From positions 1,424 through 65,423 of IMG/VR virus record IMGVR_UViG_3300043499_000197: a DNA stretch of 64,000 bases. One strand, 5' to 3'. The notes beneath the pieces are model-generated. The model did not search any database and had not been told where the DNA came from. It was given only the letters and a program-made list of their open reading frames with translations. The position numbers and the translations under genes were made by a program. The stretch is from a virus (Duplodnaviria; Caudoviricetes). Within the stretch, counting starts at the first letter, position 1, and every line of letters starts with the position of its first letter. This document shows, piece by piece, positions 1 through 64,000 of the stretch.

Positions 1-583
1 GGGCTCGGTCTATTGCGATCAGGCGATCCCGGGCGACCTCGCCACGGCGGGCCAGATGTTCTACCGCGACATCGCGGTCAGCGCCGCCAACCCGGTGATC
101 GCGTTTCGCTGCGGTACACACTGTGCCTCGGTCGGCATCGGCTTCGATGGCTCGACTTATAACCATCGCTTCTATACGCGCGGGCAGGCCTTCGTGGACT
201 ATTGGTGCTTTGCCGATGCGCCGGCGCCGATCACGGCCGGGCTGGAGGTCTACAACCAAGCCGGCCAACTGGTGTTCACGAGCAAGGACCGGCCGGCCAA
301 GGTGATCGGCAACTACCAAGCGCCCACGCTGCCGCGTGGCGGCTCGGTCGAGTTCGGCGTCGCGGGCGCGGCGCGGCTGGCAATCATCCAGAACTCGGCC
401 ACCTTCGGCTTGTTCCCGGCGCCGATCCGCGCGCCGATCTGGGCCTACCAATCGCGCATCACTGACGCGGCCACGCTGAGCATCGCGTTCAACATCCTTT
501 CCCAGGCGCCGCCGGCGTACAGCGGCGCGGACATCTTCCCGACCAACAACAACTACACACTGCTCGACACCGCGGGCCAATGA
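1..583 (+). CDS. Virion/tail-associated protein, 5' end outside window
   Basis: Frame of ORF 56..583 is open back to position 2; GC3-rich codons; GLEVYNQAGQLVFTS motif typical of phage minor tail proteins. Confidence 0.6.
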   Translation, partial: GSVYCDQAIPGDLATAGQMFYRDIAVSAANPVIAFRCGTHCASVGIGFDGSTYNHRFYTRGQAFVDYWCFADAPAPITAGLEVYNQAGQLVFTSKDRPAKVIGNYQAPTLPRGGSVEFGVAGAARLAIIQNSATFGLFPAPIRAPIWAYQSRITDAATLSIAFNILSQAPPAYSGADIFPTNNNYTLLDTAGQ

Positions 584-604
584 TTCAAGCCGGTCTGCGA
601 AGAC

Positions 605-610
605 CATAAT
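605..610 (+). promoter_or_regulatory. Candidate -10 box (CATAAT) of a late promoter
   Basis: AT-rich hexamer in intergenic gap; same motif at 45933, 50894, 55662. Confidence 0.35.
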
Positions 611-646
611 GCGGCATCCGCCGCACCACCCCCGAAGGAGTACTTC

Positions 647-1348
647 ATGCCATCTATCCACTCTCCCGCTCGCCGCGAGCGCGATGTCGCCCAAGGTGCC
701 GCGCCCAAGTTCGAAGACTTCCCCGAGGCCGAAGTGGTCGGTGGGGCCATCATCCTGAACGGCAAGAACATGGGCACCCTGACGGTCAACGGCGACGTCG
801 AGCCCAGCGCGTTCGGCCGCGCCTACCTCGACACGGCCGAGCAGGATGCCGTGGAGTCGGTGCCGATCACCGAGGTGCCCGACCCGGTGCCGGTCGGCGT
901 GATCGATCCGGCCCAGCACGAGAAGGTGCTGCCGGTGGCCAAGCAGGCGGTGCGCCAGCGCAAGCAGAACGAGATCGTGGTCGATGCGATGAACTCGCCC
1001 ACCGGTGCCGAAGAAGCGGCGTTCCAGGCGGTCGATGAAGCTGTCGCGCAAGACAGCACGGCCATGCATCCGGGCGACAGCCAGCAGGGCCGCGAGTCAG
1101 CCAACATCCGCCGCGAGCGCGACACCAAGGCGCCGGAAGGCAAGGACGCGGGCGGTCGCAACGCGAACAAGCCGGCCGACGCACGCAAGCAAGACGCCGA
1201 GCGCGACGACAAGGAAGCACGCCAGCGCGCCCGCGACTACCAGGAACAGCAGGAGCGTGAGCAGCGCGACAAGGAAGCCGCGCAGCAGCCGGCCGGCCGC
1301 CGCCCGGCACAGGCCGCTCCTGGCAGCGGCTTGCCGAACACGCGCTGA
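647..1348 (+). CDS. Hypothetical protein, charged C-terminal half
   Basis: 233-aa ORF, AAGGAG SD upstream, GC3 bias. Confidence 0.8.
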   Translation: MPSIHSPARRERDVAQGAAPKFEDFPEAEVVGGAIILNGKNMGTLTVNGDVEPSAFGRAYLDTAEQDAVESVPITEVPDPVPVGVIDPAQHEKVLPVAKQAVRQRKQNEIVVDAMNSPTGAEEAAFQAVDEAVAQDSTAMHPGDSQQGRESANIRRERDTKAPEGKDAGGRNANKPADARKQDAERDDKEARQRARDYQEQQEREQRDKEAAQQPAGRRPAQAAPGSGLPNTR

Positions 1349-1354
1349 TGGGCG

Positions 1355-1777
1355 GTGCCTTCGAAGATCGTCTTTGGCGTCGCGCGCATCCTGGCCTTCA
1401 TCAACCAGCAACGGCCGATGGAGTTCATCCAGGGCATGCGCGGCATCGGACTGGAACGCGAAGGCGAGTTGGTGGCGGGGGTTCTGTTTGAAGGGTGGAA
1501 CTACCAATCGATCTGGGCACACGTCGCGGCCGAGCCCGGATCGCAGTGGCTGAACAAGGAGTACCTGCGCTTCATCTGCAGTTATCCATTCGAAACCTGC
1601 GAGGTCAAGATGGTCCTGGGCTACATGGATGCCAGCAACACGCAGGCGCTGCGCTTCGCCCGCCACTTGGGTTTCAAGATCGAGACCCGGATCACGCAGG
1701 CCGCCTCCGATGGCGGTGACATCTTGATCCTCAAGCTGCGCGAGAAGGATTGCAAGTACACGAAAGCAGGGGTGTGA
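1355..1777 (+). CDS. GNAT-family acetyltransferase-like protein (podovirus internal virion protein A type)
   Basis: N.ALRF..HLGFKIE GNAT C-terminal motif; lies directly upstream of ejection proteins. Confidence 0.75.
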   Translation: MPSKIVFGVARILAFINQQRPMEFIQGMRGIGLEREGELVAGVLFEGWNYQSIWAHVAAEPGSQWLNKEYLRFICSYPFETCEVKMVLGYMDASNTQALRFARHLGFKIETRITQAASDGGDILILKLREKDCKYTKAGV

Positions 1778-1778
1778 C

Positions 1779-2648
1779 ATGGGCGGTTCAGTCAAGGCCA
1801 CGCCACCGGATCCGGCACTCGCCGAGGCGCAGATCAAGTCCCTCAACTCGCAGGCCCACCTGGGCGAGCGGGCCATGGCCAACGCGGAAGCGATGGCGCC
1901 CACGCAGATGGAGCAGATGCGCTTCGGGCTGGACGCTTCACGCCAAGCCTATCGCCAGACCCAGGAGGATCGCGACTATGCGTTGGGCCGGCGCGGCCAG
2001 TACGACACGGCCGTGGACGCCGTGCTCAAGGACAGCGACAAGTTCGACGAGTCGGTGCGCCGCCAGGAGTTGATGGCGCAGGCCAAGGCCGACATCTCCA
2101 CCCAGTTCAGCGGCGCCCAAGACCAGATGACACGGGGCTTGAACCGCGCCGGCGTTGCGCCGGGCAGTGGCAAAGCCTTGCTCATGCAGCAGTCGGGTGA
2201 ACTGGCTGAAGCGGCGGCCAAGTCCCGCGCCGGGCTCATGGTAACGGAAGCGGCGAAGAAGGAGGGGCTGCAGTTGCGTGGGTCAAACGTGGAGATGCTC
2301 AAGGGGGCACCGGCCGCAGCGGCCAGCCTGACCCCGGCCGCAGCCAACCTGGGCGTGATGGGACTGGACACTGCCAACACCGCGCTCACCGGCATGAACC
2401 AGGGCTTCGGCGAAGCCGGCAAGCAAGTCGGCGCCTACGGCCAGATGGCCGGCGACATGTGGAGCAACCAGAACCGGCTCTACACCGCGGCCGAAGCGGC
2501 CAACGACAAAAGCCGGTCGGAGATGTACGGCGCGGCCACCGGCCTTGCGCTGGGCGGGGCCTACAAGGGCGCTTCGAACTACAACTGGACCGGCAGCGCC
2601 ATGGACAGCACGCGCAAGGGCACCTCGCAAAAGAACCTCTGGGGCTAA
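1779..2648 (+). CDS. Internal virion/DNA ejection protein, paralog 1
   Basis: MGGS...PPDP N-terminus, Ala/Gly/Gln-rich helical composition, paralogous to next gene. Confidence 0.7.
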   Translation: MGGSVKATPPDPALAEAQIKSLNSQAHLGERAMANAEAMAPTQMEQMRFGLDASRQAYRQTQEDRDYALGRRGQYDTAVDAVLKDSDKFDESVRRQELMAQAKADISTQFSGAQDQMTRGLNRAGVAPGSGKALLMQQSGELAEAAAKSRAGLMVTEAAKKEGLQLRGSNVEMLKGAPAAAASLTPAAANLGVMGLDTANTALTGMNQGFGEAGKQVGAYGQMAGDMWSNQNRLYTAAEAANDKSRSEMYGAATGLALGGAYKGASNYNWTGSAMDSTRKGTSQKNLWG

Positions 2649-2651
2649 GCC

Positions 2652-3629
2652 ATGGGCAGCAAATCCTCCGCACCACCCCCGGACCCGCGCCTCGCGCAGG
2701 CCCAGACCCAGGCGCTGAACGCACAGACCCACATCGCGCAGCGCACGATGGACCTGCAAGAGCAGATGATGCCGATGCAGCAGGAGTCGCTGCGCTTCGG
2801 ACTGGAGAGTTCGCGCACCGCCTTCCAGCAGTCCCAGGAAGACCGCCAGTACGCGCTCGGCCAGCGGGCTCGCCTGGACACGGCGATGGACCCGCTGATC
2901 AAGGAAGCCACCGGCTTCAACGAGGGCACGCGGCGCGCCGAGTTGATGGGCCAGACCGATCAGGAGATCAGCCGCAACTTCTCCGAAGCCAAGGGCCAGC
3001 AGGAGCGCGGCCTGACACGCGCCGGCACCACGGTCAACGCCGAGCAGACCGGCGCCATGCAGTCGCAGGCACAGATGGCCGAAGCCAAGGCGCGTTCCTT
3101 TGCGGGCTCGGCGGTCAGCACCGCGGCCAAGCAGGAAGGCGTGCAGGCGCGCGCCAACGCGGTCAACATGCTGGGCGGCTTCGGCCCGATGGCCTCGGGG
3201 CTGGCCACCACCGGCGCGCAGATCGGCAGTCAGGCCACCAACATCGTGAACGCGGGTGCCGCCGGCATGAACTCGGGCCTGTCGGCCGCGGGCCAGATCT
3301 TCCAGCAGATGGGCAAGCAGTCCTCCAGCCTGTGGAACGATCAGGCCCAGGCCAAGTTCGCCGCCGACAAGGCCGCCAGCGACTCGAACTCGGAGACCTG
3401 GGGCGCGGTGATCGGCGCGGTGGCGATGGTGGCCATGAGCGACCGGCGCCTGAAGCGCAACGTGACGCGCGTCGGTCGCACCGCCAAGGGCATTCCGATG
3501 TACCGCTTCCGGTACCTGGGTGGTGACAGCTACCACGTGGGTCCGATGGCCGACGAGGTGGAACAAATTGTGCCGCAAGCCGTGCGCACGATCGCCGGCT
3601 TCAAGGCCGTCGATTACAGCCAGATCTAG
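2652..3629 (+). CDS. Internal virion/ejection protein, paralog 2, with C-terminal peptidase S74 (intramolecular chaperone)-like domain
   Basis: SDRRLKRNV...YRFRY...GPMADEVE...PQAV...VDY motif. Confidence 0.75.
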   Translation: MGSKSSAPPPDPRLAQAQTQALNAQTHIAQRTMDLQEQMMPMQQESLRFGLESSRTAFQQSQEDRQYALGQRARLDTAMDPLIKEATGFNEGTRRAELMGQTDQEISRNFSEAKGQQERGLTRAGTTVNAEQTGAMQSQAQMAEAKARSFAGSAVSTAAKQEGVQARANAVNMLGGFGPMASGLATTGAQIGSQATNIVNAGAAGMNSGLSAAGQIFQQMGKQSSSLWNDQAQAKFAADKAASDSNSETWGAVIGAVAMVAMSDRRLKRNVTRVGRTAKGIPMYRFRYLGGDSYHVGPMADEVEQIVPQAVRTIAGFKAVDYSQI

Positions 3630-3638
3630 GAGACAAGC

Positions 3639-5204
3639 ATGGGCTTCGCAGCAGGACTCAAGCAAGGCAGCGGCCTCGTGCAATCGGTGCTGGACAACGA
3701 GCGCCAAGCCGTGCTCGATGCGCGCGCCGCGGAAGAGTACGACTACAAGAAGGGCGAGCGCGAGCGCGTGAATCAGGCTTGGGGTGGCGTCGGCAAATTC
3801 GGACGCGAAGGCCCGGCTTCTTCGACCGCGATCCCGGAAGATTACCTGACACCCGAAGAGCGCGCCGTGCCGAAGCCCGCTGGTGGACTGGCGCCTCCTG
3901 CGCCCGCGGGTGGAATTGCGCCTCCCGCTGCGGGCCTCGCGCCCCCGGCTGCTGGCCTTGCACCTCCTGCTGCGCCGGCTGGCGGACTCGCGCCCCCTGC
4001 TGCACCTGCTGCTGGCCTGGCACCTCCTGCTGCCCCTGCCCCCGCCGCGGCCCCTGCTGCGCCGGCAACCTCGGAAGCGATGCAGCATGCGCGCGAGATG
4101 TTCAACGTGGCTGTCGCCAGCCGGGATGCGAACGCGGTGACGCAGGCCCGTACGAACATCGAAGCGGTAGACCAGCGCGAGATCCTGGGCAAGGTCGGCA
4201 AGATGACCCCCAAGGAGATTTCCACCTACGTGCAGCAGCATGCCAACCTGACGGACGGCCTGAAGATGTCCATCGCCGAGGCCGGCCCCGGCAAGTATCG
4301 GCTCACGACCTGGGGCAAGGACGGCATCGGGAAGGAGACGCTGCTCAACGGCGCACAGGCCCAGCAGTTGGCTGCTTCGCACATGCTGATGGAGAAGTAC
4401 CCCGACAAGGGCATGGCGATGGCCGCTGGCGTGCACAAAGACCTCGACGCGATGGTCAAGGAACACAACGCCGAGATGCTGGCCCAGAACACGCAGGCCA
4501 ACACCGCCGTCCACAACTTCGACACCCAGCAGGAGACCGGGCGCCACAACCGGGCGGCCGAAGGCAACGCAGCAGCCAACACGGCGATCTCGCGCGAGCG
4601 TCTCGGGCTGGAAAGGGACAAGGCCACAGACGCCAAGAAGGACAGCAAGCTGGCGAGCATGGACATCGTGGCTTCCAACAAGGATGGCTACGTGCTGATG
4701 AACAAGCGCGGCGAGCGTGAGTTCGTGCAGTACCCCGAGGGCGTGACCCAGCAGGACTTCGTCAAGAAGTACATGCCGCAGGGCGACACGGCGCCCAAGA
4801 TCAACGCGGACGGCAGCGCTACTTTCAGGGGCGATCTCTACGAGAAGGACCCGAAGACCAACAAGTGGACCAAGGCCGAAGGGTTCGGGCCGTCTGCGAT
4901 CGAAACCAAGTTCGATACCCTGATCAGCGGCAAGAACAAGCCCGGCGCAGCCAAGCCCGATGCGGCCAAGACTGCACTAGAGGCTGGGCCGCCGCGCACC
5001 GCCATGAACCCGCCGCCCAACGCCCGGCAGGAGTTGGCCGAGCGTGCACAGAAAGAAGTCCAGGCCAAGACGGACCCGGAACTCGCCGCGCTGATGCAGC
5101 AGTACAACCAAGCCAGTGGCCGGCAAGCCGTCACCATTGGCCAGCAGATCAGGCAGATGCGCATGGAGCGCTACGGACTGGAATCGAGCCCGCTCGGCTT
5201 GTAA
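3639..5204 (+). CDS. Internal virion/ejection protein with Pro/Ala repeat
   Basis: AGGAG SD; MGFAAGLKQG start; ETGRHNRA motif seen in podovirus ejection proteins. Confidence 0.7.
   Translation: MGFAAGLKQGSGLVQSVLDNERQAVLDARAAEEYDYKKGERERVNQAWGGVGKFGREGPASSTAIPEDYLTPEERAVPKPAGGLAPPAPAGGIAPPAAGLAPPAAGLAPPAAPAGGLAPPAAPAAGLAPPAAPAPAAAPAAPATSEAMQHAREMFNVAVASRDANAVTQARTNIEAVDQREILGKVGKMTPKEISTYVQQHANLTDGLKMSIAEAGPGKYRLTTWGKDGIGKETLLNGAQAQQLAASHMLMEKYPDKGMAMAAGVHKDLDAMVKEHNAEMLAQNTQANTAVHNFDTQQETGRHNRAAEGNAAANTAISRERLGLERDKATDAKKDSKLASMDIVASNKDGYVLMNKRGEREFVQYPEGVTQQDFVKKYMPQGDTAPKINADGSATFRGDLYEKDPKTNKWTKAEGFGPSAIETKFDTLISGKNKPGAAKPDAAKTALEAGPPRTAMNPPPNARQELAERAQKEVQAKTDPELAALMQQYNQASGRQAVTIGQQIRQMRMERYGLESSPLGL
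3879..4065 (+). repeat. Six in-frame G(L/I)APPA peptide repeats
   Basis: GGLAPPAP AGGIAPPA AGLAPPA AGLAPPAAP AGGLAPPAAP AAGLAPPAAP; codons differ between copies. Confidence 0.85.
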
Positions 5205-5213
5205 AGGATCGAC

Positions 5214-8200
5214 ATGGCCCTGCTAGACAAGATGCGCCAGCACTATGGCGCGGACCTGTCCGACGAAGAGATCATCACCCGCGCGTCCAAGGACCTGGAC
5301 GTGCCTGTCACGGACATGGCCAAGGAGGTCGGCTACAAGACCGGCGGCAAGTGGGGCAGCGCGGCCAGCGGGGCCGTGGACACCATGCAGTCGCAGGCCT
5401 GGGATGCTGGCGAAGCGGCGGCGCAGGGGTTGGGCTGGGAGGGTGTAGCCAAGTATGCCAAGGGCAAGCGCAAGCAGAACGAAGCGTCTGCCGAGATCGC
5501 GGGCGCCGCCGCCGAAGCGCAGGGCCTCACTACCGACTGGCGTGGCATTCGAGGCGCGGGCGACGTGGGCGAGTTCGTCGGCAGCACGGCGATCGGCTCG
5601 GCGCCGCAGATGGGGGTCGGGCTGGCCGGTGCTGCGGCCGGTGCGGCCATCGGCTCGGTGGTCCCCGTCGTCGGCACCGCCGTGGGCGGCGCGGCGGGCT
5701 ACGCCCTGTCGCAGTTGCCGCTGTACTTCGGCGCCAACCGGCAGGCGCAGCGCGAGCAGACCAAGGACCTGCTGGGCGGCGAGCGGGTGGACGACACCTC
5801 CGCGCTGCTGGCGGCGGGGGGCCAGACGGCGTTGGACATGTTCGGTGGTCCGGTGGGCAGTGCTGTGCGGCGCGGCGGCACGGCGATCGGCCGCAAGCTG
5901 GGACGCGAGGTGCTCAAGGAAGAGGCCGAAGAGGTGGCCGAGACTGGCGCGAAGAAGGCAGGGCGCTCCACGTTCTCGCCTTTGGCGATGGCCAAGGACT
6001 TCGCGGTCGGCGGTATCAAGGAAGGGGCGTACTCCGAGATACCGCAGCAGGTGCTGGAAGAGTACGCGCGCGGTGCCGTGGATTCGAGTCACGACCTGCT
6101 GGGCTCGGAAGCGCAGGGACGCTACATCGGCGCGGCAGCCGGTGCGCTGGCGCTGGGCGGCCCGGTGAACGCCGTGACCGGTGCCATGGGGCGCGCGAAA
6201 GCCAACTCGCGCAGCGACTACGATCCCACCGCTTCCAAGACCGAGGCGCCGGCGACGGTGGCGGGCTCCAAGAATGCACCGGCCGCAGGGCTGACGCCCG
6301 AGATGGTGGGTCCGCCGCGCGAGATGGTCGGACCCACGCGCGCCATGCCCGACGATTCCATCGTGGCGGCGCAGGCTGCAGGGACGGTGAAAGAGGTGCT
6401 CGGAACTCCGTCCGAAGCCAGGATCGACGCGAACGCGCCGCCGGCACCGCCGACACCCGAGCAGACGGCGGCCGACAAACGCGCAGCCGGCATCGCGAGC
6501 GAGAAGGCAGCCCTGGCCGCGCGCAGCGAGAAGGCAGCGGCCGATGGTGTCGATCCGAAGTACGTGCTGGAACACGCGGCGCTGGAGGGTGCGCTGAGCG
6601 AAGGCTTGATCAGCGAGGCCGAGGAGCAGCGGGCCGTGGCAGCGCTGGCGACGGGCGAGCCGGCCCTGGTGGCCGAGACCAAGAAGCTGGTGGCCGAGAT
6701 CGAGAAGGAACACGCCACCCGCCAGCAAGCGCCTGTCCCGAAAGTGGCGGGCCTGTCGCCGGGCCGCAGCGCCCTGGCCGCGTTCACCCACAAGGAGACC
6801 GGCAAGCCGATGTCCGAGCAGGCGCGCGACCGTGCCTACCTGATCCTGGGCCTGGACGAAGAGGGCCACCCGGTGGGCGACCCGCTGACGCTGCAGGACG
6901 TGGCCGAGATCGAGCACCGCGTGCAAGGCAAGACGGGTCCGGTGCCCGACAACAAGAAAGCCTTGAAGGCCATCAGCAAGCAACTCAACGAGTTCGGCCT
7001 GGACGCGGAGGCTCGCCGTGCGCTGTACAAGCAGATCCACGGCGAGGACATGCCGCTCGAAGGCAACGTCACTGCCGAAGGCGACGCGGCGCTGCAGGAG
7101 GGCGAGGAGGTCGAGGTCGAGCCGGAGCACCGGGACCGTGTCACCGACAGCGACGAGTCCGAACTGCAAGGCGCCATCGGAACGCACGACACGCGGATCG
7201 GCGCGGAGGATGTGGGCGACACCGGCTCCATGCGTCTGGTGGGCAGCGCCAACCAGAACGTGGCCGTCGAGGAAATCACCAGCGAGCAGCGCGCCGACGT
7301 GCTCAGCAGCCTGATCGCCGGGCCGGGCTACAACGATGCGCAAAAGGAAGCCTTCAAGCAGGCACTGGGCAGCGGCAAGACGCTGGGCAGCGAAGCCGGC
7401 GCGAAGAAGCTGCTGGCCGACACGGCCAACTTCAACGAGGATGAACTCAAGGCGCTGGGGGTCCTGTTCGAGCACGGCAAGACCACCAAGGCGGCAGCCG
7501 GCCGGCGTGCCCGCGTGGAAGCCGTGGTTGCCCGGCTGACCGGCGAGATGACCGAGCACGAGCGGCAGGTGCGCGAGCGCCAACAGGCGGCGAACAATGC
7601 GCGGCTGGCCCAGGAAGAGTTGAAGCGTGCCGAACTCAAGGCCCAGCAGGAAGGCGGCCTGGAAGACCTGGATGCGCGCCTGGACGAGGACGGCCGCACG
7701 CTGCGCATGCACCTGATGCTGAAAACGGGCGAGTTCGAGACGGCCGAAGAGCGCGAAGAGCGCCGGGCTGCAGGCCGCATGTCCCGGCAAGAGCGCTTGA
7801 TCGGCGAGTCGCTGGCAGATGCCAAGGCGACCTACGCGCGACTGTTCGCGGACCATGCCAAGGAGAAAGACCCGAACGACCACCTGCCGCCGTGGGATGA
7901 ACTCACGCCGCGCGAGCAGGCGGCGTTCGTACGCATGGTGGACTACCAGAACTTCGAGAGCCGGGACCCTGAGCACGTCGCGCAGGGCAAGATCGCCGGC
8001 AAGGCGTACGAAGCGCAGGAGGGCCATGCCCAGCGCACGGCCGCCGCCAAGCGCGAAGCCGAGAAGGCGGTCGCCAAAGCGATGCCTGAGTTCCAGGCCG
8101 AAGTGAAGAAGACCTACGAGGCCGAGACCCAAGCCGAGACCCAGCGCATCATCGAAGAGTCAAAGGCCCGCTCGCAGCAGCGCAAGGAAAAGCTCACGCT

Positions 8201-11200
8201 CAAGGCCAAGCCGAAGGCCGAGCCCCCGGCTGCACCCGCGCCGGCCCCCCAGGAGAAACCCAGTGGCCAACAAGCAAGTCCCGAAAGTGTCAGTCCCCCG
8301 AAGCCCGAGCCCGTCGAAGCTAAAGCCGCCCCGCGAGTCCATCGACGAGCAAGTAAGCCGGCTGTCCAAGCAGTGGTCGGAGGCGGAACTGCAACTGCTG
8401 GAAAAGAAGTATCCAAAGGCAGTGCACGCGGTGCGCCTGACGCAACTGCAAGAGCGCCACATGGACCCGGACCAGTTCGCGGTGAGGATGGCCAAGCTGC
8501 GCCAGCCGCCAGCACCGAAGGGGACCGTGCCGATGTAGCTGCAGACGACGGCTTCTGGGACCGTGCCGGCCCTACGGGGCCGACCGAAGAAGAGCAAGCG
8601 CGTGCCGTGCTGGGCGATGTGCCGATGGAGCGCGAGTACGACGAGAACACCAGTTGGTCGGCGGTCATCCCGCTGCAGAAGAAAGAGAAGCAGGCCGAAG
8701 ACGACGTGATGGTCGGCGCCGGCAACAACTGGATTCCGTTCGAGAAGGCCAAGGAACTGGCGGCCAAGTACCTGAGCGCGCGCCAGTTGAAGATGCCGTT
8801 CCAGTACCAGCACATGCTGGGCATCGCGGCGCGCGACTGGGAGCGCATGATCCAGGCGATGACCGGCCTGACGACCCGGGAAGCACTGGAGGGCAAGGCG
8901 GCCGTCGCACCGGCGGCCAAGGAATCGGAGTATGCCGCTGCGGCTTCGTCGTTCATGGAAGACAACTCGTCGGTCGAGCCGGACGACTTCGCCGACCCGG
9001 TGAAGCTGGAAAACGGCAAGTACATGAACGCGCCCGATCTGGCGCAAGCGGTCGTCCTGTCGCTGCCGGCCGAGGAGCACACCGACCCTGATGCCTACGC
9101 CAAGCTGGGCATCCTGCCCGAGGGCCGCGCCGAGGTGCTGAGCGCGGTGAACGAGTTGCTGGCATCGCCGCAGTTCCAGAACGTCGAGCGGCTGAACGCG
9201 GCGCGCGACGAGTCGCCGGCCCCACTGACCGTCACGGCGTCCGCCGGCACGCAAGTCGAAGGGGGCGTTCCTCGCGCCCCTTCCGTGACGCGGGTGGTGA
9301 GGAGGGCGCGCACCGGGCTCGACGAGGGCACGCTGACGCCGGAACAGTTCGCTGCCCAGGCCACGGCCGCGCTCGATGCGGCCGACGCGGCGCGCGAGAG
9401 CAAGCCGCGCGTGGGCAAGCTGCGCGGCGCCGACCGCATCATGGAGATGCTGCTGGCCGCGCGCCGGCGCGGCGAACTCGATGCCGAAGGTGTCGAGATG
9501 GCGATGTGGTTCATCCGCCAGAACCCGGCCGCGGTGGACAACCTGGGCATCAGCATCCGCGCGGCCGGCGAGAACGAGGCGGGCACCTCGGGCTACTACA
9601 ACCCGGTGGCCCGGATCGTCACGCTGATCAAGGGCTCGCTCAACACCGAGACCGCGGTGCACGAGATCCTGCACCACCTCGAACGCATGATGCCGCGCAA
9701 CCTGCAGAACGCCATCCGGCGCACCTGGGCCAAGAGCTTGGCCAAGGCCTACAAGGCGGCGCAGAAGGCCGGCAACGAGAACCTCACCGCTTATTACAAA
9801 GCGCTGATGGACTACCACTTCGACAACGGCCGGACTGCGCTGCTGGACAAGGCGCTGGACATGCTGCACTCGGGGGCCGTGGGCTACGAGCACTACCAGC
9901 ACTTCAACCCGAGCGAGTTTTGGGCCATCAACGGCAGCCGCATCGTGGCCGGGCGCTTCGGCGTCTCGGGCTCGGTCGTCGGGCGCATCCGCCAGTACCT
10001 GGGCGAGTTCGTGCAGAAGGTGAAGTCGGTGCTGGGCCTGAAGTCGGACGCTTCGATCATCCGTGCGCTCAACTCGGTGGCCCGCGCGGACGGCACCTTC
10101 ACCAGCGGCCTGATGCTGCAGGACCAGCCCGGCGTGCACTTCATGTACGCGGGCCAGAAGACCGCCGACCAGGAGCAACTTAACCAACTGAACCGCTACC
10201 ACTGGATGCGCGCGACGGGCGAGACCACGGCCGCGCAGGCGCGGGTGGCCACCGGGTGGTTCCGCAACCCGATCGACGGCGAGATGCGCTACGAGATCGC
10301 CGACCACGATGCCGAGTTCACCACGGCGCGCCCGCCCGAGCGCATGGTGCTCACGCAGCGCGGCCAGAAGCCGGTCACCTACCGGCTGGACGAGGTGCTG
10401 ATCCATCCGGCGCTGTTCGAAGCCTACCCGGAGGCGCGCCAGATCCTGGTGTCGCGCCAGGACGATCCGAACCCGACGGTGCAGGGCTGGTTCAACCCGG
10501 ACCAGAACATGGTGGTCTTCACGCCGCGCGCGGACAACCCGCTGTCCACGCTGGTGCACGAACTGCAGCACTGGGTGCAAACCCAGGAAGGTTTCGCGGT
10601 GGGCGGCTCGCCCGAAGAGGTGACGCACGCCATGAGCCCGGAGCAGCGCGTGCGCCTGTACCTGCGCGCCAGTGCCGAGATGGCCAAGCCCGGCTACCAG
10701 TCGCACCTGGAGGAATCCGACCGCCAGCGCCTGGAGATCCTGCTGGCCGGCAACCTGGAGCCCGACCCCGATGCGCTGGCACTGTATGCGGCCGGCACCG
10801 CGGCGCTGCAGCGCGCCTACCTGCACATCGCCGGCGAGATCGAGGCGCGCGACACGCAGGCCCGCCTGCAGATGACGCCCACGCAGCGCGACGAGACCAC
10901 ACCGCTCACCAGCGAGAAGATCGGCCTGAAGGATGTGGTGACGATCCGGGGCGCTGCGGGGACAGCGAAGTCGGTGGAGGGTGGTGTCTCGCGGCGCAAC
11001 GTGCTGCTGGGCGCGCTCGCCTCGGCGGCTGGGGTGCGGGCCAACGCGGCCACCGACACGCTCGTGCAGGGGAAAGCCCAGCCCATCAACCCCCAGTCGT
11101 GGGGTGCCAAGATCTCGCCGGCGGCGGAAAAGCTGCTGCGGGCGGGCGACCTGCGTGGCGCTATTGCGCAGATCGCCGAAGGGGCTCGCGACCCACGCAT

Positions 11201-14200
11201 CGCGCAACTGGCCACCCAGATCTATCTCAAGATGGGCGAGGGCAACGGCAAGCTGAAGACGCGCGTGGACGACAAGGGCGGCAGCGCCAACCACGCGGAG
11301 GTGAAGATCACGCCGCAGGGGCCGACCGCCACCTTCTACACGGCCAAGGGAGCGCGCGGCCTGTCCACCGACACCGTGCTGCACGAGGCGCTGCACGTGG
11401 TCTCGCTGTCGGCTTACTACGACGTGACGGCCGCGGCCAAGGCCGGCAACGCGGCGGCGACCAAGGCCGTGAGCGAGATGTACGGCTTGTGGAACGAGTT
11501 CGAGACCGCGGCGCAGAAGGCCGGCATGGGCAAGGGGCTAGACCTGGAGACGCGCAGTTCGATCCGGGAGTCGATCGAGAGCATGGACGAGTTTTTCGTG
11601 CGCGCGCTCACCGACCCGGCGCTGCAGAAGTTCATGGCCACCGTCCCCTACGAGGGCAAGACGCTGTGGGACCACTTCAAGGACTGGGTGCGCAAGACGC
11701 TCACCGGCAAAGCCGGCATCCAACCCAGTTGGCTGGACGCGGCCACGCTGGGCTCCGAGCGTTTCCTCGAAGCGCAAGGCCCGCAGATGGCTGCGTGGCA
11801 CCAGCAGGCCATGGGCGGCGCCAAGCAACTCAACTCGGCCCGCGCACAGAATATCGAGGCGGTCAGGCGGGCGGCGGTGGAGCGCGTGCCGGCACGGGCG
11901 CGCCCGGCCGTGGACACCATGAGCCGCATGATCGGCAACTCCACCAAGAGCCTGATCAAGGGCCTCACCTTCACGCGCGACCTGCTGCAGATGGCCGAGC
12001 GCGGCCTGGGGCAGGCGGCTGCGGACTACCTGCGGCTGGAAGAAGGGCGCAACGCAACGAAGATCGCCCACCTGCATGCGGCCGACGTGGTCGTGGCCGC
12101 GCACAAGAAGCTGTCGGTGGCCGAGCGTGCCGGCGTCAACGCCTACCTGAAGAAGTCCACCATGGAAGCCAAGTGGGGCTACCGGCCGGACCACTTCAGT
12201 GCCGAAGACAAGGCCAAGGTGAAGGTGGACCCGGCGCTGGAAGCGATCTGGAAAAACACGCTGAACGACGCCCAGCGCGCGGTCGTGAAAGAGGTGTTCA
12301 AGCACGGCCACGAGACGCTGACGACGATGAAGACGCTGGTGAACCTGAACGTGGCCGCCGAGTTCCAGGCCGCCATCGCGCAGGCCCGCGCGGCCAACGA
12401 CGACAAGGGGGCCGACAAGCTGCAGGCCGACATGGACGACCAGTTGGCCCACTTCAAGACGCTGCTGGCGGTGGGCGAGTACCACCCGTACGCGCCGCTC
12501 AAGCGCTTCGGCAACCACGTGGTGGTCGGCAAGTCGCAGCGCTACATGGATGCCGAAGCGGCGCTCGAAGCCAACGCTGACGACAAGGCCGCGCGCAAGG
12601 CGCTGCGCGAGATGCAGTCCAACGCCGACCATTACTACGTGTCGATGCACGAGACCCAGCACGAGGCGCAGCAGGAGCGCGACCGCATCGCCGGGCAGTA
12701 CGACCAAGCCGACACGATGGAGAAGGACCGCGGCTACCTGAACGAGGTGGGCGGCAACCGGGGCATGATGGGCATGTTCCACCGGCTGCGCGGGCAGGCC
12801 GAGCGCGAGGGTGGCAACTTGGACAAGAAGGCCCAGCAGGCCACCGACCGCCTGCTGACCGACCTGTACCTGTCGCTGCTGTCGGAGACCAGCGCACGCC
12901 AGTCCGAGCGCGAGCGCAAGAACGTGGCCGGCGCCGACGAGGACATGATGCGGGCCTTCCATTCCAAGGGCCGCGCGGACGCCAACTTCCTCGCCTCGCT
13001 GGCCACCGGCGGCGCGATGCAGGACGCGCTCAATGCGATGGAGAAGGAAGCCGGGCGCAACGGCATGGTGAACGGCACCACGCGCGAAGAGCGCCATGCG
13101 CACTACAGGGAAATCCTGTCGCGCCACGTCATGGGCATGGACTACAAGCAGAGCCCGGCGGTGGATGCCGCGCTGAAAGCCTCCTCGGTCATGCAACTGC
13201 TGACCAACCCGGCCTACCACCTGACCAACCTGCTGCAGCCCTATGTCATGAGCGTGCCGACGCTGGCCGGGCGCTTCGGCATGGTGAAGTCGATGGGCGC
13301 GATGATGGCCGCGCACCGCGAACTGGGCGGGCGGCTGTTCAAGAACGGCGTCGATCATTCGTCGATCGAGGACCTGCCCAGCGATGTGCGCAAGGGCATC
13401 CAGGCGCTGATGGACAAGGGCCTGATCAACATGAGCCTGGACAGCGAGCACGGTGGCGAGTGGAACGAAGGCAAGCTGGGCAAGCCGATCGGCTGGCTGA
13501 AGCGCGTCTCCGAGCGCATCGAGGCGGTGAACCGGGTGGCCACGGGGGTGGCGGCGCTGCGGCTGGCAGACAAGGCCGGCCTGAGCGAGCAGGCGGCTGT
13601 TAACTACGCGGCCAAGATCATCTACGACACGCACGGCGACTACTCGGGCTTCAACACCCCCAGCCTGATGCGCGCTCCGGTGGCGCGCCTGATCACGCAG
13701 TACCGCAAGTTCCAGTTGATCCAGCTTCACAACTACACGCGCATGGTGCGCGACGGCTTCCTGCGTGCCGACCTGAGCAAGGAAGAGAAGTGGGTGGCCA
13801 GGAAGGCGCTGGCGTACAACCTCTCGACCATGTTCGCGCTCGGCGGGACCCTGGCGCTTCCCGGTGCGCAGGCCGTGGGTGCGATCCTGCGCGCCATCTT
13901 CGGCGATGACGACGAGCCCGACGATCCCGAACTGACGATGCGCAAGTACTTGGCCGACGCCGGGCTCGAAGGCATCTCCGACCTGCTGGTGAAAGGGGTG
14001 CCGGCGTGGCTGGGCGTGGATGTGTCGGGCCGGCTGGGTGCGGGCAACATCGCCTCGCTGTTCCCGTACGCCGACATCAGCGACAAGGGCAAGAGCAGTC
14101 TGGTCTCGCGCAAGGCGTTCGAGGCGTACGCGCTGGCGGCCACCGGCCCCTTCATCGGCGGGCTCGCGCCCAAGCTGGCGGACGGCTTGCACGACTGGTC

Positions 14201-14693
14201 CAACGGCGATCCATACAAGGGCACCGAGAAGCTGATGCCCAGCGGCCTGGGCAACATGCTCAAGGGAGCCCGCATCGCCACCCAGGGCGTGACGATGAAG
14301 AGCGGCGACACCGTGATGGACGCCGATCAGGTCGGCTTCCTGGCCGGACTGGGACAGGCCGTGGGCCTGCCGACCACCACCGTCACCGAGCGCGGCCAGC
14401 GCGGGCAGGCGCTGCGCAACATGGACCTGTTCTACAAGGACAAGGTGTCGCAGATCAAGCGCGAGTATGTGCAGGCGTACCGGGACGGCGACGCGGAGAA
14501 GCTGGCCGAGGCCCGTGCGGACTGGGCCGAGGTCGGCCAGCGCATGAAGGCGCACGACCTGCAGCCGCCCAAGGTGAGCGACCTCGTGAAGGCGCCGCAC
14601 GCGCAGGCGAAGAAGGACAAGAGCCTGATCGAAGGGGTGCAGACCAGCAAGCGCACGGCCGGCGCAGCGCGCCAGTTGGCCGAACTCTACTAA
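5214..14693 (+). CDS. Giant polyvalent internal virion protein (3159 aa): LPD23-like, three HExxH metallopeptidase-like motifs, PLxRFG and helical C-terminal domain
   Basis: TGWFRNPIDGEMRYEIAD (~10250); VHEILH (~9657), VHELQH (~10554), LHEALH (~11379); YAPLKRFG (~12490); last gene of ejection cluster. Confidence 0.85.
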   Translation: MALLDKMRQHYGADLSDEEIITRASKDLDVPVTDMAKEVGYKTGGKWGSAASGAVDTMQSQAWDAGEAAAQGLGWEGVAKYAKGKRKQNEASAEIAGAAAEAQGLTTDWRGIRGAGDVGEFVGSTAIGSAPQMGVGLAGAAAGAAIGSVVPVVGTAVGGAAGYALSQLPLYFGANRQAQREQTKDLLGGERVDDTSALLAAGGQTALDMFGGPVGSAVRRGGTAIGRKLGREVLKEEAEEVAETGAKKAGRSTFSPLAMAKDFAVGGIKEGAYSEIPQQVLEEYARGAVDSSHDLLGSEAQGRYIGAAAGALALGGPVNAVTGAMGRAKANSRSDYDPTASKTEAPATVAGSKNAPAAGLTPEMVGPPREMVGPTRAMPDDSIVAAQAAGTVKEVLGTPSEARIDANAPPAPPTPEQTAADKRAAGIASEKAALAARSEKAAADGVDPKYVLEHAALEGALSEGLISEAEEQRAVAALATGEPALVAETKKLVAEIEKEHATRQQAPVPKVAGLSPGRSALAAFTHKETGKPMSEQARDRAYLILGLDEEGHPVGDPLTLQDVAEIEHRVQGKTGPVPDNKKALKAISKQLNEFGLDAEARRALYKQIHGEDMPLEGNVTAEGDAALQEGEEVEVEPEHRDRVTDSDESELQGAIGTHDTRIGAEDVGDTGSMRLVGSANQNVAVEEITSEQRADVLSSLIAGPGYNDAQKEAFKQALGSGKTLGSEAGAKKLLADTANFNEDELKALGVLFEHGKTTKAAAGRRARVEAVVARLTGEMTEHERQVRERQQAANNARLAQEELKRAELKAQQEGGLEDLDARLDEDGRTLRMHLMLKTGEFETAEEREERRAAGRMSRQERLIGESLADAKATYARLFADHAKEKDPNDHLPPWDELTPREQAAFVRMVDYQNFESRDPEHVAQGKIAGKAYEAQEGHAQRTAAAKREAEKAVAKAMPEFQAEVKKTYEAETQAETQRIIEESKARSQQRKEKLTLKAKPKAEPPAAPAPAPQEKPSGQQASPESVSPPKPEPVEAKAAPRVHRRASKPAVQAVVGGGTATAGKEVSKGSARGAPDATARAPHGPGPVRGEDGQAAPAASTEGDRADVAADDGFWDRAGPTGPTEEEQARAVLGDVPMEREYDENTSWSAVIPLQKKEKQAEDDVMVGAGNNWIPFEKAKELAAKYLSARQLKMPFQYQHMLGIAARDWERMIQAMTGLTTREALEGKAAVAPAAKESEYAAAASSFMEDNSSVEPDDFADPVKLENGKYMNAPDLAQAVVLSLPAEEHTDPDAYAKLGILPEGRAEVLSAVNELLASPQFQNVERLNAARDESPAPLTVTASAGTQVEGGVPRAPSVTRVVRRARTGLDEGTLTPEQFAAQATAALDAADAARESKPRVGKLRGADRIMEMLLAARRRGELDAEGVEMAMWFIRQNPAAVDNLGISIRAAGENEAGTSGYYNPVARIVTLIKGSLNTETAVHEILHHLERMMPRNLQNAIRRTWAKSLAKAYKAAQKAGNENLTAYYKALMDYHFDNGRTALLDKALDMLHSGAVGYEHYQHFNPSEFWAINGSRIVAGRFGVSGSVVGRIRQYLGEFVQKVKSVLGLKSDASIIRALNSVARADGTFTSGLMLQDQPGVHFMYAGQKTADQEQLNQLNRYHWMRATGETTAAQARVATGWFRNPIDGEMRYEIADHDAEFTTARPPERMVLTQRGQKPVTYRLDEVLIHPALFEAYPEARQILVSRQDDPNPTVQGWFNPDQNMVVFTPRADNPLSTLVHELQHWVQTQEGFAVGGSPEEVTHAMSPEQRVRLYLRASAEMAKPGYQSHLEESDRQRLEILLAGNLEPDPDALALYAAGTAALQRAYLHIAGEIEARDTQARLQMTPTQRDETTPLTSEKIGLKDVVTIRGAAGTAKSVEGGVSRRNVLLGALASAAGVRANAATDTLVQGKAQPINPQSWGAKISPAAEKLLRAGDLRGAIAQIAEGARDPRIAQLATQIYLKMGEGNGKLKTRVDDKGGSANHAEVKITPQGPTATFYTAKGARGLSTDTVLHEALHVVSLSAYYDVTAAAKAGNAAATKAVSEMYGLWNEFETAAQKAGMGKGLDLETRSSIRESIESMDEFFVRALTDPALQKFMATVPYEGKTLWDHFKDWVRKTLTGKAGIQPSWLDAATLGSERFLEAQGPQMAAWHQQAMGGAKQLNSARAQNIEAVRRAAVERVPARARPAVDTMSRMIGNSTKSLIKGLTFTRDLLQMAERGLGQAAADYLRLEEGRNATKIAHLHAADVVVAAHKKLSVAERAGVNAYLKKSTMEAKWGYRPDHFSAEDKAKVKVDPALEAIWKNTLNDAQRAVVKEVFKHGHETLTTMKTLVNLNVAAEFQAAIAQARAANDDKGADKLQADMDDQLAHFKTLLAVGEYHPYAPLKRFGNHVVVGKSQRYMDAEAALEANADDKAARKALREMQSNADHYYVSMHETQHEAQQERDRIAGQYDQADTMEKDRGYLNEVGGNRGMMGMFHRLRGQAEREGGNLDKKAQQATDRLLTDLYLSLLSETSARQSERERKNVAGADEDMMRAFHSKGRADANFLASLATGGAMQDALNAMEKEAGRNGMVNGTTREERHAHYREILSRHVMGMDYKQSPAVDAALKASSVMQLLTNPAYHLTNLLQPYVMSVPTLAGRFGMVKSMGAMMAAHRELGGRLFKNGVDHSSIEDLPSDVRKGIQALMDKGLINMSLDSEHGGEWNEGKLGKPIGWLKRVSERIEAVNRVATGVAALRLADKAGLSEQAAVNYAAKIIYDTHGDYSGFNTPSLMRAPVARLITQYRKFQLIQLHNYTRMVRDGFLRADLSKEEKWVARKALAYNLSTMFALGGTLALPGAQAVGAILRAIFGDDDEPDDPELTMRKYLADAGLEGISDLLVKGVPAWLGVDVSGRLGAGNIASLFPYADISDKGKSSLVSRKAFEAYALAATGPFIGGLAPKLADGLHDWSNGDPYKGTEKLMPSGLGNMLKGARIATQGVTMKSGDTVMDADQVGFLAGLGQAVGLPTTTVTERGQRGQALRNMDLFYKDKVSQIKREYVQAYRDGDAEKLAEARADWAEVGQRMKAHDLQPPKVSDLVKAPHAQAKKDKSLIEGVQTSKRTAGAARQLAELY
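8263..8538 (+). CDS. Nested +1-frame small basic protein (91 aa) inside the giant gene
   Basis: AGGAG at 8251-8255, GTG start; GC3 bias switches to this frame over its length. Confidence 0.6.
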   Translation: MANKQVPKVSVPRSPSPSKLKPPRESIDEQVSRLSKQWSEAELQLLEKKYPKAVHAVRLTQLQERHMDPDQFAVRMAKLRQPPAPKGTVPM

Positions 14694-17600
14694 CGCAGCG
14701 GGACCACGTTGGTGGGCGGTGGTGGCGGGGTGCTGGCAGTCGGGAGACCGTCGTCTTCCGGGATGCCCAGCTTGCGCGAGAGTACGCGCTTGTCGATCGT
14801 GTAGCACATGATGAAGGTGCCGGTGCTCTGGCGCAGCCCTTTGTAGAGGTTGAACTTCTCGGAGGAGTTCTTGCGCGGCCCGCCTTCCTTGCCGAACAGC
14901 TTGAACACGCCTTCCTCGCGCCCACGCTTGACGATCTCGGTCTCGGGTATGTTGTGCTTGCGGCACCACTCGCGCGATGCATCCACCGACAGGTGGCTGC
15001 GCCCAGTAGAGCGGATGTGGCGCACATGCACGACGTCGGGGATGCGGCCACTGCTGTTCAGGATCCTGTCTTCGATGTCCGGGCGCCCGTTGACCAGCCG
15101 TGTCTCGCCCTCGGTGACCAGCGTGTGGGGCGCCAGATCGTGCAGCATCTTGGACAGGTTCGCGAGACCGTCCGCGGAGATGATGTTCTCTGCTATGAAA
15201 TCAGTAGCACTGTTGTGCGCCACCTTGAAGGCATCGATGATGCCCTTGAGCGGGAACACCTCGATGCCCAGCTTGGCCAGGGTCAGGTGCAGCGCCAGCA
15301 GCGCGCCCAGGCCCCGGTACTGGAAGCGGTCGGCCACCTTGGCGCCGGTCGCCTTGTCGGCCTTCTCGACGCAAGCCATGGTGAGGTCGGTCACCGCGGC
15401 CAGTCCCATCCGCACGATCTCGCGGTGAATAACCGCACCCAGCGCGCCGGTGCACTCGCGGTTGATGACCGCCAAGTCCTGTGCGAAAGCGTGGCGGGAC
15501 GGCAGGTCGTGGTCGGGCATGCCGTCCACGTTGATCTCCAAGAGGCGCCGCTGGATCGCGTCGCTCGACTCCTGCACGTTGGCGATCATGTCGCGCTGGC
15601 TGGTGTTGGTGGTCATCAGGTTGATCAGCGCCCAGGGCGCCGAGATGTTCAGCCCACCCTCCTTGTTGCCGCGCTCGCGGCTGGCGCCGTTGGCCACCAT
15701 GTGCACCGCGTTGGCCACCTGCTCGGGCGTGGCGCTGCCCATCTCGTCCATGATGTTGGGCAGCGTGCCGTGGATGGTGAGCCGCGAGACCCGGGCCATG
15801 TCGGTGGCGCCGAGCGCGCCGCCATCGTTGGTGAGCGCAGCCGGCTTGCCGTAGGCCAGGATCGCGGCCTGCACCGCCGCCGTCTTGCCGCGTGCGGACT
15901 CTCGCGAGAACAGCGACACCGACAGGCCCCCTCGCGGCAGCACGCTCCCGGACTGGAACTCGCCGGTCACAAACGGCATGAAGGGACTCGCGAGCCCCAT
16001 CATGATCGCCAACTGGAAGCGCTCCATGCCCGGCTGGCCGAAGTGGCACTTCAAGAATGCGACATGCCGGCGGGCGCGCTCCTCGACGTAGGGCCAGACA
16101 TCGGGCTGCCACTCGCCATACACGCCCTCGTGCGGCAGCGGGACCTGGAACTGCCCGGCCACGTCTTCCAGCTTCTTCGCCAGCATCGAACGCTCGATGC
16201 GCCCGTCCTTGAAGATCGTGTGCACACCCTGGGTGGCGGCCAGATCGCCGTTGGGCAGGATGCGCAGCCCCAGGTGATCGCCGATCTGCATGCGCTTGCC
16301 GCTGTGCGCGATGAGTTGCAGTGCGCTGCGCGCGTAGTCGTGGACTGCCATGTGAGCCTTCCGATTGTTGGTGAGGTGGATGCGCTCCCCACCCAGGACC
16401 TTGATCAGATCACGCTGCACGGCCAGCACATCCTGGCCGAGCGTGAAACTGGAAACCGAGCGGCCGTCCGGGTCCAGCTTGTAGACCTGCACGCGCGCCA
16501 CGTTGTCGCCTTCGGAGTCGGCCCAGTGGCCCATCCAGAACACCGTGCTGGCGAACGCCACCAGTGTGACGGTGGGCTGGCCGGTGTCCACATCGTCGTC
16601 GCCGGGCATCTCGTGGACCATCTCGTAGCCCGGCCCCGGCGTCAGCGCGCGCACCGTGAAGCCGGGCGGCAGCCGGCCTTCCCATGGGCGCGTGGGTGGC
16701 GGTGGCGGAAGAGCGGGGGGAGGTGGGAGCGCTGCGGGTGGCGTTGCAACTGAAACCGCGGCCGGTTGTACAACCGGTGTTGGCGCAGCAAGCAGCGGTG
16801 CTTCCACCAGCAGCACCGGGGATTTTACCGTGCCCCGGTAGACGCAGGTCTCGCACGCCTTGGTGTGGTTGGCGAACTCGGCGCAGGTGGTGGGGCCAGC
16901 CGTCCACAGGTCCAGCTTCCTCTGCGTCTGCTCTTCGTCATAGTTGGGGTGCCCCATGCTCCATTCGTGTGCCAGATCCTCGCCTTCTATGGTGTGTTTT
17001 ACGAGCCCCAGCATGGCGCGCCAGTAGGGCTCGGGCACGTCGCCACCCTTGGCTGCGGCCTCGTGCAGCGCGGCGCACTTGGCCGCCACGGCAATGGCCG
17101 ACACCGGCGGGCGCTGCACGTGCACGATCTGCACGTCCGCATTGACCGACATGTCGTACTTGCCGGCCGGCATGTCAGGCACACTGGGGATGTCGGCTGA
17201 CACGAGCCGGCCACGCAGGTCGGCGACATTCCATATATGACCGGTGTCCTGCAGAATGGCGACCCGCACCGTGTCATGGTGGATGGTCCCCGGAGGTCGC
17301 AGGATGCGCGCCGTGTCGAGGGTGCAGGTGGAATCGATCAGGAGCCCGTGGTGGACCCCCCGCTGCTGCAGGCCCTGGGCCATCGGCACCCAGTCGGCCG
17401 GCGCGCAGTCCGCATCCAGGCACCAGTAGATGTGCAGCCCCTCGCCGCTGGAGACGATGTAGCTGGGCGGCAGGTCGGCCGCCTTGCAGAAGCCGATCAC
17501 CGCGGCCAGGGCGAGCTTCCGGGTGGCGTAGTTTTTGCTGGGGTCCTTGGAGAATTTCTTCGCGCCGGCATCGATGTCCAGGCGCAGTGCGCGCAAGGCA

Positions 17601-17800
17601 CGCACATTGCTTTGCTTGCGATTGGCGATCGAGTGGTAGCTCGCGGTGCCGAAGTAAATGCCGGGCCGATTGCCGTAACGTTGTGTGAAATCGATTAGCT
17701 CATCGTGAGACTCTGCCCACAGATGTTGCTTGGTCGCATGATTGAACAGGCAAAAGTAGCCCGTCCTGGGGAGCACGTCCCCATAGAATTTTGTAAGCAA
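14690..17800 (-). CDS. Primase-helicase (AEP/RepB-like primase, Cys-rich linker, DUF927-type P-loop helicase)
   Basis: LRLDID, SSGEGLHIYW, ARILRPPGT primase motifs; CAEF...CETC; SARGKT Walker A, IMDE Walker B. Confidence 0.85.
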   Translation of the reverse strand: MLTKFYGDVLPRTGYFCLFNHATKQHLWAESHDELIDFTQRYGNRPGIYFGTASYHSIANRKQSNVRALRALRLDIDAGAKKFSKDPSKNYATRKLALAAVIGFCKAADLPPSYIVSSGEGLHIYWCLDADCAPADWVPMAQGLQQRGVHHGLLIDSTCTLDTARILRPPGTIHHDTVRVAILQDTGHIWNVADLRGRLVSADIPSVPDMPAGKYDMSVNADVQIVHVQRPPVSAIAVAAKCAALHEAAAKGGDVPEPYWRAMLGLVKHTIEGEDLAHEWSMGHPNYDEEQTQRKLDLWTAGPTTCAEFANHTKACETCVYRGTVKSPVLLVEAPLLAAPTPVVQPAAVSVATPPAALPPPPALPPPPPTRPWEGRLPPGFTVRALTPGPGYEMVHEMPGDDDVDTGQPTVTLVAFASTVFWMGHWADSEGDNVARVQVYKLDPDGRSVSSFTLGQDVLAVQRDLIKVLGGERIHLTNNRKAHMAVHDYARSALQLIAHSGKRMQIGDHLGLRILPNGDLAATQGVHTIFKDGRIERSMLAKKLEDVAGQFQVPLPHEGVYGEWQPDVWPYVEERARRHVAFLKCHFGQPGMERFQLAIMMGLASPFMPFVTGEFQSGSVLPRGGLSVSLFSRESARGKTAAVQAAILAYGKPAALTNDGGALGATDMARVSRLTIHGTLPNIMDEMGSATPEQVANAVHMVANGASRERGNKEGGLNISAPWALINLMTTNTSQRDMIANVQESSDAIQRRLLEINVDGMPDHDLPSRHAFAQDLAVINRECTGALGAVIHREIVRMGLAAVTDLTMACVEKADKATGAKVADRFQYRGLGALLALHLTLAKLGIEVFPLKGIIDAFKVAHNSATDFIAENIISADGLANLSKMLHDLAPHTLVTEGETRLVNGRPDIEDRILNSSGRIPDVVHVRHIRSTGRSHLSVDASREWCRKHNIPETEIVKRGREEGVFKLFGKEGGPRKNSSEKFNLYKGLRQSTGTFIMCYTIDKRVLSRKLGIPEDDGLPTASTPPPPPTNVVPLR

Positions 17801-17818
17801 CTCACCCCCCGGTGTGCT

Positions 17819-18097
17819 CTAAAGGTTGAGTGCGCCTTGCGACGCGCTGATAACGGCTCGTATGGCGGCGGGTCGCTTGTGCTTGGGCATGCCGCTGGGC
17901 AACGGCAGCAGGTCATCCTCGATGGCTGTTTCCAGCACGTCAAGCAGTTCCGTGATGCGATTGCGGATGTACATGTGGGGAGCCATTTTGCCCACTACCC
18001 ACTTGTTGGTGGTGACTCGGCTCACGCGCGCGACGTCGGCGAACTCCTGCTGTGTGAGGTGCGCGCGCTCGATCACGGTGAAGTCGAGTTTCGTCAT
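17819..18097 (-). CDS. XRE/Cro-like HTH DNA-binding protein
   Basis: LTQQEFADVARVSRVTTNKW HTH; start reassigned to ATG at 18097. Confidence 0.8.
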   Translation of the reverse strand: MTKLDFTVIERAHLTQQEFADVARVSRVTTNKWVVGKMAPHMYIRNRITELLDVLETAIEDDLLPLPSGMPKHKRPAAIRAVISASQGALNL

Positions 18098-18158
18098 AGG
18101 AATAGGGCCGGTTACGGTTCCGGCGACACCTTTCGGTGCCCGACCACGGGGGGTGGAT

Positions 18159-19472
18159 CTAGTCGTCGGTCGCATCGAGCAACGCATCGAGGTTGCCGAG
18201 CAGGTCGGCATGATCGGACGCGGCGGCAGCGGCGGGGGCTACCACCGGATTGGTTGCGGCAGCCACGACTGGTTGGGCCGCTGCGGCTGGCGCCACTGCA
18301 GGTTGTGCAGGGGCAACGGCAGCAGCGGCCGGCGGCTGTGGGGCGGCTGCCTGGAGCGCTGCCGCTTCGGCCGCTCGTGCCGCAGCCATCTCGGCCTGCG
18401 AGCGACGCCGACGCGGCGGGGCGGTCGGAGCCACCGGTGCCTGTGGGGTCGCCGGCGCGTCAGCCGGGGCCAGGGCGGTCGCTGGTGCAGCCGCTGGTGG
18501 GGTAGTGGCTTGGCCCCCCATCATCGCGTCCAGGCCGCTCACATCGACGGCGGTACGGGCCGCGGGCTGCGGCGGTGGCGGTGCCACGCTGGCCTGACGG
18601 GCACGCTCGGCCGCTGCCGCGGCTTCGGCCGCTGCCGCCGTCTCGGCCGCTTCGCGGGTTTGCTTCTCGGCCAGCAGCCGGGCCACGTCGGCGTCGGCTT
18701 CGGTGGGCGGCGCTTCGAGGGCCTGCGGGCGGTAGCCCAGCATATCTTCGACCGTCTGGTCGCTGTACGCTGCCTCGACGGCAGCGTACACCGAGTCGCT
18801 CAGCAAGCCAACCAGCTTGAAGGTCAGCTTCGGGGCGGGCGCCTCGTTGTCGAAGCCCACCTTGAGCACCAGTGCGTTGTACGGGATGTTGCGCTGCTCG
18901 GCGGCCTTCACCACGTCCGAGAAGTTGGTGCGCGAGCCCGCCGGGATGCGCAGCAGGTAGGGCTCCAGCTTCTCGCCGGGCTGCACGGTGTCGGGGTCGA
19001 GCACGGCCGCGCGCGTGTTGACGCTGCAGGCGGTGCCCTTGCCCTCCATGTTGGCGCGCGAGCCCCACACGGCATGCGGGCAGATCGCGCACTTGGGGGC
19101 CTGCCGGTCCTGGGCATCGGCAGCCGGCACGATGCCGTCCACCGAATAGCAATCGGGGCGGGCTTCCACGCCCTCGCTGCCTTCCACATACGCCTTGGCA
19201 AAGAACACGCGGCTCTTCACGTTGGCGCGAACGACCGACAGGTTGACGAACTGTAGCGCGGCTTCCGGGTCGTCGGCGCGCGTCAGCACCTTCTTGTCGT
19301 TGCCCTTGATCAGGGTGAACACCTTGCCCTTGATCGAGAGCACCGGGTAGGTCGGGCCGGTGATGACATCGGCGTTGAGTTCCGAAGCGCGCGCCTTGAG
19401 CGCGGCACGGTCGGACGTGATGTAGCTGGGCAGCGCGGCATTCGGCGTGCCGAAGAGAACGATGTTGGCCAT
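18159..19472 (-). CDS. ssDNA-binding/replication protein with Ala/Pro linker and acidic tail
   Basis: CYS.DG, CAICP, GKGTAC motifs; ends DALLDATDD; replication-module position; AAGGA SD. Confidence 0.6.
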   Translation of the reverse strand: MANIVLFGTPNAALPSYITSDRAALKARASELNADVITGPTYPVLSIKGKVFTLIKGNDKKVLTRADDPEAALQFVNLSVVRANVKSRVFFAKAYVEGSEGVEARPDCYSVDGIVPAADAQDRQAPKCAICPHAVWGSRANMEGKGTACSVNTRAAVLDPDTVQPGEKLEPYLLRIPAGSRTNFSDVVKAAEQRNIPYNALVLKVGFDNEAPAPKLTFKLVGLLSDSVYAAVEAAYSDQTVEDMLGYRPQALEAPPTEADADVARLLAEKQTREAAETAAAAEAAAAAERARQASVAPPPPQPAARTAVDVSGLDAMMGGQATTPPAAAPATALAPADAPATPQAPVAPTAPPRRRRSQAEMAAARAAEAAALQAAAPQPPAAAAVAPAQPAVAPAAAAQPVVAAATNPVVAPAAAAASDHADLLGNLDALLDATDD

Positions 19473-19498
19473 ATGTTTATTTCCTTACAGGTGCGGGT

Positions 19499-19882
19499 TT
19501 ATGTGGATGCGCGGCGAATGCGGACGACCGCTTCCTCGCGCCAGTTGACGCCCGGGGGCAGGTCGCTGTGGGCGTCCTTGTATTCGATCACGGCGGTCTT
19601 GTTGACCCGGTGATCCAGCAGGTTCCAGGCTTGATCACGTTTGATGTAATCGAGCAGCGCATCCCAGTCCTTGACGGTGGCACTGGTGACGGTGGACTTG
19701 AAGGCGGTGCCGGCGGGCGAGCCCACCGAGTCCACGCCGTTGGCATTCAGGTGGCCGAGGATGAAGTTCTCGACCTTCTCCATGGCTTCGTCGATCTTGG
19801 CGACGCTTGCCTCGTACTCGGCCTTCATCACGGCCTTCTTGTCTCGCAGCTTTACATAGCGATCTATCAATTGTTCGATCAT
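19499..19882 (-). CDS. Conserved coiled-coil phage protein (Gam/gp157-like)
   Basis: N-terminal coiled coil, V.DWDA, LPPGV motifs. Confidence 0.6.
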   Translation of the reverse strand: MIEQLIDRYVKLRDKKAVMKAEYEASVAKIDEAMEKVENFILGHLNANGVDSVGSPAGTAFKSTVTSATVKDWDALLDYIKRDQAWNLLDHRVNKTAVIEYKDAHSDLPPGVNWREEAVVRIRRAST

Positions 19883-19912
19883 GGGCAGTTCCTTTGGTGA
19901 GGTGAGAAAGTA

Positions 19913-19924
19913 TAAACTGGTTTA
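19913..19924. promoter_or_regulatory. Palindromic operator-like site TAAACTGGTTTA
   Basis: Related copies at 24134, 45749, 45854; adjacent TATACT on - strand. Confidence 0.55.
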
Positions 19925-20290
19925 CTAGTTGGGTCGCGGGTCATGAGCCCCTTTCAAGTGAGTGACTTCACGGGTGACGATCTGCTGGGTGGAAGGGCCG
20001 ACCGCGGCCAGGATCCAGGGGCCGATGTGCAGCAGCGGCACGCCGTCCATCACCAGGATCTCCGAGCCGTCCAGGAACAGCGTGCGGTGCAGGCGCCCGG
20101 TCAGTTGCATTGGGGTCCAGCCGGTGCCGATGCGCATCTGGATCGCCTTGGTGATCTCGTCGTCCACCCACTGGGCGCAGCGCTGGGCGGCCTCGTCGGC
20201 CACCTGCTGGGTGCGCTCCCACTGGGCGCGCAACTCCTCGGGCACGTCGTCGTCCGACAGGTCGGGCATCGGGAAGCGGAGCTTCTTCAT
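19925..20290 (-). CDS. Hypothetical protein
   Basis: MKKLRFP start overlaps helicase stop; coding-like codons. Confidence 0.7.
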   Translation of the reverse strand: MKKLRFPMPDLSDDDVPEELRAQWERTQQVADEAAQRCAQWVDDEITKAIQMRIGTGWTPMQLTGRLHRTLFLDGSEILVMDGVPLLHIGPWILAAVGPSTQQIVTREVTHLKGAHDPRPN

Positions 20291-21867
20291 TTGTAATCCT
20301 TCACTGCGTCCAGCAGCACGGTTTGAAGGGATTGGCGATTGCGCAGTGCGGTGTACACGGCGCGCTCGATGGCGGTGGCCTCGATGTTGGCGATCAGCGT
20401 GGTGCGCTGCTGGCCGGGACGCACTGTACGTCCGTTGGCCTGCTGGTAGATGTCGTTGCTGTGGATCGGCGCGTACCAGATCGTGGTCGAGGCCTCGGTC
20501 AGCGTGAGCCCGTGGGACAGGGTGCCGGGGTTGGCCACGATGACGCGCGGGTTCTCGGTGCGCTGGAAGTTGCCGAAGATGACGTCGCGCTGGTGCTTGG
20601 TGACGTCGCCGTAGACCACCTCCACCTCCTCCTGGCCGTACTCGGTGCGCAACTCCTCGGCCACCCACAGGAGGGGTGCCGTGAGCGGCACGAACACCAG
20701 CACCTTGCCCTCGGACTCCTCGATCAGTTCCTTCACCAGCGCCACGCGCGGGTGCGCCGGGATGTGCACCTCGCCCTCGGTGCCGTAGGCCACGCCGCAG
20801 CAGATCTGCAGCAGCTTGGACAGTTTGATGGCGGCGTTGGCGGCGGTGATAGTACCGTTCGCGGCCTCGGTCTTGAAGTTGCGCATCATCTCGTCGAATG
20901 CTTTCTTCTGCTCGGCGGTGAGCGAGGTCTCGCGCGTGACGAACGTGGTCGGCGGCAGGTCGATGCAGTCGCGCGTGGCGAACCGGATCGCCGGCTGCAT
21001 GACGCGCGCCACGGTCTGCGCAGCGCCCGCGCGCGGCACCCACCGGTAGGGGCCGACCTGATGCAGCACCTCGTCGCGGAAAGCCGTGAAGGCGCGCGGC
21101 ACGTTGCGCGGCATGATGAGTTTCACCTGCGCATGGGCGTCGGTGGGCGAGTTGGGCGTCGGCGTGCCCGACATGCCCCAGACCCAGATCTTCGGCGGGC
21201 GCTGCTTCTGCGGGTTGCCGTTCACCAGCGCGTTGAGGAACCGGAAGCGGTCGGTCTGGGCGTTGCGAAAGCTGGCGATCTCGTCGATCAGCACGATGTC
21301 GATCTCGGGCTTCATGCACAGTTGGGCGATGGTCTCGTTGTGCTTGAAGCCGTCGTGGTTGATCAGGTAGATGTCCGCGCTGGTGGCCAGCAGCTTGTGG
21401 CGGCGCTCGCGCGTGCCATGCAGGACAGCGAAGTTCAGGTGCGGGAAGTTCATGTAGATCTCGTCGCCCCAGGCCCGCTCCAGCGTGGACAGCGGCGAGA
21501 TCACCAGCATCTTCCTCACCAGCTTCATCTTCTTCAGGTAGTCGTAGGCCCAGAGCGCCGACAAGGTCTTGCCCGAGCCCAGGCCGTTGAGCACGAACGC
21601 TCTCGGGTTCTGCACCATGAACTCGCTGGTGATCTTCTGGTGCGCGAACGGCTTGTGCCGGCCCGGCCAGTCGTAGTAATAGGCCATCGGGCTGGGCGCG
21701 TCCAGGCCGAGGTTGCGCAAGACGCGCACCTCGTCCAGGCGGTGCGGCACCGACACCAGTGTGTGGCCCTTGTACTGGAAGCCGCGGGCCGAGGGGATCA
21801 GGTTGAGGATTCGTTCGTGGTCGCGCAGGTTGAGGATCAGTTTTTGGTGCTGCGTGGATACCAGCAT
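20287..21867 (-). CDS. SNF2-family (SF2) DNA helicase
   Basis: GLGSGKT Walker A, LIDE Walker B, MSGTP motif III, GLTLT, QANGRTVRPGQ motif VI. Confidence 0.92.
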   Translation of the reverse strand: MLVSTQHQKLILNLRDHERILNLIPSARGFQYKGHTLVSVPHRLDEVRVLRNLGLDAPSPMAYYYDWPGRHKPFAHQKITSEFMVQNPRAFVLNGLGSGKTLSALWAYDYLKKMKLVRKMLVISPLSTLERAWGDEIYMNFPHLNFAVLHGTRERRHKLLATSADIYLINHDGFKHNETIAQLCMKPEIDIVLIDEIASFRNAQTDRFRFLNALVNGNPQKQRPPKIWVWGMSGTPTPNSPTDAHAQVKLIMPRNVPRAFTAFRDEVLHQVGPYRWVPRAGAAQTVARVMQPAIRFATRDCIDLPPTTFVTRETSLTAEQKKAFDEMMRNFKTEAANGTITAANAAIKLSKLLQICCGVAYGTEGEVHIPAHPRVALVKELIEESEGKVLVFVPLTAPLLWVAEELRTEYGQEEVEVVYGDVTKHQRDVIFGNFQRTENPRVIVANPGTLSHGLTLTEASTTIWYAPIHSNDIYQQANGRTVRPGQQRTTLIANIEATAIERAVYTALRNRQSLQTVLLDAVKDYK

Positions 21868-21891
21868 GAGGGTCCTTTGGTGAGGAGAGGA

Positions 21892-22788
21892 TCAAACGGG
21901 GAGGTCGTCGGACTTGGGGACCGCATCGGGCCAGACCCGCACCGCCATGCCGGCGGCCGTCGCGTGGCCGCCGCCACCGTACTTGGCCGCCAGTACCGAG
22001 ACATCGAACTGGTCGTCGCGCGAGCGCAGCGAGAACACGATCGCCTCGTCGCCGCGCAGATACCACGCCGCGACGAACGGCACATTGGGGTAGCGCTCCA
22101 GCATGATGGCGCAGGCATCCGAGGCGAGCGTGTAGGGCAGGTTGACGCACGGCACGCGCTGGCCGTCCAGGTCTTCCCACTGCATGCACAGGTCCAGCAG
22201 TTCGTGGATGTCCTTCAGGTGCTTGCGGTCGATGGCGATGCCGTCCGCCACTTCGCCTTTGATGTTGCGGCTGGCGCTGTTCCACTCGCCGATCTTGTAA
22301 GGCCGGCTGAACAAGCTGGCGTGGAAGGGGCGCGTGTCGGGATAGTGGAACACCCAGCGGTCACGGTCGTCCACCAGCTTGACCATCTCGCTGGGCTCCC
22401 GGTCGGGCCACATGTACTGGGCGGCTAGGTACGCGCCGCAGCGGCTGTCGTCCAGCACGGTCTCCAGGCGCGGGTGCTTGAAGTCCTTGAGCGCGCGGAT
22501 GTTACTGATGTGATGGTCGATCATCAGCACGCTGTACGCCTCGTCGCAGATCACCTGCAGCACCTCGGGCGGGTAGCTGAAGTCCAGGATCACCACCTTG
22601 CGCCCACTGACGTCGGGCGGTGGCTTGCCATAGATGGCGGCGTGGTGGTCCACGCACCAGTCGTCGGGCAGCTTGCCGGGGTTGTCCAGGCCCTCTTGCC
22701 AGTACCAGATGTTGTAGAGCCACGCAGCGGTGAAGCCGTCCGCGCAGTTGCCGTGATAGATGCACAGGGGTTTGGTCAGGTCATTCAT
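21892..22788 (-). CDS. DHH/DHHA1 phosphoesterase
   Basis: IYHGNCADG, ILDFS, IDHH, SLRS, GGGH..AAG motifs. Confidence 0.9.
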   Translation of the reverse strand: MNDLTKPLCIYHGNCADGFTAAWLYNIWYWQEGLDNPGKLPDDWCVDHHAAIYGKPPPDVSGRKVVILDFSYPPEVLQVICDEAYSVLMIDHHISNIRALKDFKHPRLETVLDDSRCGAYLAAQYMWPDREPSEMVKLVDDRDRWVFHYPDTRPFHASLFSRPYKIGEWNSASRNIKGEVADGIAIDRKHLKDIHELLDLCMQWEDLDGQRVPCVNLPYTLASDACAIMLERYPNVPFVAAWYLRGDEAIVFSLRSRDDQFDVSVLAAKYGGGGHATAAGMAVRVWPDAVPKSDDLPV

Positions 22789-23054
22789 GCTCTTCCTATT
22801 TGATTGCCGCCGGGTCCGTCGCGATTGAAGGACTCGTTTTGTTTCTTGCTGATCAGCCGCAGGTTGCCGGGGGCGTTGGTGCCGCCGGCGCTCAGGGCAC
22901 GGGTGTGGTCCAACTGCATGTTGGTCGGCTGGTTGCCGTGTTTCTTTTCATATGCGTAGCGTGCGCGCTGCCGCATGCGCCGCTCCTCGCGCCGCCTGGG
23001 GCTCTCCATGGCTCCCTCGCGCTGGTAATTTCTCTCGGATGCTTTGGTGGGCAT
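22785..23054 (-). CDS. Small HNH endonuclease
   Basis: LDHTRALSAGGTN..GNLRLIS..QN. Confidence 0.8.
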   Translation of the reverse strand: MPTKASERNYQREGAMESPRRREERRMRQRARYAYEKKHGNQPTNMQLDHTRALSAGGTNAPGNLRLISKKQNESFNRDGPGGNQIGRA

Positions 23055-23331
23055 AGCAGTAGTCCTTCAGTTGTTCGAGACTCGTGCACACGAGCCACGA
23101 GCCGCCGCAGTTGGCGATGCCCGCTAACTCGTCCTGTTGGCGCTGGGTCACGCCGCCTTCGTTGCCGGGCCGCTTGGTCTCCACGGCCAGGAAGGTGCCG
23201 CCGGCGCAGATGATGAAGTCGGGCACGCCCACGCGCCCGTGGCGTTCCTTCACCGGCATCAGATACCACCAGTCGAGCCACTTCAACCACGCCTTGACGT
23301 CGTGCTTGACCCAGCCCTCCGGGGTGGTCAT
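22948..23331 (-). CDS. VRR-NUC nuclease (resolvase-like)
   Basis: GVPDFI...FLAVETKRPG...QRQ; start reassigned to ATG 23331. Confidence 0.85.
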   Translation of the reverse strand: MTTPEGWVKHDVKAWLKWLDWWYLMPVKERHGRVGVPDFIICAGGTFLAVETKRPGNEGGVTQRQQDELAGIANCGGSWLVCTSLEQLKDYCYAHQSIREKLPARGSHGEPQAARGAAHAAARTLRI

Positions 23332-23432
23332 AGCATCGCTTGCACGATGATCACGATCACGATCACCACGATGGCGATCGTGATCCACGGGACATAAGGC
23401 GCGTAGTCCCAGTTGTCCTTCTCGTCCTTCAT
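23328..23432 (-). CDS. 34-aa single-pass membrane protein
   Basis: MKDEKDNWDYAPYVPWITIAIVVIVIVIIVQAML; 4-nt overlaps with both neighbours. Confidence 0.6.
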   Translation of the reverse strand: MKDEKDNWDYAPYVPWITIAIVVIVIVIIVQAML

Positions 23433-24109
23433 CGCCGGTGCTCGCCGTGGTAGCCCTGCCAGTGGTCGCACTTGTCGCGCCCGACCGGGCACCAGCCGCA
23501 CAGCCCGCTCGGCTTGACCGGCCAGTCGTTCCTTTCCTGCGCGATCTCCATGCGCTTCACGCGCGGCACGAACTCCTGCCAGATGACGGGCACGTCTTCC
23601 TTCAGGTAGGTCTCGGTGTCGATCCGGTTGTATTCCAGCCAGACGTAGCCGGCCTTGATCTTCTCCAGGAACGGATACATGCCGAAGCCTGCAGCGCTGA
23701 ACAGTTTCAACTGGTCGCTGTCCACCTTCGGCTTGCCGCTCTTCCAGTCCAGCACGACGCCGGTCTTGGGGCCGACGATGGCCACGTCCAGCACGCCGCG
23801 GCACCAGACATCCTTGTCCCAGAAGCCGGTGCGGTTCAGGCTGGGCGTGATGCCGAACTTGATCTCGGCATGCTTCTGGCCGGTGGCCGCGCGCACGCGC
23901 TGCACGATCGGCTCGTACTTCTTGTAGAAGCCCACCATGGGCTCGCCGTTGACGCCGTTCTCCAGCGCCTTGTGGGTGGCCCGGCCTTCGGCCAGTGCCG
24001 GGGTGGTGGGCTCCACGACTTGCTTGCTGACCTTGGTCAGGTAGTGGCGCCACGGGCAGGTCTCGAAGGACTGCAGCGACGACCACGACCAGGGAATGAC
24101 ACTGGGCAT
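23429..24109 (-). CDS. PD-(D/E)xK exonuclease (Cas4/RecB-like)
   Basis: SWSSL..FETCP, RGVLD, LDWKSG, QL..F, CGWCP...C. Confidence 0.88.
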   Translation of the reverse strand: MPSVIPWSWSSLQSFETCPWRHYLTKVSKQVVEPTTPALAEGRATHKALENGVNGEPMVGFYKKYEPIVQRVRAATGQKHAEIKFGITPSLNRTGFWDKDVWCRGVLDVAIVGPKTGVVLDWKSGKPKVDSDQLKLFSAAGFGMYPFLEKIKAGYVWLEYNRIDTETYLKEDVPVIWQEFVPRVKRMEIAQERNDWPVKPSGLCGWCPVGRDKCDHWQGYHGEHRR

Positions 24110-24133
24110 GGGGTGGGTTTCCGGTGGTGTGAG

Positions 24134-24162
24134 TAAACTATTTTACCGCGCATCTATGTCAA
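24134..24162 (-). promoter_or_regulatory. Sigma70-like leftward promoter TTGACA-N16-TAGTTT overlapping the palindromic site
   Basis: Minus strand TTGACATAGATGCGCGGTAAAATAGTTTAC upstream of exonuclease. Confidence 0.6.
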
Positions 24163-24423
24163 AATGGCAGCCGTTGAAGTGGTTGCCATTTCAGCATCCC
24201 TTTGGTGAGGGATTGAAGCCCCCCGATCGTCCGCAGCGGCCGGGGGGTTTTCTTTTGTCGCCCAGTAGGTTTCGTTCCACAGCTTGAACTCCAGCGAGCC
24301 GGACGGCCAGCGGTTGGCCACGAGCCCGTCGCCACTGCGCACGGCCAGCTTGGCTTCGTAGTCGATGAACGCCATGCGCACCGGCCGGTCCAGCAGTTCT
24401 TCCAGCTTCAGGCTGCATGTCAT
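24154..24423 (-). CDS. Hypothetical protein
   Basis: GGAGG SD before ATG 24423; 3' part overlaps regulatory elements. Confidence 0.5.
   Translation of the reverse strand: MTCSLKLEELLDRPVRMAFIDYEAKLAVRSGDGLVANRWPSGSLEFKLWNETYWATKENPPAAADDRGASIPHQRDAEMATTSTAAILT
24216..24256 (+). terminator. GC hairpin with T-tract (intrinsic terminator facing + strand)
   Basis: CCCCCCG...CGGGGGG followed by TTTTCTTTT. Confidence 0.5.
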
Positions 24424-24455
24424 TTCCGCCTCCGGGATGTGACTTGCATAGTCAC

Positions 24456-26423
24456 TTATTTCGCACTCCCGTATCTGTGCGCTACCGCCCCTTCGGACCA
24501 TGTGATCAGTTGTGGCCACCACTTGGGTGCCTTTCTTAGTATGAGTTGAAGATGCGAGAGCAAAGGTTCTGCCTCGCGCTCGGGCACCACGTAGGCGAGT
24601 TCATCGTGCACGCGCAACTTGGGACGCCAGCCGGTGTCCTGGAAATATTCCAGGCTGGCGTCGAACAGTGAGTCTCGCCCCAATGCCTGGACGATATTCT
24701 CGTCGGCTTTGGGGCCGTGGATGCGGGCACGATGGCGCCCGGTGCCATAGAACCAGGAGGTCTTGGGCATGCCATCGGGCCACGTGCCATCGGGCTCCTC
24801 GTGCAGGCCCGGGTAGCGGATCAGCCGCCCCGAGGGCAGCACGAATCCGTCCGAGCAGGTGGACACCAGCCCCCACGGATCGACTTGGCGCTCGACGCCG
24901 CGGTGGATCCAGCCGAGCGCGTCGCTCAGGATGCGCCAGCCGCCGCGCTTGCCGGCGATCTCGGGGTGGTCGGCGCGCCAGTCGTCCACGTGGGTCTGTG
25001 ACTCATCGAGCGTGATGTCCAGCCCGCCGAGGGTCTTGGCCACGCGGATGAACGCCTCGGCGCCGGCGCCGAACCCCAGCCCCAGATTCTTCAGCTTCTC
25101 GATCTGGCGCTGGAACTTGCTCACCTGATCCATCGTGATGCCGTGCGCCAGGGCGCCGCTCGCGCGGTACAGGTCGGCCTTGGCGTCGGCGCGGAAGATC
25201 GCCATCGTGCGCGCCACCATCCACAGGAAGTGGTTGATGCGCACCTCGATGCCGGACTGGTCGGCCACGATGACCACGTAGCCGGGCGGTGCCTGCAAGC
25301 ACAGCCGCAGCGCGTCGCTCACCTTGGGGTGGTCGGGGTCGATGCGCGGCATGTTCTGCGCGTTCATGTTGTCGGTGCCCGAGTCGCGCCCGCTGGTGAC
25401 CGCGCCGCAGTACAGCAGCGGCACCGGCAGCAGCCCCCCAGTGGCGCGCGCCACCTGCTGGAAGGTCGCGAGCCGCGTCTCCAGTTGCGTGCTCTTCACA
25501 TCCAGCCGCACGCGCGCCGCGGTCGCCACGATCGGGTTGTCATGCTCCTGCAAGTCGATGAACGCCTGATCGGTTTTCGCCAGCGCCGGGATCAGCACGC
25601 CGTAGCTGGTGTTGGACGGCTTCATCGGCACCTGCACGCCAAGGCTTTGCAGCAGCTTGGCGAAGCGTGCGCTGCTGGCCAACTCGGAGCGCACGTGCTC
25701 GGCCAGCACGCGCTCGGCAGCCTCTTCATCGGCTGAGCCCCACACGATGTCGTCGGGGATGGCCAGCATCTCGCCCAGCGCGATCAGGTTGTCGTGCTTG
25801 CGGGCGCGCTCCATCTCGGCCGCGCGCTCCAGCATCGGCAGGTCCACCACGAACGCCGGCTCCACGCGCATGCGGATCAGCAGGTCGATCTGCCACAGTT
25901 CCCGGCTGTCGTAGCAGGGCAGCAGGTGGTAGAAGATCTCGCGGCACTGCAGCGTGTCGTCCTCGTTGTAGACGCGCATGCGCGCGATCTCGTCGGGCGT
26001 GAAGTCCACGAGGCGGCGGCCACGGGTCTGGATCAAGATCGTGTTGTCCTTGATACCCAGCCGCAGGTAGGCCACCAGCTTGCCCAGGCCCAGGCCCACC
26101 GTGCGCTTGTAGATCGGGCGCGCCATGGCCATCGAGCAGCCCCACATCTTGGGCCGGATGCCGCAGCGCCACGCCGCGACGTAACTGTCGAAGCCCTCAC
26201 AGTTGTGGGCGATGACGTAGGCGTCGGACCAGTCGATGCTGGCCACCAGGGCGTCGATCTCCTGCTGGCCGATGGCGGTGCGCGCCTCGCCCTTGCGGCC
26301 GATGGCCACGGTGAGCGACTGCAACTCCCAGCGCGGGTCCAGGACGTACGCGGCGGGCGGCATCTTCGACAGGCTGTACTCGGTGGACCAGTAGGTTTCG
26401 AAGTCGATGAACACCAGCTTCAT
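24456..26423 (-). CDS. polA: Family A DNA polymerase with 3'-5' exonuclease
   Basis: FIDFET exo I; ADQSGIEVR motif A; RQIEKLKNLGLGFG motif B; RVHDEL motif C. Confidence 0.93.
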   Translation of the reverse strand: MKLVFIDFETYWSTEYSLSKMPPAAYVLDPRWELQSLTVAIGRKGEARTAIGQQEIDALVASIDWSDAYVIAHNCEGFDSYVAAWRCGIRPKMWGCSMAMARPIYKRTVGLGLGKLVAYLRLGIKDNTILIQTRGRRLVDFTPDEIARMRVYNEDDTLQCREIFYHLLPCYDSRELWQIDLLIRMRVEPAFVVDLPMLERAAEMERARKHDNLIALGEMLAIPDDIVWGSADEEAAERVLAEHVRSELASSARFAKLLQSLGVQVPMKPSNTSYGVLIPALAKTDQAFIDLQEHDNPIVATAARVRLDVKSTQLETRLATFQQVARATGGLLPVPLLYCGAVTSGRDSGTDNMNAQNMPRIDPDHPKVSDALRLCLQAPPGYVVIVADQSGIEVRINHFLWMVARTMAIFRADAKADLYRASGALAHGITMDQVSKFQRQIEKLKNLGLGFGAGAEAFIRVAKTLGGLDITLDESQTHVDDWRADHPEIAGKRGGWRILSDALGWIHRGVERQVDPWGLVSTCSDGFVLPSGRLIRYPGLHEEPDGTWPDGMPKTSWFYGTGRHRARIHGPKADENIVQALGRDSLFDASLEYFQDTGWRPKLRVHDELAYVVPEREAEPLLSHLQLILRKAPKWWPQLITWSEGAVAHRYGSAK

Positions 26424-26524
26424 GAATAGAGCCAGAGGTAGAGGTGCTTGACGATGGCCCAGATCGCGACGCCGATCAGGATGCCGCGCCAGAAGGGCCA
26501 GCTACCGATGTTCGGCAACCGCAC
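26420..26524 (-). CDS. Small membrane protein (34 aa)
   Basis: WPFWRGILIGVAIWAIVKHLYLWLYS; stop overlaps polA ATG. Confidence 0.5.
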   Translation of the reverse strand: MRLPNIGSWPFWRGILIGVAIWAIVKHLYLWLYS

Positions 26525-26714
26525 GGCCAATCCTTCGTTCGAGCACGGCAGCGTACTGGCGCATGTGGAACAACTGGTCGCGCATGTCCTGCTTCTCGTA
26601 CGCATCCAGCGTGTTGAAACTTTCCTTGCGGCCGACCCACGCATCCAACGCATCGATCTTGATCTCCAACAGGTGCAACTCGTCCTCCATGCGGATCACC
26701 TGGGGCTGGGTCAT
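26502..26714 (-). CDS. Small helical protein resembling crAss001_48-related family
   Basis: RMEDE..LL..KI..L...F..L...E...M..QL..M.QY..VLERRI pattern. Confidence 0.65.
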   Translation of the reverse strand: MTQPQVIRMEDELHLLEIKIDALDAWVGRKESFNTLDAYEKQDMRDQLFHMRQYAAVLERRIGRAVAEHR

Positions 26715-26884
26715 GGCTTGTCCTTCTTCGCTTCGACATACTGCTCGTGCTGGTCGATGGCCCGGATCCAGCGTGCGATGTAGTCCTTCAGTTCCTTGCG
26801 GTCCTCGTCGTCGTACAGCACGTCGCCGCTGAAGATCGCCGCGTCGATGCCCTCGCAGTCTTCGTGCAGGAAGTTGCGCTTCAT
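26711..26884 (-). CDS. Hypothetical protein
   Basis: MKRNFLHEDC...; ATGA overlaps at both ends. Confidence 0.65.
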   Translation of the reverse strand: MKRNFLHEDCEGIDAAIFSGDVLYDDEDRKELKDYIARWIRAIDQHEQYVEAKKDKP

Positions 26885-27102
26885 GGCTTGGCTACCTGCT
26901 GCATGTCGTCGCGGTTCAGGTTCACCTCGATGCCGCAGTGCACGCAGACCGCCAGTTCGGGGGAGGTCTCGTTGGTGAGCGGGTCGTACTTCCACTGCCA
27001 CTTGTGGTCGCGCTTCTTCAGGCGGCAGTCCTTGTTGATGTCCCAAGCCTCGGGAGTCATGGCGGCTTGTTCGGACTTGAGCATGGCGGGTTCGATGGTC
27101 AT
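26881..27102 (-). CDS. Hypothetical protein with CxxC
   Basis: MTIEPAM...CVHCG; ATGA overlaps. Confidence 0.65.
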   Translation of the reverse strand: MTIEPAMLKSEQAAMTPEAWDINKDCRLKKRDHKWQWKYDPLTNETSPELAVCVHCGIEVNLNRDDMQQVAKP

Positions 27103-27365
27103 GGGGGTTCCTGTTCGGTAAGCCAATGGGGTTTCTTGAATCGGTCGGTGAAGACATAGCTCTCGGCCTCGTCGGCGTCGATGCGCTCGGCATCGGGCCA
27201 CAGCCGCTGGATCTCTTCGATGTTGTCGGCGTAGGCCACGATCACCGCCTTCTGCAGGTCGGTGTTCGTGTCGAACGAGTAGCCGGTGCACCAGTACGGA
27301 TGCTTGACCGGCCACTCGACGGGCCGGTAGTCCTGTGCGTTGCAGTAAAAGCGGGCGCGGATCAT
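27099..27365 (-). CDS. Hypothetical protein
   Basis: MIRARFY...PYWCTG...FTDRFKKPHW; ATGA overlaps. Confidence 0.7.
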   Translation of the reverse strand: MIRARFYCNAQDYRPVEWPVKHPYWCTGYSFDTNTDLQKAVIVAYADNIEEIQRLWPDAERIDADEAESYVFTDRFKKPHWLTEQEPP

Positions 27366-27553
27366 GATTTCTTTCTTCCTTCCTCGTACTGTTCGCGTTG
27401 GTCCATCGCGTTGTGCACGCAGACGTCGTCGCACTCGGTGTCGGGCCGCGGCTGGCACCAGCAGGTCCAACTCAGGTCGTGCTCGCGCAGGTCGTCGATC
27501 GGCACCACGTGGTAGGGCGTGTTGGGGCGGCGGGTCAAGGCGCACCTCCACAT
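27362..27553 (-). CDS. Small His/Cys metal-binding protein
   Basis: HVVP.DDLREH...CWC.P...VHNAMD. Confidence 0.65.
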   Translation of the reverse strand: MWRCALTRRPNTPYHVVPIDDLREHDLSWTCWCQPRPDTECDDVCVHNAMDQREQYEEGRKKS

Positions 27554-27554
27554 A

Positions 27555-27761
27555 TCAGAGCCAGCACTCCACGATCACCGGGTCATCGGCCGGCGCGCGC
27601 GGCACGCAGGTCAGGCCCTCGGGAAGGGTGTCGCGCACCGCATCCAGCGTGTTGCCGAGGATCACCTCGCCGGTGGGCTGGTCCAGGTCGAACTTGCGCG
27701 CGACCCAGAACTCCGGGAAGTCCTTGGGGTGGTCGTAGATGGTCCAGATCGGCAGGCTCAT
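27555..27761 (-). CDS. Hypothetical protein
   Basis: MSLPIWTIYDHPKDFP...DDPVIVECWL. Confidence 0.7.
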   Translation of the reverse strand: MSLPIWTIYDHPKDFPEFWVARKFDLDQPTGEVILGNTLDAVRDTLPEGLTCVPRAPADDPVIVECWL

Positions 27762-27973
27762 GCTTCGCTCGCGGCCGGCAGCTTGGGCGGCGTCGGGTCG
27801 CCGTTGGAGGTGAACTGGTCCAGGCCCGCGTGCAGGCCGTTGACGATCACCATCTGGAAGGGCACGAGTTCCTCTTGCCGCAGGCACAGCGTGCCGGTCA
27901 GCACGCCGTCGATGCTCACGCCCACGCAGCAGTGCGTGCGCGTCGGGTCGCGGAAGTTGAGGTGGATTTTCAT
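27758..27973 (-). CDS. Hypothetical protein
   Basis: 71-aa ORF, ATGA overlaps, AAGGA SD. Confidence 0.65.
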   Translation of the reverse strand: MKIHLNFRDPTRTHCCVGVSIDGVLTGTLCLRQEELVPFQMVIVNGLHAGLDQFTSNGDPTPPKLPAASEA

Positions 27974-28221
27974 GGGTTTCTTTCCTTCTCGTCGTAAATA
28001 AGTTTGGCCATCTTGTACTGTCCCATGCCCAGCAAAAGATAGGCCTCGGGTCCGGCCTCGCCTTCGCCCATGAAGTGCACCTCCAGCTTGAGGGCATCCA
28101 GCACGATGCAGGCGGCGCGCACCTCGCCGTGCACGTTGTTGTCGATGTCGTCGCAGAGCTTGCGCAGCGTGGCCGAGACATTCTTCAGGTTGGTCTCGCG
28201 CAGCACATGCAGGTCAGCCAT
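27970..28221 (-). CDS. Hypothetical protein
   Basis: MADLHVLRE...; GGAGG SD. Confidence 0.65.
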   Translation of the reverse strand: MADLHVLRETNLKNVSATLRKLCDDIDNNVHGEVRAACIVLDALKLEVHFMGEGEAGPEAYLLLGMGQYKMAKLIYDEKERNP

Positions 28222-28375
28222 CCTGGGTCCCTCCCACCACCAGCTTCTGGTAGTCGGTGAGCGCCTGCTGCGCATCGGCCTTGGCTTGCAGCGATGTCTT
28301 GCCTGAACGGATGGCGGCGATGTAGATCTCTTGCCAGAAGCGGGTCGGCGAGAGCGGTTTGTTTTTCTCGTGCAT
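28214..28375 (-). CDS. Hypothetical protein
   Basis: MHEKNKPLSP...; fills operon gap, TGATG coupling. Confidence 0.6.
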   Translation of the reverse strand: MHEKNKPLSPTRFWQEIYIAAIRSGKTSLQAKADAQQALTDYQKLVVGGTQDG

Positions 28376-28557
28376 CAGTCCACCTCGCTCACGACGGACC
28401 ACCGCTTGCCGCAGGCGCGGCAGTGGTAGTGATAGCGGTCGTAGGCACCATCGAAGGTTTCGTCCGTGGTGAACCAGACCTGCCCCTTGCCGCAGGACTT
28501 GCAGGGCCACGGGTTGCCGGCCGGGCCGTGCGCGTGTTGTTCCTGGTCGTTCGCCAT
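28375..28557 (-). CDS. Zinc-ribbon protein
   Basis: CKSCG...HCRACGKRW. Confidence 0.65.
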   Translation of the reverse strand: MANDQEQHAHGPAGNPWPCKSCGKGQVWFTTDETFDGAYDRYHYHCRACGKRWSVVSEVD

Positions 28558-28997
28558 CAGTACCCCTTCGCGGGGCACTGCCCCATCTTGTCGTGCGAGC
28601 GCATGTCTTGCCCGCAGGCTTGGCACTTGAGCCACTGGTGCTCGGGCTGCGGGTTGGCCGCGAAGTGCAGCGCCACCTCGCGCCCGGCGTCCACCATGCA
28701 GTCGATGATGGCGCGCTGCAGCCGGTTGCGATGCCCGATGGGCACGTGGTCGGCCGCGACCCGGGCGGCCATGTCCACCATCCACTGCGGGGTCTGTTCG
28801 GGCGCTTGCGTGGCTCGTTTTTCCCATTCATCGTACTGACGGCGCAGGTCGGCAATTTGTTCCGCGCTCGGCTCGCTCGGGGCGGCGAGTGCTGCGTCCA
28901 CGATAGCGCGTGCTGTGGGCATGTCTACGATGAAGACTTCAGTTAGGTGGCGCGCAATCGCGCCTCGCCGTGCATCGTCGATCTGGTCGTTGCTCAT
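28557..28997 (-). CDS. Hypothetical protein with C-terminal CxxC
   Basis: MSNDQIDD...; preceded by CCTCACCAAAGGA motif. Confidence 0.65.
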   Translation of the reverse strand: MSNDQIDDARRGAIARHLTEVFIVDMPTARAIVDAALAAPSEPSAEQIADLRRQYDEWEKRATQAPEQTPQWMVDMAARVAADHVPIGHRNRLQRAIIDCMVDAGREVALHFAANPQPEHQWLKCQACGQDMRSHDKMGQCPAKGY

Positions 28998-29434
28998 GAT
29001 CTCTTCCTTTGGTGAGGCTTGAGGGTCTTGACGGTGGTGATGAAGTCGATGTCCTTCAGGCGCGCCAGCCGTTCGTACTTCTCTTCGGTGGTGTGGCCAT
29101 CCCACGTGCCCCAGTAGGGCAGCAGGTCCATGAACGCCATGGCCTGCGAGTCGTGGTAGTGCCAGGACATCTGGCCCACCGGCGTCTCGATGAACACGCA
29201 GTTGTGCCACTCGGCGTCCCAGCCTTCGATCGTGGTCTTCGCAATGCCGGCCGGGAAGATGTGCGCCAGCGCTGCCACCAGCCGGTTGCGCTCGATGTAG
29301 GCATCGCTCTTGGCCTGGAGCAAGTCCTGGCAGTGGGCGCGTCGGCGCTCGATCTCGGCCTCCAAGGCTTCCACCTTCTGGTGCAACATCTCGATCTCGA
29401 CCTTCAAGGCTTCGAGTTCGTACTCATCTTTCAC
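28994..29434 (-). CDS. WDGH-domain protein
   Basis: ERNRL...TPVGQMSWHY...WDGHT. Confidence 0.75.
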   Translation of the reverse strand: MKDEYELEALKVEIEMLHQKVEALEAEIERRRAHCQDLLQAKSDAYIERNRLVAALAHIFPAGIAKTTIEGWDAEWHNCVFIETPVGQMSWHYHDSQAMAFMDLLPYWGTWDGHTTEEKYERLARLKDIDFITTVKTLKPHQRKRS

Positions 29435-29754
29435 ATGGACCTCCATTCCTGCATCTGGTCGTACTTCTTCCTGGTCCGCGTCGCGATGGCCTGGGTGTCG
29501 AGGTGGAAGTGCTCGACCAGGATCGCCAACTGGGTTTGCACGTCGGCGATCTCCTGCTCCAGCCACAGGCGGTTCGGCTTGCGGCTGATCGGCTCAACCT
29601 CGTTCACGCCCTGGATCAGGCAGCGCGCGACGGCGCTCGTGAGTTCGCCGAGTTCCTCCAGCGTCTTGCCCAGCGCGCGCAGGCTGTTGACATCGCGCTC
29701 GGGATACCACGGGTTCATCAGCGGGTTGATGTTGTCTTCTGCGGGAGTGATCAT
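29431..29754 (-). CDS. MazG-like nucleotide pyrophosphohydrolase
   Basis: KTLEELGEL...LEQEIADV (EExxE...ExxD). Confidence 0.75.
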   Translation of the reverse strand: MITPAEDNINPLMNPWYPERDVNSLRALGKTLEELGELTSAVARCLIQGVNEVEPISRKPNRLWLEQEIADVQTQLAILVEHFHLDTQAIATRTRKKYDQMQEWRSM

Positions 29755-29963
29755 GGTCTGGTGTCCTTTCGTTCGGGCCTCGTAGGCAGTAGGGCTTCCA
29801 CGACAAGGAAGCTGGCCAGCATGCGCTGGCGCTCGTCGATGGCTTCCTGGTCCTTTTCATCCCATTCGGTCAGCCGGTACTCGTACTCTTCGATGGCCGT
29901 GCGCACGGCATCGCGCAGGTCGCCCAGGCACGACACGGGCAGGGAGAATGTCGGCCGGGTCAT
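29751..29963 (-). CDS. Hypothetical protein
   Basis: 70-aa ORF, ATGA overlaps. Confidence 0.6.
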   Translation of the reverse strand: MTRPTFSLPVSCLGDLRDAVRTAIEEYEYRLTEWDEKDQEAIDERQRMLASFLVVEALLPTRPERKDTRP

Positions 29964-30166
29964 GGCGCACGCTCCAGTTCGCCGATCAGGTACAGCACCT
30001 GCGACTCGGCCGCGATCACTTCCTCGTCGCGGCCCTTGGGGGCCTTGGCGATCAGGTCACCGAAGTAGGTGGCCGCTTTCTTCAAGCCGAACGCGGTGCA
30101 GTTGTCCAGGTAGCTGCCCAAGGTGGAAGGCTGGCCGGTGGAGAGCTTGCGGATCTCGTCGGTCAC
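29960..30166 (-). CDS. Hypothetical protein
   Basis: GTG start after AAGGAAGG; GTGA overlap. Confidence 0.6.
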   Translation of the reverse strand: MTDEIRKLSTGQPSTLGSYLDNCTAFGLKKAATYFGDLIAKAPKGRDEEVIAAESQVLYLIGELERAP

Positions 30167-30393
30167 TTCGCACCTTCCTTCTTCAGCCGCTCGCGGTGGT
30201 CGCGGATCAGGCGCGCGATCCACTTGCCCGCGCACTGCAGGTGCAGGTGCGCCTCCAGTTCGTGGCCCTCCTCGAAGTACTGCACGCGGTAGCGCGCAAC
30301 ACCGGGGTAGGTGGGGTCAGGGCACTCGATGCAGGGTTTGAGCGTGCGGGGCTTGCGCGCGACGCTCAGGTTGCGGATCAGGATGTCCGTCAT
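30163..30393 (-). CDS. Hypothetical Cys/His protein
   Basis: Preceded by CCTCACCAAAGGA; CIEC...HLQC. Confidence 0.65.
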   Translation of the reverse strand: MTDILIRNLSVARKPRTLKPCIECPDPTYPGVARYRVQYFEEGHELEAHLHLQCAGKWIARLIRDHRERLKKEGAK

Positions 30394-30417
30394 ATCGTCC
30401 TTTGGTGAGGTGGAGAA

Positions 30418-30840
30418 TCATTGGGAGGGGGCCGTGCCTGCACGTTCGATGACGGCTTGCATCAGTGGCACCATGTCCATGTATTGTTTGCCCGACTCCA
30501 GTTGCAGCATCATCGCGAAGGCGTCCAGCACCTTGCCCTGGTTGGTGATGATCTCGTCGCGCATGGCCAGCCCCTGCACGGCAGCGTTGGCATGCTCGAT
30601 CGCGTTGCGCAGCGTGTCCATCGCAGAGAAGATCTGCGTCGTGGCCTGCGAGGGCGTCTCGGGCACCCCCAGGTCCAGGCGCTGGAGGATCTGCTGCACC
30701 GTTCCCTTCCAGTCTCCCGCGATCGGCGGCGGCTCCTGGGCACGGGTCATCCAGGCATGGGTGATGCGGTCTGCGACGGCATCGTTGGGGTCGATGCCCT
30801 GCTGCGCGAAGTAGACGCGGAGTTTTTCTTGTTCAGTCAT
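30418..30840 (-). CDS. Hypothetical protein
   Basis: 140-aa ORF with coding-like codons. Confidence 0.7.
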   Translation of the reverse strand: MTEQEKLRVYFAQQGIDPNDAVADRITHAWMTRAQEPPPIAGDWKGTVQQILQRLDLGVPETPSQATTQIFSAMDTLRNAIEHANAAVQGLAMRDEIITNQGKVLDAFAMMLQLESGKQYMDMVPLMQAVIERAGTAPSQ

Positions 30841-31070
30841 GGTGGGGGTGGTGGTTGGGCAACGATGGTGTAGGTGGTGTAGTAGCTGTCCACTTTCTTC
30901 TCCACGATCAGCACGCCGGACGTCAGGTTGGCCGGGTGCTTGATCGAGTGCGGCACGGTGGCCGTGGTCTTGCCGGTGGACAGGATCAGCGCAATGAATT
31001 GCGCATAGAGTTCGTCGTAGTCCGCACGACTGGGCGGCTGGTTGTTGGGCACGAGGTAGCGAGCCGTCAT
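30837..31070 (-). CDS. Hypothetical protein
   Basis: MTARYLVP...; ATGA overlaps. Confidence 0.6.
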   Translation of the reverse strand: MTARYLVPNNQPPSRADYDELYAQFIALILSTGKTTATVPHSIKHPANLTSGVLIVEKKVDSYYTTYTIVAQPPPPP

Positions 31071-31753
31071 TTTTTCAGGCCGGTGCGCAGGTCGCGCGCC
31101 ACGTTGCTGGCATACGCATAGCTCTCGCGCGTGCCCTTGCTGGTAGCGTCGTGGGTGCGCGTGAACTGGCCGGTCGAGCCCATCTTCTGCGCCTGCTCGA
31201 AGGCGTCCTGGTTGGACATCAGGTAGACGAACTTCCAGCCGGTCTGCTCGGCCATCTGGGTCATGGTCTTGATCGTGTCCAGCTTGAATTCCTTGCTGGC
31301 ATTCTCGTGCCCGTCCGTCAGGATGGCCACGATCACCAGTTCGGCCCAGCCTTCGGCCTCGATGCGCGGGCGCTGCTCGTTGAGCGTGTTGCCGATGGCA
31401 TCGTAGAGGGCCGTGTTGCCGCTGGGCTGCAGGTTCAGGCGCATCGGCTGCTGGATGTCCTGCGCTTCGAGCGAGCGGCTGGTGGCGTCGGAGAACTTGA
31501 CCAGCGTCAAGCGTGCTTCGCCGGGCACCTTGCGCTGCTCTTCGATGAAGGTGTCGAACGAGCCGTTGGCGTCGTCCTTGAGCGGGGCCATCGAGCCGGA
31601 CTGGTCGGCGATGAAGAGGATTTCGGTTTTCAATTGGAGTGGTCCTGTAGTGAGGTTGGGATAGGTTTTCTGCATCTCTTGCCACACTGCGTTGTCACGC
31701 GCAGTGGGGAAGTAGTCGATGGGCGGCGGGTCACGCCGGCGGCGCCGACGCAT
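31067..31753 (-). CDS. von Willebrand factor A (vWA) domain protein
   Basis: MIDAS DQSGSM, TALYDAIG, ILTDGHENAS; start uncertain. Confidence 0.85.
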   Translation of the reverse strand: MRRRRRRDPPPIDYFPTARDNAVWQEMQKTYPNLTTGPLQLKTEILFIADQSGSMAPLKDDANGSFDTFIEEQRKVPGEARLTLVKFSDATSRSLEAQDIQQPMRLNLQPSGNTALYDAIGNTLNEQRPRIEAEGWAELVIVAILTDGHENASKEFKLDTIKTMTQMAEQTGWKFVYLMSNQDAFEQAQKMGSTGQFTRTHDATSKGTRESYAYASNVARDLRTGLKK

Positions 31754-31759
31754 CGTGGG

Positions 31760-31966
31760 TCAGGGATTCAGGATCCGAACCGGTGGCTGGTGGGCCAGCA
31801 GCGCAACCTGCAGCACCCCGGCCGCGGCATCCATCTTCGGCAGCACTTCGAAGTAGGTGCCATCCGAGTCGCGGTGCAGCTTGTGCACGCCGTGCCAGCG
31901 CGCGCCGATGCGCACCTTGGGCCTGGGGCCGGGGTCGATGGGCTCGCGCACGGTGTCGTAGATCAC
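31760..31966 (-). CDS. Hypothetical protein
   Basis: GTG 31966 preceded by CCTCACCACAAGGA. Confidence 0.55.
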   Translation of the reverse strand: MIYDTVREPIDPGPRPKVRIGARWHGVHKLHRDSDGTYFEVLPKMDAAAGVLQVALLAHQPPVRILNP

Positions 31967-32220
31967 GGGGAGTTCCTTGTGGTGAGGGTGTTTACATTTT
32001 GCACTGGGCGGAAGACGCATTGGAGTTCGAACAGCTTCTTTATCAGCACGTCGTACTGTTCGTGGCGCATGCCGTGCGAGCGCGTCAGCAGGCTGTGGAT
32101 TTGCTGGAACACCTTGAACGCATGCTCCATGCGCTGGTCCAGCGCGTCGCGTTCGAGCACTGTGCGCTGCAGTTTGTCCTGCGTGTCGAGGATCTGTTGC
32201 GCGAACTCCACCGGGCTCAC
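31963..32220 (-). CDS. Hypothetical coiled-coil protein
   Basis: 85-aa ORF, GTGA overlaps. Confidence 0.6.
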   Translation of the reverse strand: MSPVEFAQQILDTQDKLQRTVLERDALDQRMEHAFKVFQQIHSLLTRSHGMRHEQYDVLIKKLFELQCVFRPVQNVNTLTTRNSP

Positions 32221-33149
32221 TCGATCTCTCCGCAGATCGCGCGCAGTTCCTCGGGCACCGGCTCGGACAGCTTGATCAGCAGCGCGGTCAGCGTCCTGGC
32301 GATCACCTGCTCGACCGGCGTCGCCTTCAGCGGCACCGCGGCCTTGTCGAGTTGCTTGCCGGTCACTTCCAGCACCGCTTCGATCGAGGACACCGAGAGC
32401 GGGAAGGGGAACAGCGGGGCCAGCTTGGCATGCAGCTTGGGCCGGCTGCTGATGCCCTTCATGTCCATCGCCATCACAGCTTGGCAGACCTTGAAGAAGT
32501 TGGCCTGACCCAGCTTGGTCTTGTTGTGCTGGGTTCCTGCCAGCTTGGACTTGGCTGGCGCTTCGGTGCTGGCCGTGCCGACATCGGGGGGAGTGGTGGT
32601 CTTTGGCATCGTCTTGGGTGAGGAGGTTTTGGCGAGGGTGAGTTTGGTGGCGGGCATCTTTGCTTTCCTGGTGATTAACTTCTCGAGAACTTCAAGCGGG
32701 ACAGGGATGTCGATCTCCTGTTGTTGCGGCCTACTGGCGCCGTTGATGACGGCGTGCTCCAGGTTGAGCGGGGTGGCGTCATTCCCCACACGCTGCACGA
32801 TCTTCTTCATGAGCCGTGGGTTGTGCTCATTGACGACGGCCATGCTGGCCATCTCAACGTTGGACATGCGCTTGGGCGTGACGTCCAGCAGTTCCATCTC
32901 CATGAAGCCGGGCAGCGTGTGGCTGGCCTGATGCCCGCGCGCGAAGTGGCGCATCTGGTTGATGTTCTGCCGGTCGCTATGCGGGTCGTCGGTGCGGCTG
33001 ACCATGAAGCGGCCCTCGGTGCCGTCCGGGGCCTTGAGCATGACGTTGGTGCCATTGCCCGAACCGTTCTCAACGTGCATGAGTTCGAGATTCAGGGAAT
33101 CAAGGGTTCGTTTTAGCTGTTTCCTGTTCACGGGGGGGTGCTCCTTCAA
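32217..33149 (-). CDS. Hypothetical protein
   Basis: 310-aa ORF; true start may be the GTG near 33131 after AAGGAG. Confidence 0.7.
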   Translation of the reverse strand: MKEHPPVNRKQLKRTLDSLNLELMHVENGSGNGTNVMLKAPDGTEGRFMVSRTDDPHSDRQNINQMRHFARGHQASHTLPGFMEMELLDVTPKRMSNVEMASMAVVNEHNPRLMKKIVQRVGNDATPLNLEHAVINGASRPQQQEIDIPVPLEVLEKLITRKAKMPATKLTLAKTSSPKTMPKTTTPPDVGTASTEAPAKSKLAGTQHNKTKLGQANFFKVCQAVMAMDMKGISSRPKLHAKLAPLFPFPLSVSSIEAVLEVTGKQLDKAAVPLKATPVEQVIARTLTALLIKLSEPVPEELRAICGEIE

Positions 33150-33161
33150 AGTTGATGTTAA

Positions 33162-33695
33162 CTAGGATACTAACACCGCTTCGGGCTGGTGCTGCAAGTG
33201 GACGATGAACTCTTCGAGCGTCGCCACGTCGGCGGTGATCGGCACCGCGGGCTCGACGCCGAAGAAGCGCGCGTAGAGCGCCGCCTCGGTCAGGCGCTTC
33301 CTGGCCCGCTCGTAGTGGCTCTTCTTGTACTCGCGCGCCCGCACCGCCTTGCGCAGGCTGGCCAGCGCATCCTCGGCGATGCCCAAGAGGTTCCTCTGGT
33401 GGTCCAGCGGCGCATCGAGCGAGGCCACGGCGATCGAGGTCAGGCCGGCTTGGCGGGCCGCGGTTCGGGCCGCGGCGATGTGCCCGCTGGTGGTCGCGGA
33501 GTAGCGCCGGTAGGTGGTCAGGCAGACCTGCCGCGGCGCGGCGGCCTCGACCGTGCGCGTCAGGATCGCCGCCACGCAGGTCTGGTAGCTGAACAGGCGC
33601 TCGCCGACGAACCAGACGTTGTTGTTCCGCCCTTCCGGGCGGTCTTGTGCGGCCCAGGCGTCGAACACCTGGGAGGAGTTGGTGAGGGGTTTCAT
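33162..33695 (-). CDS. Conserved early phage protein
   Basis: LFSYQT...YSATTSGH motif; start ATG 33695. Confidence 0.7.
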   Translation of the reverse strand: MKPLTNSSQVFDAWAAQDRPEGRNNNVWFVGERLFSYQTCVAAILTRTVEAAAPRQVCLTTYRRYSATTSGHIAAARTAARQAGLTSIAVASLDAPLDHQRNLLGIAEDALASLRKAVRAREYKKSHYERARKRLTEAALYARFFGVEPAVPITADVATLEEFIVHLQHQPEAVLVS

Positions 33696-33949
33696 GCTTT
33701 CTTCCTTGGTGATCGGCGACCACTGACTTTCTCGATGTTGAAGGTGCGTTCCTTGACGCCGAACGAGCTTCCGCCTTCCAGCTTGGTCCAATGGCCGCCG
33801 TGCTCGGTGCTGCCCTGGCAGAACTGCTCTTCGAGGAACTCCTGCACCGCGTCCGGGTCGTCCAGGTCCAGGTCGTCGGGGATCTTCATCTGCATGTGGG
33901 TGATCTCCTCGATCTCCTCATAGCACTTGACGTTGAGGGTGCGGGTCAT
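33692..33949 (-). CDS. Small acidic protein
   Basis: MTRTLNVKCYEEIEE...DDLDLDDPDAVQEFLEE. Confidence 0.65.
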   Translation of the reverse strand: MTRTLNVKCYEEIEEITHMQMKIPDDLDLDDPDAVQEFLEEQFCQGSTEHGGHWTKLEGGSSFGVKERTFNIEKVSGRRSPRKKA

Positions 33950-34314
33950 TGGAGTTCCTTCGGGATGTCGATCTCTTCGCCCAGGCGGCTCGCGACGTAG
34001 CAGCGGTAGACGGCGACCATGGCGGTGGGGCCGTCGATAAAGGGATGCTTGCGGCTGGGATCGGACAACCAACCTGGGTACTGTGCTGACCAATGACCCG
34101 CGTCGGATTGAAATACGCTGATGCGCTTGTGCTCGATCAGCGTCATGCAGGCATGCTGGCTGGTTTGGTAGTTGGCCCGGCACCAGTAGCTGTGGTTCGG
34201 GGTCCGGTAGAAGATCACGGTCTCTTCGCCCTGGTGGCAAACCTTGGGCTCCCAGCCATGGGCCTTGACCACCGCCCATTCGAGTGCAAGGCCGTCGAGG
34301 TTGGCGGTCTTCAT
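33946..34314 (-). CDS. NinX/DUF2591-family protein, paralog 1
   Basis: LDGLALEWAV...GPTAMVAVYRCYVASRLGEEIDIP. Confidence 0.8.
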   Translation of the reverse strand: MKTANLDGLALEWAVVKAHGWEPKVCHQGEETVIFYRTPNHSYWCRANYQTSQHACMTLIEHKRISVFQSDAGHWSAQYPGWLSDPSRKHPFIDGPTAMVAVYRCYVASRLGEEIDIPKELQ

Positions 34315-34340
34315 TGGAGTTCCTTCGGGATGTCGATCTC
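33946..34340. repeat. 30-bp exact direct repeat (33946-33975 and 34311-34340)
   Basis: TCATTGGAGTTCCTTCGGGATGTCGATCTC twice. Confidence 0.9.
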
Positions 34341-34676
34341 GTCGCCCAGCCTGTGGTAGACGTGGCAGCGCATAGCGGCGATGAGGGGGGTGGGTCCGCA
34401 CACCTTAAACATCTCCATTGGCCGTAGAAACGAGTTCCATGCAGCCTCGCCGCTGTCGTGCCAAGGGTAGACCACGATCCTTTCGCGCTCGATGATCGGG
34501 CCGCCCCAACCCCAGTTGGTGGAGGGATCGAAGTAGTCGATCACGTCGCTGACGTGGATGCCGTTGAACCGGCGGCGGATGGCGATGATCCCAGATGGGC
34601 TCACCGCCACCTCATGCCCTTCGGCCAAGCCCGCTGCCCAATCCAGGGCGGGGCCAATGAGGTCGGCGGCTTTCAT
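34311..34676 (-). CDS. NinX/DUF2591-family protein, paralog 2
   Basis: LIGPALDWAA...PSTNWGWGGPIIERERI...GPTPLIAAMRC. Confidence 0.85.
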   Translation of the reverse strand: MKAADLIGPALDWAAGLAEGHEVAVSPSGIIAIRRRFNGIHVSDVIDYFDPSTNWGWGGPIIERERIVVYPWHDSGEAAWNSFLRPMEMFKVCGPTPLIAAMRCHVYHRLGDEIDIPKELQ

Positions 34677-36094
34677 CACAGCCCCATCAGCTTGGCGAGC
34701 ATCTCGTTGTCGGCCTGCAGCCGCGCGTTCTCGCGCATCAGCCAGACGATGCCCTCGACCGCCCACACCGAGTCGCTGTACGTGGCATCCTCGATCTCGG
34801 CGAACGTCATGCCGTGGAAGGGGTTGTCGAAGCCGAGCAGCGTGGCCGTCTTCTCGCCCGGCTTGGCCGTAGGCTTGGCCGCGGGTTTCGCACCGTTCGC
34901 CTTCTTCTGCTTGCCCCACTGGCGCTTCAGGTCGTCGTCATCGAACAGGTCGTCCATGCCGGCGAAGCGGCTGCCCTTGAAGGCCGCGCCCTTGTAGCTG
35001 GGCACCGGGTCCTTGGCGGCCGGGTCGCGGTCGATCGGCAGCGCCTCCCACTCGATCTTGGGCAGCGCCTGCGACATCGCGAACAGGTGCGCATAGTCGA
35101 GCGTCTCGCCGCGCGTGTGCGCCATGTCATAGCCGCACGACAGGTTGACCACCTCGGGGATCAGCTTGCGGTAATCCTTGACGTCGGTGTAGGTGCCGGT
35201 CGTCGATTCCTTGTAGTCGAAGCCGTGCTTGGCCAGCATGTCACCCAGCCGGTGGGTGAACTTCGACGACGCGCAGCGCATGCCGCCCTGCACCGTCACG
35301 ATGTCGCCGGTGTCCTTGCGGTCGAACGCCACCGCGCACTGGAACTGGCGCAGCCAGCCCGCGATCTTGTCGGCGTTGGCCTTGGCACTCACGCCCCCGC
35401 ACTCCTCGCCGCGGTGGAACAGGTAGGTGCCGGGGCAGCCAGCCTCGATCATTTTCAGCATCAGCCAGATGCCCGCCGTGTCGTCTGCGCCCAGGCAGTT
35501 GCCGACGCCACTGCTGTCCAGCGCGATGGTGCCGAACACTGGATCGTAGGTCAGCTTCTTGCGGCTGGCCGGGTCCAGCATCTTGCCGTCCACGGTGTCC
35601 ACGTGGCAGGAGAACAGCGTGGTCGAGTAGATCGTCGGGGTGTTGGCCACGGTGTCGCATTCCGCCAGCGGGATCGTGACCGAGAACGAGCCGGCCTCGC
35701 GCTCGGTGATCACGTGCTTCAGGTCCTTCACGATGTAGGTCTGCAGCCATCCCGTGAACGCCTTCTCCTCGGGCGAGTCGTGGCAGCGCGGCGTGCACAG
35801 CATGCCCACCAGCAGCGGATCGACTTCTACGGGCACCTCGTGCTGGGGCAGCATCACGCCCTTGGCCTCGACGGTCTTGGACCCGGTGCCATGCGGGTAG
35901 ATCCACTTGGCCGGGCTCGGATCGGGGGTTGGCGCGGGGGCGGGTGCCGGGGCCTTGCCGAAGGTCTGCTCCAGGTGCGCGGTCAGCTTGTCCACCGGGC
36001 CGGTGGCCAGGATCGTCGCCGGCAGGTTGGCTTGGGGCGTGGCGCTGTCCACAGTCTTATCCACAGTGTTGGGCTTGGTGGTGTCGTCGGTCAT
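34676..36094 (-). CDS. Zn-dependent peptidase, M28/M20/M42 clan
   Basis: CHVDTV, LGADDTAG, GEECG, FDR, YTD, NLSCGY...H ligands; start at MTDDTT. Confidence 0.85.
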   Translation of the reverse strand: MTDDTTKPNTVDKTVDSATPQANLPATILATGPVDKLTAHLEQTFGKAPAPAPAPTPDPSPAKWIYPHGTGSKTVEAKGVMLPQHEVPVEVDPLLVGMLCTPRCHDSPEEKAFTGWLQTYIVKDLKHVITEREAGSFSVTIPLAECDTVANTPTIYSTTLFSCHVDTVDGKMLDPASRKKLTYDPVFGTIALDSSGVGNCLGADDTAGIWLMLKMIEAGCPGTYLFHRGEECGGVSAKANADKIAGWLRQFQCAVAFDRKDTGDIVTVQGGMRCASSKFTHRLGDMLAKHGFDYKESTTGTYTDVKDYRKLIPEVVNLSCGYDMAHTRGETLDYAHLFAMSQALPKIEWEALPIDRDPAAKDPVPSYKGAAFKGSRFAGMDDLFDDDDLKRQWGKQKKANGAKPAAKPTAKPGEKTATLLGFDNPFHGMTFAEIEDATYSDSVWAVEGIVWLMRENARLQADNEMLAKLMGL

Positions 36095-36126
36095 CTTGGT
36101 CTTTCGGGTTGGTGAGGGGTTGCGGC

Positions 36127-39021
36127 TCATTCTTGTCTCTCGGTGTTCAGGTTCGGCAGGTCACTGAAGCTGGTGCTTTCGTCGATCACGATGGGTGCGA
36201 GGCCGGCGCGGCGCAGTTCCACCAGCAGGGCGTCATCCTCCTGGGCTTGCTGGGCACGGACACGCGCGACGTTCTCTTCCAGCGAGAGCGCCGAACTGGC
36301 GGGCTGCAGGTGCGACAGCAGGTTGGCGGTATCGAGGCTGGCCGGGGGCACGATCACGAAGTTGGGCGCGGGCAGCGAGGCCTCGACCGCGGCCATCGCG
36401 GGCTCGATCCAGCTTTCATCGGGCACCCCCGTGATGGGCGCCGGCGCGTGGGGCCACGTGTTCGGGTCCCTGCCGGTGGTGGGCACCGGCCACGCGGCGG
36501 CCGGGTTCAACACCCGGCCCTCCACATAGGCTTCCACCTGCGCGGGTGTCACCACCGTGCCGAGCGCGGGATCGGGGTTGGGCTCGGCCACGGGGGCGAA
36601 GGGCCAGCCTAGCTCGCTCACCGTCCCATCGGCGTTGCGCACCGTTCGCACTGGCGTGTCGGCCGTCACGGCCTGCGGCCCCATCCCATCGGGCGAGCCC
36701 ATCACCTGCTCCATGCGATCCAGCGCCTGCGCCACGTGGGTGGGCACCTCCTCGATCGGGCGGTTCATCATGCCGGCGGCCATCAGCCGCGGCCAGCGAC
36801 GCACCACGGCCGTGGCCAGCGTGTCGTCCACCTCGGCGATCAGGCGGTCCATCTCGGAGTCGCCCAGCGTGTTCAGCGTGGCGATCACGGCGGCCGTGGT
36901 CGGCGCGGCTTCCACCGCATTGGCCTCGGCCATCGCCATCCCACGCTCGTGGTCGAACGCCTGCATGCCTTCGAAGGCATCCTTCACCACGCGCGCCCAC
37001 GGCGGGCCGTTGGCATGCTGGTAGCCCAGCGTGCGCTGCATCCACTCGCTGTCCTTCTGCATCAGGAGGATGCCCAGCGCGGCCTCGTAAAGCTGGCGCG
37101 GCTCGGTCGGCTTGTTGTAGTGGGTCAGGGCGACGATGTTGTCGCCCGACTTGAACCACGTGCTGGCGCTCTGGAACCCGTTGCTGAACGCACGCAGCAT
37201 GCGCTGGTCGCGCAGGCGCCGATCGACATTGGAGTCCGGGTCGATGCTGCGGTAGGCCAGCTTGTAGGTCGGTTCGAACAACTCGCGCACCTTCTCGGCC
37301 GAGATCACAATGTCGCGCGCGACGTCGGTCTTGGACATCCTGAAGGCATGGCCGCAGATGGTGATCGGCACCACGTTGCGTTCGTACTCCCAGGTGCCGT
37401 CCACCAACTGGTTCACCTCGTGGGTGTCGGTGATCACGCGCTTGCCGCCGCGCGTCACGGCCAGCCTCGGGTGGTCCCGGTGCGCCAGCCCGCGATAGCT
37501 GTTGTACACGGCCACCGGCAGGTAGCCCTCGGACTTGAGCGGCTTCACCATCGAGACGTGGGTGAAGCTGTTGCCGCCCTCCTTGTACAGCATCAGCGCG
37601 TCTTCCTTCTTGATAAAGGTGTGCACGCCACCCGCACCTTCGAGGTACACGCAATCGACACGCGCGTGGTAGGTCGCCCCGCCCGGATAGAACACGCTGT
37701 CCAGCAGGCAGACGCCGGCGGCTTGGCGCGTGGGCGCGTCGTTGAACCAACTGTCCATGCCGGGGATCGCCACCTTGTCGCGCACGGGGATCGTGCTGTA
37801 GATGTACTGCAGCTTGCCCTCGCGATGGATGCGCATCATCACGCGATCCTCGATCTCTTCCACCGCGGCCTCGATGGCCGAGCCGACCGTGCCGTCCTCG
37901 GTCACCCACAGCACCGTGGACACCTCCATCCGGTTGGCTTGCTTGCCGGTCAGCAGGCAGGTGTAGTGGAAGGTCGAGAGGTCGATCTCGGGCACCTCGA
38001 CGTGCCCGTCCTGGGTCTGCACGCCCTTGGCCATGATGCCGGCCTTGGCGTAGGCGCGCTGCTGCTCGCCGGTCACCAGGGTGAAGAAGTCCTCGCCCTT
38101 GAAGCGCACCGCGTGCTCGGAGTCGAACGCGCGGTCCACGTTGGTGGCGTGGATGCCGCCGGCCGGATCGATCCACGGCATCACGATCATGGCGTCGTTG
38201 TTTTCGTCGAACGACGGGTCGCGCAGGATGCGCAGCTTGGCGCCGGCCAGCCCGCGCATGCGGTAGCCGTTGGCCTCCAGCTTCTTCCTCAGGATGGGGT
38301 CGCCATAGATGCGCACGTAGCGCTTGTCGTCGGGGTCGGCCGGGTTGATCCAGACCACGCTGCGCGATTTCACCGTACCGTTCACGTCGGTGGTGTAGGC
38401 CACCCCCATGTTCGGGCTCGCATAGACCGCACTCGGGTGGTACTCCTCGTGGCCGAAGTGCTCCTCGTCGTAGCGCATGCAGCCGGTGTCGCCGTCCATT
38501 TCGCGATAGACCTGGTAGATCGCTTCCACGGTCTCGGCCAGCTTGAAGCTGGTATCGAGTTCGCTGCGATGCTGCTGTTCCAGCCGCTGGATCTCGCGGT
38601 CGGGTGCCCACAGCAGGAACTTGCGCAGGAACCGCCCGATCGTCATGCGCTGCTTGCGGTCGGCCCGGCCTTGCACCGGGTCGGGCGTGAACGCGATCTC
38701 GGTCCTGTCGATCGGGCTCACGTGCGGCCACATCTGGCCGACACCGGTGTTGGAGGCCACCGTGCGCAGCCAGCGGATCACGCTGGTCGGCTCGGGGTAG
38801 AACCCGACCGTCTCGCGGATTATGTCGCGCTGCAGCGGCCAGAGGTCGCCGCTCACGTGCTGCAGGTCGTGCACGTACTGGTGGTCGGCCATCGGCAGGT
38901 GGTTCCCGGCCTGCACCCAGGCGCGCCCGATGTGGCTGCGGGTGCGGTTGAACACGTCATCGAACTGTTCTCGAGACGTGATGTTTTGAGCCCATAAGGC
39001 TTTGGTTTCTTCGTTCGTCAT
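36127..39021 (-). CDS. Large uncharacterised early protein (~964 aa)
   Basis: Long ORF with strong GC3 bias; start at MTNEE. Confidence 0.85.
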   Translation of the reverse strand: MTNEETKALWAQNITSREQFDDVFNRTRSHIGRAWVQAGNHLPMADHQYVHDLQHVSGDLWPLQRDIIRETVGFYPEPTSVIRWLRTVASNTGVGQMWPHVSPIDRTEIAFTPDPVQGRADRKQRMTIGRFLRKFLLWAPDREIQRLEQQHRSELDTSFKLAETVEAIYQVYREMDGDTGCMRYDEEHFGHEEYHPSAVYASPNMGVAYTTDVNGTVKSRSVVWINPADPDDKRYVRIYGDPILRKKLEANGYRMRGLAGAKLRILRDPSFDENNDAMIVMPWIDPAGGIHATNVDRAFDSEHAVRFKGEDFFTLVTGEQQRAYAKAGIMAKGVQTQDGHVEVPEIDLSTFHYTCLLTGKQANRMEVSTVLWVTEDGTVGSAIEAAVEEIEDRVMMRIHREGKLQYIYSTIPVRDKVAIPGMDSWFNDAPTRQAAGVCLLDSVFYPGGATYHARVDCVYLEGAGGVHTFIKKEDALMLYKEGGNSFTHVSMVKPLKSEGYLPVAVYNSYRGLAHRDHPRLAVTRGGKRVITDTHEVNQLVDGTWEYERNVVPITICGHAFRMSKTDVARDIVISAEKVRELFEPTYKLAYRSIDPDSNVDRRLRDQRMLRAFSNGFQSASTWFKSGDNIVALTHYNKPTEPRQLYEAALGILLMQKDSEWMQRTLGYQHANGPPWARVVKDAFEGMQAFDHERGMAMAEANAVEAAPTTAAVIATLNTLGDSEMDRLIAEVDDTLATAVVRRWPRLMAAGMMNRPIEEVPTHVAQALDRMEQVMGSPDGMGPQAVTADTPVRTVRNADGTVSELGWPFAPVAEPNPDPALGTVVTPAQVEAYVEGRVLNPAAAWPVPTTGRDPNTWPHAPAPITGVPDESWIEPAMAAVEASLPAPNFVIVPPASLDTANLLSHLQPASSALSLEENVARVRAQQAQEDDALLVELRRAGLAPIVIDESTSFSDLPNLNTERQE

Positions 39022-39050
39022 GGTTTGACTGGAACTTTTCTTTGGTGAGG

Positions 39051-39086
39051 AAAAGAAAAACCCCGGCAGTTTGCACCGCCGGGGTT
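39051..39086 (-). terminator. Intrinsic terminator
   Basis: Minus strand AACCCCGGCGGTGCAAACTGCCGGGGTTTTTCTTTT. Confidence 0.75.
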
Positions 39087-39153
39087 GGAAGGCGTGCCTT
39101 GCGCACACCGGGGGAGGGGAGCTAACCCTGAAAGTATCTTAGCTTACATCCTT

Positions 39154-39675
39154 TCAGTAAGGAAGGTCGTCGTCGCCTTCGATCTCGTAGGCATCCTTGG
39201 AGGCCAGCACCCAGGCGTTGCCCATCACGTCGATGATCATCTGCTCGCCCTCGATGGCGATCGTGGTGGCCGCGTTGGGCGCGCTCTCGCTGGCCACGAT
39301 GTCGTCGTTGCCGGCGGCGTCCATGTTGTCCAGCATGTCGATCAGCGCCTCGTGCAGGCGCTCGACCGGCACCTGATACCAGCGCTTGGCAGCCGCAGCG
39401 CCGGCCGCTCCGGTGGCCGCCGCGTGGATCCACTTGCCCTGGTCGTCCAGGGTGTACGCCTCGCGCGTGGATTTGTTCTTCAGCACGCCGGCGTTGTCGG
39501 CACCCGAGTCCACATCGACTTCCGCCACCAGCTTGTGGTTGGCGGGGATGCCGAACTGGACCTTGGCACGCGCGAAGACTTCGCGCTTCATCGCCCGGCG
39601 GGCGTCGGTCGGCGCATAGTCGCGCGCGATTTTGATGGCGTGGCATTCAGCAGTTGACAGTTTGGCGTAGGCCAT
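39154..39675 (-). CDS. Hypothetical protein (basic N-terminus, acidic C-terminus)
   Basis: GGAG SD before ATG 39675; followed by terminator. Confidence 0.8.
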   Translation of the reverse strand: MAYAKLSTAECHAIKIARDYAPTDARRAMKREVFARAKVQFGIPANHKLVAEVDVDSGADNAGVLKNKSTREAYTLDDQGKWIHAAATGAAGAAAAKRWYQVPVERLHEALIDMLDNMDAAGNDDIVASESAPNAATTIAIEGEQMIIDVMGNAWVLASKDAYEIEGDDDLPY

Positions 39676-39793
39676 TTTTCGATACTCCAATTGGTGAGAG
39701 ATCCGGGGACACAAGGAAACGCACACGGGGGATCAGTCCGTGTGCGCATGACCAAAGCTGGTCAGTATGCGCATGAATCACGCGCATACGGTT

Positions 39794-40234
39794 TTACTTT
39801 GATCGACGTTGCTTGTCGTACTCACTGCGGCACGTTTTGCAGATGTAGCCGCGTGTTGTGAACTCGGCCAGCAGCTTGACAGCGCAGCACTTGAAGCACC
39901 GCCTATGACCTTCGGGCGGCACATCTTCGCTGTGTGTCATGCGTGCATTGCACGACTGGCATATCAGGGAAACCGTGCCGTCTTTCCAGTGCTGCAGGCT
40001 AACGACCGCTGACATGCCAGCGACGTTACTGCGCCAGAACATCTCCAGGTCACATTCAGAGCACACGAGCGGGTCGGGCACCAGCGCTTCAAGTTCAGCT
40101 ATGCCGGGCACGAATTTCCCGCCGGCTTTCGCACTTCTGCGCATTCTGCTCAACCGATAGTGTGCCTCGCAGTACAGCGTGCCGCGCCCGTTGACGTCGC
40201 GCACGCCTTCCTGGTCGCAATGGATGCAGTTCAC
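39794..40234 (-). CDS. Cys-rich HNH/endonuclease VII-like zinc-finger protein
   Basis: Multiple CxxC; LQH...LICQSCN; lower GC than neighbours. Confidence 0.55.
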   Translation of the reverse strand: MNCIHCDQEGVRDVNGRGTLYCEAHYRLSRMRRSAKAGGKFVPGIAELEALVPDPLVCSECDLEMFWRSNVAGMSAVVSLQHWKDGTVSLICQSCNARMTHSEDVPPEGHRRCFKCCAVKLLAEFTTRGYICKTCRSEYDKQRRSK

Positions 40235-40338
40235 CGTCGTGGCTTGGTGCAGTGGTACACCAGCCAGCCGATGGCCACGCTCAGCCAGATCGGACAGGCC
40301 ACCCGGTTGCGGTAGCCCTGGCCCTGCCATTTCCTCAT
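40231..40338 (-). CDS. Small membrane protein (35 aa)
   Basis: MRKWQGQGYRNRVACPIWLSVAIGWLVYHC; 4-nt overlaps. Confidence 0.5.
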   Translation of the reverse strand: MRKWQGQGYRNRVACPIWLSVAIGWLVYHCTKPRR

Positions 40339-40508
40339 GGCTGGGGTCCCTGGCCGGAATGCGCGTTGGCCTCGTTCTGCGCCACGAGGTCGGCCTCGCC
40401 GGCAGGCGCGTGGCGGGGCTCGTCCTTGAGGGCGATCCAGACGCCGATGAGCACCAGCGTGCTGGCCACCAGCGTCAGGGCACCGATGGGTGCAAGGATG
40501 GCGCACAT
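40335..40508 (-). CDS. Small membrane protein (57 aa)
   Basis: MCAILAPIGALTLVASTLVLIGVWIALKDE; below ORF-track cutoff, translationally coupled. Confidence 0.6.
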   Translation of the reverse strand: MCAILAPIGALTLVASTLVLIGVWIALKDEPRHAPAGEADLVAQNEANAHSGQGPQP

Positions 40509-40660
40509 CACAGCGGCCGGCCCTTGTCATCGAAGCCGCCCTGGCCCGGCGGGGGCGGCAGGATGGGGTCGATCAGCACGACGTAGCCGACGAAACCCAG
40601 CAGCACCAGCGCGATGATGGCGAACACCGGCGCGACGATGTAGAGGAGGAAGTCGATCAC
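40508..40660 (-). CDS. Small membrane protein (50 aa)
   Basis: MIDFLLYIVAPVFAIIALVLLGFVGYVVLIDPILPPPP; coupled overlaps. Confidence 0.6.
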   Translation of the reverse strand: MIDFLLYIVAPVFAIIALVLLGFVGYVVLIDPILPPPPGQGGFDDKGRPL

Positions 40661-41058
40661 GATGCGGCCTTGGGCGCGGCCCCGCTCGCACCGTTCGCCT
40701 TGGCTCTGATCGCCTGCTCGATGTCGGCGATCACGTCCAGCGCGGCCTCGATCGGGGTCTCGGCGGGCGGGGGCATGCCCTGATCGACGTAGACCCGGCG
40801 CCGCTCGCGCATCACGTGGCTGGCCAGTTCGAGTTCGGACCAGCCCATCTTCTTGCCCAGGTTGACCATCACGATCGGCCCGATGGCATCGAACAGCTTG
40901 ACCGCGACCAGGGGCACGTCCAGGCCCAGCTTGTGGTGGAGTTCGACGCCGACCACGATCATCTCCAGGCGAGACATGAAGGCGTCGTAGGTGCTGGGTT
41001 GCTGGGCGTTGGTAGGCGCTTCTTCAGCGCCGGGGCAGGGTTGACCGGGTTTGCACAT
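40657..41058 (-). CDS. Hypothetical protein
   Basis: MCKPGQPC...; preceded by CCTCACCAAAAAGGA. Confidence 0.7.
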   Translation of the reverse strand: MCKPGQPCPGAEEAPTNAQQPSTYDAFMSRLEMIVVGVELHHKLGLDVPLVAVKLFDAIGPIVMVNLGKKMGWSELELASHVMRERRRVYVDQGMPPPAETPIEAALDVIADIEQAIRAKANGASGAAPKAAS

Positions 41059-41102
41059 TTTCAATTTCCTTTTTGGTGAGGTTGAAGGAGAGGGACAGGG
41101 AA

Positions 41103-41366
41103 TCAGTTGTTGCTGTCGGGCCAGTCGGCTGGCAGGTTGGCGATGGTCTCTCCAGGTTGGGGAATCGGCCAGCCGATGATAGCTTCGCCGATCGTGAACA
41201 CCTGCTGCAAATAGGCCGGCTCGATGGCGCGCAGCGCATGCAGGGCAGCCGAATACTCCAGGTAGAAGCACCCGCTGCGGGCTTTCTCGAAGCCACGCTT
41301 GAAGCCGCGCTTGTCCTTGGCCACGATAACGAACACCGTAGTTGGTTGGCTCAGTTTGATCTTCAT
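41103..41366 (-). CDS. Hypothetical protein
   Basis: MKIKLSQP...; ATGA overlap. Confidence 0.6.
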   Translation of the reverse strand: MKIKLSQPTTVFVIVAKDKRGFKRGFEKARSGCFYLEYSAALHALRAIEPAYLQQVFTIGEAIIGWPIPQPGETIANLPADWPDSNN

Positions 41367-41596
41367 GATTTCGAAAAGAAGGTGGTGACGACCAGCGAGT
41401 AGCCCTGCCACCAGCAATACAGGCTCAGGAACACGTACGACAGCCACTCCAGCGGCAGTTCGCCCAGCGTTTTCACGTGGGGCGCACCGGGCCAGAGATA
41501 CCAGCCTAATGCCATGCAGACGAGGGCCAGCAGGACCAGCAGCACGTTGGCTCGCTTCTGGTGCGCGCGGGTCAGGTTGAACAGGTCGAGTTTCAT
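41363..41596 (-). CDS. Two-TM membrane protein
   Basis: VLLVLLALVCMALGWYLW and WLSYVFLSLYCWW segments; GGAGG SD. Confidence 0.65.
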   Translation of the reverse strand: MKLDLFNLTRAHQKRANVLLVLLALVCMALGWYLWPGAPHVKTLGELPLEWLSYVFLSLYCWWQGYSLVVTTFFSKS

Positions 41597-41775
41597 CCGC
41601 GCCTCCACACGTCGTTGAACTGGATCACCGCTTCGTCGGCCATCATCCGAGCGTTCGCAGAAGCCTTTTCGACATCGAGGTGTCGAGCCATGCAGATGGG
41701 CAGCGCGTGGGCGTACGCAGCCGTCCAGAGCAGCACCTGCTCGGCGCGATCTTCGCGGTACTCTTCGTCGGTCAT
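41593..41775 (-). CDS. Hypothetical protein
   Basis: MTDEEYRED...; GGAG SD. Confidence 0.65.
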   Translation of the reverse strand: MTDEEYREDRAEQVLLWTAAYAHALPICMARHLDVEKASANARMMADEAVIQFNDVWRRG

Positions 41776-41960
41776 ACCCGGCTCTCCAGGTACTCGACGA
41801 GGTAGCGCGCGTAGTTGGGCACGAACACGTGGCCCTCGAACTCGAAGGTGGCGTCGCGCACGGGACGCGCATCGGCTACCTTCAGCGCGGCCTTGAAGCG
41901 TTCGAGCTTCGGGCGGGTCCAGGTCACGCCGCCCCTGGGGCGGGGGGTGTGGTTGGTCAC
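41772..41960 (-). CDS. Hypothetical protein
   Basis: FEFEGHVFVPNYARYLVEYL; GTGA overlap. Confidence 0.65.
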   Translation of the reverse strand: MTNHTPRPRGGVTWTRPKLERFKAALKVADARPVRDATFEFEGHVFVPNYARYLVEYLESRV

Positions 41961-42247
41961 TTGGTTCCTTTCTTGAATCGATACTGGATGCGGCGCTCGA
42001 CACCCATGCGGGCCAGCGTCTCGTCGCTCGGGGCATCCTTGGACCCGCTGGTGAGCCGGCACCAGTAGGTCTTGTCCACCCCGCACTGGCGCGCAGCTTC
42101 GGCCTGCGTGCCGTGGATGGCGTTGAGCTTCGTCACGATCTCGGTGATGGTGGTCCAGTCGCCAGCGTTGCGAGCCTTGAGTTGCTCGGCAAGCAGCCGG
42201 CCCATGTTGCGTGCGCTGCGCTTGGCGAGTTCCTGTGGGGTCAGCAT
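41957..42247 (-). CDS. XRE-like HTH protein
   Basis: GTQAEAARQCGVDKTYWCRLTSG..DAPSDETLARMG. Confidence 0.75.
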   Translation of the reverse strand: MLTPQELAKRSARNMGRLLAEQLKARNAGDWTTITEIVTKLNAIHGTQAEAARQCGVDKTYWCRLTSGSKDAPSDETLARMGVERRIQYRFKKGTK

Positions 42248-42264
42248 GTTTCGTCCCGTTCCTT

Positions 42265-42618
42265 TTACAGGGCGTTGCGGGCTTGCGTGGTGGCGCGGTA
42301 GCCCTGGTTGATGCCGTACTGCGTGCGGTAGAACTCGGAGGCCGGGTAGGCGTAGGTGGTGTCGTCTTGCCAGCGCACCTCGATCTCGGTGCCCGACTCG
42401 ACGAAGTGCCAGCAGCCCGCGCCCACGATGCGCCCGCTGGCGGCCTGGATGTAGGCGTGCTTCTCGCCGCGCTGGCAGGTGGGCACGATGTCGTCGGTGA
42501 CGGCGATGCGCCCGCCCACCTTGTTGGGCAGGTAGCCGATGGTGTCGGCCTTGGCTGCATGCATGGCAGCCATCGAGAAGCCGACAGCCAGGGCGATGGT
42601 GATAAGGGATTTTTTCAT
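42265..42618 (-). CDS. Secreted/periplasmic protein with Sec signal peptide
   Basis: MKKSLITIALAVGFSMAAMHAAKA-D; two Cys, GCW motif. Confidence 0.75.
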   Translation of the reverse strand: MKKSLITIALAVGFSMAAMHAAKADTIGYLPNKVGGRIAVTDDIVPTCQRGEKHAYIQAASGRIVGAGCWHFVESGTEIEVRWQDDTTYAYPASEFYRTQYGINQGYRATTQARNAL

Positions 42619-42690
42619 GATGATCCTGTTGGTGAGTTGAGGTAGTGGGATAGTCCCGCGATGCGCGCTGCGACACGCATCAGGTGAGTA

Positions 42691-43047
42691 TCAGATTGCC
42701 TTGCCCAGCAGGGACTCGACGTGCAGGATCGCTGCGCGCTCGGCCGCGTTGCGGACGTCGGCCAGCTTGGCCATCTCCTCGTCGGCCCGGCGCGCGGCGT
42801 GCATGGCGTCCACTGCCTGCAGCACCGAGGCGGCGAACTGATTGAGCAGGCTCACGCACACTTCATCGTGCGGCTTGCCCGTGGCATAGGCGAACGCATG
42901 CGTGGCGCGCAGGAACACGGCCGGCAGTTCGACCGCCTTGCGCTCGATCTTGGGTGCCTGCACAGGCTCGTTCTTGTCCAGGCCGAGCTTCTCGCGCAGC
43001 AGGGCTTGCAGGCGGGTGACGTTGGCAGGGGGTTGGTTGGTGGTCAT
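42691..43047 (-). CDS. Hypothetical protein
   Basis: MTTNQPP...; AAAAGGA SD. Confidence 0.7.
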   Translation of the reverse strand: MTTNQPPANVTRLQALLREKLGLDKNEPVQAPKIERKAVELPAVFLRATHAFAYATGKPHDEVCVSLLNQFAASVLQAVDAMHAARRADEEMAKLADVRNAAERAAILHVESLLGKAI

Positions 43048-43176
43048 CTGACATCCTTTTGGTTGGTGAGGTTTGGGACATTCCCACTGAGCACGCTGCG
43101 ACATGCTCAAGGTGAAAGTCGGGTTCAGCGCATGTAGGATGCGCTGGTTGCCGGTCGGGGTTTCGTCCCGTTCCTT

Positions 43177-43512
43177 TTATGCGCGCGCAGCGTTCTCTTG
43201 TTCGGCGAACTCGGCCATGCGCTTCTCGGCATCCGCTTCCTGGCCAGCGACCAATGCAGCGTAGCGTTGCGGGTGGAGTTGTTCGGCCAGCAGGTTGGCC
43301 AGCGTGGCCATGTTGCAGGCGCTGGTGTTCTCCAGCTTCTCGAAGGCACGCTCGCCCTCGGCACTCCAGTCGGGGAACATGCGCTCCAATGCGAGGCGCT
43401 GTTCGAGTTGTTCCATGTGGTCGGACACGCACTTGCGGACAGCGATCTCGGCCAGCTTGCGTGGGGTGAGGTCGTTCAAGGCTTCGAAGGCCTGGATGGG
43501 GGTGATCTGCAT
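43177..43512 (-). CDS. Hypothetical protein
   Basis: 111-aa ORF, AAGGA SD. Confidence 0.75.
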   Translation of the reverse strand: MQITPIQAFEALNDLTPRKLAEIAVRKCVSDHMEQLEQRLALERMFPDWSAEGERAFEKLENTSACNMATLANLLAEQLHPQRYAALVAGQEADAEKRMAEFAEQENAARA

Positions 43513-43537
43513 GACTATCCTTTAAGTTGCAGTTAGG

Positions 43538-43834
43538 TTAAGCGCGGCGGTTGTCGCGCGGCTGGACATAGGTGCTGAAGTTGGTAGCTTGTTTGCCGGG
43601 TTGTGTCTCCCACTTGTTGGACTTGGCTCTCCATCCGGCCGGGATGACGGTCGAGTTATCAGGCTCGTGTGCGCTGGCTTCGCCTTTACGATCCACTAAC
43701 AAGAAGGTGTGACCCTTCGGAATGCGGTTAGTGTTGCTGTTCATCCATGTTCGGGCTTGCGCCTTAGTGCTGCAAGCGTGGATTTGGTAGACAGACTTGC
43801 CGTTAAAGGCTACGTGCACTTGAGTTAAGGCCAT
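43538..43834 (-). CDS. Hypothetical early protein (98 aa, low GC)
   Basis: AAGGAG SD before ATG 43834 (MALTQVH...). Confidence 0.65.
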   Translation of the reverse strand: MALTQVHVAFNGKSVYQIHACSTKAQARTWMNSNTNRIPKGHTFLLVDRKGEASAHEPDNSTVIPAGWRAKSNKWETQPGKQATNFSTYVQPRDNRRA

Positions 43835-43869
43835 TAAGGGCTCCTTAGTGTAGGGGTTAACCCCCATGA

Positions 43870-44197
43870 TTTCTGACATGAGGGGGGGTTGGTGCCGACA
43901 TTTCCGACTGTTGGCAGAAATCGACACACAGCTTAATGTGGTTGATTTCATTGAAGATTTCACTGTGACAGTTTGTACCTTCCGACATTTCTGACATGTT
44001 TCGAAACTCACTGTCCCCCGTTTCATGACGTTAAGGGCTTAACGTGAGTACACTGACATTAAGCCCTTAGCTAATTAGCGCTTCAGAAAATTCTTATGCG
44101 CGAGGGGTAGGGTTTTATGTAAGAAATCTCAGAAGTGTCAGAAATGTACAGGAAGAACACTTTCTGACATAGGCCGACCGATTTCTGACAGTCAGAA
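43870..44197. repeat. Iteron-like TTTC(T/C)GACAT repeats in an AT-rich region (candidate origin)
   Basis: Copies at 43870, 43901, 43980, 43988, 44161, 44182 and inverted at 44136, 44191. Confidence 0.7.
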
Positions 44198-44297
44198 GTC
44201 ACTAAGGCTTAATAGGCCCCAAATGTCGCCCAAACCGTAGATGGCCGACACTTCAAGCCCAAAATGGCCGTTAATATAAATCGTCCCGTTCCTTTTT

Positions 44298-44415
44298 CGC
44301 ACTAAGCGGCCCTTAAGACCGCTTAGTTAGCTAACTTAAGGCCCTTAACAGCTAGTTAAGCGGCCTTAAGTTAGCTAAGCCGCACTAAGCGGCCTAGTTA
44401 AGAGGCTAATTAGCC
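44298..44415. repeat. TTAA/CTAAG-rich palindrome cluster
   Basis: 17-bp perfect IR 44327-44343/44362-44378; flanking 14-bp direct repeat CGCACTAAGCGGCC at 44298 and 44381. Confidence 0.9.
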
Positions 44416-44892
44416 TTCGATGGTGCGTGCTGCGTCGTCCTTAGCAGTGTCGTCCTTGCCGATCAGCGCGCTAAGTTCAGCCACCATGCTGATAAGAACC
44501 ATCTTCTTGCCCTTAGGCGCCTTGCCGTTAGACACAGCCAGTGCATGCAGGCCTTCGATGATCATGCAGAACGAGCGAGCCGTAGCCTTAGACGGGCGGC
44601 GCGCTTGTCCGAGCATCATGTCGATAACTAAGCGCTGTGCCTTAGGCACGATGCCTTCGTTAAGGACCTCGCGCATCAGGTTGCCGTAGTTGCCGTCCAT
44701 GCACTGCTTAGCGAAGATTTCCATCATGAGGCGCTGACGTTCGTCCTTCGATGCGAAGCTGATCGACATCTCGAAGCAGCGCGGGTTGCCCTTCTTGTCG
44801 AAGGTGACCATGTGGCTGGTGGCGTTGCTCAGTGCGTCGGACACGGTGATCTCGCCGACGATGGAGGGTGCAGTGTTGGTGATCGAGTACAT
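44410..44892 (-). CDS. First leftward (early) gene, hypothetical protein
   Basis: 160-aa ORF, CCTCACTAAGGA SD motif. Confidence 0.8.
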   Translation of the reverse strand: MYSITNTAPSIVGEITVSDALSNATSHMVTFDKKGNPRCFEMSISFASKDERQRLMMEIFAKQCMDGNYGNLMREVLNEGIVPKAQRLVIDMMLGQARRPSKATARSFCMIIEGLHALAVSNGKAPKGKKMVLISMVAELSALIGKDDTAKDDAARTIEG

Positions 44893-44899
44893 AAAAATT

Positions 44900-45640
44900 C
44901 CTTAGTGAGGTGAAACGTTGTAGCTATGCGGTCGCATGCCAGTTAACCCATAGTTCATAACGCTATGGGCTAACGGACGTGTTGTCCTTCGGGTTGGTCT
45001 AGATACTTTGCGCGCCTCTCTAACTACTGGCGCTAACCGATACTTTGCGCGCCTACGTAAACCGGGCGCCGCTGTTTGTTCATCAGGTGACATCGCTACC
45101 TTTAGTCCTGCTTTCGGACGCCGCGGCTTGGCCACGGTAGTGCTAAGTAATCGTCGCCCACGCTCCGCATACGTTCCCCGTGCGACTCCGTGCCTTCTCA
45201 TGCTGGCCTAGTTCGCTGTCCAATACCGTATGGTTCTGCGTGCTTTGATTCCGCTCACGAGCTATAAGCTTTCCTCGGCCTTTCAACCGGATTCCCCGTT
45301 AGGGCGCCTATGTCGCAATTCGCACATGCACATCAGTCAATCACGCGCTGATGGCGCGGACACGCTAACCCCTGCACTCGCAACCCCGGTTTGTTTCCCG
45401 TCCGGGCGCCGCGCCATGCTTGGCCGCAACTGTGTCGTTCGCATGGCCTCGATACTCGCGTCTTGCGACGCGCGGATTCCATGCTCTGAATTTTTAATGA
45501 CCGCGACGTTTCGCTGCATCGCTAGGCTTAGGCGCGGGACGGAAGGCCTTTACAGGGGAATCCGTTGGCGCGCCGGCCGGTGCCGATGCTGCTAGAGCTT
45601 GGAGGCTCAGCCTGTAGGGACTGCGATCAGCCCCTACACA
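44900..45640 (-). ncRNA. Candidate large structured non-coding RNA or leader
   Basis: No ORF with coding bias; nested long-range stems; GCAA tetraloop and two G-U pairs favour - strand. Confidence 0.5.
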
Positions 45641-45748
45641 CTAGGCGACGGGTCTACCTGCCCCCCTGGGGGCTGGGGGGCGAGGGAGGGGAGGGGTGGC
45701 CAGCCCTTATGTCCTGCACACAGTCCCCAGATCCTCTTCAGCACCTAG

Positions 45749-45778
45749 TAAACTACTTTACACACGGCAATCGTGCAA
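45749..45778 (-). promoter_or_regulatory. Leftward sigma70-like promoter TTGCAC-N17-TAGTTT with palindromic site
   Basis: Minus strand TTGCACGATTGCCGTGTGTAAAGTAGTTTACT. Confidence 0.6.
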
Positions 45779-45853
45779 GCACGCTTCCGTGGCGCGCTCA
45801 GCGCCATAGCAAACGTGACGGCCCCAGCACCCAGCCCACACAGCCACACTAAG

Positions 45854-45884
45854 TAAACTAGTTTATATTGGGCCCCCCGTGCAA
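45854..45884 (-). promoter_or_regulatory. Leftward sigma70-like promoter TTGCAC-N18-TAGTTT with perfect palindrome TAAACTAGTTTA
   Basis: Minus strand TTGCACGGGGGGCCCAATATAAACTAGTTTACT. Confidence 0.6.
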
Positions 45885-45980
45885 ACCCTGCCTTTTATGC
45901 ACGTCACACTGCGCTATTAGAAAAGCGTGCCTGATAATCGCGTGCATCCCCGCGCCCGCTCACATCACCAGGAGATGCCC

Positions 45981-46124
45981 ATGGCCAGCGACGTCCCGCC
46001 CTTCGACAAGAAGAAGAAACCCGCCAAGGGGAAGATGCCGTTCCCGCCGGCCTCCAAGGCGGGAGGCCCGGCCCCCGACAAGGGCGGCAAGAAGCCCAAC
46101 CCGTTTGCCAAGAAAGGAGCCTGA
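45981..46124 (+). CDS. Small Lys/Pro-rich basic protein
   Basis: AGGAG SD; MASDVPPFDKKKK... Confidence 0.7.
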   Translation: MASDVPPFDKKKKPAKGKMPFPPASKAGGPAPDKGGKKPNPFAKKGA

Positions 46125-46126
46125 CC

Positions 46127-46291
46127 ATGGCCCGCAAATCAGGAACCCTCTCGATCCAGAAGAAGCCTTCCGTCCCTTCGGGCGGGCGCATGAACCCGAC
46201 CATGGACCAGAAGACGATGCCCAAGGTGCCGTTGCCGGCCAAGGGCAAGAGCAGCAAGGAATCGAGCACCCGGATGCCCGGGCCGAAGTGA
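46127..46291 (+). CDS. Small basic protein (54 aa)
   Basis: AAGGAG SD; MARKSGTLSIQKKP...; below ORF-track cutoff. Confidence 0.65.
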   Translation: MARKSGTLSIQKKPSVPSGGRMNPTMDQKTMPKVPLPAKGKSSKESSTRMPGPK

Positions 46292-46332
46292 CGCTGCGCT
46301 AACGCGCGCGAAGCGCGCTCCCCGGATCGCAG

Positions 46333-47079
46333 ATGTCCGACTACGGCCTCGTCCTCCCCGACCATGACCTGACCGCGGCCGACTTCAAGGAGTTGGCGCG
46401 CCGTGTCGGGCGTGCCGCCTTCATGCCGCTGTTCCTGCGCTACTACGAGCGGGTGGTGACGAGCGAGGCGACGATCGAGGAGCAGCGCCGCGGGCTGGTG
46501 GACATCGCCCGGTGGACGGGTGTCGAGGAAGAGAAGAAGAGCGACCCGAACGCCAACCTGCCGGTTTTCCAGATCATCTTCGGGCAGGCAGGCACCAGCG
46601 CGGCCAGCATCGAGGCGGTGGAGGTCATACAGCCGCCCACCCACGAGCCCTTGCCCACCCCTGACCCACGCGCACCTGACGCGCTATTAGACAGTGCGGC
46701 GGAACTGATTCCAGCGGACATGCTGAAATCGTTTGCTCACGACCTGGAAGAAGTGGCCCGGTCGGCGCAGCCGGCCGGATCACGCATGAAGGAAATAGCC
46801 GATGCCCAACCCCACGCCGCCCCATCCGCCGCTGCAGCACATGCAGACCCTCCCGCGCCTGTCGAACCCGGCCGATCCGCAGATCCACCGCCTGAGCCCG
46901 TTCGATCAGGCCCACCGGATTCCGGGCCACGGCTCGCAGCACACCGAGCGGGAATTGACTACGAGCGACCCCAAGGCTTACAACTTGCCCCCGCCGCCCC
47001 TGCCGAAACACGCGACGAGCCGGTAAGCCCCACCTTCACCCAGGCGCTGGCCGACCTGGACAGCCTGCTGGACATCTAA
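46333..47079 (+). CDS. Probable terminase small subunit
   Basis: Abuts TerL; helical N-terminus, PVFQIIF strand; assignment mainly positional. Confidence 0.55.
   Translation: MSDYGLVLPDHDLTAADFKELARRVGRAAFMPLFLRYYERVVTSEATIEEQRRGLVDIARWTGVEEEKKSDPNANLPVFQIIFGQAGTSAASIEAVEVIQPPTHEPLPTPDPRAPDALLDSAAELIPADMLKSFAHDLEEVARSAQPAGSRMKEIADAQPHAAPSAAAAHADPPAPVEPGRSADPPPEPVRSGPPDSGPRLAAHRAGIDYERPQGLQLAPAAPAETRDEPVSPTFTQALADLDSLLDI
46802..47026 (+). CDS. Nested +1-frame Pro/His-rich protein (74 aa) inside TerS
   Basis: AAGGA SD before ATG; GC3 bias moves to this frame. Confidence 0.5.
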   Translation: MPNPTPPHPPLQHMQTLPRLSNPADPQIHRLSPFDQAHRIPGHGSQHTERELTTSDPKAYNLPPPPLPKHATSR

Positions 47080-48522
47080 GTGCTCCGATATGACGCCAGC
47101 CCCACCGGCCAGCGCATGCTGGACTCCCGCAAGTTCGGCCAGTTGATCTGCGGGCCAGTCGGCGGCGGCAAGAGCACGGTGGCGCTCATGAACATGTTTC
47201 GCCGAAGTATCCGGCAGGCGGCGTTCGGCGGCATCCGGCACACCAAGCATCTGGTGCTGCGCAACACCATGGCGCAGTTGAAGAGCACCGTGAAGCCGAT
47301 GATGACCACGTGGTTCGACACCCTGGTGCTGCGCCGCATGGGCCAGTGGAAGCTCACCGACCAGATCTTCGAGGCCCGGTTCCGGCTGCCGGACAACACG
47401 GTCGTGCTGTCGGAATACCTGCTGATGGCCGCCGACACGCCGGACGACGTGCGCCGGCTCCTGTCCCTGGAAGTCTCCGATGCCTGGATCGAGGAGGGGC
47501 GCGAAGTCGAGGCCGATGTCGCCGAAGGCGTGTCGGGCCGGGTGAACCGGTTCCCGGCACGGGTAGCGGGGGGTGTCACGCAGCCCGGGGTGATCGTCAG
47601 CACCAACGCGCCGCCGATCGGCGGCTATTGGCACGGGCTGATGACCAAGCCGCCCCACACCTGGGAGATTTTCATGCAGCCGCCGGCGCTGCTGGACGAC
47701 GACACCTTGAACCCGAACGCCGAGAATCTCGAGAACCTCGCGCCCGATTACTACGAGAACATCGTGCAGGGCAAGAGCGACGAGTGGATCAACGTCTACC
47801 TGAAGAACAAGTTCGGCCAGGGCGACAGCGGCAAGCCCGTGTATCGGCAGAGCTTCAAGAAGAGCTTCCACGCCAGGAAGGGCCTGCGGCCCGTCATGCA
47901 GTCGGCGCCGATGGTGATCGGCATGGACAACGGGCTCACGGCCGCGGCGGCCTTCATGCAGCAGGACCCGAGAGGCCGGGTGAACGTGCTCAACGAATGC
48001 TACGTGCCGGACGGCCAGACCATGGGCGTCGAGTCGTTCCTGGACCGGCTGCTGATCCCGAAACTGGCGGCCGAGTACCCGGGCTTCCGGCGCGAGAACA
48101 TCATCTTCGCGATCGACCCGGCCTGCTTCCAGCGCTCGCAGATCGACGAGAAGACCATCAACGCGGCGATCCTGCAGCGCGGCTTCAAGACCTGGAAGCC
48201 GCCCACCAACGATCCCGAGCGGCGCATCCAGGCGGTCGAAGGCCTGCTGACGCGCGCCGTCGATGGCGGGCCGGGCTTCCAGTTCGACGAAGAGCGCTGC
48301 GGGCACGCGATCGCCACCCATGAATGGGGCTACCGCTGGCGTCGCAGCCCGGAAGGCATCGTCTCGACGCTGGTGGAGAAGAACTTCTGGAGCCACATGG
48401 GCGACGCGGTCCAGTACGGCGCGCTGTTCTACAACACCCATGGCGCGCTCACGGCCGGCACCCAGTTCACCGGGCGGGCGCCCTTGCGCAAGATAATCCC
48501 CGCACCCTACGCCTACACATAG
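47080..48522 (+). CDS. terL: Terminase large subunit
   Basis: GPVGGGKS Walker A, WIEE Walker B, STNAP, IGMDNG, IDPA, SHMGDAVQY nuclease motifs. Confidence 0.93.
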   Translation: MLRYDASPTGQRMLDSRKFGQLICGPVGGGKSTVALMNMFRRSIRQAAFGGIRHTKHLVLRNTMAQLKSTVKPMMTTWFDTLVLRRMGQWKLTDQIFEARFRLPDNTVVLSEYLLMAADTPDDVRRLLSLEVSDAWIEEGREVEADVAEGVSGRVNRFPARVAGGVTQPGVIVSTNAPPIGGYWHGLMTKPPHTWEIFMQPPALLDDDTLNPNAENLENLAPDYYENIVQGKSDEWINVYLKNKFGQGDSGKPVYRQSFKKSFHARKGLRPVMQSAPMVIGMDNGLTAAAAFMQQDPRGRVNVLNECYVPDGQTMGVESFLDRLLIPKLAAEYPGFRRENIIFAIDPACFQRSQIDEKTINAAILQRGFKTWKPPTNDPERRIQAVEGLLTRAVDGGPGFQFDEERCGHAIATHEWGYRWRRSPEGIVSTLVEKNFWSHMGDAVQYGALFYNTHGALTAGTQFTGRAPLRKIIPAPYAYT

Positions 48523-48532
48523 AGGAGCCTTC

Positions 48533-50884
48533 ATGGCCACCGCAATCGGACTGCCCGCACCCCCCAACCGATTCGGAACGCCCGACATGCTGCGCTCCGG
48601 GGCGCCGGTGAGTGCCGGGATGCCAAGCACCGCGCGCTTCGGTTCCGGCCAGATGGGACCGGGCGGGCCGGTCGGCGGCGGCCAGATCTCCTCCGGCGGC
48701 GGGCCGGTGGCGCCGGTCGCCGGTCCCAATCCGTTCGGGCCGAATGTGCGCATCGGCCAGCCGGCCTACTCGGGCACCGTGAACGGATTGATCCCGGTCA
48801 GGAACCTGACGGCGATCCTGGACGGCGAGAAGAAGGCGGCGGCCGACCGCGCCTATGCGGCCAACAACACCACCACGGTCTTGAGTCTGGTGCAACTGAT
48901 CAGGAAGCACTGGCAGATGGCGAAAGACGCCAAGCAGGTGGTCGAGCGCAAGATGATCGACGCCATGCGCGCCAAGAGCGGCGAGTACTCGCCGGGCAAG
49001 CTGCAGCAGTTGCGCCAGCAAGGGTCCTCCGAGATCTACATGATGGTGTTCTCGACCAAGGCCCGGCAGGCCAAGGCCCTGATCGGCGACGTCATGCTGG
49101 GCACCGCCGACGACAAGCCCTGGACCATCCAGCCGACGCCCGACCCGGAGATCCCGCAGGACGTGGTCGAGGTGATCCTGAAAGCCACCACCGATGTCGT
49201 GGCGCAAGCCGAGATGGCCGGCGTGCCGATGACGCCCGACGAGATCCGCCTGGGCCTAAGAGAGGTGAAGGACGCAACCAAGGCAATGGTGCTGGAGGAG
49301 GCGCGCCAGCGGTGTGAACGTGCCGAGGTCAAGATCGAGGACCTGCTGGCCGAGGGCGGCTTCATAGGGGCACTGGACAACTTCATCGACGACCTGACCA
49401 CCTTCAAGACGGCGTTCCTGAAGGGGCCGATCGTCAGGAAGCGCGGCGCGCTGAAGTGGGAGGCCCAGCCGGACGGCACCTCGATTCCCGTCGCCACCTT
49501 CCAGAACCTGCCGGACTGGGAGCGCGCCGACCCGCTCATGATGTACCCGGCACCCTGGGCCAGGAACGTGCAGGACGGCTTTCTGATTGAACGCCACCGG
49601 CTGTCTCCTTCGGCGCTGAGCGACATGATCGGGGTCGAAGGATACAACGAGGACGCGATCCGGCAGGTGCTGGACCAGTACGCGCAGAACGGCTTGCGCG
49701 AGTGGCTGCAGGTGGACATGGACCGTCTCGCGGCCGAGAACCGCATGTACTCCAGCATGCAGAACCAGTCCGACCTGATCGACGCGCTGCAGTACTGGGG
49801 GCAGGTGACGGGGAAGCTGTTGCGGGAATGGGGCATGACGCCCGAGCAGGTGCCCGACGAAGCGAAGGTCTACGACGTCGAGTGCTGGCTGATCGGCAGT
49901 TGGGTGATCAAGGCGGTGATCAACGCCGACCCGCTCGCGCGCCGGCCTTACTTCGCCCAGTCCTTCGAGCCGATCCCGGGCGCCTTCTGGGGCAACAGCC
50001 TGTACGACAAGATGCGCGATGTCGAGGACATGTGCAACGCCGCGGCACGCGCGCTCAGCAACAACATGGGGATCGCCTCCGGGCCGCAGGTGTGGGTGAA
50101 CAATGACCGCTTGCCGCCGGGGGAGGACATCACGACTCTCTACCCGTGGAAGATCTGGCAGACCACCTCCGATCCCATGGGCGTGGCGCAGCCCCCGGTG
50201 GGCTTCTTCCAGCCGAACTCCAACGCCAACGAACTGATGGCGGTGTTCGACAAATTCTCGATCCTGGCTGACGAGTACACCGGCATCCCGCGCTACATGG
50301 CCGGCGTCGGCGGCGGTGCCGGCGAGGCCGGGCGAACAGCTTCGGGGATGTCGATGATGATCGGCAACGCCAACAAGACGATCAAGAGCGTGATCTCCAA
50401 CATCGACAAGACGGTGATCGCGCCGCTGGTGACCAATGCGTATCAATATGTCATGCGTTACGTGGGCGATAAAGACTGCAAGGGCGATCTGCAAGTTGTG
50501 GCTCGTGGCGCCCTCTCGCTGGTGACCAAGGATGCGGCGCAGGTGCGCAGGAACGAGTTCCTGCAAGCCACGGCCAATCCGATCGACATGCAGATCATCG
50601 GCCTCGACGGCCGAGCCTCGCTGCTGCGCGAGAGCGCCAAGGCGCTGGATATGAACACTGACAAGATCGTGCCGAGCCCAACCACACTGGCCATGAAGGC
50701 GAAGGTGCAGGCGATGCAGGCACAAATGGCCCAAGGCGCCACCGGCCCGGGTGGCGGCATGGGTCCGGCCGCAGCGCCGCAAGGCCCTCCAGTGGTGGGC
50801 CGGCCCGCGCCCGCGGCGCCCGGAGGCGGCCGCCAACTCGATCATGCGCAAGGTCCGGTGACCGAATCCTTTCAAAATTCATAG
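48533..50884 (+). CDS. Portal protein
   Basis: Follows TerL; 783 aa; PGAFWGNSL, ASGPQV, TASGMSMM motifs of podovirus portals. Confidence 0.85.
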   Translation: MATAIGLPAPPNRFGTPDMLRSGAPVSAGMPSTARFGSGQMGPGGPVGGGQISSGGGPVAPVAGPNPFGPNVRIGQPAYSGTVNGLIPVRNLTAILDGEKKAAADRAYAANNTTTVLSLVQLIRKHWQMAKDAKQVVERKMIDAMRAKSGEYSPGKLQQLRQQGSSEIYMMVFSTKARQAKALIGDVMLGTADDKPWTIQPTPDPEIPQDVVEVILKATTDVVAQAEMAGVPMTPDEIRLGLREVKDATKAMVLEEARQRCERAEVKIEDLLAEGGFIGALDNFIDDLTTFKTAFLKGPIVRKRGALKWEAQPDGTSIPVATFQNLPDWERADPLMMYPAPWARNVQDGFLIERHRLSPSALSDMIGVEGYNEDAIRQVLDQYAQNGLREWLQVDMDRLAAENRMYSSMQNQSDLIDALQYWGQVTGKLLREWGMTPEQVPDEAKVYDVECWLIGSWVIKAVINADPLARRPYFAQSFEPIPGAFWGNSLYDKMRDVEDMCNAAARALSNNMGIASGPQVWVNNDRLPPGEDITTLYPWKIWQTTSDPMGVAQPPVGFFQPNSNANELMAVFDKFSILADEYTGIPRYMAGVGGGAGEAGRTASGMSMMIGNANKTIKSVISNIDKTVIAPLVTNAYQYVMRYVGDKDCKGDLQVVARGALSLVTKDAAQVRRNEFLQATANPIDMQIIGLDGRASLLRESAKALDMNTDKIVPSPTTLAMKAKVQAMQAQMAQGATGPGGGMGPAAAPQGPPVVGRPAPAAPGGGRQLDHAQGPVTESFQNS

Positions 50885-50913
50885 CACACGCTGCATAATC
50901 CGGCCACGCCCAA

Positions 50914-51117
50914 ATGCTTAGTCCGCAAGAGCGTCTCCTGTTCGAGTCCTTGGCGCGCAACACGCGCTTGAGAGACTGGCTGGTGACCCAGAAGGGCAAG
51001 CAGATGGAAATTTTGGTCCAGGCCATCGAAGAGACGCAGATACGACGCGCGCAAGGGAATGCCGCCGCGTTGCAGCAGATCATCGACAACCTGGACGCAG
51101 CCCTGATCAGCCGTTGA
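50914..51117 (+). CDS. Small head-associated protein
   Basis: IRRAQG motif; between portal and scaffold. Confidence 0.65.
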   Translation: MLSPQERLLFESLARNTRLRDWLVTQKGKQMEILVQAIEETQIRRAQGNAAALQQIIDNLDAALISR

Positions 51118-51134
51118 GGCACAGGAGTAGTTGA

Positions 51135-52091
51135 TTGGCCCTGCCAGCTAGGATTCAGCGCGACCTCGATGCCGCCAATGCGCTTCTCGCCCCTCCACAG
51201 CAAGACCCGCAAGTGGCGCTACCGAACCCCGCCGAGCCCTTAGCAGAGGTCACGCAGGTTCAGTCCCCGGCCGCGACGCCGGCAGCACCGCCCGTTGCGC
51301 CCCCACCGCCTCCTCCACAGGAGGACTGGGAGCACAAGTACAAGACCCTGCAAGGGGTCCACAACCGACACGTCGGTGACTTGAAGCAACGGGTGGCGGA
51401 ACTGGAAGCGCACCTGGACCGGGTGCGCGCCCAGCCCGCCGCTGCCCCGGCGACACCGCAGGCGCCGGTGCTGAACCCGCAGGACGCTGAGACATTCGGA
51501 TCGGACTTGGTGGAGATGGTGCGGCGCACGGCCGAAGGCATTGCGGGCAACACCATCGAGTCGCTGAACACCCGGATTGCCCAGCTTGAGCAGCAGTTGG
51601 CTGGCGCCACCGCTGTCGCTTCGAAGACCGCCGACGAGGTGTTCTACGAGCGGCTCGATGCGCTGGTGCCCGATTGGGCGACGGTGAACGCCGACGAGGG
51701 CTTCCTCGTGTGGCTGGCCGAAATCGACCCGATGTACGGCACGCCGCGCCAGACGGCACTGACTCAAGCGGGCAATGTGCGCGATGTGAATCGCGTGGCC
51801 CATGTATTCAATTTGTACAAGGGCACGGTGCCAGCCAAGCCGAAGCCAGCGTTACGGCAGGAACCCACCGTCACACCGCGAACGTCAGGCAACGGCGCGG
51901 CCCAAGCGGTGCCCGCAGGCGGCAACCAGCAGGTCATCACTGTCCAGCAGGTCGAAGCGTTCTACAAGGACGTGCAGCGCGGGCTCTACCGGGGCCGGGA
52001 CACCGAGATGTTGCAGCAGGAGGCGATCATCAACGCTGCGCTGGCTGAAAACCGAATCGTGGACGCAAGGCACGTTCCCCGCTCGATGTAA
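51135..52091 (+). CDS. Capsid scaffolding protein
   Basis: AGGAG SD, TTG start; WEHKYKTLQG coiled coil; VPDW..VN.DEGF..WL; precedes capsid. Confidence 0.8.
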   Translation: MALPARIQRDLDAANALLAPPQQDPQVALPNPAEPLAEVTQVQSPAATPAAPPVAPPPPPPQEDWEHKYKTLQGVHNRHVGDLKQRVAELEAHLDRVRAQPAAAPATPQAPVLNPQDAETFGSDLVEMVRRTAEGIAGNTIESLNTRIAQLEQQLAGATAVASKTADEVFYERLDALVPDWATVNADEGFLVWLAEIDPMYGTPRQTALTQAGNVRDVNRVAHVFNLYKGTVPAKPKPALRQEPTVTPRTSGNGAAQAVPAGGNQQVITVQQVEAFYKDVQRGLYRGRDTEMLQQEAIINAALAENRIVDARHVPRSM

Positions 52092-52118
52092 GGCCGGCGC
52101 GCTCGCTAGGAGCGCTTC

Positions 52119-53114
52119 ATGGCCACCATCACCCCTGCTGCCGTCTTTCCGGTAGCCGCACCCTACAACACCACGCCCCCGTACTCGGGCACGTTCATCC
52201 CGACCATCTGGTCGGCCAAGATGAACGCGAAGTTCTACGCCGCCTCGATCTATGGCGACATTTCCAACAACGATTGGGAAGGCGAGATCGCCAACATGGG
52301 CGACAAGGTGATCATCAACACCGCGCCCACCATCACGATCAGGAACTACGTGGTCGGCGCGGGCCTGACCTACGAGGTGCCGGCACCCCAGACGCAGGAA
52401 CTGGTGGTGGACAAGGGCAAGTACTTTGCCTTCCAGGTCAACGACGTGCTGGCCTATCAGGCGCAGCCCAACCTGATCGACGTCTTCAGCGAGGACGCGG
52501 CGCAGCAGATGCGCATCTCGATCGACTCGGCGGTCACCTACGGCGTCTTCAACAAGGCCGACGCGGCCAACATGGGCGCCACCGCCGGTGCCAAGAGCGG
52601 CCTCTACAACCTGGGCACCGACGCCGTGCCGGTCACGCTGACAGCGGCCAACGTGCTGCAGAAGATCCTGGAACTGGCCAGCGTGCTGGACGAGCAGAAC
52701 ATCCCGGACAGCGGGCGCTGGGTCGTGATCGACCCCTTCACGCGCCAGTTGCTGCTGCAGTCGCCGATCGCGCAGGCCTACTTCACGGGCGACGCCACTT
52801 CGCCGGTGCGCAACGGCCTGATCGGCATGATCGACCGCTTCAAGGTCTACGTGACGAACCAGTTGCCCAAGGGCGCCGCGGCCTCGCCGTGGGTCTCGGG
52901 CGATGGCACCGAGAACTCGATCGCCAGTCCCACGGGCGTCAAGCGCCGCGCGATCATGGCCGGCCACATGAGTGCGCTGACCTTCGCCGCTTCGATCACC
53001 AAGCTGGAAACGATCCGCAACCCCACGGACTTCGGCGACTACATCCGCGGCCTGAACGTGTACGGCTTCGGCGCCCCGGCACCCAAAGGGCTGGCCCTCC
53101 TGGTGGCGGCCTGA
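52119..53114 (+). CDS. Major capsid protein
   Basis: FIPTIWS, WEGEI..GDKV.I, LDEQNIP..GRW, F.DYIRGL.VYG. Confidence 0.9.
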   Translation: MATITPAAVFPVAAPYNTTPPYSGTFIPTIWSAKMNAKFYAASIYGDISNNDWEGEIANMGDKVIINTAPTITIRNYVVGAGLTYEVPAPQTQELVVDKGKYFAFQVNDVLAYQAQPNLIDVFSEDAAQQMRISIDSAVTYGVFNKADAANMGATAGAKSGLYNLGTDAVPVTLTAANVLQKILELASVLDEQNIPDSGRWVVIDPFTRQLLLQSPIAQAYFTGDATSPVRNGLIGMIDRFKVYVTNQLPKGAAASPWVSGDGTENSIASPTGVKRRAIMAGHMSALTFAASITKLETIRNPTDFGDYIRGLNVYGFGAPAPKGLALLVAA

Positions 53115-53157
53115 TACTGGGGTCCGCGACGCCCTCGCGGACCTTGGAGGCTCCACC

Positions 53158-53754
53158 ATGAAGAAGCTCGAGTTTTTTCTGCCACGGATCCTTCCGTGGT
53201 GCCTGGGGGCTCCCGAGCCCCTGGTCTATCAGGCCCTGGTCGATTCGGCCTCGCAGTTCTGCGAGGAATCGACCTGCGTGCGCTACACCACCGACCCGAT
53301 CACGATCATCAAAGACGTGCCGGACTACGACATCGACCTGCCGGCGGGGATGGACCTCGCGCGCGTGATGCGGGTCTGGTACGGGCCGGACCCGTGGGCC
53401 GCGCCGCAGGGCAACCCGGTCAACTGGCAGGTGACCGGACTGGACACGCTGACCATCTACCCGACGCCCACGGATGCGCTGGAGCCGGGCCGCTGGATGT
53501 TCATCGAGGTGGCGACCAAGCCCAGCCGCAACGCCTCCTCGCTGGACGACCGCCTGTACAGCGACTGGATCGAAGGGGTGGTGGGCGGCGCGGTGTACCG
53601 CCTGTGCTCGACGCCTGACCAGCCCTACACCAACCCGAACAACGCGGCGATGGGCCTGCGGGCCTTCAACGTCTGGCGCGGCAAGGCCCAGTACGAAGGC
53701 ACCAAGAACCGCGTCAGGCGCGACACTGTGGTGCGGGCGCGCCCGTTCGCATGA
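53158..53754 (+). CDS. Head-tail adaptor-like protein
   Basis: GGAGG SD; position after capsid; FCEES...Y...L motif. Confidence 0.6.
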   Translation: MKKLEFFLPRILPWCLGAPEPLVYQALVDSASQFCEESTCVRYTTDPITIIKDVPDYDIDLPAGMDLARVMRVWYGPDPWAAPQGNPVNWQVTGLDTLTIYPTPTDALEPGRWMFIEVATKPSRNASSLDDRLYSDWIEGVVGGAVYRLCSTPDQPYTNPNNAAMGLRAFNVWRGKAQYEGTKNRVRRDTVVRARPFA

Positions 53755-53764
53755 AAGGCCCGCC

Positions 53765-54475
53765 ATGACGACCCCCGCCAAGGATGTGCTGCAGCGCGTG
53801 GTCTGGCTGCTGCAGGACGAAGACAGCAAGCGTTGGACCGCGGCCGAACTCACGCAGTGGCTGAACGACGCCCAGACCGCCGCGCAGACGCTGCGCCCGG
53901 ACGTGACCGAGGTCGTGACCAGCGTCACGCTGGCGCCGGGCGCCATGCAGAACCTGTATGACATGGTCTCCGACCTGCCGCAGCCGCCGGTGAAACTGAT
54001 GAAGGTGTCGCGCAACACCTCGGTCGAGGGGCGCTTCCGCGCCGTCCGGCTGGTGTCGCGCGAGATCATGGACGTGGTGCGCCCGAGTTGGCAGAGCGAC
54101 TCGCCGGCCACCGACTGCGTGAACTACATGGTGGACGTGAACCTGCCCGCCGCCTTCTGGGTCTGGCCGCCGGCGCCGGTGCCTTCGGCCCAGGTGCCCG
54201 CGATGATGGTGGAGATCCACTACTCGGCGATGCCGCTCAAGCTGGACCTGCCTGCGGCCGACAAGACCTGGAAGGACGTGGTCGGCGACTTGAGCGTGCG
54301 CGACCGCTTCGCGATGGTGCTGGTGGACTATGTGATGTATCGCGCCTTCATGAAGGACGCCGAGTTCGGCGCCAACGGGGCGCGCGCCAAGACCCACTTC
54401 GACATCTTCCAGTCCGCGCTGATGGCCGACGTGCAGGGCACGATGGTGGCGCAACCCACGGCCAAGGCCGCTTGA
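53765..54475 (+). CDS. Adaptor protein (DUF6682-like)
   Basis: LQD...RWT..EL..WLNDAQ...RPD; LVDYVMYRAF.KDAE; start ATG 53765. Confidence 0.75.
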   Translation: MTTPAKDVLQRVVWLLQDEDSKRWTAAELTQWLNDAQTAAQTLRPDVTEVVTSVTLAPGAMQNLYDMVSDLPQPPVKLMKVSRNTSVEGRFRAVRLVSREIMDVVRPSWQSDSPATDCVNYMVDVNLPAAFWVWPPAPVPSAQVPAMMVEIHYSAMPLKLDLPAADKTWKDVVGDLSVRDRFAMVLVDYVMYRAFMKDAEFGANGARAKTHFDIFQSALMADVQGTMVAQPTAKAA

Positions 54476-54486
54476 GGAGCAACGCG

Positions 54487-54897
54487 ATGGCCGTCAAGCA
54501 GAAATTCAAGCTGGTGCAGAACGACCAGATGCCCGAGGTCTGGCTCTCGCTCACCGACAACATCACGGGCGATCCGATCGATGTCAGCGACGTCGGCACC
54601 GCCGTCTACGCGCACCTGCGCGAAGTGGGCTCCAAGGTGGTGAAGGAATCGCTGGTCTGCGACAAGCTGGCCGGCGTCGTGATCGCCACCAACGAGGAGA
54701 CCGGCGCCCAGACCATCAGCGTGGCGCCGCCCTACGACACGCCGGGGCGCGGCGGCCGGGCGGCGATCGTCTGGAACGAGGACACGCTGGACAAGGCCGG
54801 CACCTTCCAGGCCGAGATCGAGGTGGTGTTCGCCGACGCCAAGCCCATGACGTGGTACGACCTGTTGCAGTTCCAAGTCCGCGAGCAGTTCGCCTGA
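54487..54897 (+). CDS. Virion protein with BppU-like Ig fold
   Basis: LVQND..P...L.D...PIDVS...GTFQAEIEV.F; GAGGAG SD. Confidence 0.7.
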   Translation: MAVKQKFKLVQNDQMPEVWLSLTDNITGDPIDVSDVGTAVYAHLREVGSKVVKESLVCDKLAGVVIATNEETGAQTISVAPPYDTPGRGGRAAIVWNEDTLDKAGTFQAEIEVVFADAKPMTWYDLLQFQVREQFA

Positions 54898-54908
54898 AAG
54901 AGCCGTGC

Positions 54909-55658
54909 GTGTTCAAGACCTTCGACACCCCAGCGCCCACCGGCGAGACGATCAGCGCCAGCGTGCGCCGGCTCTCGGTGGCGTCGCAGGCGATCGAGGT
55001 CCGGGTCGATGCGACCATGGTCCAGTTCGAGGTCGATGCGCTGCTGGTGGCCTCGAACTCGAACGCGCTGCGCCGCTTCCACTTCTACTTCGATGTCTGG
55101 TTCACGGACGCGCTGGCGATGGAAGCGGGCTTCCAGTGGCCCGAGGAAGTGGTGGTGTTCACCGACGACGGCCTGGAGGTGGCGATCCCGGTCCACTGGG
55201 GCGACGACGAGGTGGTGCTGTTCGCCGAGCAAGTGCTGGGCGCGGACTTCGCCATCGAGGCGGCCGAGTTCGTGGCGCTGGCCGACTACTCGATCCAGTA
55301 TGTGCTGGACTTCGCCGCCGGCGAGACGCTGCGCTTTTCCGACATGTCGGTCGCCTGGGATGGCGTCCATGCCTGGGCCGAGACAGTCGTGGCGCTCGAT
55401 GCGCTGTCGGTGATCGGCGGCAACACGGTGGCGCTGCAGGAACTGGTCAGCCTGTCCGAGGTGATGATCGGCGGCCCGATCGTGACCTTCGGCGATGCCG
55501 TGCGCTGGAGCGAACTGGTTTTCTACGTGATGGACTTTGCGCTGCAGCCCGAGTCCGTGACCTGGGTCGAGGTGCTCACGGTCTCGCTGGTCGCGAACAC
55601 CGATGCGCGTCCTGGCGCCTTCATTCCTGGCTCGGCTTTGCTGGGCAGTCCGACCTGA
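54909..55658 (+). CDS. Acidic, aromatic-rich repetitive virion protein
   Basis: GTG start; GC3 bias; periodic W/F/D/E pattern. Confidence 0.65.
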   Translation: MFKTFDTPAPTGETISASVRRLSVASQAIEVRVDATMVQFEVDALLVASNSNALRRFHFYFDVWFTDALAMEAGFQWPEEVVVFTDDGLEVAIPVHWGDDEVVLFAEQVLGADFAIEAAEFVALADYSIQYVLDFAAGETLRFSDMSVAWDGVHAWAETVVALDALSVIGGNTVALQELVSLSEVMIGGPIVTFGDAVRWSELVFYVMDFALQPESVTWVEVLTVSLVANTDARPGAFIPGSALLGSPT

Positions 55659-55693
55659 ACTCATAATTCGCCACCCTTCGAAGGACCACTACC

Positions 55694-56191
55694 ATGCGAC
55701 TCCGTACTCTTGTGAGCGACCTGCTCCACACGCTCGGGCTCGTGTCCCTGCGTCGCGACGAAGTAACGATCAGCGGCGAGTTCCGCTACTGGTTCATCAA
55801 CCCGGAGGGCATGCGGGTCAGCGAGGACCACGTGGTGCGTAACCTCGTGGTCGATTCGGGCAAGGCGTTCCTGGCCAACCGCTCGATCTCCGCAGCCAAG
55901 AACCCGATCAGCCACGTGGCGATCGGCAGCGGCGTGACGCCGCCGGCGGTGGGCCAGACCCAACTGGTGACCGAGACCGCGCGCGTGGCGCTGTCCACGG
56001 CGACTTCGACCGGCAACGTGGTGAACTGCGCCGGCACGGTCCCCGCGGGTACGGGCACTGGCACGGTGGAAGAGGTGGCCCTCTTCAACGCGGGCACGGC
56101 CGGCGACATGATCTCGCGCACGCTGACCGGCACCATCACCAAGCCGGCGGGCCTGGGCCTGCAGTTCTCCTGGACGCTGACGGTCAACTGA
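55694..56191 (+). CDS. Conserved virion/tail protein
   Basis: NLVV..G...LA...HVAIGSG...TQL..E...EEVALFN...MISR motif. Confidence 0.75.
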   Translation: MRLRTLVSDLLHTLGLVSLRRDEVTISGEFRYWFINPEGMRVSEDHVVRNLVVDSGKAFLANRSISAAKNPISHVAIGSGVTPPAVGQTQLVTETARVALSTATSTGNVVNCAGTVPAGTGTGTVEEVALFNAGTAGDMISRTLTGTITKPAGLGLQFSWTLTVN

Positions 56192-56192
56192 A

Positions 56193-57818
56193 GTGACCAC
56201 GCTGAACCTGTTCTCCAACCGCGCCACCGCGAAACTCGCGGCGGACGTGATCGCGGGCGACACCGCGCTCACGCTGGTGACCGGCGAAGGCGCGCGCTTC
56301 CCGGCGTTGGCGGCGGGCCAGTACTTCCGGCTCGTGCTGCAGAAGGGCACCGGCCCGACCGACCAGCGCGAGTACATGGTCTGCACCGCGCGCGCCGGCG
56401 ACGTGCTCACGGTCACGCGGGCGCAGGAGGGCACACCGGCCGCCGCGTTCGCGACCAACGACGAGGTCTCGCTGGTGGCCACCGCGCTCAGCATGACCTC
56501 GTTCGTGCAGCGCAGTGGCGTCACGCTGCAGGGCGCGCTCGAAGTCGAAGCGGTGCCGAGCACGCCGCTGGGCATCGCCACCAAGAGCTACGTCGATACC
56601 GGCACGCTGGCCGACGCGCCTTCGGACGGCGTCTACTATGTCCGCCGCAACGCGGGCTGGGTCGATGGCGATGGCGTCTTTGCCACCGACGCGGCGCTGG
56701 GTGGCAAAGTCGCAAAAGCTGGCGACACGATGACCGGCGCGCTTGGGGTGGCCGATGGCATCGTCTCGGCGCCGGGGCTCAGCTTTGCATCGGAAGCGTC
56801 GCTGGGCATGTACCGGCCCTCCACCAGCAACATCGGCTGGGTCGCTGCGGGCGCACTCGTGAAGACGTTGGGCGCAGCGACATCGACCAGCACCTACATC
56901 TCGCTGAACCCCCGTGCGGTAGGTGGCGCATTCCTCCAACTGGTCAATGCACCCGCTGCGTCGGTCAACTACAACGTGTTGAGCGTGGGGGTGGATCAGG
57001 CGCACGGCTATATCGGTTTGGGTAAGAACGGATCGGCCACGGACAAGCCGTTGGATTTCACCGGGGCGGCCGGCTATAGCTTCGATGCCGACCCCTATGT
57101 CTTCCCGCGCGTGGCGACCGGCAACGCCAATATATATTTAATCAACCAACCGGCCGGGGTGAGCCCCTATCAGCGGCTGGTGATGGGCATGTCGGGAATC
57201 AATGCCGTCATTGCAGCGTCAGGTGTCGGCGCGGCCAAGCCGCAGATGTTTTTCGATGCCGCGAACTTCACCTTCTCTGGCTCGGCGCTCGTGGTCCCCT
57301 CTCCGGGCTATATCTCTTCCTATGGTGACGTTCTCAGCGGATCGAATCTTGCGCTGATGCAGGGCAACTCGGCCAACCCCTATGTGCGCTTCACATCGGA
57401 TGGCTGGAAGTTGGTCTATGCGGCGGGGTCGCTGGTCTGGCAGAGCCCAACCTCCGTGAACCTGCTGACGATTACCGGGGGTGGCGACTTGACGATCTTC
57501 GGCGCAGTGGCGGTCAAGGCCAGCGGTACGACCTGGGCGGTTTCTTCAAGCCGCGACATCAAACACAACATCCGGGACTACACGCCGGGGCTGGCAGAAC
57601 TGCTGCGTGTGCGCCCGCGTTCCTACCAACTCAACGACGACGAGACCCGCGGGACTTACCAGGGCATCGTGGCCGATGAGGTGGAGGGGCCGTTCCCGCG
57701 CTCGATCACCTGCGGTCCCGATGGCAAGGCGCTGTTCAATGCCGACCCGCTGTTCTGGGCCATGGTCAACGCACTCAAGACGCTGCACCACCGCATCGAC
57801 GAACTGGAGCACCAGTGA
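56193..57818 (+). CDS. Tail fibre with C-terminal S74-like chaperone
   Basis: LTVTRAQEGT anchor; DAPSDG.YYVRRN..W; K.GDTMTG; SSRDIKHNI...GIVADEV...coiled coil. Confidence 0.85.
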   Translation: MTTLNLFSNRATAKLAADVIAGDTALTLVTGEGARFPALAAGQYFRLVLQKGTGPTDQREYMVCTARAGDVLTVTRAQEGTPAAAFATNDEVSLVATALSMTSFVQRSGVTLQGALEVEAVPSTPLGIATKSYVDTGTLADAPSDGVYYVRRNAGWVDGDGVFATDAALGGKVAKAGDTMTGALGVADGIVSAPGLSFASEASLGMYRPSTSNIGWVAAGALVKTLGAATSTSTYISLNPRAVGGAFLQLVNAPAASVNYNVLSVGVDQAHGYIGLGKNGSATDKPLDFTGAAGYSFDADPYVFPRVATGNANIYLINQPAGVSPYQRLVMGMSGINAVIAASGVGAAKPQMFFDAANFTFSGSALVVPSPGYISSYGDVLSGSNLALMQGNSANPYVRFTSDGWKLVYAAGSLVWQSPTSVNLLTITGGGDLTIFGAVAVKASGTTWAVSSSRDIKHNIRDYTPGLAELLRVRPRSYQLNDDETRGTYQGIVADEVEGPFPRSITCGPDGKALFNADPLFWAMVNALKTLHHRIDELEHQ

Positions 57819-58000
57819 ACCAATTTACCCTTCGCTTCACCGCTCAAGAGGTGGACCAGATCGCCAACATCCTGGCGCAGCGTCCGTTCGTCGAAGTCCA
57901 TGCCTTGCTGGCCAATATCAAGCAGCAGGTCGATCAGGCGCAGCAGGCTCCGCAGCAGCGGCCACAAGACGTACTCACAACCGACCAACCAGGAGCCTAA
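57815..58000 (+). CDS. Small tail-fibre-associated protein
   Basis: L...PF.EV..LL..I..Q motif; GTGA overlap. Confidence 0.65.
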   Translation: MNQFTLRFTAQEVDQIANILAQRPFVEVHALLANIKQQVDQAQQAPQQRPQDVLTTDQPGA

Positions 58001-58003
58001 GCC

Positions 58004-58945
58004 ATGCATCTCATGCTGACCAACAAGGGGCCGACGCCCATGCCCATCGGCTCGCCGGACGCTGGGGGTTATGAAGACCTGCTGCCGCCGGGCCTGGAGA
58101 TCGCCTTCGCGCGCGACGACATCGCCACGCTGATCTTCGGCGAGCAACCCGAGCCCGCCGGCCGCAGCAAGCTGGATGCGCTGGCGGTGGACCCGGCCTC
58201 GCCGCTGGCCATCGAGTACGGGACCAACATCGACCAGTGGAAAGGCCGCAGCGATGCCATCGCCGAAGAGGCTGAGATGGTGTTCAACCTGTTCGTGCGC
58301 AACGTCGGGCGCGACGACGTCACGATCACGACCACCGATGGCGACGTGACGATCAAGGGCGGCGACGGCGCCTTCATCGAGACCCTGTCGGGCTCCAAGC
58401 TGGTGGGCGCGCCGGGCGCCGGCCCGGACCCCGACGAGGCCGGCCAGATGGAAGCCACCGGCTTCACGGCCGAGCAGGACCCGCAGGTGACGGTGGACGA
58501 CGCCACGGGCCTGAACAACGGCAACACCGTGGCGCTTGTGGCCACCGGCGGCACGCCCGAGGCGCAAGCGGCGATCAACGGCAAGAGCGGCGCGATCTAC
58601 GACTTGCTGCTCAACACCTTCCGCTTCCCCAACGTGGACCTGACCGGGGTCGATGTGACGGGCCTGACCGCGACGGCCACCTTCACGCCGGACCAGGACA
58701 ACACCGGCACCATCAGCGCGTTCACGGCCGCCAACCCGACCGAGGTGACGATGGACGCCGAGGACGAGTCGCTGATCTCGGTCGGCGGCCTGATCACGCT
58801 GGAAGCGCTGGAGGGCGACCCGGCTGCGATGGCGCTGATCAACGGCGCTTCGGTGGAGGTGCTGTCCAAGGCGCCGGTGACGCTGGACTTGGACCTCTCG
58901 GGTGGCGACGTGACGGGGCTTCGGGCCGACTTCGTGGTGCTGTAG
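58004..58945 (+). CDS. Acidic virion protein with two FCCH-like beta repeats
   Basis: FTAEQDPQVT...AAING and FTAANPTEVT...ALING. Confidence 0.6.
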   Translation: MHLMLTNKGPTPMPIGSPDAGGYEDLLPPGLEIAFARDDIATLIFGEQPEPAGRSKLDALAVDPASPLAIEYGTNIDQWKGRSDAIAEEAEMVFNLFVRNVGRDDVTITTTDGDVTIKGGDGAFIETLSGSKLVGAPGAGPDPDEAGQMEATGFTAEQDPQVTVDDATGLNNGNTVALVATGGTPEAQAAINGKSGAIYDLLLNTFRFPNVDLTGVDVTGLTATATFTPDQDNTGTISAFTAANPTEVTMDAEDESLISVGGLITLEALEGDPAAMALINGASVEVLSKAPVTLDLDLSGGDVTGLRADFVVL

Positions 58946-58947
58946 CC

Positions 58948-59148
58948 ATGGCCAAGCTGAACGCCAAGAAGCGCAACGCCCTGGCGGACTCCACGTTCGC
59001 CGGGCCGGATCGCAGCTATCCGGTGCCGGACAAGTCGCATGCGGCCAATGCGAAAGCACGTGCCACGCAGCAGGTGAAGGCCGGCCACCTGAGCCCGGCC
59101 ACCGCGGCCAAGATCAAGGCCAAGGCCAACCGTGTCTTAGGAAAGTAA
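58948..59148 (+). CDS. Small basic protein (DUF6582-like)
   Basis: L.AKKRNAL.DS.FA.PDRSYPVPDKSHAANAKAR. Confidence 0.75.
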   Translation: MAKLNAKKRNALADSTFAGPDRSYPVPDKSHAANAKARATQQVKAGHLSPATAAKIKAKANRVLGK

Positions 59149-59150
59149 CC

Positions 59151-61697
59151 ATGCCTACCAAAGAAGAAAACGACGCCGCCCTGGCCACCTTCAACGAAGC
59201 CTCGAAGGCGTTCGTGGACGCGATCTATCCCGAGAACGCGGCCCCGCCCGTCGAGCCGCCAGTCGAGCCTCCGATCGATCCCCCGCCCAGTCCGCCGGTG
59301 AAGCTGGCCGACGAGTACGGGGTGTTCACGCTGACCGAAGAGGCCATGGTGCGCTTCGGCAACGAGACCCAGTATGTGGAGAAGCTGATCCCGGCCAATG
59401 AAGAGACGTCGTGCAGCATCATGACCTTCGGCAGCGACCCGGTGCCGGGCGGCAACAAGTCCTGCTACACCGCGGGGGGCTCCAGTGGAGGGGGAACACC
59501 GCCTTCCCCTTCGCCGGCTCCCTCACCTTCGCCCTCGCCGCCACCCTCGCCGTCTCCAAGCCCGCCAGCGGGCGGTCGCGTCGCCTACTACGGCAACCCG
59601 CGCTTCTACTACCCACCCGACGCCATCCGCATCCCGCCCTCGAACAAGAGCGAGATCCAGGCCCTGGTGGACCAGGGCAAGAAGATCCGGCTTGACGTGG
59701 GCGACTACACCGGCATCCCGGATCTGGTGCTGAAGACCGGCGCGGAGATTTACTGCTGCCCGAAGCGCACGCGCCTGGGCAAGGTCCACCTCGCGGCCGG
59801 GAGCGACAAGGCGTTGCTGAAGGGCGCTGCGACGGACGGCATCATCTACGACGCTGGCACGCCGATCACCGAGACCGTGCTGGGCATGGTCTACGGCGAC
59901 ATCTCCTCGACCGGCGCCAAGATCGAGCGCGGCATGCTGGCCTCGATTGGCGGACGCATCGACTGGGATGCAGGTGCGGATGGCTGGCACCGCAACAACC
60001 GCGTGATCCGGCAGCGCACGCACAACGCCGGCTTCAACGGCGATTTCCCCCACTTCCGGCTGAAGGGCGCGCCGGGCCGGACCAGTTGGGGCAACGTGGC
60101 GCTCGACGGCAACGTCCTGGGGACGTGGTACGCGGGCTATGACGTGTCGGGCCAGAAGGACTTCACGCTGTCCGGGCTCGACGAGGAAGACTACCAGCCG
60201 CACAACCATGCGAGCGGACATGCGGCGGTCTATGTGCGCGATGTCGGCACCTTCAACCTGATGGCCGCCAACGGCACGCTGGACGGCTGCGCCGACGCCG
60301 TGGACTCAGGCGCGGACAACAACAACTTCATCTTCAGCGACCTGAAGCAGAACGGCCAGGGGCCGACGCGCCGAGCCTTGCGCTTCGTCGAGCCGATGAA
60401 GCGGGCGGCGCTGTGGAAGTGGCGCACAGACGGCGGCATCGACAACCAAGTCCCGGCCTCGCTGGTGCTGATCGACCCGCGGCAAGTGACCGCCGTCAAT
60501 GAAGCGATCCAACTGCTGTGCAGCGACATCGCCAACTCCACGGCCTGGGGCTTCCCGGACCTGAGCCATCCGATCGACGACCCGGTCGGTGACCTCGATC
60601 CGGCCAGCCAGCCCGACATGGCCAATGAACTGCAGGCCATCGTGGACGGCGCGCTGGAGTGCGATGTGGAGGGCAAGGTCTACTGGCTGGAGCGGCCGGT
60701 CAGGATCAAGCGCGAGGCGGTAGTGACTGGCGTCGCCGGCAGGACCGCCTTCGTTTCCAAGAATCCCGGCATGGCTTGTTTCGAGACCGACTTCGAGGCC
60801 AACGGCCAGACCATCACGGCCAGCTTCCTGTTCATCGACGTCTTGTTCCAGGGCGGGCTCGTGGGCTACGGCCAGAACGAACCCGGCGTGCAGGCCAACG
60901 AGTTCGGCTTCATCAACGTCACCTTCCGCGACATCGGCAGCGGCGGCACGGACGTAGGAGACACCTACGCCTGGGACAACGGCTGGTCGGAGCACTGCAC
61001 CTTCTATCGCTGCGGTAGCGGCATGCGCCAGCGCGGGCTCCAAGGTGGCTCGACGCAGAACAACATCGGCTATATCGACAAGAACAACTGCCTGCGCAAC
61101 CGCTACATCGAATGCGACTACGGCATCGACTGGTGGTGCGGCCGAGCCAACAACCTGAACGGCTTCACCGAGTGCGACTTCTACAAGTGCCGGCTGGGCG
61201 CCTTCCTGCTGCAGGGCGGGCACAACGTCACCAAGTTCAACAACTGCCGCTTCTACATGTGCGGTGGCGAAGTGATGTGCGAGGCTGGATCGAACATCGT
61301 GACCTATGTCCATTGCCACTGGGTGGCGGCACCGGAGACCAAGTACTTTGTCTCGATGCAGTCCTATGTCGAAGGCGGGGACGCGGACCCGAACGGCACC
61401 GAGGCCGTGCTGTTTGGCCCCAACGTGGACGGCACGCAAGGCTGGGGCTTGAATGCCATGGTCCACAACATGGAGTCCAAGGCCAAGATCGGCGTGCCCG
61501 AGGAAAGCTGGCTGTCGGTGTTCGCCGTCAACTCGACGTTCAAGGACCAGCCCGAGTGGAGCAAGCCGATTGCCTATCGGCACTATGACTCCAAGAGTTC
61601 GCACGACACCGGTGACGACACCTGGGAGCCGGTCACCACGATCCTGGATGGCGAGTGCAAGCCGGGGACGCGGTTCCTCAGAGAGTGGCCCGAGTGA
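59151..61697 (+). CDS. Tailspike/depolymerase-like beta-helix protein with lectin-like N-terminal module
   Basis: Asn/Cys ladder repeats (INVTF, EHCTF, TECDF, NNCRF); PSPSP linker; VRFG...C...FGSDPVPG.NKSC. Confidence 0.7.
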   Translation: MPTKEENDAALATFNEASKAFVDAIYPENAAPPVEPPVEPPIDPPPSPPVKLADEYGVFTLTEEAMVRFGNETQYVEKLIPANEETSCSIMTFGSDPVPGGNKSCYTAGGSSGGGTPPSPSPAPSPSPSPPPSPSPSPPAGGRVAYYGNPRFYYPPDAIRIPPSNKSEIQALVDQGKKIRLDVGDYTGIPDLVLKTGAEIYCCPKRTRLGKVHLAAGSDKALLKGAATDGIIYDAGTPITETVLGMVYGDISSTGAKIERGMLASIGGRIDWDAGADGWHRNNRVIRQRTHNAGFNGDFPHFRLKGAPGRTSWGNVALDGNVLGTWYAGYDVSGQKDFTLSGLDEEDYQPHNHASGHAAVYVRDVGTFNLMAANGTLDGCADAVDSGADNNNFIFSDLKQNGQGPTRRALRFVEPMKRAALWKWRTDGGIDNQVPASLVLIDPRQVTAVNEAIQLLCSDIANSTAWGFPDLSHPIDDPVGDLDPASQPDMANELQAIVDGALECDVEGKVYWLERPVRIKREAVVTGVAGRTAFVSKNPGMACFETDFEANGQTITASFLFIDVLFQGGLVGYGQNEPGVQANEFGFINVTFRDIGSGGTDVGDTYAWDNGWSEHCTFYRCGSGMRQRGLQGGSTQNNIGYIDKNNCLRNRYIECDYGIDWWCGRANNLNGFTECDFYKCRLGAFLLQGGHNVTKFNNCRFYMCGGEVMCEAGSNIVTYVHCHWVAAPETKYFVSMQSYVEGGDADPNGTEAVLFGPNVDGTQGWGLNAMVHNMESKAKIGVPEESWLSVFAVNSTFKDQPEWSKPIAYRHYDSKSSHDTGDDTWEPVTTILDGECKPGTRFLREWPE

Positions 61698-61912
61698 AAG
61701 TCATCATCTTGTCTTTGCTGCTGTACGCGCTGATCCCCACGGGGCACACGCTGGCGCGTGAGACCCAGGAGCAGCCGCGCGGCGATCTCAAGTGCAAGCA
61801 GTACACATGGCTGGATTACCGGCGCGGCTTGCGCATGTGCAAGCACGACTGGGAATGCCGCAACCGGGTCTCGCGCCGCGCCGAGCAGTGCAAGCTGAGG
61901 AAGAAGTCATGA
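61694..61912 (+). CDS. Small secreted Cys-rich basic protein
   Basis: GTG start, MKVIILSLLLYALIPTGHTLA signal-like; 4 Cys; 4-nt overlaps both ends. Confidence 0.6.
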   Translation: MKVIILSLLLYALIPTGHTLARETQEQPRGDLKCKQYTWLDYRRGLRMCKHDWECRNRVSRRAEQCKLRKKS

Positions 61913-63537
61913 CGGTCATGCGCCTGACCCAGTTCCTGGGAGCCAACAAACAGATCCACCCGAAGCTGCTGGCTCCGGGGCTGGGGGTGCACTCATGGAA
62001 TCAAAAGCCGGGCCGGGGCGACTTCCGCCCCTGGCGCCTGCCCAACGGACAAGCGCCGATCCCGCCGGGCGCCAAGACGATCTACCGCATGGGGCGCGAC
62101 GTGCGCGACATGTCCCGATACTGGCTGTCCTGGCCCTCAGTGGTTTATGCGGTTCGTGGCTTCGACGCCAGCGACACGACTGAGCGGACCTACTTCGCGG
62201 GCGAGGAGATCACGCCGCAGGTGACCGACAACACGATGGCGCTGATCGGCTATCCGTACCCGTCCTCCAGCCGGCCGATGAAGATCCCGCCGCCGGCCAG
62301 CGGCCCGCTGATCGAGAGCGCGACGCCGGGCACCGACGCGGCACTGATGGAGACCTACTTCTACGTCTACACCTATGTGAACGACTGGGGCTGGGAGAGC
62401 GCGCCGAGCCCGGTCTCCAACCAGTTGGACCAGTACGCCAACGGCACGATCAAGGTGAGCGGCTTCACCAATCCGCCGGCGGGCAACTACCACATCAACC
62501 GCCTGCGCATCTACCGCACGCAGGCCTCGACGGGCGGGGCGGACTTCTTCTACGTGACCGAGCAGCCGATCGGCGTCACGCAGTTCATCGACGACAAGAC
62601 CTCGATCGGCGAGGTGATCCCCACGGCCACCTGGGCGCCGACGCCCGACGACCTGGACTGTCTGACGGCGATGTGGAACGGCATGCTGGCCGGCATCTCG
62701 GGCGGCGGGGTGCGCTTCTGCGAGCCCTACATCCCGTACGCATGGCCGCTGCAGTTCGAGATCATCCCGCCCGACGCCACGCCCGTGGGCCTGGGCGTGT
62801 TCAGCCAGAGCCTGCTGGTCCTGACCACGGGGAAACCGCTGTTGGTCGCGGGTAGCACCCCCGATGCGATGGACCAGCGGGTGCTGGACATCCCGCAGGC
62901 CTGCGTGGCCAAGCAGTCGATCGTCAGCATGGGCTCGGGCGTGGTCTGGGCCTCGGACGATGGTCTCTGCTACTACGGCGTGGACGGTGCCAAGATCCTC
63001 ACGGCGGGCATCATGAACCGCGAAGACTGGCAGCAGATCAAGCCGGCCTCGGTGATCGGCTGCATGTACGAGGGCCTGTACTTCGGCAGCTACGACCCGC
63101 TGGGCAACGGCGTGCGCGAGGGCTTCTTCATCAACCCGCAGAGCCAGGACACCGGCATCTACTTCATGCGCACGGGCTACCCGGCGATGGCCTTCGACCA
63201 GTTGATGGACCACCTGTTCGTGGTGATCGGCTCCAACGTGTGCAGTTGGGACACCGACGCGGCCTTCTTCACGGCCGAGTTCCAGTCGGGCACCACGCGC
63301 CTGCCCAAGCCGACCACCAGCTTCGCGGTGGCCGAGGTGGTGGCGGACGGCTACCCGGTGAAGCTGAAGCTCTTCTGCGACGGCGTCATGCGCTGCGACG
63401 AGTGGGTCCAGTCGAGCGAGCCGTTTCGCATGCGCGCGGGCTACATCGCGCAGGAGTTCATCTGCGTGCTGTCCTCCGACAAGCCGGTGCAGGCGGTGGC
63501 GTTCGCGCACTCGATCGAGGAGATCGCCAGCGTATGA
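61909..63537 (+). CDS. Tail nozzle/packaged DNA stabilisation protein
   Basis: YVYTYV..WG.ESAPSP, RIYRT, FCEPY.PYAWP, QACV...SIV, WAS.DGL beta-propeller pattern. Confidence 0.75.
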   Translation: MTVMRLTQFLGANKQIHPKLLAPGLGVHSWNQKPGRGDFRPWRLPNGQAPIPPGAKTIYRMGRDVRDMSRYWLSWPSVVYAVRGFDASDTTERTYFAGEEITPQVTDNTMALIGYPYPSSSRPMKIPPPASGPLIESATPGTDAALMETYFYVYTYVNDWGWESAPSPVSNQLDQYANGTIKVSGFTNPPAGNYHINRLRIYRTQASTGGADFFYVTEQPIGVTQFIDDKTSIGEVIPTATWAPTPDDLDCLTAMWNGMLAGISGGGVRFCEPYIPYAWPLQFEIIPPDATPVGLGVFSQSLLVLTTGKPLLVAGSTPDAMDQRVLDIPQACVAKQSIVSMGSGVVWASDDGLCYYGVDGAKILTAGIMNREDWQQIKPASVIGCMYEGLYFGSYDPLGNGVREGFFINPQSQDTGIYFMRTGYPAMAFDQLMDHLFVVIGSNVCSWDTDAAFFTAEFQSGTTRLPKPTTSFAVAEVVADGYPVKLKLFCDGVMRCDEWVQSSEPFRMRAGYIAQEFICVLSSDKPVQAVAFAHSIEEIASV

Positions 63538-64000
63538 GCCGCATGGACATGTTCCGCCAGCGCCATCGCAGCGTGCAGCCGCGCGCGGTGGACGACATGG
63601 CCACCATGACGCTGGACGATCCCAAGCGCAGCGACGTGCCTTCGCCGAGCGCGGAGAACTTCGCGATGCGCGTGCGCGAGACGCTGATGGTCTACCTCGG
63701 GCGCCAGGGCGACCCGCTGGACCGCGGCATCACGCTGCGCGACCTGATCGATGCCGGCGTCGTCACCATCGCGCCGGGCTACTCGCTCGGGCCGGGCGGC
63801 GGCGCGATCCCGATCGGGCCGGGCGGGGGCGGCGCGGCCAGCCAGATCAAGCCTGACTTGACGCCACCCCCCACGGTGACGGGGCTGGTCGTGACGCCCG
63901 GCCTGTCCAACATCTTCTTCGAGACCGACCCGCCCACCTTCGCGATGGGGCACGGCTACTTCGTCACCAACATCTACGGCGCGCAGCAGGCCGCGGGCCA
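63534..64000 (+). CDS. Tail tip/central fibre protein, truncated by window end
   Basis: ATGA overlap; GRQGDPLDRGITLRDLID and DLTPPPTV.GL motifs; open to end. Confidence 0.65.
   Translation, partial: MSRMDMFRQRHRSVQPRAVDDMATMTLDDPKRSDVPSPSAENFAMRVRETLMVYLGRQGDPLDRGITLRDLIDAGVVTIAPGYSLGPGGGAIPIGPGGGGAASQIKPDLTPPPTVTGLVVTPGLSNIFFETDPPTFAMGHGYFVTNIYGAQQAAG

What the first reader, a model, noticed from the sequence alone, without database searches (positions are those of the whole stretch)
8251..8538. Overprinted gene hidden inside the giant virion protein
Seen: AGGAG, a 7-nt spacer and GTG open a 91-codon +1-frame ORF (MANKQVPK...SIDEQVSRLSKQWSEAELQLLEKKYPKAVHAVRL...). Over this span the host frame shows atypical codons (CAA GCA AGT, CAT CGA CGA) and low-complexity protein. 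The +1 frame has genome-typical codons (CTG, AAG, GAC, TTC) and an amphipathic helix. Inference: a real second protein, perhaps a chaperone or inhibitor for the giant protein's peptidase modules, encoded within it.
Basis: partly seen in the sequence, partly recalled or inferred. Interest (0 to 1): 0.8.

Follow-up and report, generated by a model that had tools for sequence, protein, structure and literature searches.

The report
Conserved small gene inside giant ORF
A 91-codon gene for a small, basic, helical protein with relatives in other metagenomes lies in a shifted reading frame inside a phage's 3,159-codon virion-protein gene, and the big gene appears to read across it only as a floppy spacer.

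Summary
The window is a 65-kb, 65-68% GC uncultured phage record. Its 3,159-codon ORF (5214-14693) loses all coding signature over 8334-8540: GC3 falls from 0.89 to 0.37, and the 69-codon log-odds is -90 against +135 ± 28 elsewhere (z = -8). The +1 frame takes that signature on, and it is the only one of six frames with a positive score.

It is not an assembly error. Contigs from four studies show the same letters at both frame junctions. The only two strain differences are synonymous in +1 and non-synonymous in frame 0.

The +1 ORF (AGGAG, 7 nt, GTG 8263, TAG 8536-8538) has ten small homologues (60-103 aa, 33-77% identity). Each starts with its own Met, and nine of the ten end at the same alignment column; the tenth carries a short insert before a similar end. 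None lies in-frame within a large protein.

So a real small gene is very likely. The direction is the reverse of "overprinting". The small gene's frame looks ancestral. The giant frame stays open passively, because only 1 of 91 small-gene codons ends in T, and it reads as a spacer with no hydrophobic residues.

Function is unknown: no family or fold match was found, and the chaperone/inhibitor idea is untested. Expression, and the genomic context of the homologues, could not be checked.

The parts
5214..14693 (+). Giant ORF (3,159 codons, frame 0), the host of the nested gene. It is a polyvalent-type phage virion protein with a C-terminal PLxRFG ('tail-700') domain at aa 2470-3139 and LPD23 at aa 1644-1702.
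   Evidence: ORF, translation. NF032893, 291.7 bits against a cut-off of 100. PF18838 LPD23, 33.2 bits against 27. PHROG hits to giant proteins including 'DarB-like antirestriction', with neighbouring ORFs hitting 'virion structural protein'; the source's gene caller called exactly this 3,159-aa protein.
8251..8255 (+). AGGAG Shine-Dalgarno-like motif, 7 nt upstream of the GTG start.
   Evidence: genes with good coding scores in the window use AGGAG with 5-8 nt spacers (starts 647, 3639, 48533, 52119, 54487, 58004). The motif alone is common (102 sites).
8263..8538 (+). Nested small gene 'X' in the +1 frame: GTG start, 91 codons, TAG stop. The predicted protein is 10.4 kDa with pI 10.2.
   Evidence: Homologues of 60-103 aa.
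8263..8333 (+). Pro/Ser/Lys-rich basic N-terminal tail of X (aa 1-24; 6 K+R, 0 D+E). Here both frames are low-complexity and the coding signal is ambiguous, slightly favouring frame 0.
   Evidence: the cumulative log-odds rises 125.7 to 135.2 over 8262-8331; homologues have tails of like composition and variable length; charge counts; pLDDT about 48-49.
8334..8535 (+). Conserved helical core of X (aa 25-91), with helices at aa 27-37, 40-49, 51-64 and 69-80. The +1 frame alone carries the coding signature here.
   Evidence: the log-odds peaks at 8331 and bottoms at 8541, a drop of 92 bits.; 14 invariant columns, all within aa 39-79. AlphaFold2 mean pLDDT 67, and 76-81 over aa 31-80.
8334..8540 (+). 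Frame-0 reading of the same DNA: a 69-residue Gly/Ala/Pro/Arg/Val-rich stretch with none of L, I, M, F, Y, W, N or C. It is taken to be a passive spacer in the giant protein.
   Evidence: composition, z = -8.1; only 1 of 91 X codons ends in T, so frame 0 can hardly acquire a stop; the equivalent frame is stop-free in 73% of 92-codon windows of the giant ORF.
8541..8606 (+). Flat, ambiguous stretch after the X stop. The clear frame-0 coding signal resumes at about 8607-8625, where the first frame-0 start codons after X lie (GTG 8607, GTG 8619, ATG 8625), none with an evident SD.
   Evidence: sequence.

Best explanation
A genuine small gene (X, 8263-8538) lies wholly inside the giant virion-protein ORF, on the same strand in the +1 frame.

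Inferred mechanism of expression: ribosomes start internally at GTG 8263, guided by AGGAG 7 nt upstream. They make a 91-aa, 10.4-kDa, pI-10 protein with a disordered Pro/Ser/Lys tail and a four-helix core.

The giant protein is still made as one chain. Frame 0 has no stop, and no credible restart follows X. Over X it reads the DNA as a 69-residue spacer without hydrophobic residues, between modules. That spacer is not selected for. It stays open because GC3-rich codons almost never end in T.

X's frame is the older reading. The nested layout most likely arose when an X cassette, or a module with X attached, was recombined in frame into a tolerant linker of the giant gene.

Function of X (inferred, weak): a small basic helical binding protein, for nucleic acid or for a partner protein, made together with the virion or ejected proteins.
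For: Shown:
1. Only the +1 frame has the genome's coding signature over 8334-8540 (z = -8.1 for frame 0).
2. An exhaustive HMMER search of 1.84 billion representatives gave 7 hits at E <= 0.001. Three are small proteins of 89, 72 and 80 aa, with E-values of 3.9e-32, 1.4e-14 and 1e-05, aligned over most of their length.
3. The word-indexed search added four more small proteins of 86-103 aa.
4. In the 11-sequence alignment every homologue has its own Met start. Nine of the ten end at the same column as X, and the tenth (P0023) has an eight-residue insert before a similar end. Replacements are conservative and 14 columns are invariant.
5. One homologue starts M-A-S-K-V-P-K, next to the window's (GTG)-A-N-K-Q-V-P-K. 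This supports GTG 8263 as the start.
6. No large protein carries the X core in-frame. The four longer hits (272-400 aa) match only a 23-46-residue repeat motif.
7. The sequence is real. A 13.9-kb contig of the likely source sample is identical over 7400-9400. Contigs of three other studies cover the two junctions with no indel.
8. The only two differences in 8133-8886 in the second study are 8436 C>T and 8451 A>G. Both are third positions of the +1 frame and synonymous there (CGC>CGT, CAA>CAG). In frame 0 they give Pro>Ser and Arg>Gly.
9. Frame 0 is passively open.
10. In 42 of 46 distant relatives the conserved downstream domain lies in one ORF with at least 732 codons upstream, so a single giant protein is the family norm. 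None of the 46 shows a comparable frame switch, so X is a lineage-specific addition.

The rule that the frame closer to genome codon usage is the ancestral one comes from passages of PMC8227390.
Against: - There are no expression data of any kind. No RNA run was listed.
- AGGAG plus a start codon is common by chance.
- Only two substitutions bear on present-day selection. My rough estimate is that about one random change in four is synonymous in a given frame, so p is about 0.06.
- The DNA context of every homologue is unknown (searches found no locus). I therefore cannot say whether they are nested or free-standing, and dN/dS could not be computed.
- The homologues come from short contigs (546-3,884 bp). 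On such contigs a gene caller could prefer X even if a longer frame ran across it.
- X has no family, fold or atlas match, so the proposed function is a guess.
- The structure model is only moderate (pLDDT 67, pTM 0.43).
Confidence: 0.62

Rival explanations
1. Silent passenger. The X segment is a recently captured gene, or piece of foreign DNA, that landed in frame in a linker of the giant gene. It is no longer translated on its own; only the giant protein is made. The coding signature and intact ORF persist because the capture is recent.
For: No expression evidence. The SD-plus-start combination is frequent by chance. The segment is lineage-specific among 46 relatives. The near-identity of the segment among four studies leaves little variation with which to show selection.
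Against: The ORF is complete, with a start that has an SD at typical spacing. Its stop falls at the same alignment column as in nine of the ten homologues; the tenth (P0023) has an eight-residue insert before a similar end. The start is not the ancestral ATG but a GTG five codons upstream, matching the N-terminus of one homologue. That looks like maintenance rather than decay. The 2 of 2 substitutions are synonymous in +1.
Confidence: 0.15
2. Frame-shifted stretch of the giant protein. The X peptide is really part of the giant polypeptide. The apparent frame change would be due to two compensating indels (sequencing or assembly errors, or real mutations) or to programmed ribosomal frameshifts.
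For: The frame-0 text across X looks like out-of-frame junk. Homopolymer runs lie near both junctions (a C run just before the AGGAG, GGGG at 8520-8523). One homologue has a sub-threshold hit to a polyvalent-protein domain (LPD22, 15.7 bits against a cut-off of 28.6).
Against: Contigs from four studies, built independently of the record, show no indel at either junction. Each homologue has its own Met, and nine of the ten stop at the same alignment column as X. That would be a coincidence if X were an internal domain. No large protein among 1.84 billion representatives holds the X core in-frame. The conserved TAG would have to be bypassed. I saw no slippery heptamer near either junction, by eye only. 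The LPD22 hit occurs in 1 of 4 members scanned.
Confidence: 0.06
3. Three separate genes. The 'giant ORF' is two proteins (A up to about 8260, B from about 8607-8625) with an ordinary small gene between them, and frame 0 merely happens to be open.
For: The frame-0 coding signal is flat over 8541-8606 and rises again exactly at the first frame-0 start codons. Frame 0 being open across X carries no information.
Against: Frame 0 has no stop anywhere between 5214 and 14693. Ribosomes translating A must therefore run on through X into B. No SD-like motif precedes 8607, 8619 or 8625 (by eye). Relatives have a single giant ORF.
Confidence: 0.04
4. Chance ORF of a GC-rich genome, with no biological meaning.
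For: Long spurious ORFs abound in this window: alternative-frame ORFs of 774-1,143 codons overlap the giant ORF.
Against: z = -8.1 for the frame switch. Homologues reach E = 3.9e-32.
Confidence: 0.01

Closest known systems
Lambda Rz/Rz1 embedded spanin genes (passages of PMC6139136 read)
   Same: A small gene lies wholly inside a larger phage gene, on the same strand in the +1 frame, with its own start. Gene callers usually miss it. Here too the source annotation has only the big ORF.
   Different: X has no Cys and so no lipobox, and it is not in a lysis cassette. In Rz/Rz1 both products are functional partners and both frames are constrained. Here the host frame shows no constraint at all across the overlap. 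The host gene is 35 times longer than the insert.
Hepatitis B virus polymerase 'spacer' over the surface gene, as hypothesised in the review PMC8227390 (passages read)
   Same: A long multidomain protein reads across an older, shorter gene in another frame. That stretch serves as a spacer between its domains. The genealogy is inferred from a sliding-window codon-usage analysis, as done here.
   Different: This is a double-stranded DNA tailed phage, not a compact 3-kb genome under compression. The overlap is 276 nt in a 9.5-kb gene. The arrangement is specific to one lineage among 46 relatives.
phiX174 D/E and other 'internal overlaps' born by overprinting (PMC8227390)
   Same: An internal same-strand overlap.
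   Different: In classical overprinting the nested frame is the new one. It lacks homologues and has atypical codon usage. Here the nested frame has the homologues and the typical codon usage.
Polyvalent proteins of phages and conjugative elements (Iyer et al. 2017, PMC5512222; passages read)
   Same: The host ORF carries LPD23 and has a giant multi-module layout. Such proteins shuffle modules joined by linkers.
   Different: The passages found hold no mention of frameshifts or overlapping genes; both terms have 0 occurrences in the main text. X itself is not a recognised LPD.
Myb/SANT-like helix motif (PF00249)
   Same: X shares a short W/Y/F-S-E-x-x-L-x-x-L-x-x-K-Y-P motif with repeat proteins, one of which (P0005) passes Pfam Myb_DNA-binding (30 bits against 24.4).
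   Different: None of the four family members scanned (X, P0003, P0004, P0006) hits PF00249, even at E <= 10. The W is replaced by Y, F or L in 7 of 11 members. No fold match was found.

Membership tests
Embedded (nested) same-strand gene, Rz1-type architecture | The whole ORF lies inside another ORF on the same strand in a different frame | tested here: met
   8263-8538 lies within 5214-14693, in the +1 frame.
Embedded (nested) same-strand gene, Rz1-type architecture | Own translation start with a ribosome-binding site | tested here: met
   AGGAG, 7 nt, GTG. The spacing is like that of genes with good coding scores in the window. The motif alone is not rare.
Embedded (nested) same-strand gene, Rz1-type architecture | The nested frame is under protein-level selection | tested here: met
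   Ten homologues at 33-77% identity, each with its own Met start and nine ending at the same alignment column; 14 invariant columns. The 2 of 2 strain changes are synonymous. dN/dS was not computable because no homologue DNA was available.
Embedded (nested) same-strand gene, Rz1-type architecture | Both products are actually made | not testable with these tools
   No RNA run was listed. No proteomics.
o-spanin (Rz1) | Lipoprotein signal with a lipobox Cys | tested here: not met
   X contains no Cys.
Gene born by overprinting (de novo nested frame) | The nested frame has codon usage further from the genome than the host frame, and lacks homologues | tested here: not met
   The reverse holds: +1 LLR is +42.1 against -73.2 for frame 0, and the nested frame has homologues.
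Myb/SANT DNA-binding domain (PF00249) | Pfam match at the gathering score | tested here: not met
   No hit for 4 of 4 members scanned at E <= 10.
LPD22 (PF18834) | Pfam match at the gathering score | tested here: not met
   1 of 4 members, 15.7 bits against a cut-off of 28.6.
Programmed frameshift or compensated indels within one protein | The peptide of the shifted frame occurs in-frame in relatives' long proteins; indel variation or a slippery site at the junctions | tested here: not met
   No long protein holds the X core. No indel at the junctions in contigs of four studies. No slippery heptamer seen, by eye only.
Group I/II intron or other known RNA element in the giant gene | Rfam match | tested here: not met
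   0 matches at E <= 1 over 7800-9000.
PLxRFG-domain giant phage protein (NF032893), host gene | NCBIfam match above the cut-off | tested here: met
   291.7 bits against 100, aa 2470-3139.

The most novel reading that the evidence does not exclude
X belongs to a family of small mobile 'passenger' genes that settle in the linkers of giant polyvalent virion-protein genes. They are tolerated because GC3-rich coding leaves the -1 frame free of stops. Their product works with the giant protein, for example packaged or ejected with it, or controlling its processing. Giant ORF linkers would then be landing pads for new phage genes, and a big protein's spacer could be born by reading across an older gene.
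Probability: 0.12. Interest if true: 0.7.

Novelty: new member of a known kind. Interest (0 to 1): 0.5.

Why it matters
Standard gene callers annotated only the giant ORF, so a conserved protein family is invisible in the record.

The case gives a clean example, open to statistical test, of a nested gene in a tailed phage in which the nested frame is the older one. The host gene simply reads across it as a spacer. This is the reverse of textbook overprinting and resembles the model proposed for the hepatitis B polymerase spacer.

It also shows how a GC-rich codon bias makes such captures nearly free of cost. If confirmed, frame-wise codon scans of giant phage ORFs could uncover more hidden genes. 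The X family (basic tail plus four helices, no known relatives) would be a new small phage protein to characterise.

Tried and rejected
- DNA of relatives. The search for related loci with X, or with the X family alignment, found nothing in viral contigs, metagenome contigs or genome contigs.
- Flanks of X. The upstream 500 aa gave nothing in viral contigs. The downstream 244 aa gave nothing in metagenome contigs. blastn and tblastn against cultured phages found no match.
- Distant relatives. The 46 viral loci found with the downstream 400 aa match only from the peptidase-like domain onward. They have no similarity to X or its flanks (no hit below E = 0.24).
- Protein searches of the flanks. 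These gave only distant hits at 33-41% identity and about 39% coverage, or nothing. One search scored only the 8,000 candidates sharing most words, and the query has a low-complexity stretch, so it may have missed relatives.
- Consequence. Whether the homologues of X are nested could not be settled, and dN/dS could not be computed.
- Function. Pfam, PHROGs, NCBIfam, PDB sequence profile, Foldseek against PDB and BFVD, and the ESM Atlas gave no usable hit for X.
- Other scans. No sigma-70-like promoter and one terminator-like site, fewer than in shuffles. No Rfam family. No paralogue of X in the window; the best other match had E = 0.073.
- Short direct repeats near the X stop. Considered as insertion scars, but by my rough estimate they are compatible with chance.
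- RNA. No RNA holder was listed, so nothing can be said on expression.
- Contig coverage. X4 and X5 contigs cover only parts of X: 8147-8297 and 8413-8618 for X4, 8260-8410 and 8512-8662 for X5, at depth 2-3.7.
- Complex prediction was not used. I claim no binding partner.
- Papers. PMC5512222, PMC8227390 and PMC6139136 were read as passages found by term. The other papers were seen only in search listings. Supplements were not requested.
- "Not in print". This was searched only through. No paper on a nested gene in a PLxRFG or polyvalent giant phage gene appeared in those listings.
Full report
WHAT THE WINDOW IS. The window is bases 1424-65423 of a 65,423-bp IMG/VR virus record rated complete, with 61-68% GC. 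It has a portal or head-tail adaptor hit at 48533-50884 and a major head protein hit at 52119-53114. Two paralogous 'virion structural protein' genes lie just upstream of the giant ORF.

The giant ORF 5214-14693 encodes 3,159 aa.
- It carries Pfam LPD23 at aa 1644-1702.
- It carries the NCBIfam PLxRFG 'tail-700' domain at aa 2470-3139 (291.7 bits, cut-off 100).
- It matches PHROGs made of giant phage proteins, one labelled DarB-like.

Three HExxH motifs are visible in the translation. No peptidase family was matched, so 'peptidase modules' remains a reading of motifs.

CHECK OF THE OBSERVATION. AGGAG (8251-8255), a 7-nt spacer, GTG (8263) and TAG (8536-8538) bound a 91-codon ORF in the +1 frame. 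GTG 8263 is the first start codon in a +1 frame that is open from 8107.

The frame anomaly:
- Host-frame GC3 falls from about 0.87 to 0.31-0.41, while the position that is third in the +1 frame rises to 0.8-0.9.
- A codon log-likelihood trained on the rest of the giant ORF gives frame 0 as coding up to about 8250. It is ambiguous over 8220-8330, gives +1 as coding over 8310-8535, is ambiguous to about 8580, then gives frame 0 again.
- The cumulative log-odds peaks at 8331 and bottoms at 8541, right after the TAG, a fall of 92 bits.
- The 69-codon window 8334-8540 scores -89.9. The 2,888 other windows have mean +135.0, sd 27.8 and minimum +56.9 (z = -8.1).
- Only +1 of the six frames is positive, and this is the only switch in the giant ORF.

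Two things are not special. AGGAG followed by a start codon occurs at 41 of 102 AGGAG sites. An open +1 frame of this length occurs in 10.6% of windows.

IS THE SEQUENCE REAL? Yes.
- A 13,897-bp Logan contig from the probable source sample matches 7400-9400 with 0 differences and 0 gaps. It is not independent as a sample, but it is an independent assembly.
- A second study (X3) covers 7794-8886 in two contigs with no indel after 8083.
- A third (X4) and fourth (X5) study cover both junction regions without any difference, at low depth.

Assembly or sequencing indels are thus excluded as the cause of the frame change.

In X3 the only differences in 8133-8886 are 8436 C>T and 8451 A>G. Read, both are third positions of +1 codons and synonymous there (Arg, Gln). 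Both change the frame-0 residue (Pro>Ser, Arg>Gly). Two of two is weak evidence (my rough p is about 0.06), but it points the right way.

IS THE +1 FRAME A PROTEIN? HMMER against 1.84 billion representatives found 7 proteins at E <= 0.001.
- Three are small: 89 aa (75% identity, E 3.9e-32), 72 aa (58%, 1.4e-14) and 80 aa (41%, 1e-05). They align over most of their length.
- Four are repeat proteins of 272-400 aa that share only a 23-46-residue motif.

A profile search among proteins of 39-160 aa added four more small members of 86-103 aa. Cluster look-ups added three variants.

In the 11-row alignment:
- Every homologue starts with its own Met.
- Nine of the ten end at the same column as X. 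The tenth, P0023, has an eight-residue insert before a similar end.
- 14 columns are invariant and replacements are conservative.
- The N-terminal tails differ in length but share a Pro/Ser/Lys-rich make-up.
- One member begins M-A-S-K-V-P-K, next to the window's (GTG)-A-N-K-Q-V-P-K. This supports the GTG as the start.

No large protein contains the core in-frame. This is hard to reconcile with X being an internal domain of the giant protein or a chance ORF.

HOW THE GIANT FRAME GETS ACROSS. Only 1 of 91 X codons ends in T. A stop in frame 0 needs a T-ending X codon followed by AA, AG or GA. Frame 0 is therefore open almost by necessity. In the giant ORF as a whole, the equivalent frame has 13 stops in 3,159 codons and is stop-free in 73% of 92-codon windows.

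The frame-0 text across the X core has none of L, I, M, F, Y, W, N or C in 69 residues. It is enriched in G, A, P, R and V, which fits an unstructured spacer.

Frame 0 has no stop from 5214 to 14693. The first frame-0 start codons after X (8607, 8619, 8625) have no evident SD (by eye). The downstream two-thirds of the protein can therefore only be made by reading through.

In 42 of 46 distant relatives the homologous downstream domain sits in one ORF with at least 732 codons upstream. Two more are cut by contig ends, and two have 25 and 476 codons upstream. None of the 46 has a comparable frame switch: their minimum 60-codon log-odds runs from -11 to +62, against -72 in the window. One giant protein is the family norm, and X is an addition in this lineage.

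DIRECTION OF THE OVERLAP. Two criteria are set out in the review PMC8227390 (passages): the ancestral frame has codon usage closer to the genome, and it has the wider spread of homologues. By both, the small gene is the older reading. The giant ORF's spacer is the derived one.

It resembles the model in that review for the hepatitis B polymerase spacer lying over the surface gene. Architecturally it matches the embedded +1 Rz1-in-Rz layout (PMC6139136). That paper also notes that gene callers miss such genes. Here too the source annotation holds the 3,159-aa protein but not X.

The most economical origin is inferred, not shown: illegitimate recombination placed an X cassette, or a module with X attached, into a tolerant linker. 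My rough estimate is that about one insertion in four would keep frame 0 intact (1/3 for phase times 0.73 for no stop). A sharp change of strain divergence at about 8133 in X3 (19 substitutions and 14 gap positions in 7794-8132, against 2 substitutions in 8133-8886) shows that this neighbourhood is mosaic.

WHAT X DOES. Unknown.
- The protein is 10.4 kDa with pI 10.2. Its tail has 6 basic and 0 acidic residues.
- AlphaFold2 with the 11-row alignment gives four helices at moderate confidence (pLDDT 67, pTM 0.43).
- Nothing matched in Pfam, PHROGs, NCBIfam, PDB (by sequence and by fold), BFVD or the ESM Atlas.
- A short motif shared with Myb-like repeat proteins is a lead only. X fails the Pfam test.

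My working guess is a small basic binding protein made along with the virion or ejected proteins. I give it about 0.3 among possible functions.

LIMITS.
- There are no expression data.
- No DNA for any homologue was obtainable, so their context and dN/dS are unknown.
- The homologues sit on contigs of 546-3,884 bp. There a gene caller could pick X even if a longer frame crossed it.

VERDICT. A real, conserved small gene nested in the giant ORF is the best reading (0.62). Rivals are a silent captured passenger (0.15), a frame-shifted part of the giant protein (0.06), three separate genes (0.04) and chance (0.01). It is a new member of a known kind, an embedded same-strand gene, with the unusual feature that the nested frame is the older one. 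Interest 0.5.

Noticed in passing
window 8038-8132: In the second study's strain (X3) this 95-nt stretch of the giant ORF is dense with substitutions and seven small indels that sum to zero, so the frame is kept. From 8133 to 8886 there are only two substitutions. This looks like a mosaic or recombination boundary about 130 nt upstream of X.
   Followed up: partly
window 8529 -> 8792: One X3 contig (depth 5, 36 letters on the shorter side) joins 8529 to 8792, skipping 262 nt, which is not a multiple of 3. It may come from another organism or from a short repeat. Unexplained.
   Followed up: no
window 7718 -> 7794: One X3 contig replaces 75 nt of the giant ORF with 24 other letters, a length difference of 51 that keeps the frame. 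This is another sign of module-level variation in the gene.
   Followed up: no
window 8521-8532 / 8557-8568 and 8527-8539 / 8619-8631: There is an exact 12-nt direct repeat 36 nt apart straddling the X stop. A 12-of-13 repeat also links the X stop region to the first frame-0 ATG after X (V-P-M-stop against V-P-M-E). These could be recombination scars or chance.
   Followed up: partly
window 1779-2648 and 2652-3629: Two adjacent ORFs both hit the same PHROG (phrog_8003, virion structural protein). They look like a tandem duplicate pair just upstream of the giant gene.
   Followed up: no
window 5214-14693, other frames and strand: Very long spurious ORFs (774 to 1,143 codons) overlap the giant ORF in other frames and on the minus strand. 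This is typical of GC3-rich coding and is a warning that ORF length alone means nothing in this genome.
   Followed up: yes
window 9000-9101: A weak frame-0 similarity of the giant protein to X aa 43-73 (38% over 34 aa, E = 0.073). It is probably noise.
   Followed up: no

Follow-up and report, generated by a model that had tools for sequence, protein, structure and literature searches.

The DNA analysed here, referred to throughout as the window, is a stretch of 64,000 nucleotides corresponding to bases 1424–65423 of a 65,423-base IMG/VR virus record (G000). The two ends of this record overlap by ~40 residues inside a structural gene, and it thus assembled as a circle. The phage is an uncultured, GC-rich soil podophage that encodes an SU10-type portal and a giant protein of the DarB-like type. 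Among cultured phages, none has a TerL above 34% identity to that of the window, and a DNA search with 44000–46200 against cultured phages gave no match. Rightward genes occupy the + strand from ~45981, where two small ORFs, a 248-aa protein, TerL and the SU10-type portal follow one another; the 248-aa protein, named by its position alone and without a family hit, is possibly the small terminase subunit. Further along the same strand lies a 3159-aa protein of the DarB-like/LPD23 type, for which the alternative of an N4-type virion RNA polymerase with hairpin promoters was rejected, as its matches are to the DarB-like and LPD23 families and not to RNA polymerase. On the − strand, early and replication genes, including those of a family A DNA polymerase and a primase-helicase, run from 44892 down to ~14690.

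The first of these leftward genes encodes a 160-aa protein, and 15 of its 18 homologs were aligned with the window's copy. Searches of Pfam, PHROGs and PDB sequences gave no hit to this protein, and its AlphaFold2 model (pLDDT 70.8) has no match at E ≤ 0.001 in the PDB and BFVD libraries compared with Foldseek. Between this gene and the rightward block extends a gap of 1,088 nt (44893–45980), which exceeds the stretch from 44900 to 45640 singled out in a preliminary description of this DNA. The features of the locus, with their coordinates and strand, are as follows.

44410–44892, − strand: first leftward gene, encoding a 160-aa helical protein of unknown function (18 homologs, 55–99% identity)
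44893–45980, no strand assigned: non-coding divergent control region between the first leftward gene and the rightward block, with no codon-position GC periodicity
44925–45456, − strand: lineage-specific leader spacer, not alignable to the relative L004, with fold z near 0 except at the hairpin
44942–44974, − strand: 12-bp hairpin in the leader spacer, ~50 nt upstream of the start codon
45002–45017 and 45039–45054: exact 16-nt direct repeats in the leader spacer
45457–45472, − strand: 6-bp hairpin CGCGTC-GCAA-GACGCG with a GNRA loop, a boxB-like candidate starting 14 nt after the boxA-like 17-mer
45487–45503, − strand: boxA-like element and spacer, reading CGGTCATTAAAAATTCA; it holds the sole match of the window to the degenerate 10-mer TCDTTAAMAA
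45613–45638, − strand: 11-bp hairpin with GATC in its loop and one G-U on the − strand only
45658–45700, no strand assigned: G-run tract (C-rich on − strand RNA), preceded by CCCTA..TAGG and a GCGTCAACC-like word
45704–45723, no strand assigned: conserved 20-mer CCCTTATGTCCTGCACACAG, with a CCTTA core invariant in 10 of 10 aligned units
45749–45760, no strand assigned: palindrome-like box TAAACTACTTTA, a copy of a 14-nt motif and a candidate leftward promoter or operator
45854–45865, no strand assigned: perfect palindrome TAAACTAGTTTA, which on the + strand is similar to the − strand reading of the 19913 copy

Coding potential and folding of the region

Across 44900–45900 the spread in GC between codon positions is 0.02–0.28, against 0.45–0.55 in the flanking genes, and the ORFs listed inside the gap are Arg/Pro-rich frames. 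Both observations bear out the earlier impression that the stretch holds no credible ORF. The preliminary description went on to propose that the stretch forms one large structured non-coding RNA of ~750 nt and of a new class, built from nested long-range helices and serving as a decoy, a scaffold or something similar. Such a molecule would agree with the length and the truly non-coding character of the stretch and with the existence of complementary words, since the four stem pairs named at the time are all exact reverse complements at the coordinates given for them. As a sign of structure, however, the nested stems do not hold, because inverted repeats are as numerous in shuffled sequence. 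When inverted-repeat and direct-repeat counts were compared with those of 300 dinucleotide shuffles, perfect inverted repeats of at least 6 nt numbered 59 (58.9 in shuffles), those of at least 7 nt 18 (15.4, a count reached by 91 of the 300 shuffles), and those of at least 9 nt 2 (1.05, reached by 88 of 300). In sequence of 60% GC, nested complementary words of 6–9 nt over 750 nt thus come at chance frequency.

The energies of folding lead to the same view. The whole region gives z −0.81 on the − strand, with 4 of 20 shuffles folding as well, and z +0.24 on the + strand, with 10 of 20. In the core 44960–45480, which contains the nested-stem domain together with a supposed multibranch, 120-nt windows range from z −1.3 to +0.9 over both strands, and the multibranch does not stand out. 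A modest excess of folding on the − strand is found at the left end (44880–45039; z −2.3 and −2.9), which holds the hairpin at 44942–44974, and at the right end (45480–45719; z −3.2 to −1.9), which includes the hairpin at 45613–45638. The excess on this strand is limited to these two ends of the region. Both terminal hairpins exist as they had been described, each with one A-C that becomes G-U on the − strand, and the large RNA would profit from these wobble positions. Leftward transcription is favoured by the wobble positions of the two hairpins, which fit the − strand; against it, the + strand gives the better GATC-loop hairpin in the relative L020.

The direct repeat of 16 nt at 45002 and 45039 is likewise exact, and none of the 300 shuffles has any repeated 16-mer. 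An exact search for this 16-mer in IMG/VR matched nine stretches, eight of which share only 16–21 nt with the window (one of them 21 nt at 95%), as expected by chance. At the gathering score, Rfam yields no match in the window and none in the loci of 8 relatives, in line with the earlier failure to place the stretch in a known family; the best sub-threshold hit (E 0.39) reaches 19.8 bits, where the gathering score would be 47.

Variation among close relatives

One IMG/VR contig, L002, covers the gap, and from 44925 to 45700 it differs from G000 at 3 of 776 sites (99.6% identity). The near-identity of this block could be taken as a trace of a constrained large RNA. It extends, however, into the gene of the 160-aa protein, where 2 of 483 nt differ, synonymous sites included, and it is therefore to be ascribed to recent shared ancestry and not to constraint on an RNA. 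In TerL the same two genomes differ at 116 of 1,443 nt, 95 of them at third codon positions, and the divergence between the strains rises sharply to the right of 45701.

Two of the three differences found in the gap of L002 are T>C changes at 45613 and 45615, after which pairing stays only as U-G on the − strand. Contigs of runs X4, X5 and X20 carry these variants too, and X3 shows one of the two. Taken together with the two built-in G-U pairs, all four strand-informative positions favour the − strand, an outcome with a chance of ~1 in 16, and they give a weak hint at a − strand RNA. The runs listed as holding the stretch include none on record as RNA; X20, labelled RNA-Seq, is probably DNA.

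Other relatives also speak against the large RNA. A contig of run X4 is 89% identical to the window over 45125–45258 and then carries, in place of 45259–45659, sequence that is not alignable at 80%. The nested-stem domain is not alignable in L004 either, and the length of the gap varies among relatives from 549 to 1,088 nt. Since neither the number of stems nor the energy of folding goes beyond that of shuffles, Rfam gives no match and nothing supports a decoy or scaffold function, we consider a single ~750-nt structured RNA highly improbable.

Conserved words in distant relatives

A search with a TerL alignment retrieved 46 IMG/VR loci with TerL identities of 49–98%, and two further loci were added, making 48 related loci. 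TerL or the 160-aa protein as a single query found few relatives, two scans of genome contigs for relatives found none, and a search of viral contigs with the 160-aa alignment found the known relative alone. Homologs of the 160-aa protein occupy the same place and orientation in L020, L023 and L026, and the synteny around the gap is the same in these three and in L004. The long non-coding gap is kept as well, with 549, 637 and 835 nt in the set of L020, L023 and L026, 802 nt in L004 and 1,088 nt in the window.

The sequence of the gap is conserved in part. Taken whole, the gap of the window is not alignable with that of L004 (7 shared 9-mers, against 4.4 in shuffles), and its left two thirds are not alignable among the relatives. 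In the right-hand 150–300 nt, an ordered set of short motifs is conserved in nine lineages: an AT patch, the GATC hairpin loop (in some lineages), CCCTA..TAGG with the GCGTCAACC-like word, the G runs, the CCTTA 20-mer and, at the end of the series, AT-rich palindromic boxes that differ between lineages. RNAalifold applied to 10 homologous units of this part returned no pairs on the − strand and, on the + strand, four invariant pairs without covariation, so that here too a shared large structure is missing. The conserved, covarying structure expected of one large RNA is thus not found in the relatives, in the alignable right part or in the left part that cannot be aligned. Locally, the GATC-loop hairpin retains its loop in L026, where two pairs are changed on both sides, and L004 has no clear hairpin at this place.

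The G-run tract, read as RNA of the − strand, is rich in C. In the phage studied here, the best 60 nt of the tract count 33 C and 15 G, and six of the nine lineages have 60-nt stretches in which C numbers 29 or more and G no more than 16. Lying ahead of the boxA-like module, this tract could serve as a loading site for Rho. Many relatives' contigs end in the G-run tract, and the CCTTA 20-mer is found at position 1–19 of contig L008 and at about 25–44 of L005.

Conserved short words without covarying helices are also what would be expected if the unit worked purely at the level of DNA, as a site recognised or cut in packaging (a pac or cos site, or a terminal-repeat boundary) or as an array of protein-binding sites beside the terminase genes, with no function as RNA and with the remainder of the gap as spacer. 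The packaging module always comes just downstream of the unit, whose orientation is fixed. Moreover, 35 related contigs have an end in the 5 kb upstream of TerL, and for nine of them this end is at 584–725 nt, where ~1 would be expected if ends were uniform; several of those contigs begin inside the G runs or at the 20-mer, and in runs X3 and X20 contigs break off at 45642 and 45643. These contig starts are nevertheless spread over ~100 nt and do not share one position, and assemblies are known to break both at G runs and at sharp strain divergence such as that right of 45701. The circular assembly of G000, with its ends overlapping inside a structural gene, is also at odds with a packaging end here, as are two relatives classed as terminal-repeat genomes whose ends lie far from TerL. 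A consistent doubling of contig depth is not seen either: depth is 6.55 against 2.8–2.9 in X3, 12.9 against 7.4–7.9 in X4 and flat in X5, values confounded by strains that share the identical block. On balance, a role confined to DNA is rather unlikely, and it leaves unexplained why the AT patch matches boxA and its spacer letter for letter on one strand.

A boxA-like element on the leftward strand

The AT patch, at 45487–45503, contains the only match in the window to TC[TGA]TTAA[AC]AA, the expansion of TCDTTAAMAA, for which 0.02 matches would be expected. In the 370,434 bases of the 48 related loci this motif has 11 matches in 10 loci, and all 11 are on the strand opposite TerL, 788–2731 nt upstream of it, with none on the TerL strand. 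As a reference for boxA we used the gamma-proteobacterial consensus GYTCTTTAANA, inactivated by the changes C4T/T6C, in the form given in the part of Baniulyte et al. 2017 (PMC5725501) on which we draw. The window copy, GGTCATTAAAA (45492–45502), agrees with this gamma-proteobacterial consensus, from which the boxA of the phage's host may differ, at 9 of 11 positions and departs from it at positions 2 and 5. The window has 20 matches of such quality where chance would give 18.5, and the case for boxA rests for this reason on positional homology with better copies in the relatives.

These better copies come close to the reference or coincide with it. The copies of L019 and L059 match the consensus at 11 of 11 positions, and they are the only two exact matches to GYTCTTTAANA in all 94 loci, both at the boxA-like site; those of L023, L027, L028 and L059a match at 10 of 11. 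Every copy has the C of consensus position 4 and the T of position 6, and L020 carries the variant of the window despite a TerL identity of just 61%. A majority consensus drawn by eye from the copies, GCTCTTTAAAAATT, fits GYTCTTTAANA as cited from PMC5725501. The window-type boxA-like RNA is GGUCAUUAAAAAUUCA-like.

The likeness extends beyond the boxA word. In Table 1 of Prasch et al. 2009 (PMC2724277), the rrn boxA-spacer oligonucleotide is printed as CACugcucuuuaacaauuua, and by eye the copies of L019 and L059 agree at 15 and 16 positions with the 17 boxA/spacer letters of this E. coli rrn oligonucleotide, ugcucuuuaacaauuua. The window element continues as ...AAAAAUUCA, that is, with an A/U-rich spacer containing AUU after the boxA-like word. 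The spacer AUU, which the cited part of PMC2724277 ties to the binding of NusA, is found in the window, L004, L019, L020, L026 and L059b, and AUC takes its place in L023, L027 and L059a. The element lies about 150–600 nt from the first leftward gene across the lineages (~600 nt in the window), and in only four of the nine is it followed by the 160-aa family. An alternative for the boxA-like motif itself would be a protein-binding or bending site at the DNA level.

Much of the gap could also be a functionless mosaic spacer between two promoters, with the resemblance of the AT patch to boxA a coincidence. The left two thirds are indeed not conserved, the window's own boxA match is not significant alone, and the intergenic regions of phages are often recombination seams. 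Against a coincidence, the order, strand and position of the motifs are kept in nine lineages whose TerL is only 56–66% identical to that of the window, and the motif is found nowhere else in 370 kb of related loci, which makes this explanation distinctly improbable.

A GNRA-capped hairpin after the element

The hairpin CGCGTC-GCAA-GACGCG is the sole one of the earlier structural model that recurs in relatives. A GNRA-capped hairpin is found 15–35 nt after the element in four of the nine lineages, compared with 0.29 in shuffles (P of four or more, 0.0005 over 2,000 shuffle sets), the offset window having been picked post hoc for both figures. Besides the window copy, these are UGCGUU-GCAA-AGCGCG in L004, with two U-G pairs and hence valid only on the − strand, a stem of at least 4 bp with a GUGA loop in L023, and CCC-GCGA-GGG in L020. 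The stem sequences differ between the four lineages, and the three loop-proximal pairs vary by lineage (C-G/U-A/G-C/C-G, U-A/U-G/C-G/C-G and G-C/G-C/G-C/C-G). The hairpin is absent in five of the nine lineages; at the corresponding offset, L026 and L027 form hairpins whose loops have 3 nt.

Palindromic boxes and direction of transcription

To the right of the conserved words, two 19-nt repeats had been read as leftward promoters. The repeats are real, and they hold the 12-bp palindrome TAAACTAGTTTA or a near copy of it, which makes their direction ambiguous; a sigma-70 scan of 43400–46400 found no site. A sigma-70 reading by eye of the AT patch, of a GATACT repeat and of a TTGACG-like word was rejected, as there is no partner hexamer at 16–18 nt. 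Since no sigma-70-like promoter was found, we infer both the start site and the direction of transcription from the distribution of the palindromic motif. In its 14-nt form it has 10 matches in the window, counted over both strands and falling at five places, against 0.27 expected. The copies at 19913 and 24134 lie 24–30 nt upstream of − strand ATGs, and after the one at 19913 comes a leader word, TCACCTCAC..AAGGAA, similar to that ahead of the 160-aa gene. By analogy with these two, transcription to the left could be driven from the copy at 45749; that at 45854, judged by the orientation of its sequence, may fire rightward. The earlier proposal that the stretch heads the early transcript is thereby retained in qualified form, with leftward transcription of the region, at the start of the early operon, as a probable reading.

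Discussion

In this study, we have described a stretch that is non-coding, that folds without excess over shuffled sequence and that carries motifs conserved in sequence, order and strand. Our preferred reading is that it comprises the control region and the long untranslated 5′ leader of the leftward early/replication operon, with a nut-like site for Nus-factor antitermination, an interpretation that we regard as evenly balanced between right and wrong. The preliminary description had also mentioned an antiterminator among the possible functions, and this guess fits a small part of the region, the boxA-like element with the CGCGTC-GCAA-GACGCG hairpin, and not the whole. That part, judged from its sequence, fits the known nut/boxA class and not a new one, which removes the claim to an undescribed class.

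In the mechanism that we propose, transcription would start at the palindromic AT-rich box near 45750 and would proceed leftward for ~850 nt before the first gene is reached. About 250 nt into the leader, the RNA would present the boxA-like element with its AUU spacer and then the GNRA-capped hairpin, which is the layout of a lambda-type nut site. NusB and NusE(S10) of the host, with NusA and NusG, would load onto RNA polymerase at the boxA-like site, and the polymerase so loaded would resist Rho-dependent termination across the untranslated, partly C-rich leader and the ~30-kb operon behind it. The left 530 nt would in that case be a fast-evolving spacer with few local hairpins. Transcription of the stretch, binding of Nus factors and antitermination are what we infer from this arrangement.

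The closest comparison is with nutL and nutR of phage lambda, the sites of N-dependent processive antitermination, whose place in an untranslated early leader, ahead of the first gene of the operon, is like the one proposed here. A possible further parallel is the series of a single-stranded boxA-like word, an A/U spacer with AUU and then a short, candidate boxB hairpin with a GNRA-type loop, and the lambda boxA, CGCUCUUA, is the other reference word beside GYTCTTTAANA. The leader of lambda is roughly 220 nt long, whereas the present one would measure ~850 nt. The spacing from boxA to the hairpin is ~14–25 nt here and 8 nt in lambda, the hairpin is present here in only four of nine lineages, and the phage is an uncultured soil podophage and not lambdoid. 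Likewise, no N-like arginine-rich protein was recognised by eye among the window ORF translations of the first leftward genes. In sequence, the lambda nutL oligonucleotide cgcucuuaaaaauuaa, as printed in Table 1 of PMC2724277, is close to the L023 copy CACTCTTTAAAAATCC.

The leader boxA of rrn operons, at which NusB, NusE, NusA, NusG, SuhB and S4 act, is the second relevant system, given the near-identity of the L019 and L059 copies to its printed oligonucleotide. The role proposed here, the shielding of a long untranslated RNA from Rho, is that of rrn antitermination as well. The order of the elements is different, since in rrn the hairpin precedes boxA (boxB, boxA, boxC in the cited part of PMC2724277) and here it comes after it. 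A boxA in a 5′ untranslated region, overlapping Rho loading sites or close to them, has also been described for mRNA leaders, that of E. coli suhB among others, in the part of Baniulyte et al. 2017 (PMC5725501) considered here. In suhB, according to the same source, the Nus complex represses the gene and boxA is at most 50 nt from the start codon, whereas the present element is ~600 nt upstream. This last distance applies to the window, and the range given above for the lineages includes it.

Phage HK022 offers a different precedent in its put sites, cis-acting and protein-independent antiterminator RNAs of the early leader that modify RNA polymerase. A cis-acting RNA in a phage early leader is what we propose here too. 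The put RNA is, however, a two-stem structure with conserved pairing, and no conserved pairing of that size was found in the present region. A related possibility is that the whole conserved unit of ~250 nt is a new N-independent phage module for antitermination or Rho control, specific to this clade of uncultured podophages. On the − strand RNA, such a module would run from the 20-mer through the C-rich tract, the GGUUGACGC word and small hairpins to boxA and the GNRA hairpin, and in those lineages where it occurs the conserved 160-aa protein might act as a new RNA-binding partner. We consider such a module, with this order of elements, quite unlikely.

Recruitment of Nus factors by phages and operons is documented mainly for lambdoid phages and rrn operons. 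If our reading of the boxA-like element is true, a clade of uncultured, GC-rich soil podophages recruits the Nus machinery of its host at the head of the early operon. The element would then also offer a sequence clue to the host, in whose rrn operons a boxA matching the phage copies is to be expected.

Contig ends and sequence turnover upstream of the packaging genes

Upstream of the packaging genes, the contigs of several relatives, assembled from separate metagenomes, break off no more than about 100 nt from the G-run tract and its neighboring CCTTA element:

L005, L008, L022, L032, L033, L037, L038, L042, L056 and L058 (related IMG/VR loci), position 1: contig end

In all, 35 contigs have an end in the 5 kb upstream of TerL, and for nine of them it lies 584-725 nt from that gene. 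Such clustering could mark a physical terminus or the boundary of a repeat, or it could come from a weak spot in sequencing or assembly. Short tandem repeat units are also found upstream of the packaging genes, of the CCCCGCTAG type in L005 (100-300) and GGGGGCGCA in L053 (1-80). In a related contig from sequencing run X4, which is 89% identical to the window over 45125-45258, the 401 nt of 45259-45659 are replaced by sequence that cannot be aligned at 80%, and the alignment resumes at the G-run element. The full 65,423-base record holding the window codes at both of its ends for one peptide of a tail-fibre-like gene, about 40 residues at each end, with a single difference between the two copies:

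63870-64000, and the 1423 bases preceding the window: record ends, shared tail-fibre-like peptide

It follows that the record was assembled as a circle and that its break falls in a variable gene.

The first leftward gene and its surroundings

The first leftward gene (44410-44892, - strand) encodes a 160-aa protein with 18 metagenomic homologs (55-99% identity) and an all-helical predicted fold (pLDDT 70.8), for which no match was found in Pfam, PHROGs, PDB sequences, or the Foldseek PDB or BFVD libraries. The 32 nt directly upstream of its start codon (44893-44924) are just 72% identical to the related locus L002, with 10 of 36 alignment columns differing, four of them gaps; this patch lies within a 1.45-kb block, the rest of which is 99.6% identical to L002.

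Another non-coding stretch, 43830-44409, has a low GC content (0.42-0.48). Repeats of the ATTTCTGACA type occur in it at least six times, in both orientations, together with a long palindrome:

44327-44378: perfect palindrome, 17+17 nt, flanked on each side by 14-nt direct repeats

Since the fold z-scores in this stretch reach -7.2 on either strand, its palindromes are DNA-level features. The stretch may serve as a replication origin or as an array of operators. Separately, the tRNA-SeC (anticodon TCA) called by ARAGORN at 41847-41937, on the + strand amid - strand genes, is probably a false call, because Rfam shows no tRNA there at gathering score.

Palindromic boxes

Four intergenic sites contain either the palindromic box TAAACTAGTTTA itself or a close variant of it:

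19911-19926: palindromic box
24132-24147: palindromic box
45747-45762: palindromic box
45852-45867: palindromic box

Matches of this type number 10 in the window, against 0.27 expected. At the corresponding site, the relatives L023, L024, L058 and L059 carry the palindrome TAACACGTTA, and L020, L027 and L028 carry GTTAAATATYTAAC. All together, these elements look like the boxes of a phage regulator, operators or promoters that are specific to each lineage.

Follow-up and report, generated by a model that had tools for sequence, protein, structure and literature searches.

The window analyzed here is a stretch of 64,000 nucleotides, which makes up nearly the whole 65,423-base IMG/VR virus record IMGVR_UViG_3300043499_000197 and has a GC content of 65%. 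The genes recognized in it encode a major head protein, a portal/adaptor, a large terminase (TerL), a DNA polymerase and a helicase, and also a 3,159-aa protein, the C-terminal part of which resembles giant "DarB-like" virion proteins. The comparison with isolated phages by blastn showed no near relative, and the only matches were stretches of about 100 nt in TerL of Burkholderia podophages, in five records, while tblastn searches with the N-terminal domain of the terminase small subunit (TerS)-like protein and with the nested protein as queries gave zero matches. The features of the locus, where a smaller open reading frame (ORF) lies inside the TerS-like gene, are collected in Table 1.

Table 1. 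Features of the TerS-like gene, the ORF nested in it and the adjoining TerL gene (positions in the window)
Feature	Position	Strand	Remarks
TerS-like host gene	46333..47079	+	frame 0, 248 aa; ORF list
Conserved N-terminal domain of the TerS-like protein (about residues 1-110)	46333..46662	+	frame-0 GC3 0.86-1.00
Shine-Dalgarno sequence AAGGA of the nested gene	46789..46793	+	8-nt spacer to ATG; in frame 0 part of the conserved "MKEIA" codons
Nested gene, 74 codons + TAA	46802..47026	+	+1 frame of the TerS-like gene; overlaps TerS residues 157-232
Conserved core of the nested protein, codons 15-41, QTLPRLSxPxDPQIHRxxPxDQxHRxP	46844..46924	+	alignment A5, codon table
C-terminal helix of the TerS-like protein (residues 233-245)	47029..47067	+	3' of the nested stop; frame-0 bias restored
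Large terminase gene, 480 aa	47080..48522	+	phrog_2 terminase large subunit, E 8.8e-13

The host gene is a putative terminase small subunit gene, based on its synteny with TerL and on the abutment of its stop codon TAA (47077-47079) with the GTG start codon of TerL at 47080. The same synteny was found in relatives whose upstream gene belongs to the TerS-like family, which comprises 43 aligned relatives and is positioned upstream of TerL; the loci were collected via TerL relatives with 49-98% identity. The N-terminal domain is kept across 22 relatives and in alignments A4 and A6, and the LDxLL motif of the C-terminal helix is near-invariant in the family (A4/A6). The TerS-like protein had no match in Pfam, PHROG or NCBIfam, and the profile of the 43 relatives matched nothing among PDB sequences at E up to 1. 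In the structure model residues 1-14 form a coil, which is followed by a confident, amphipathic helical hairpin (residues 15-62), helices in the region 115-145, and the C-terminal helix 233-245 with block-mean pLDDT of 79-86; there is no N-terminal transmembrane helix. The top VIA-align match of this model was the NV1 small terminase (PDB 7joq), with Z of 5.8 and rmsd of 3.0 over 62 residues. It was the only chain with Z of at least 5 among 48,161, which is a weak match, as helical hairpins often give Z values of this size, and Foldseek gave no match at E ≤0.001.

The earlier note on this DNA had read an AAGGA followed by an ATG opening a 74-codon ORF in the +1 frame at 46789-47026, and all these elements are present there, with the ATG at 46802 and the TAA at 47024-47026. 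The ORF therefore has its own start signal, in a different frame, inside another gene. Many gene starts of this phage have AAGGA or AGGAG located 5-9 nt 5' of the ATG, and the nested start is of the same design. When 51,516 nt of genes were searched for internal Shine-Dalgarno (SD) sequences followed by ATG, seven sites were found, four of which are true starts or starts of downstream genes. The three others are out of frame and away from gene ends, and the two besides the nested one open ORFs of 23 and 24 codons. The scan of 45800-47300 for promoters found nothing promoter-like, and for terminators one weak terminator-like site on the minus strand; no flanking repeats that would mark an insertion were found in 46500-47150.

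The frame-wise composition agrees with the claim that the +1 frame uses genome-typical codons while the TerS frame uses rare ones. The GC content by codon position in the +1 frame of the nested ORF is 0.67/0.52/0.88, and in the genes of the phage it is about 0.65/0.46/0.88, while in frame 0 of 46801-47025 it is 0.89/0.67/0.52, with CGA (four times), TTA, TCA and GTT present. A codon log-likelihood model trained on 43 genes of the phage scored the nested ORF at -46.1 bits in frame 0, +8.8 in the +1 frame and -71.3 in the +2 frame. The difference S(+1)-S(0) was thus +55, whereas the 2,748 in-gene windows averaged -123 (sd 36), and only 11 of these windows, all located at 8229-8379 and 3849, reached this value. 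The boundaries of this flip are sharp. Every 60-nt window in the N-terminal domain of the TerS-like gene favors frame 0; at 46798 the +1 frame becomes the best one, and from 46978 it is frame 0 again, which coincides with the nested start and stop. As the note had suggested, the TerS frame recovers for the final helix, and its bias is restored over the last 17 codons.

Composition is not sufficient by itself, because a similar flip is produced without a credible gene elsewhere in the window. The Pro/Ala tandem repeat at 3840-4064, inside the gene at 3639..5204, has a frame-0 GC3 of 0.53 and flips by +56 bits toward the +1 frame, where its product would be Leu/Arg-rich and implausible as a gene; this flip was rejected as a repeat artefact. 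Furthermore, 16 other ORFs that reach at least 74 codons are present in the +1 frame of the genes of the phage (16,923 codons), which makes the length of the nested ORF unremarkable, and in the distribution of true gene frames its +1 codon score reaches only the 5th percentile. On the other side, the Ala/Pro codon choice does not account for the whole anomaly, since 20 of the 36 frame-0 codons in the overlap other than those for Ala, Pro and Gly end in A or T (hand count). For these reasons comparative evidence was sought.

The 74-aa product was compared using phmmer, with no length limit, against 1.84 billion (1.84e9) representative proteins, and two matches were obtained, one of which is an unrelated repeat protein. 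The other, P0001 (86 aa, E 1.9e-6), aligns with residues 1-41 of the window's protein with 27/41 identical (BLASTP, pairwise E 2e-16). By using P0001 as a query, a second homologue was found, P0003 (91 aa), which is identical to the window's protein at 28/41 residues, and the last 17 residues of which are the +1 translation of the DNA of locus L007, ending with TAG. In both P0001 and P0003 the gene caller placed the start at the homologous ATG. The family thus consists of P0001, P0003, the copy in locus L001 and the fragment in L007; its two called members are both on short contigs. The window's own nested protein is in no protein database, and a search restricted to near lengths gave no candidate. 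ESM Atlas gave no usable match, the nested proteins had no match in Pfam, PHROGs or NCBIfam, and no stand-alone homologue was found among the representative proteins by phmmer.

In the final homology search 22 TerS relatives were obtained, which are 196-265 aa long, have well conserved N-terminal domains and widely divergent linkers, and include the proteins of the window and of L001. By dynamic programming, the +1 frame of one of them, P0022, was found able to encode P0001 with 85 of 85 host residues matched, while in the same dual-frame check of P0001 against other TerS proteins 27-58 residues were matched. This indicates that an independent lineage has the same gene-in-gene layout. Moreover, the 27-residue +1 core could be encoded at 22-27 of its 27 positions by 8 of the 22 relatives, which have long linkers and very different frame-0 peptides, while the other 14 scored 14-19, which is the level of the null obtained from 220 shuffled linkers (mean 15.4, sd 1.2, maximum 19).

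The match between P0001 and P0022 allowed the DNA to be rebuilt from the two proteins, with 6 of 258 positions ambiguous and set to the base of the window. Over codons 1-41 the differences between the window and the rebuilt DNA were distributed as 10/10/21 over the +1 codon positions (codon-position test, p 0.052). In the same segment the amino-acid identity was 27/41 in the +1 frame and 13/41 in frame 0, and the Nei-Gojobori dN/dS was 0.27 in the +1 frame, 2.25 in frame 0 and 1.49 in the +2 frame; because the DNA was rebuilt from proteins, these dN/dS values are inferred ones, over 41 codons. The excess of synonymous changes in the +1 frame (Fisher p 0.0017) and the contrast in identity (0.0038) were both significant. 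Within codons 15-30 the +1 frame keeps 15 of 16 residues identical, and 10 of them have changed codons, including a serine for which TCG is replaced by AGC. Hence, when both frames were compared, as the earlier note had proposed, the +1 frame was conserved and frame 0 was not, and purifying selection on the +1 frame was distinguishable from the host frame in this one comparison on rebuilt DNA. These comparisons indicate that the TerS reading of the overlap behaves as an unconstrained passenger, while the predicted +1 product belongs to a family of small proteins on which purifying selection acts in several related, uncultured phages from soil and sediment.

The relatives for which DNA was available are consistent with this picture. 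In L001, the TerS of which is 87% identical, the nested ORF is kept with its 74 codons and without any indel, and a 42-nt deletion just 5' of it spares the SD. Four of the seven substitution events between the window and L001 are synonymous in the +1 frame and two of the seven in frame 0 (hand count from the alignment), and the Nei-Gojobori dN/dS is 0.32 in the +1 frame and 1.05 in frame 0, based on only 9 differences. In L003 (TerL 84% identical; 253 nt upstream covered) there is a 58-codon +1 ORF at the same place, with S(+1) of +15.4 versus S(0) of -30.0, and the flip ends at the stop of this ORF, just before the C-terminal helix. The encoded protein lacks the core, and its BLASTP similarity is not significant to the window's protein (E 2.2) and marginal to P0001 (E 0.037), which is why this ORF was regarded as an analogue by position that may be a divergent homologue. 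Both loci retain the SD and start, as AAGGAG-N7-ATG in L001 and as AAGGAG-N7-GTG in L003. In L007 (TerL 80% identical; 161 nt upstream covered) the last 17 codons of the +1 ORF are followed by the frame-0 bias.

Contigs from three other studies span the nested ORF and are gap-free. There were 0 indels within 46789-47198 in these contigs and in L001, while in the neighboring patch 46560-46660 several small indels distinguish the lineages. Among the contig differences listed at least one variant, A>C at 46947, falls inside the nested ORF. Since the independent contigs have no indels in the ORF, compensating assembly indels, which the earlier note had named as an error to be checked, are excluded.

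The 41 more distant loci examined all lack a coding-like +1 ORF in the TerS linker; a further 17 loci, which were duplicate, truncated or otherwise redundant, were omitted (L002, L005, L012, L015, L016, L018, L019, L021, L026, L027, L029, L038, L045, L046, L051, L052 and L054). Two apparent exceptions were rejected, as the ORF is an upstream gene in L020 and a weak one of 49 codons in L024. The search for relatives of P0001 among the metagenome loci found only L063, where a spurious 16-residue match lies inside a 478-aa ORF. An exact 20-nt pattern from the nested ORF matched only the contig of L001, and none of the sequencing runs listed with the nested stretch is recorded as RNA.

Taken together, these data suggest that 46802..47026 is very probably a real gene that encodes a protein and lies nested, in the +1 frame, inside the TerS-like gene. 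The earlier reading of a real overprinted gene in the putative TerS is thus upheld by the family of homologues, by substitutions that are mainly synonymous in the +1 frame and amino-acid-changing in frame 0, and by the kept SD and start. The alternative that it is a chance ORF assumes that an Ala/Pro/Gly/Arg-rich disordered linker forces the first and second positions of frame-0 codons to be GC-high, and that there is no second protein. The +56-bit flip of the 3840-4064 repeat with its implausible product, the 16 other long +1 ORFs and the low +1 codon score could all be read in this way. This explanation, however, leaves unexplained the difference in identity (27/41 versus 13/41) and in dN/dS (0.27 versus 2.25), the TCG to AGC switch in a serine codon, the compatibility of one +1 core with divergent frame-0 linkers in 8 of 22 relatives, and the conserved SD and start, and it also does not fit the A/T-ending codons found at 20 of the 36 non-Ala/Pro/Gly positions. 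It is largely refuted, and we consider it extremely unlikely.

A programmed +1 ribosomal frameshift, with the +1 sequence having no start of its own and serving as an alternative C-terminus of a TerS isoform, would account equally well for the conserved +1 peptide. Within a coding region, an SD-like element is able to promote +1 frameshifting, prfB being an example, and frameshift isoforms are known for phage morphogenetic genes. The nearest +1 stop codons, however, precede the start by 1 codon in the window and by 4 codons in each of L001 and L003, which would confine any shift to a tiny interval, and this interval contains no in-frame stop and no obvious slippery or hungry codon. Independent initiation is therefore favored over frameshifting. 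The spacing of 7-8 nt between the SD and the start is that of the initiation sites of this phage, the conservation starts at Met1-Pro2, and P0001 and P0003 were called from the homologous ATG, which also makes a frameshift very unlikely. It is barely conceivable that the +1 sequence is left over from a compensated frameshift or results from an assembly error. This would require that the +1 frame is the old frame of the TerS linker, shifted by two indels, and that the codon bias is a fossil; while disordered linkers tolerate frame changes, and several small indels are indeed seen between lineages at 46560-46660, the segment 46789-47198 is indel-free in L001 and in the contigs from the three other studies. 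Furthermore, all 22 TerS relatives read the passenger-like frame, and of the two phmmer matches, P0001 and the repeat protein, neither joins the core in frame to a TerS domain; a TerS homologue with QTLPRLS..DPQIHR in its own frame was likewise not found. A fossil would neither show purifying selection between lineages nor place an SD, a start and a stop at the boundaries of the flip in three lineages.

The predicted nested protein contains 17 Pro, 7 His and 0 Cys residues, has a net charge of about +2, begins with MPNPTPPHPP and has no hydrophobic stretch. It was modeled without secondary structure and is predicted to be disordered (pTM 0.15). Its N-terminal 41 residues are conserved, while the tail is variable and basic, and the C-terminal half is poorly conserved. 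The predicted complex of the nested protein with TerL had a score of 0.00, which speaks neither for nor against a contact. The overlapped part of TerS had been described as disordered, and in the model residues 146-232 are indeed unstructured, with no secondary structure and pLDDT of about 45-56. In a 23-member alignment the 21 distant members are 113-170 aa long and lack the insertion of about 85-100 residues that carries the nested ORF. Hence, the overlapped segment is a clade-specific, predicted-disordered insertion between the conserved N-terminal domain and the C-terminal helix.

To account for these observations, we propose that ribosomes would start independently on the same late mRNA, at 46333 for TerS and at the internal AAGGA-N8-ATG, with the latter start giving rise to the 74-aa Pro/His-rich disordered protein. 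TerS would tolerate the overlap because the stretch would be only a flexible tether, and the host frame would stay open at almost no cost, as a GC3-rich gene in the (3,1,2) register would seldom meet a stop. In the genes of the phage this register is free of stops in 65.7% of 13,655 windows of 75 codons, versus 9.4% for the +1 register, so the tether could host a GC3-rich gene at little cost. Since the nested protein has no predicted fold, family or stand-alone homologue, its role is a guess. It may be a linear-motif protein made late, together with the packaging genes; the best guess, though a rather doubtful one, is that the 41 conserved residues at the N-terminus act as a linear motif by which the protein docks to a folded partner needed in late infection, either in packaging or head assembly or a host target, and the variable basic tail would then be lineage-specific.

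The earlier note had further suggested that this phage repeatedly nests small genes in linkers of virion genes. A further candidate is the ORF at 8263..8538, in the gene of the giant virion protein, which has the same, and even stronger, codon flip and an AGGAG-N7-GTG start. However, a search for relatives of this ORF found none, and the flip at 3840-4064 is the repeat artefact. A tentative extension, which we regard as possible rather than probable, is that the disordered linker is a cargo bay for embedded accessory genes, that 8263..8538 is maybe another such case, and that linkers of this kind are a generally overlooked home of moron-like genes in high-GC phages. On this proposal different lineages would carry different +1 genes at the same spot, namely the type with the QTLPRLS core in 8 of 22 relatives, the L003 type and perhaps others, and a GC3-rich gene placed in a tolerant linker would be stop-free in the (3,1,2) register about two times in three.

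If true, this would make disordered linkers of essential virion genes a general home for moron-like small genes, one that has been overlooked; small embedded phage genes go unannotated because gene callers forbid genes nested in genes. The locus provides unusually clean evolutionary evidence, in which the embedded frame is the selected one and the frame of the essential host gene appears to be the passenger. The approach used here, which combines a codon flip delimited by start and stop codons, an internal ribosome binding site and a dual-frame check of called proteins, could serve as a search recipe for high-GC phages. The data also define a new family of predicted Pro/His-rich small proteins with a conserved motif of 27-41 residues, which could be used in a search for partners, and they suggest that the linker of a terminase has room for about 100 additional residues, the sequence of which is essentially arbitrary.

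Among known systems, the small terminases are the closest to the host gene, as its helical hairpin has its best, though weak, structural match in NV1 (PDB 7joq), and as it lies directly upstream of TerL and ends in a short conserved C-terminal helix. It differs from the described small terminases in the linker insertion of about 85-100 residues that carries a second gene, and the literature search, which covered papers without their supplements, found no report of a gene embedded in terS. In overprinted genes of small viruses codon usage has been used to separate the ancestral frame from the novel one (Pavesi et al. 2013, PMC3744397; reviewed in PMC8227390). As described in these sources, such genes resemble the nested locus in having two frames, one of which is genome-typical, while the other is atypical and rich in disorder. 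By the codon-usage criterion as given there (PMC3744397), the nested +1 frame would be "ancestral" and the TerS linker reading would be the newcomer. The pattern fits the insertion of a gene into a linker, or long selection on the +1 frame alone, better than a classic de novo birth. In contrast to the small viruses, this dsDNA phage, with its 65-kb genome, is under no obvious size pressure.

The lambda Rz1 gene in Rz offers the nearest parallel to the nested gene, because, according to the account of embedded o-spanins in PMC6139136, it is also the gene of a small proline-rich protein and lies entirely inside a larger phage gene, in its +1 frame. The nested gene spans 0.63-0.94 of the length of its host gene, which is a distal position like that of embedded o-spanins, given in that account as typically starting at 0.4-0.5 and ending at 0.9-1 of the host length (PMC6139136). 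On the same description, the Rz-type host protein and the TerS-like protein both have a spacer tolerant of insertions (PMC6139136). The o-spanin lipobox, which is the N-terminal lipoprotein signal, is given there with the consensus [LVI][ASTVI][GAS]C (PMC6139136), while the nested protein, unlike Rz1, has 0 Cys, no signal peptide and no lipobox. Its host gene, unlike Rz, is located upstream of TerL and not in a lysis cassette, and does not encode an inner-membrane i-spanin; an Rz1-like o-spanin was therefore rejected as the identity of the nested protein. A further difference is that the DNA shared by Rz and Rz1 is said to serve both proteins (PMC6139136), whereas the TerS frame at the present locus, with its dN/dS of 2.25, appears to be a passenger. 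As judged from its sequence, the nested gene is a further case of embedded genes, like Rz1 in Rz, and its predicted protein belongs to no known family.

The strongest codon-bias flip of the window was found at the +1 ORF located in the gene of a giant DarB-like virion protein, where S(+1)-S(0), the codon log-likelihood difference between the +1 frame and frame 0, reached up to +82 bits. The host segment is an Ala/Pro/Gly-rich part of the virion protein, and the +1 product is helical-looking. The only family match of this product was a sub-threshold one to DUF1798, and the search of viral contigs did not return any relatives of the ORF. This is the same ORF that the earlier note had counted as the first nested gene. 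The Pro/Ala tandem repeat uses GCT and CCT codons, with a frame-0 GC3 of 0.53, and it mimicked the overprinting signal with +56 bits in favor of the +1 frame. A second gene in the +1 frame of this repeat was rejected, as its product would be Leu/Arg-rich junk; the repeat is a useful negative control when scanning for codon flips.

Coordinates of the features in the window
Feature	Position	Strand	Location and details
(G)GLAPPAA-type Pro/Ala tandem repeat	3840-4064	+	inside gene 3639..5204
Nested +1 ORF, 91 codons	8263-8538	+	within ORF 5214..14693; start AGGAG-N7-GTG
Lys/Pro-rich ORF, 65 aa	45927-46124	+	just 5′ of TerS
Lys/Pro-rich ORF, 54 aa	46127-46291	+	just 5′ of TerS
Hypervariable TerS patch	46560-46660		between N-domain and helices

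The 54-aa product encoded upstream of TerS has an identical copy in the related locus L001, which also contains a 64-aa counterpart similar to the 65-aa ORF, and a similar Lys/Pro/Gly-rich ORF is located at the matching position of locus L004. The family search with both small ORFs gave no match. In three related contigs, L017 (20-330), L018 and L019, the stop-free frame 5′ of TerS, when translated, gives a long tandem repeat built of ATTPLRHY/ATTPLRRY units, which indicates a roughly 24-nt tandem repeat in the DNA beside the packaging genes.

Within TerS, the hypervariable patch differs across lineages by many substitutions and several 1-2-nt indels, after which the frame is regained within a few codons. 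Immediately 5′ of the SD of the gene nested in TerS (window 46730-46789; L001 2440-2470), a net deletion of 42 nt occurs both in L001 and in a 3.7-kb contig from sequencing run X4. About 14 TerS residues are lost, and AAGGAG-N7-ATG is intact despite this deletion.

Comparison by eye of the TerS-relative proteins P0006-P0025 showed that short motifs, among them PRRRPVARERA, ERPQAL and (V/L)xDGxP, are common to many frame-0 linkers, near the linker end. At the protein level, PRRRPVARERA and ERPQAL correspond to the conserved +1 peptides NQDAAQSHGSA and SDPKxY, which hints that the L003-type nested gene, a 58-codon +1 ORF at the homologous TerS site, could also be distributed across lineages.
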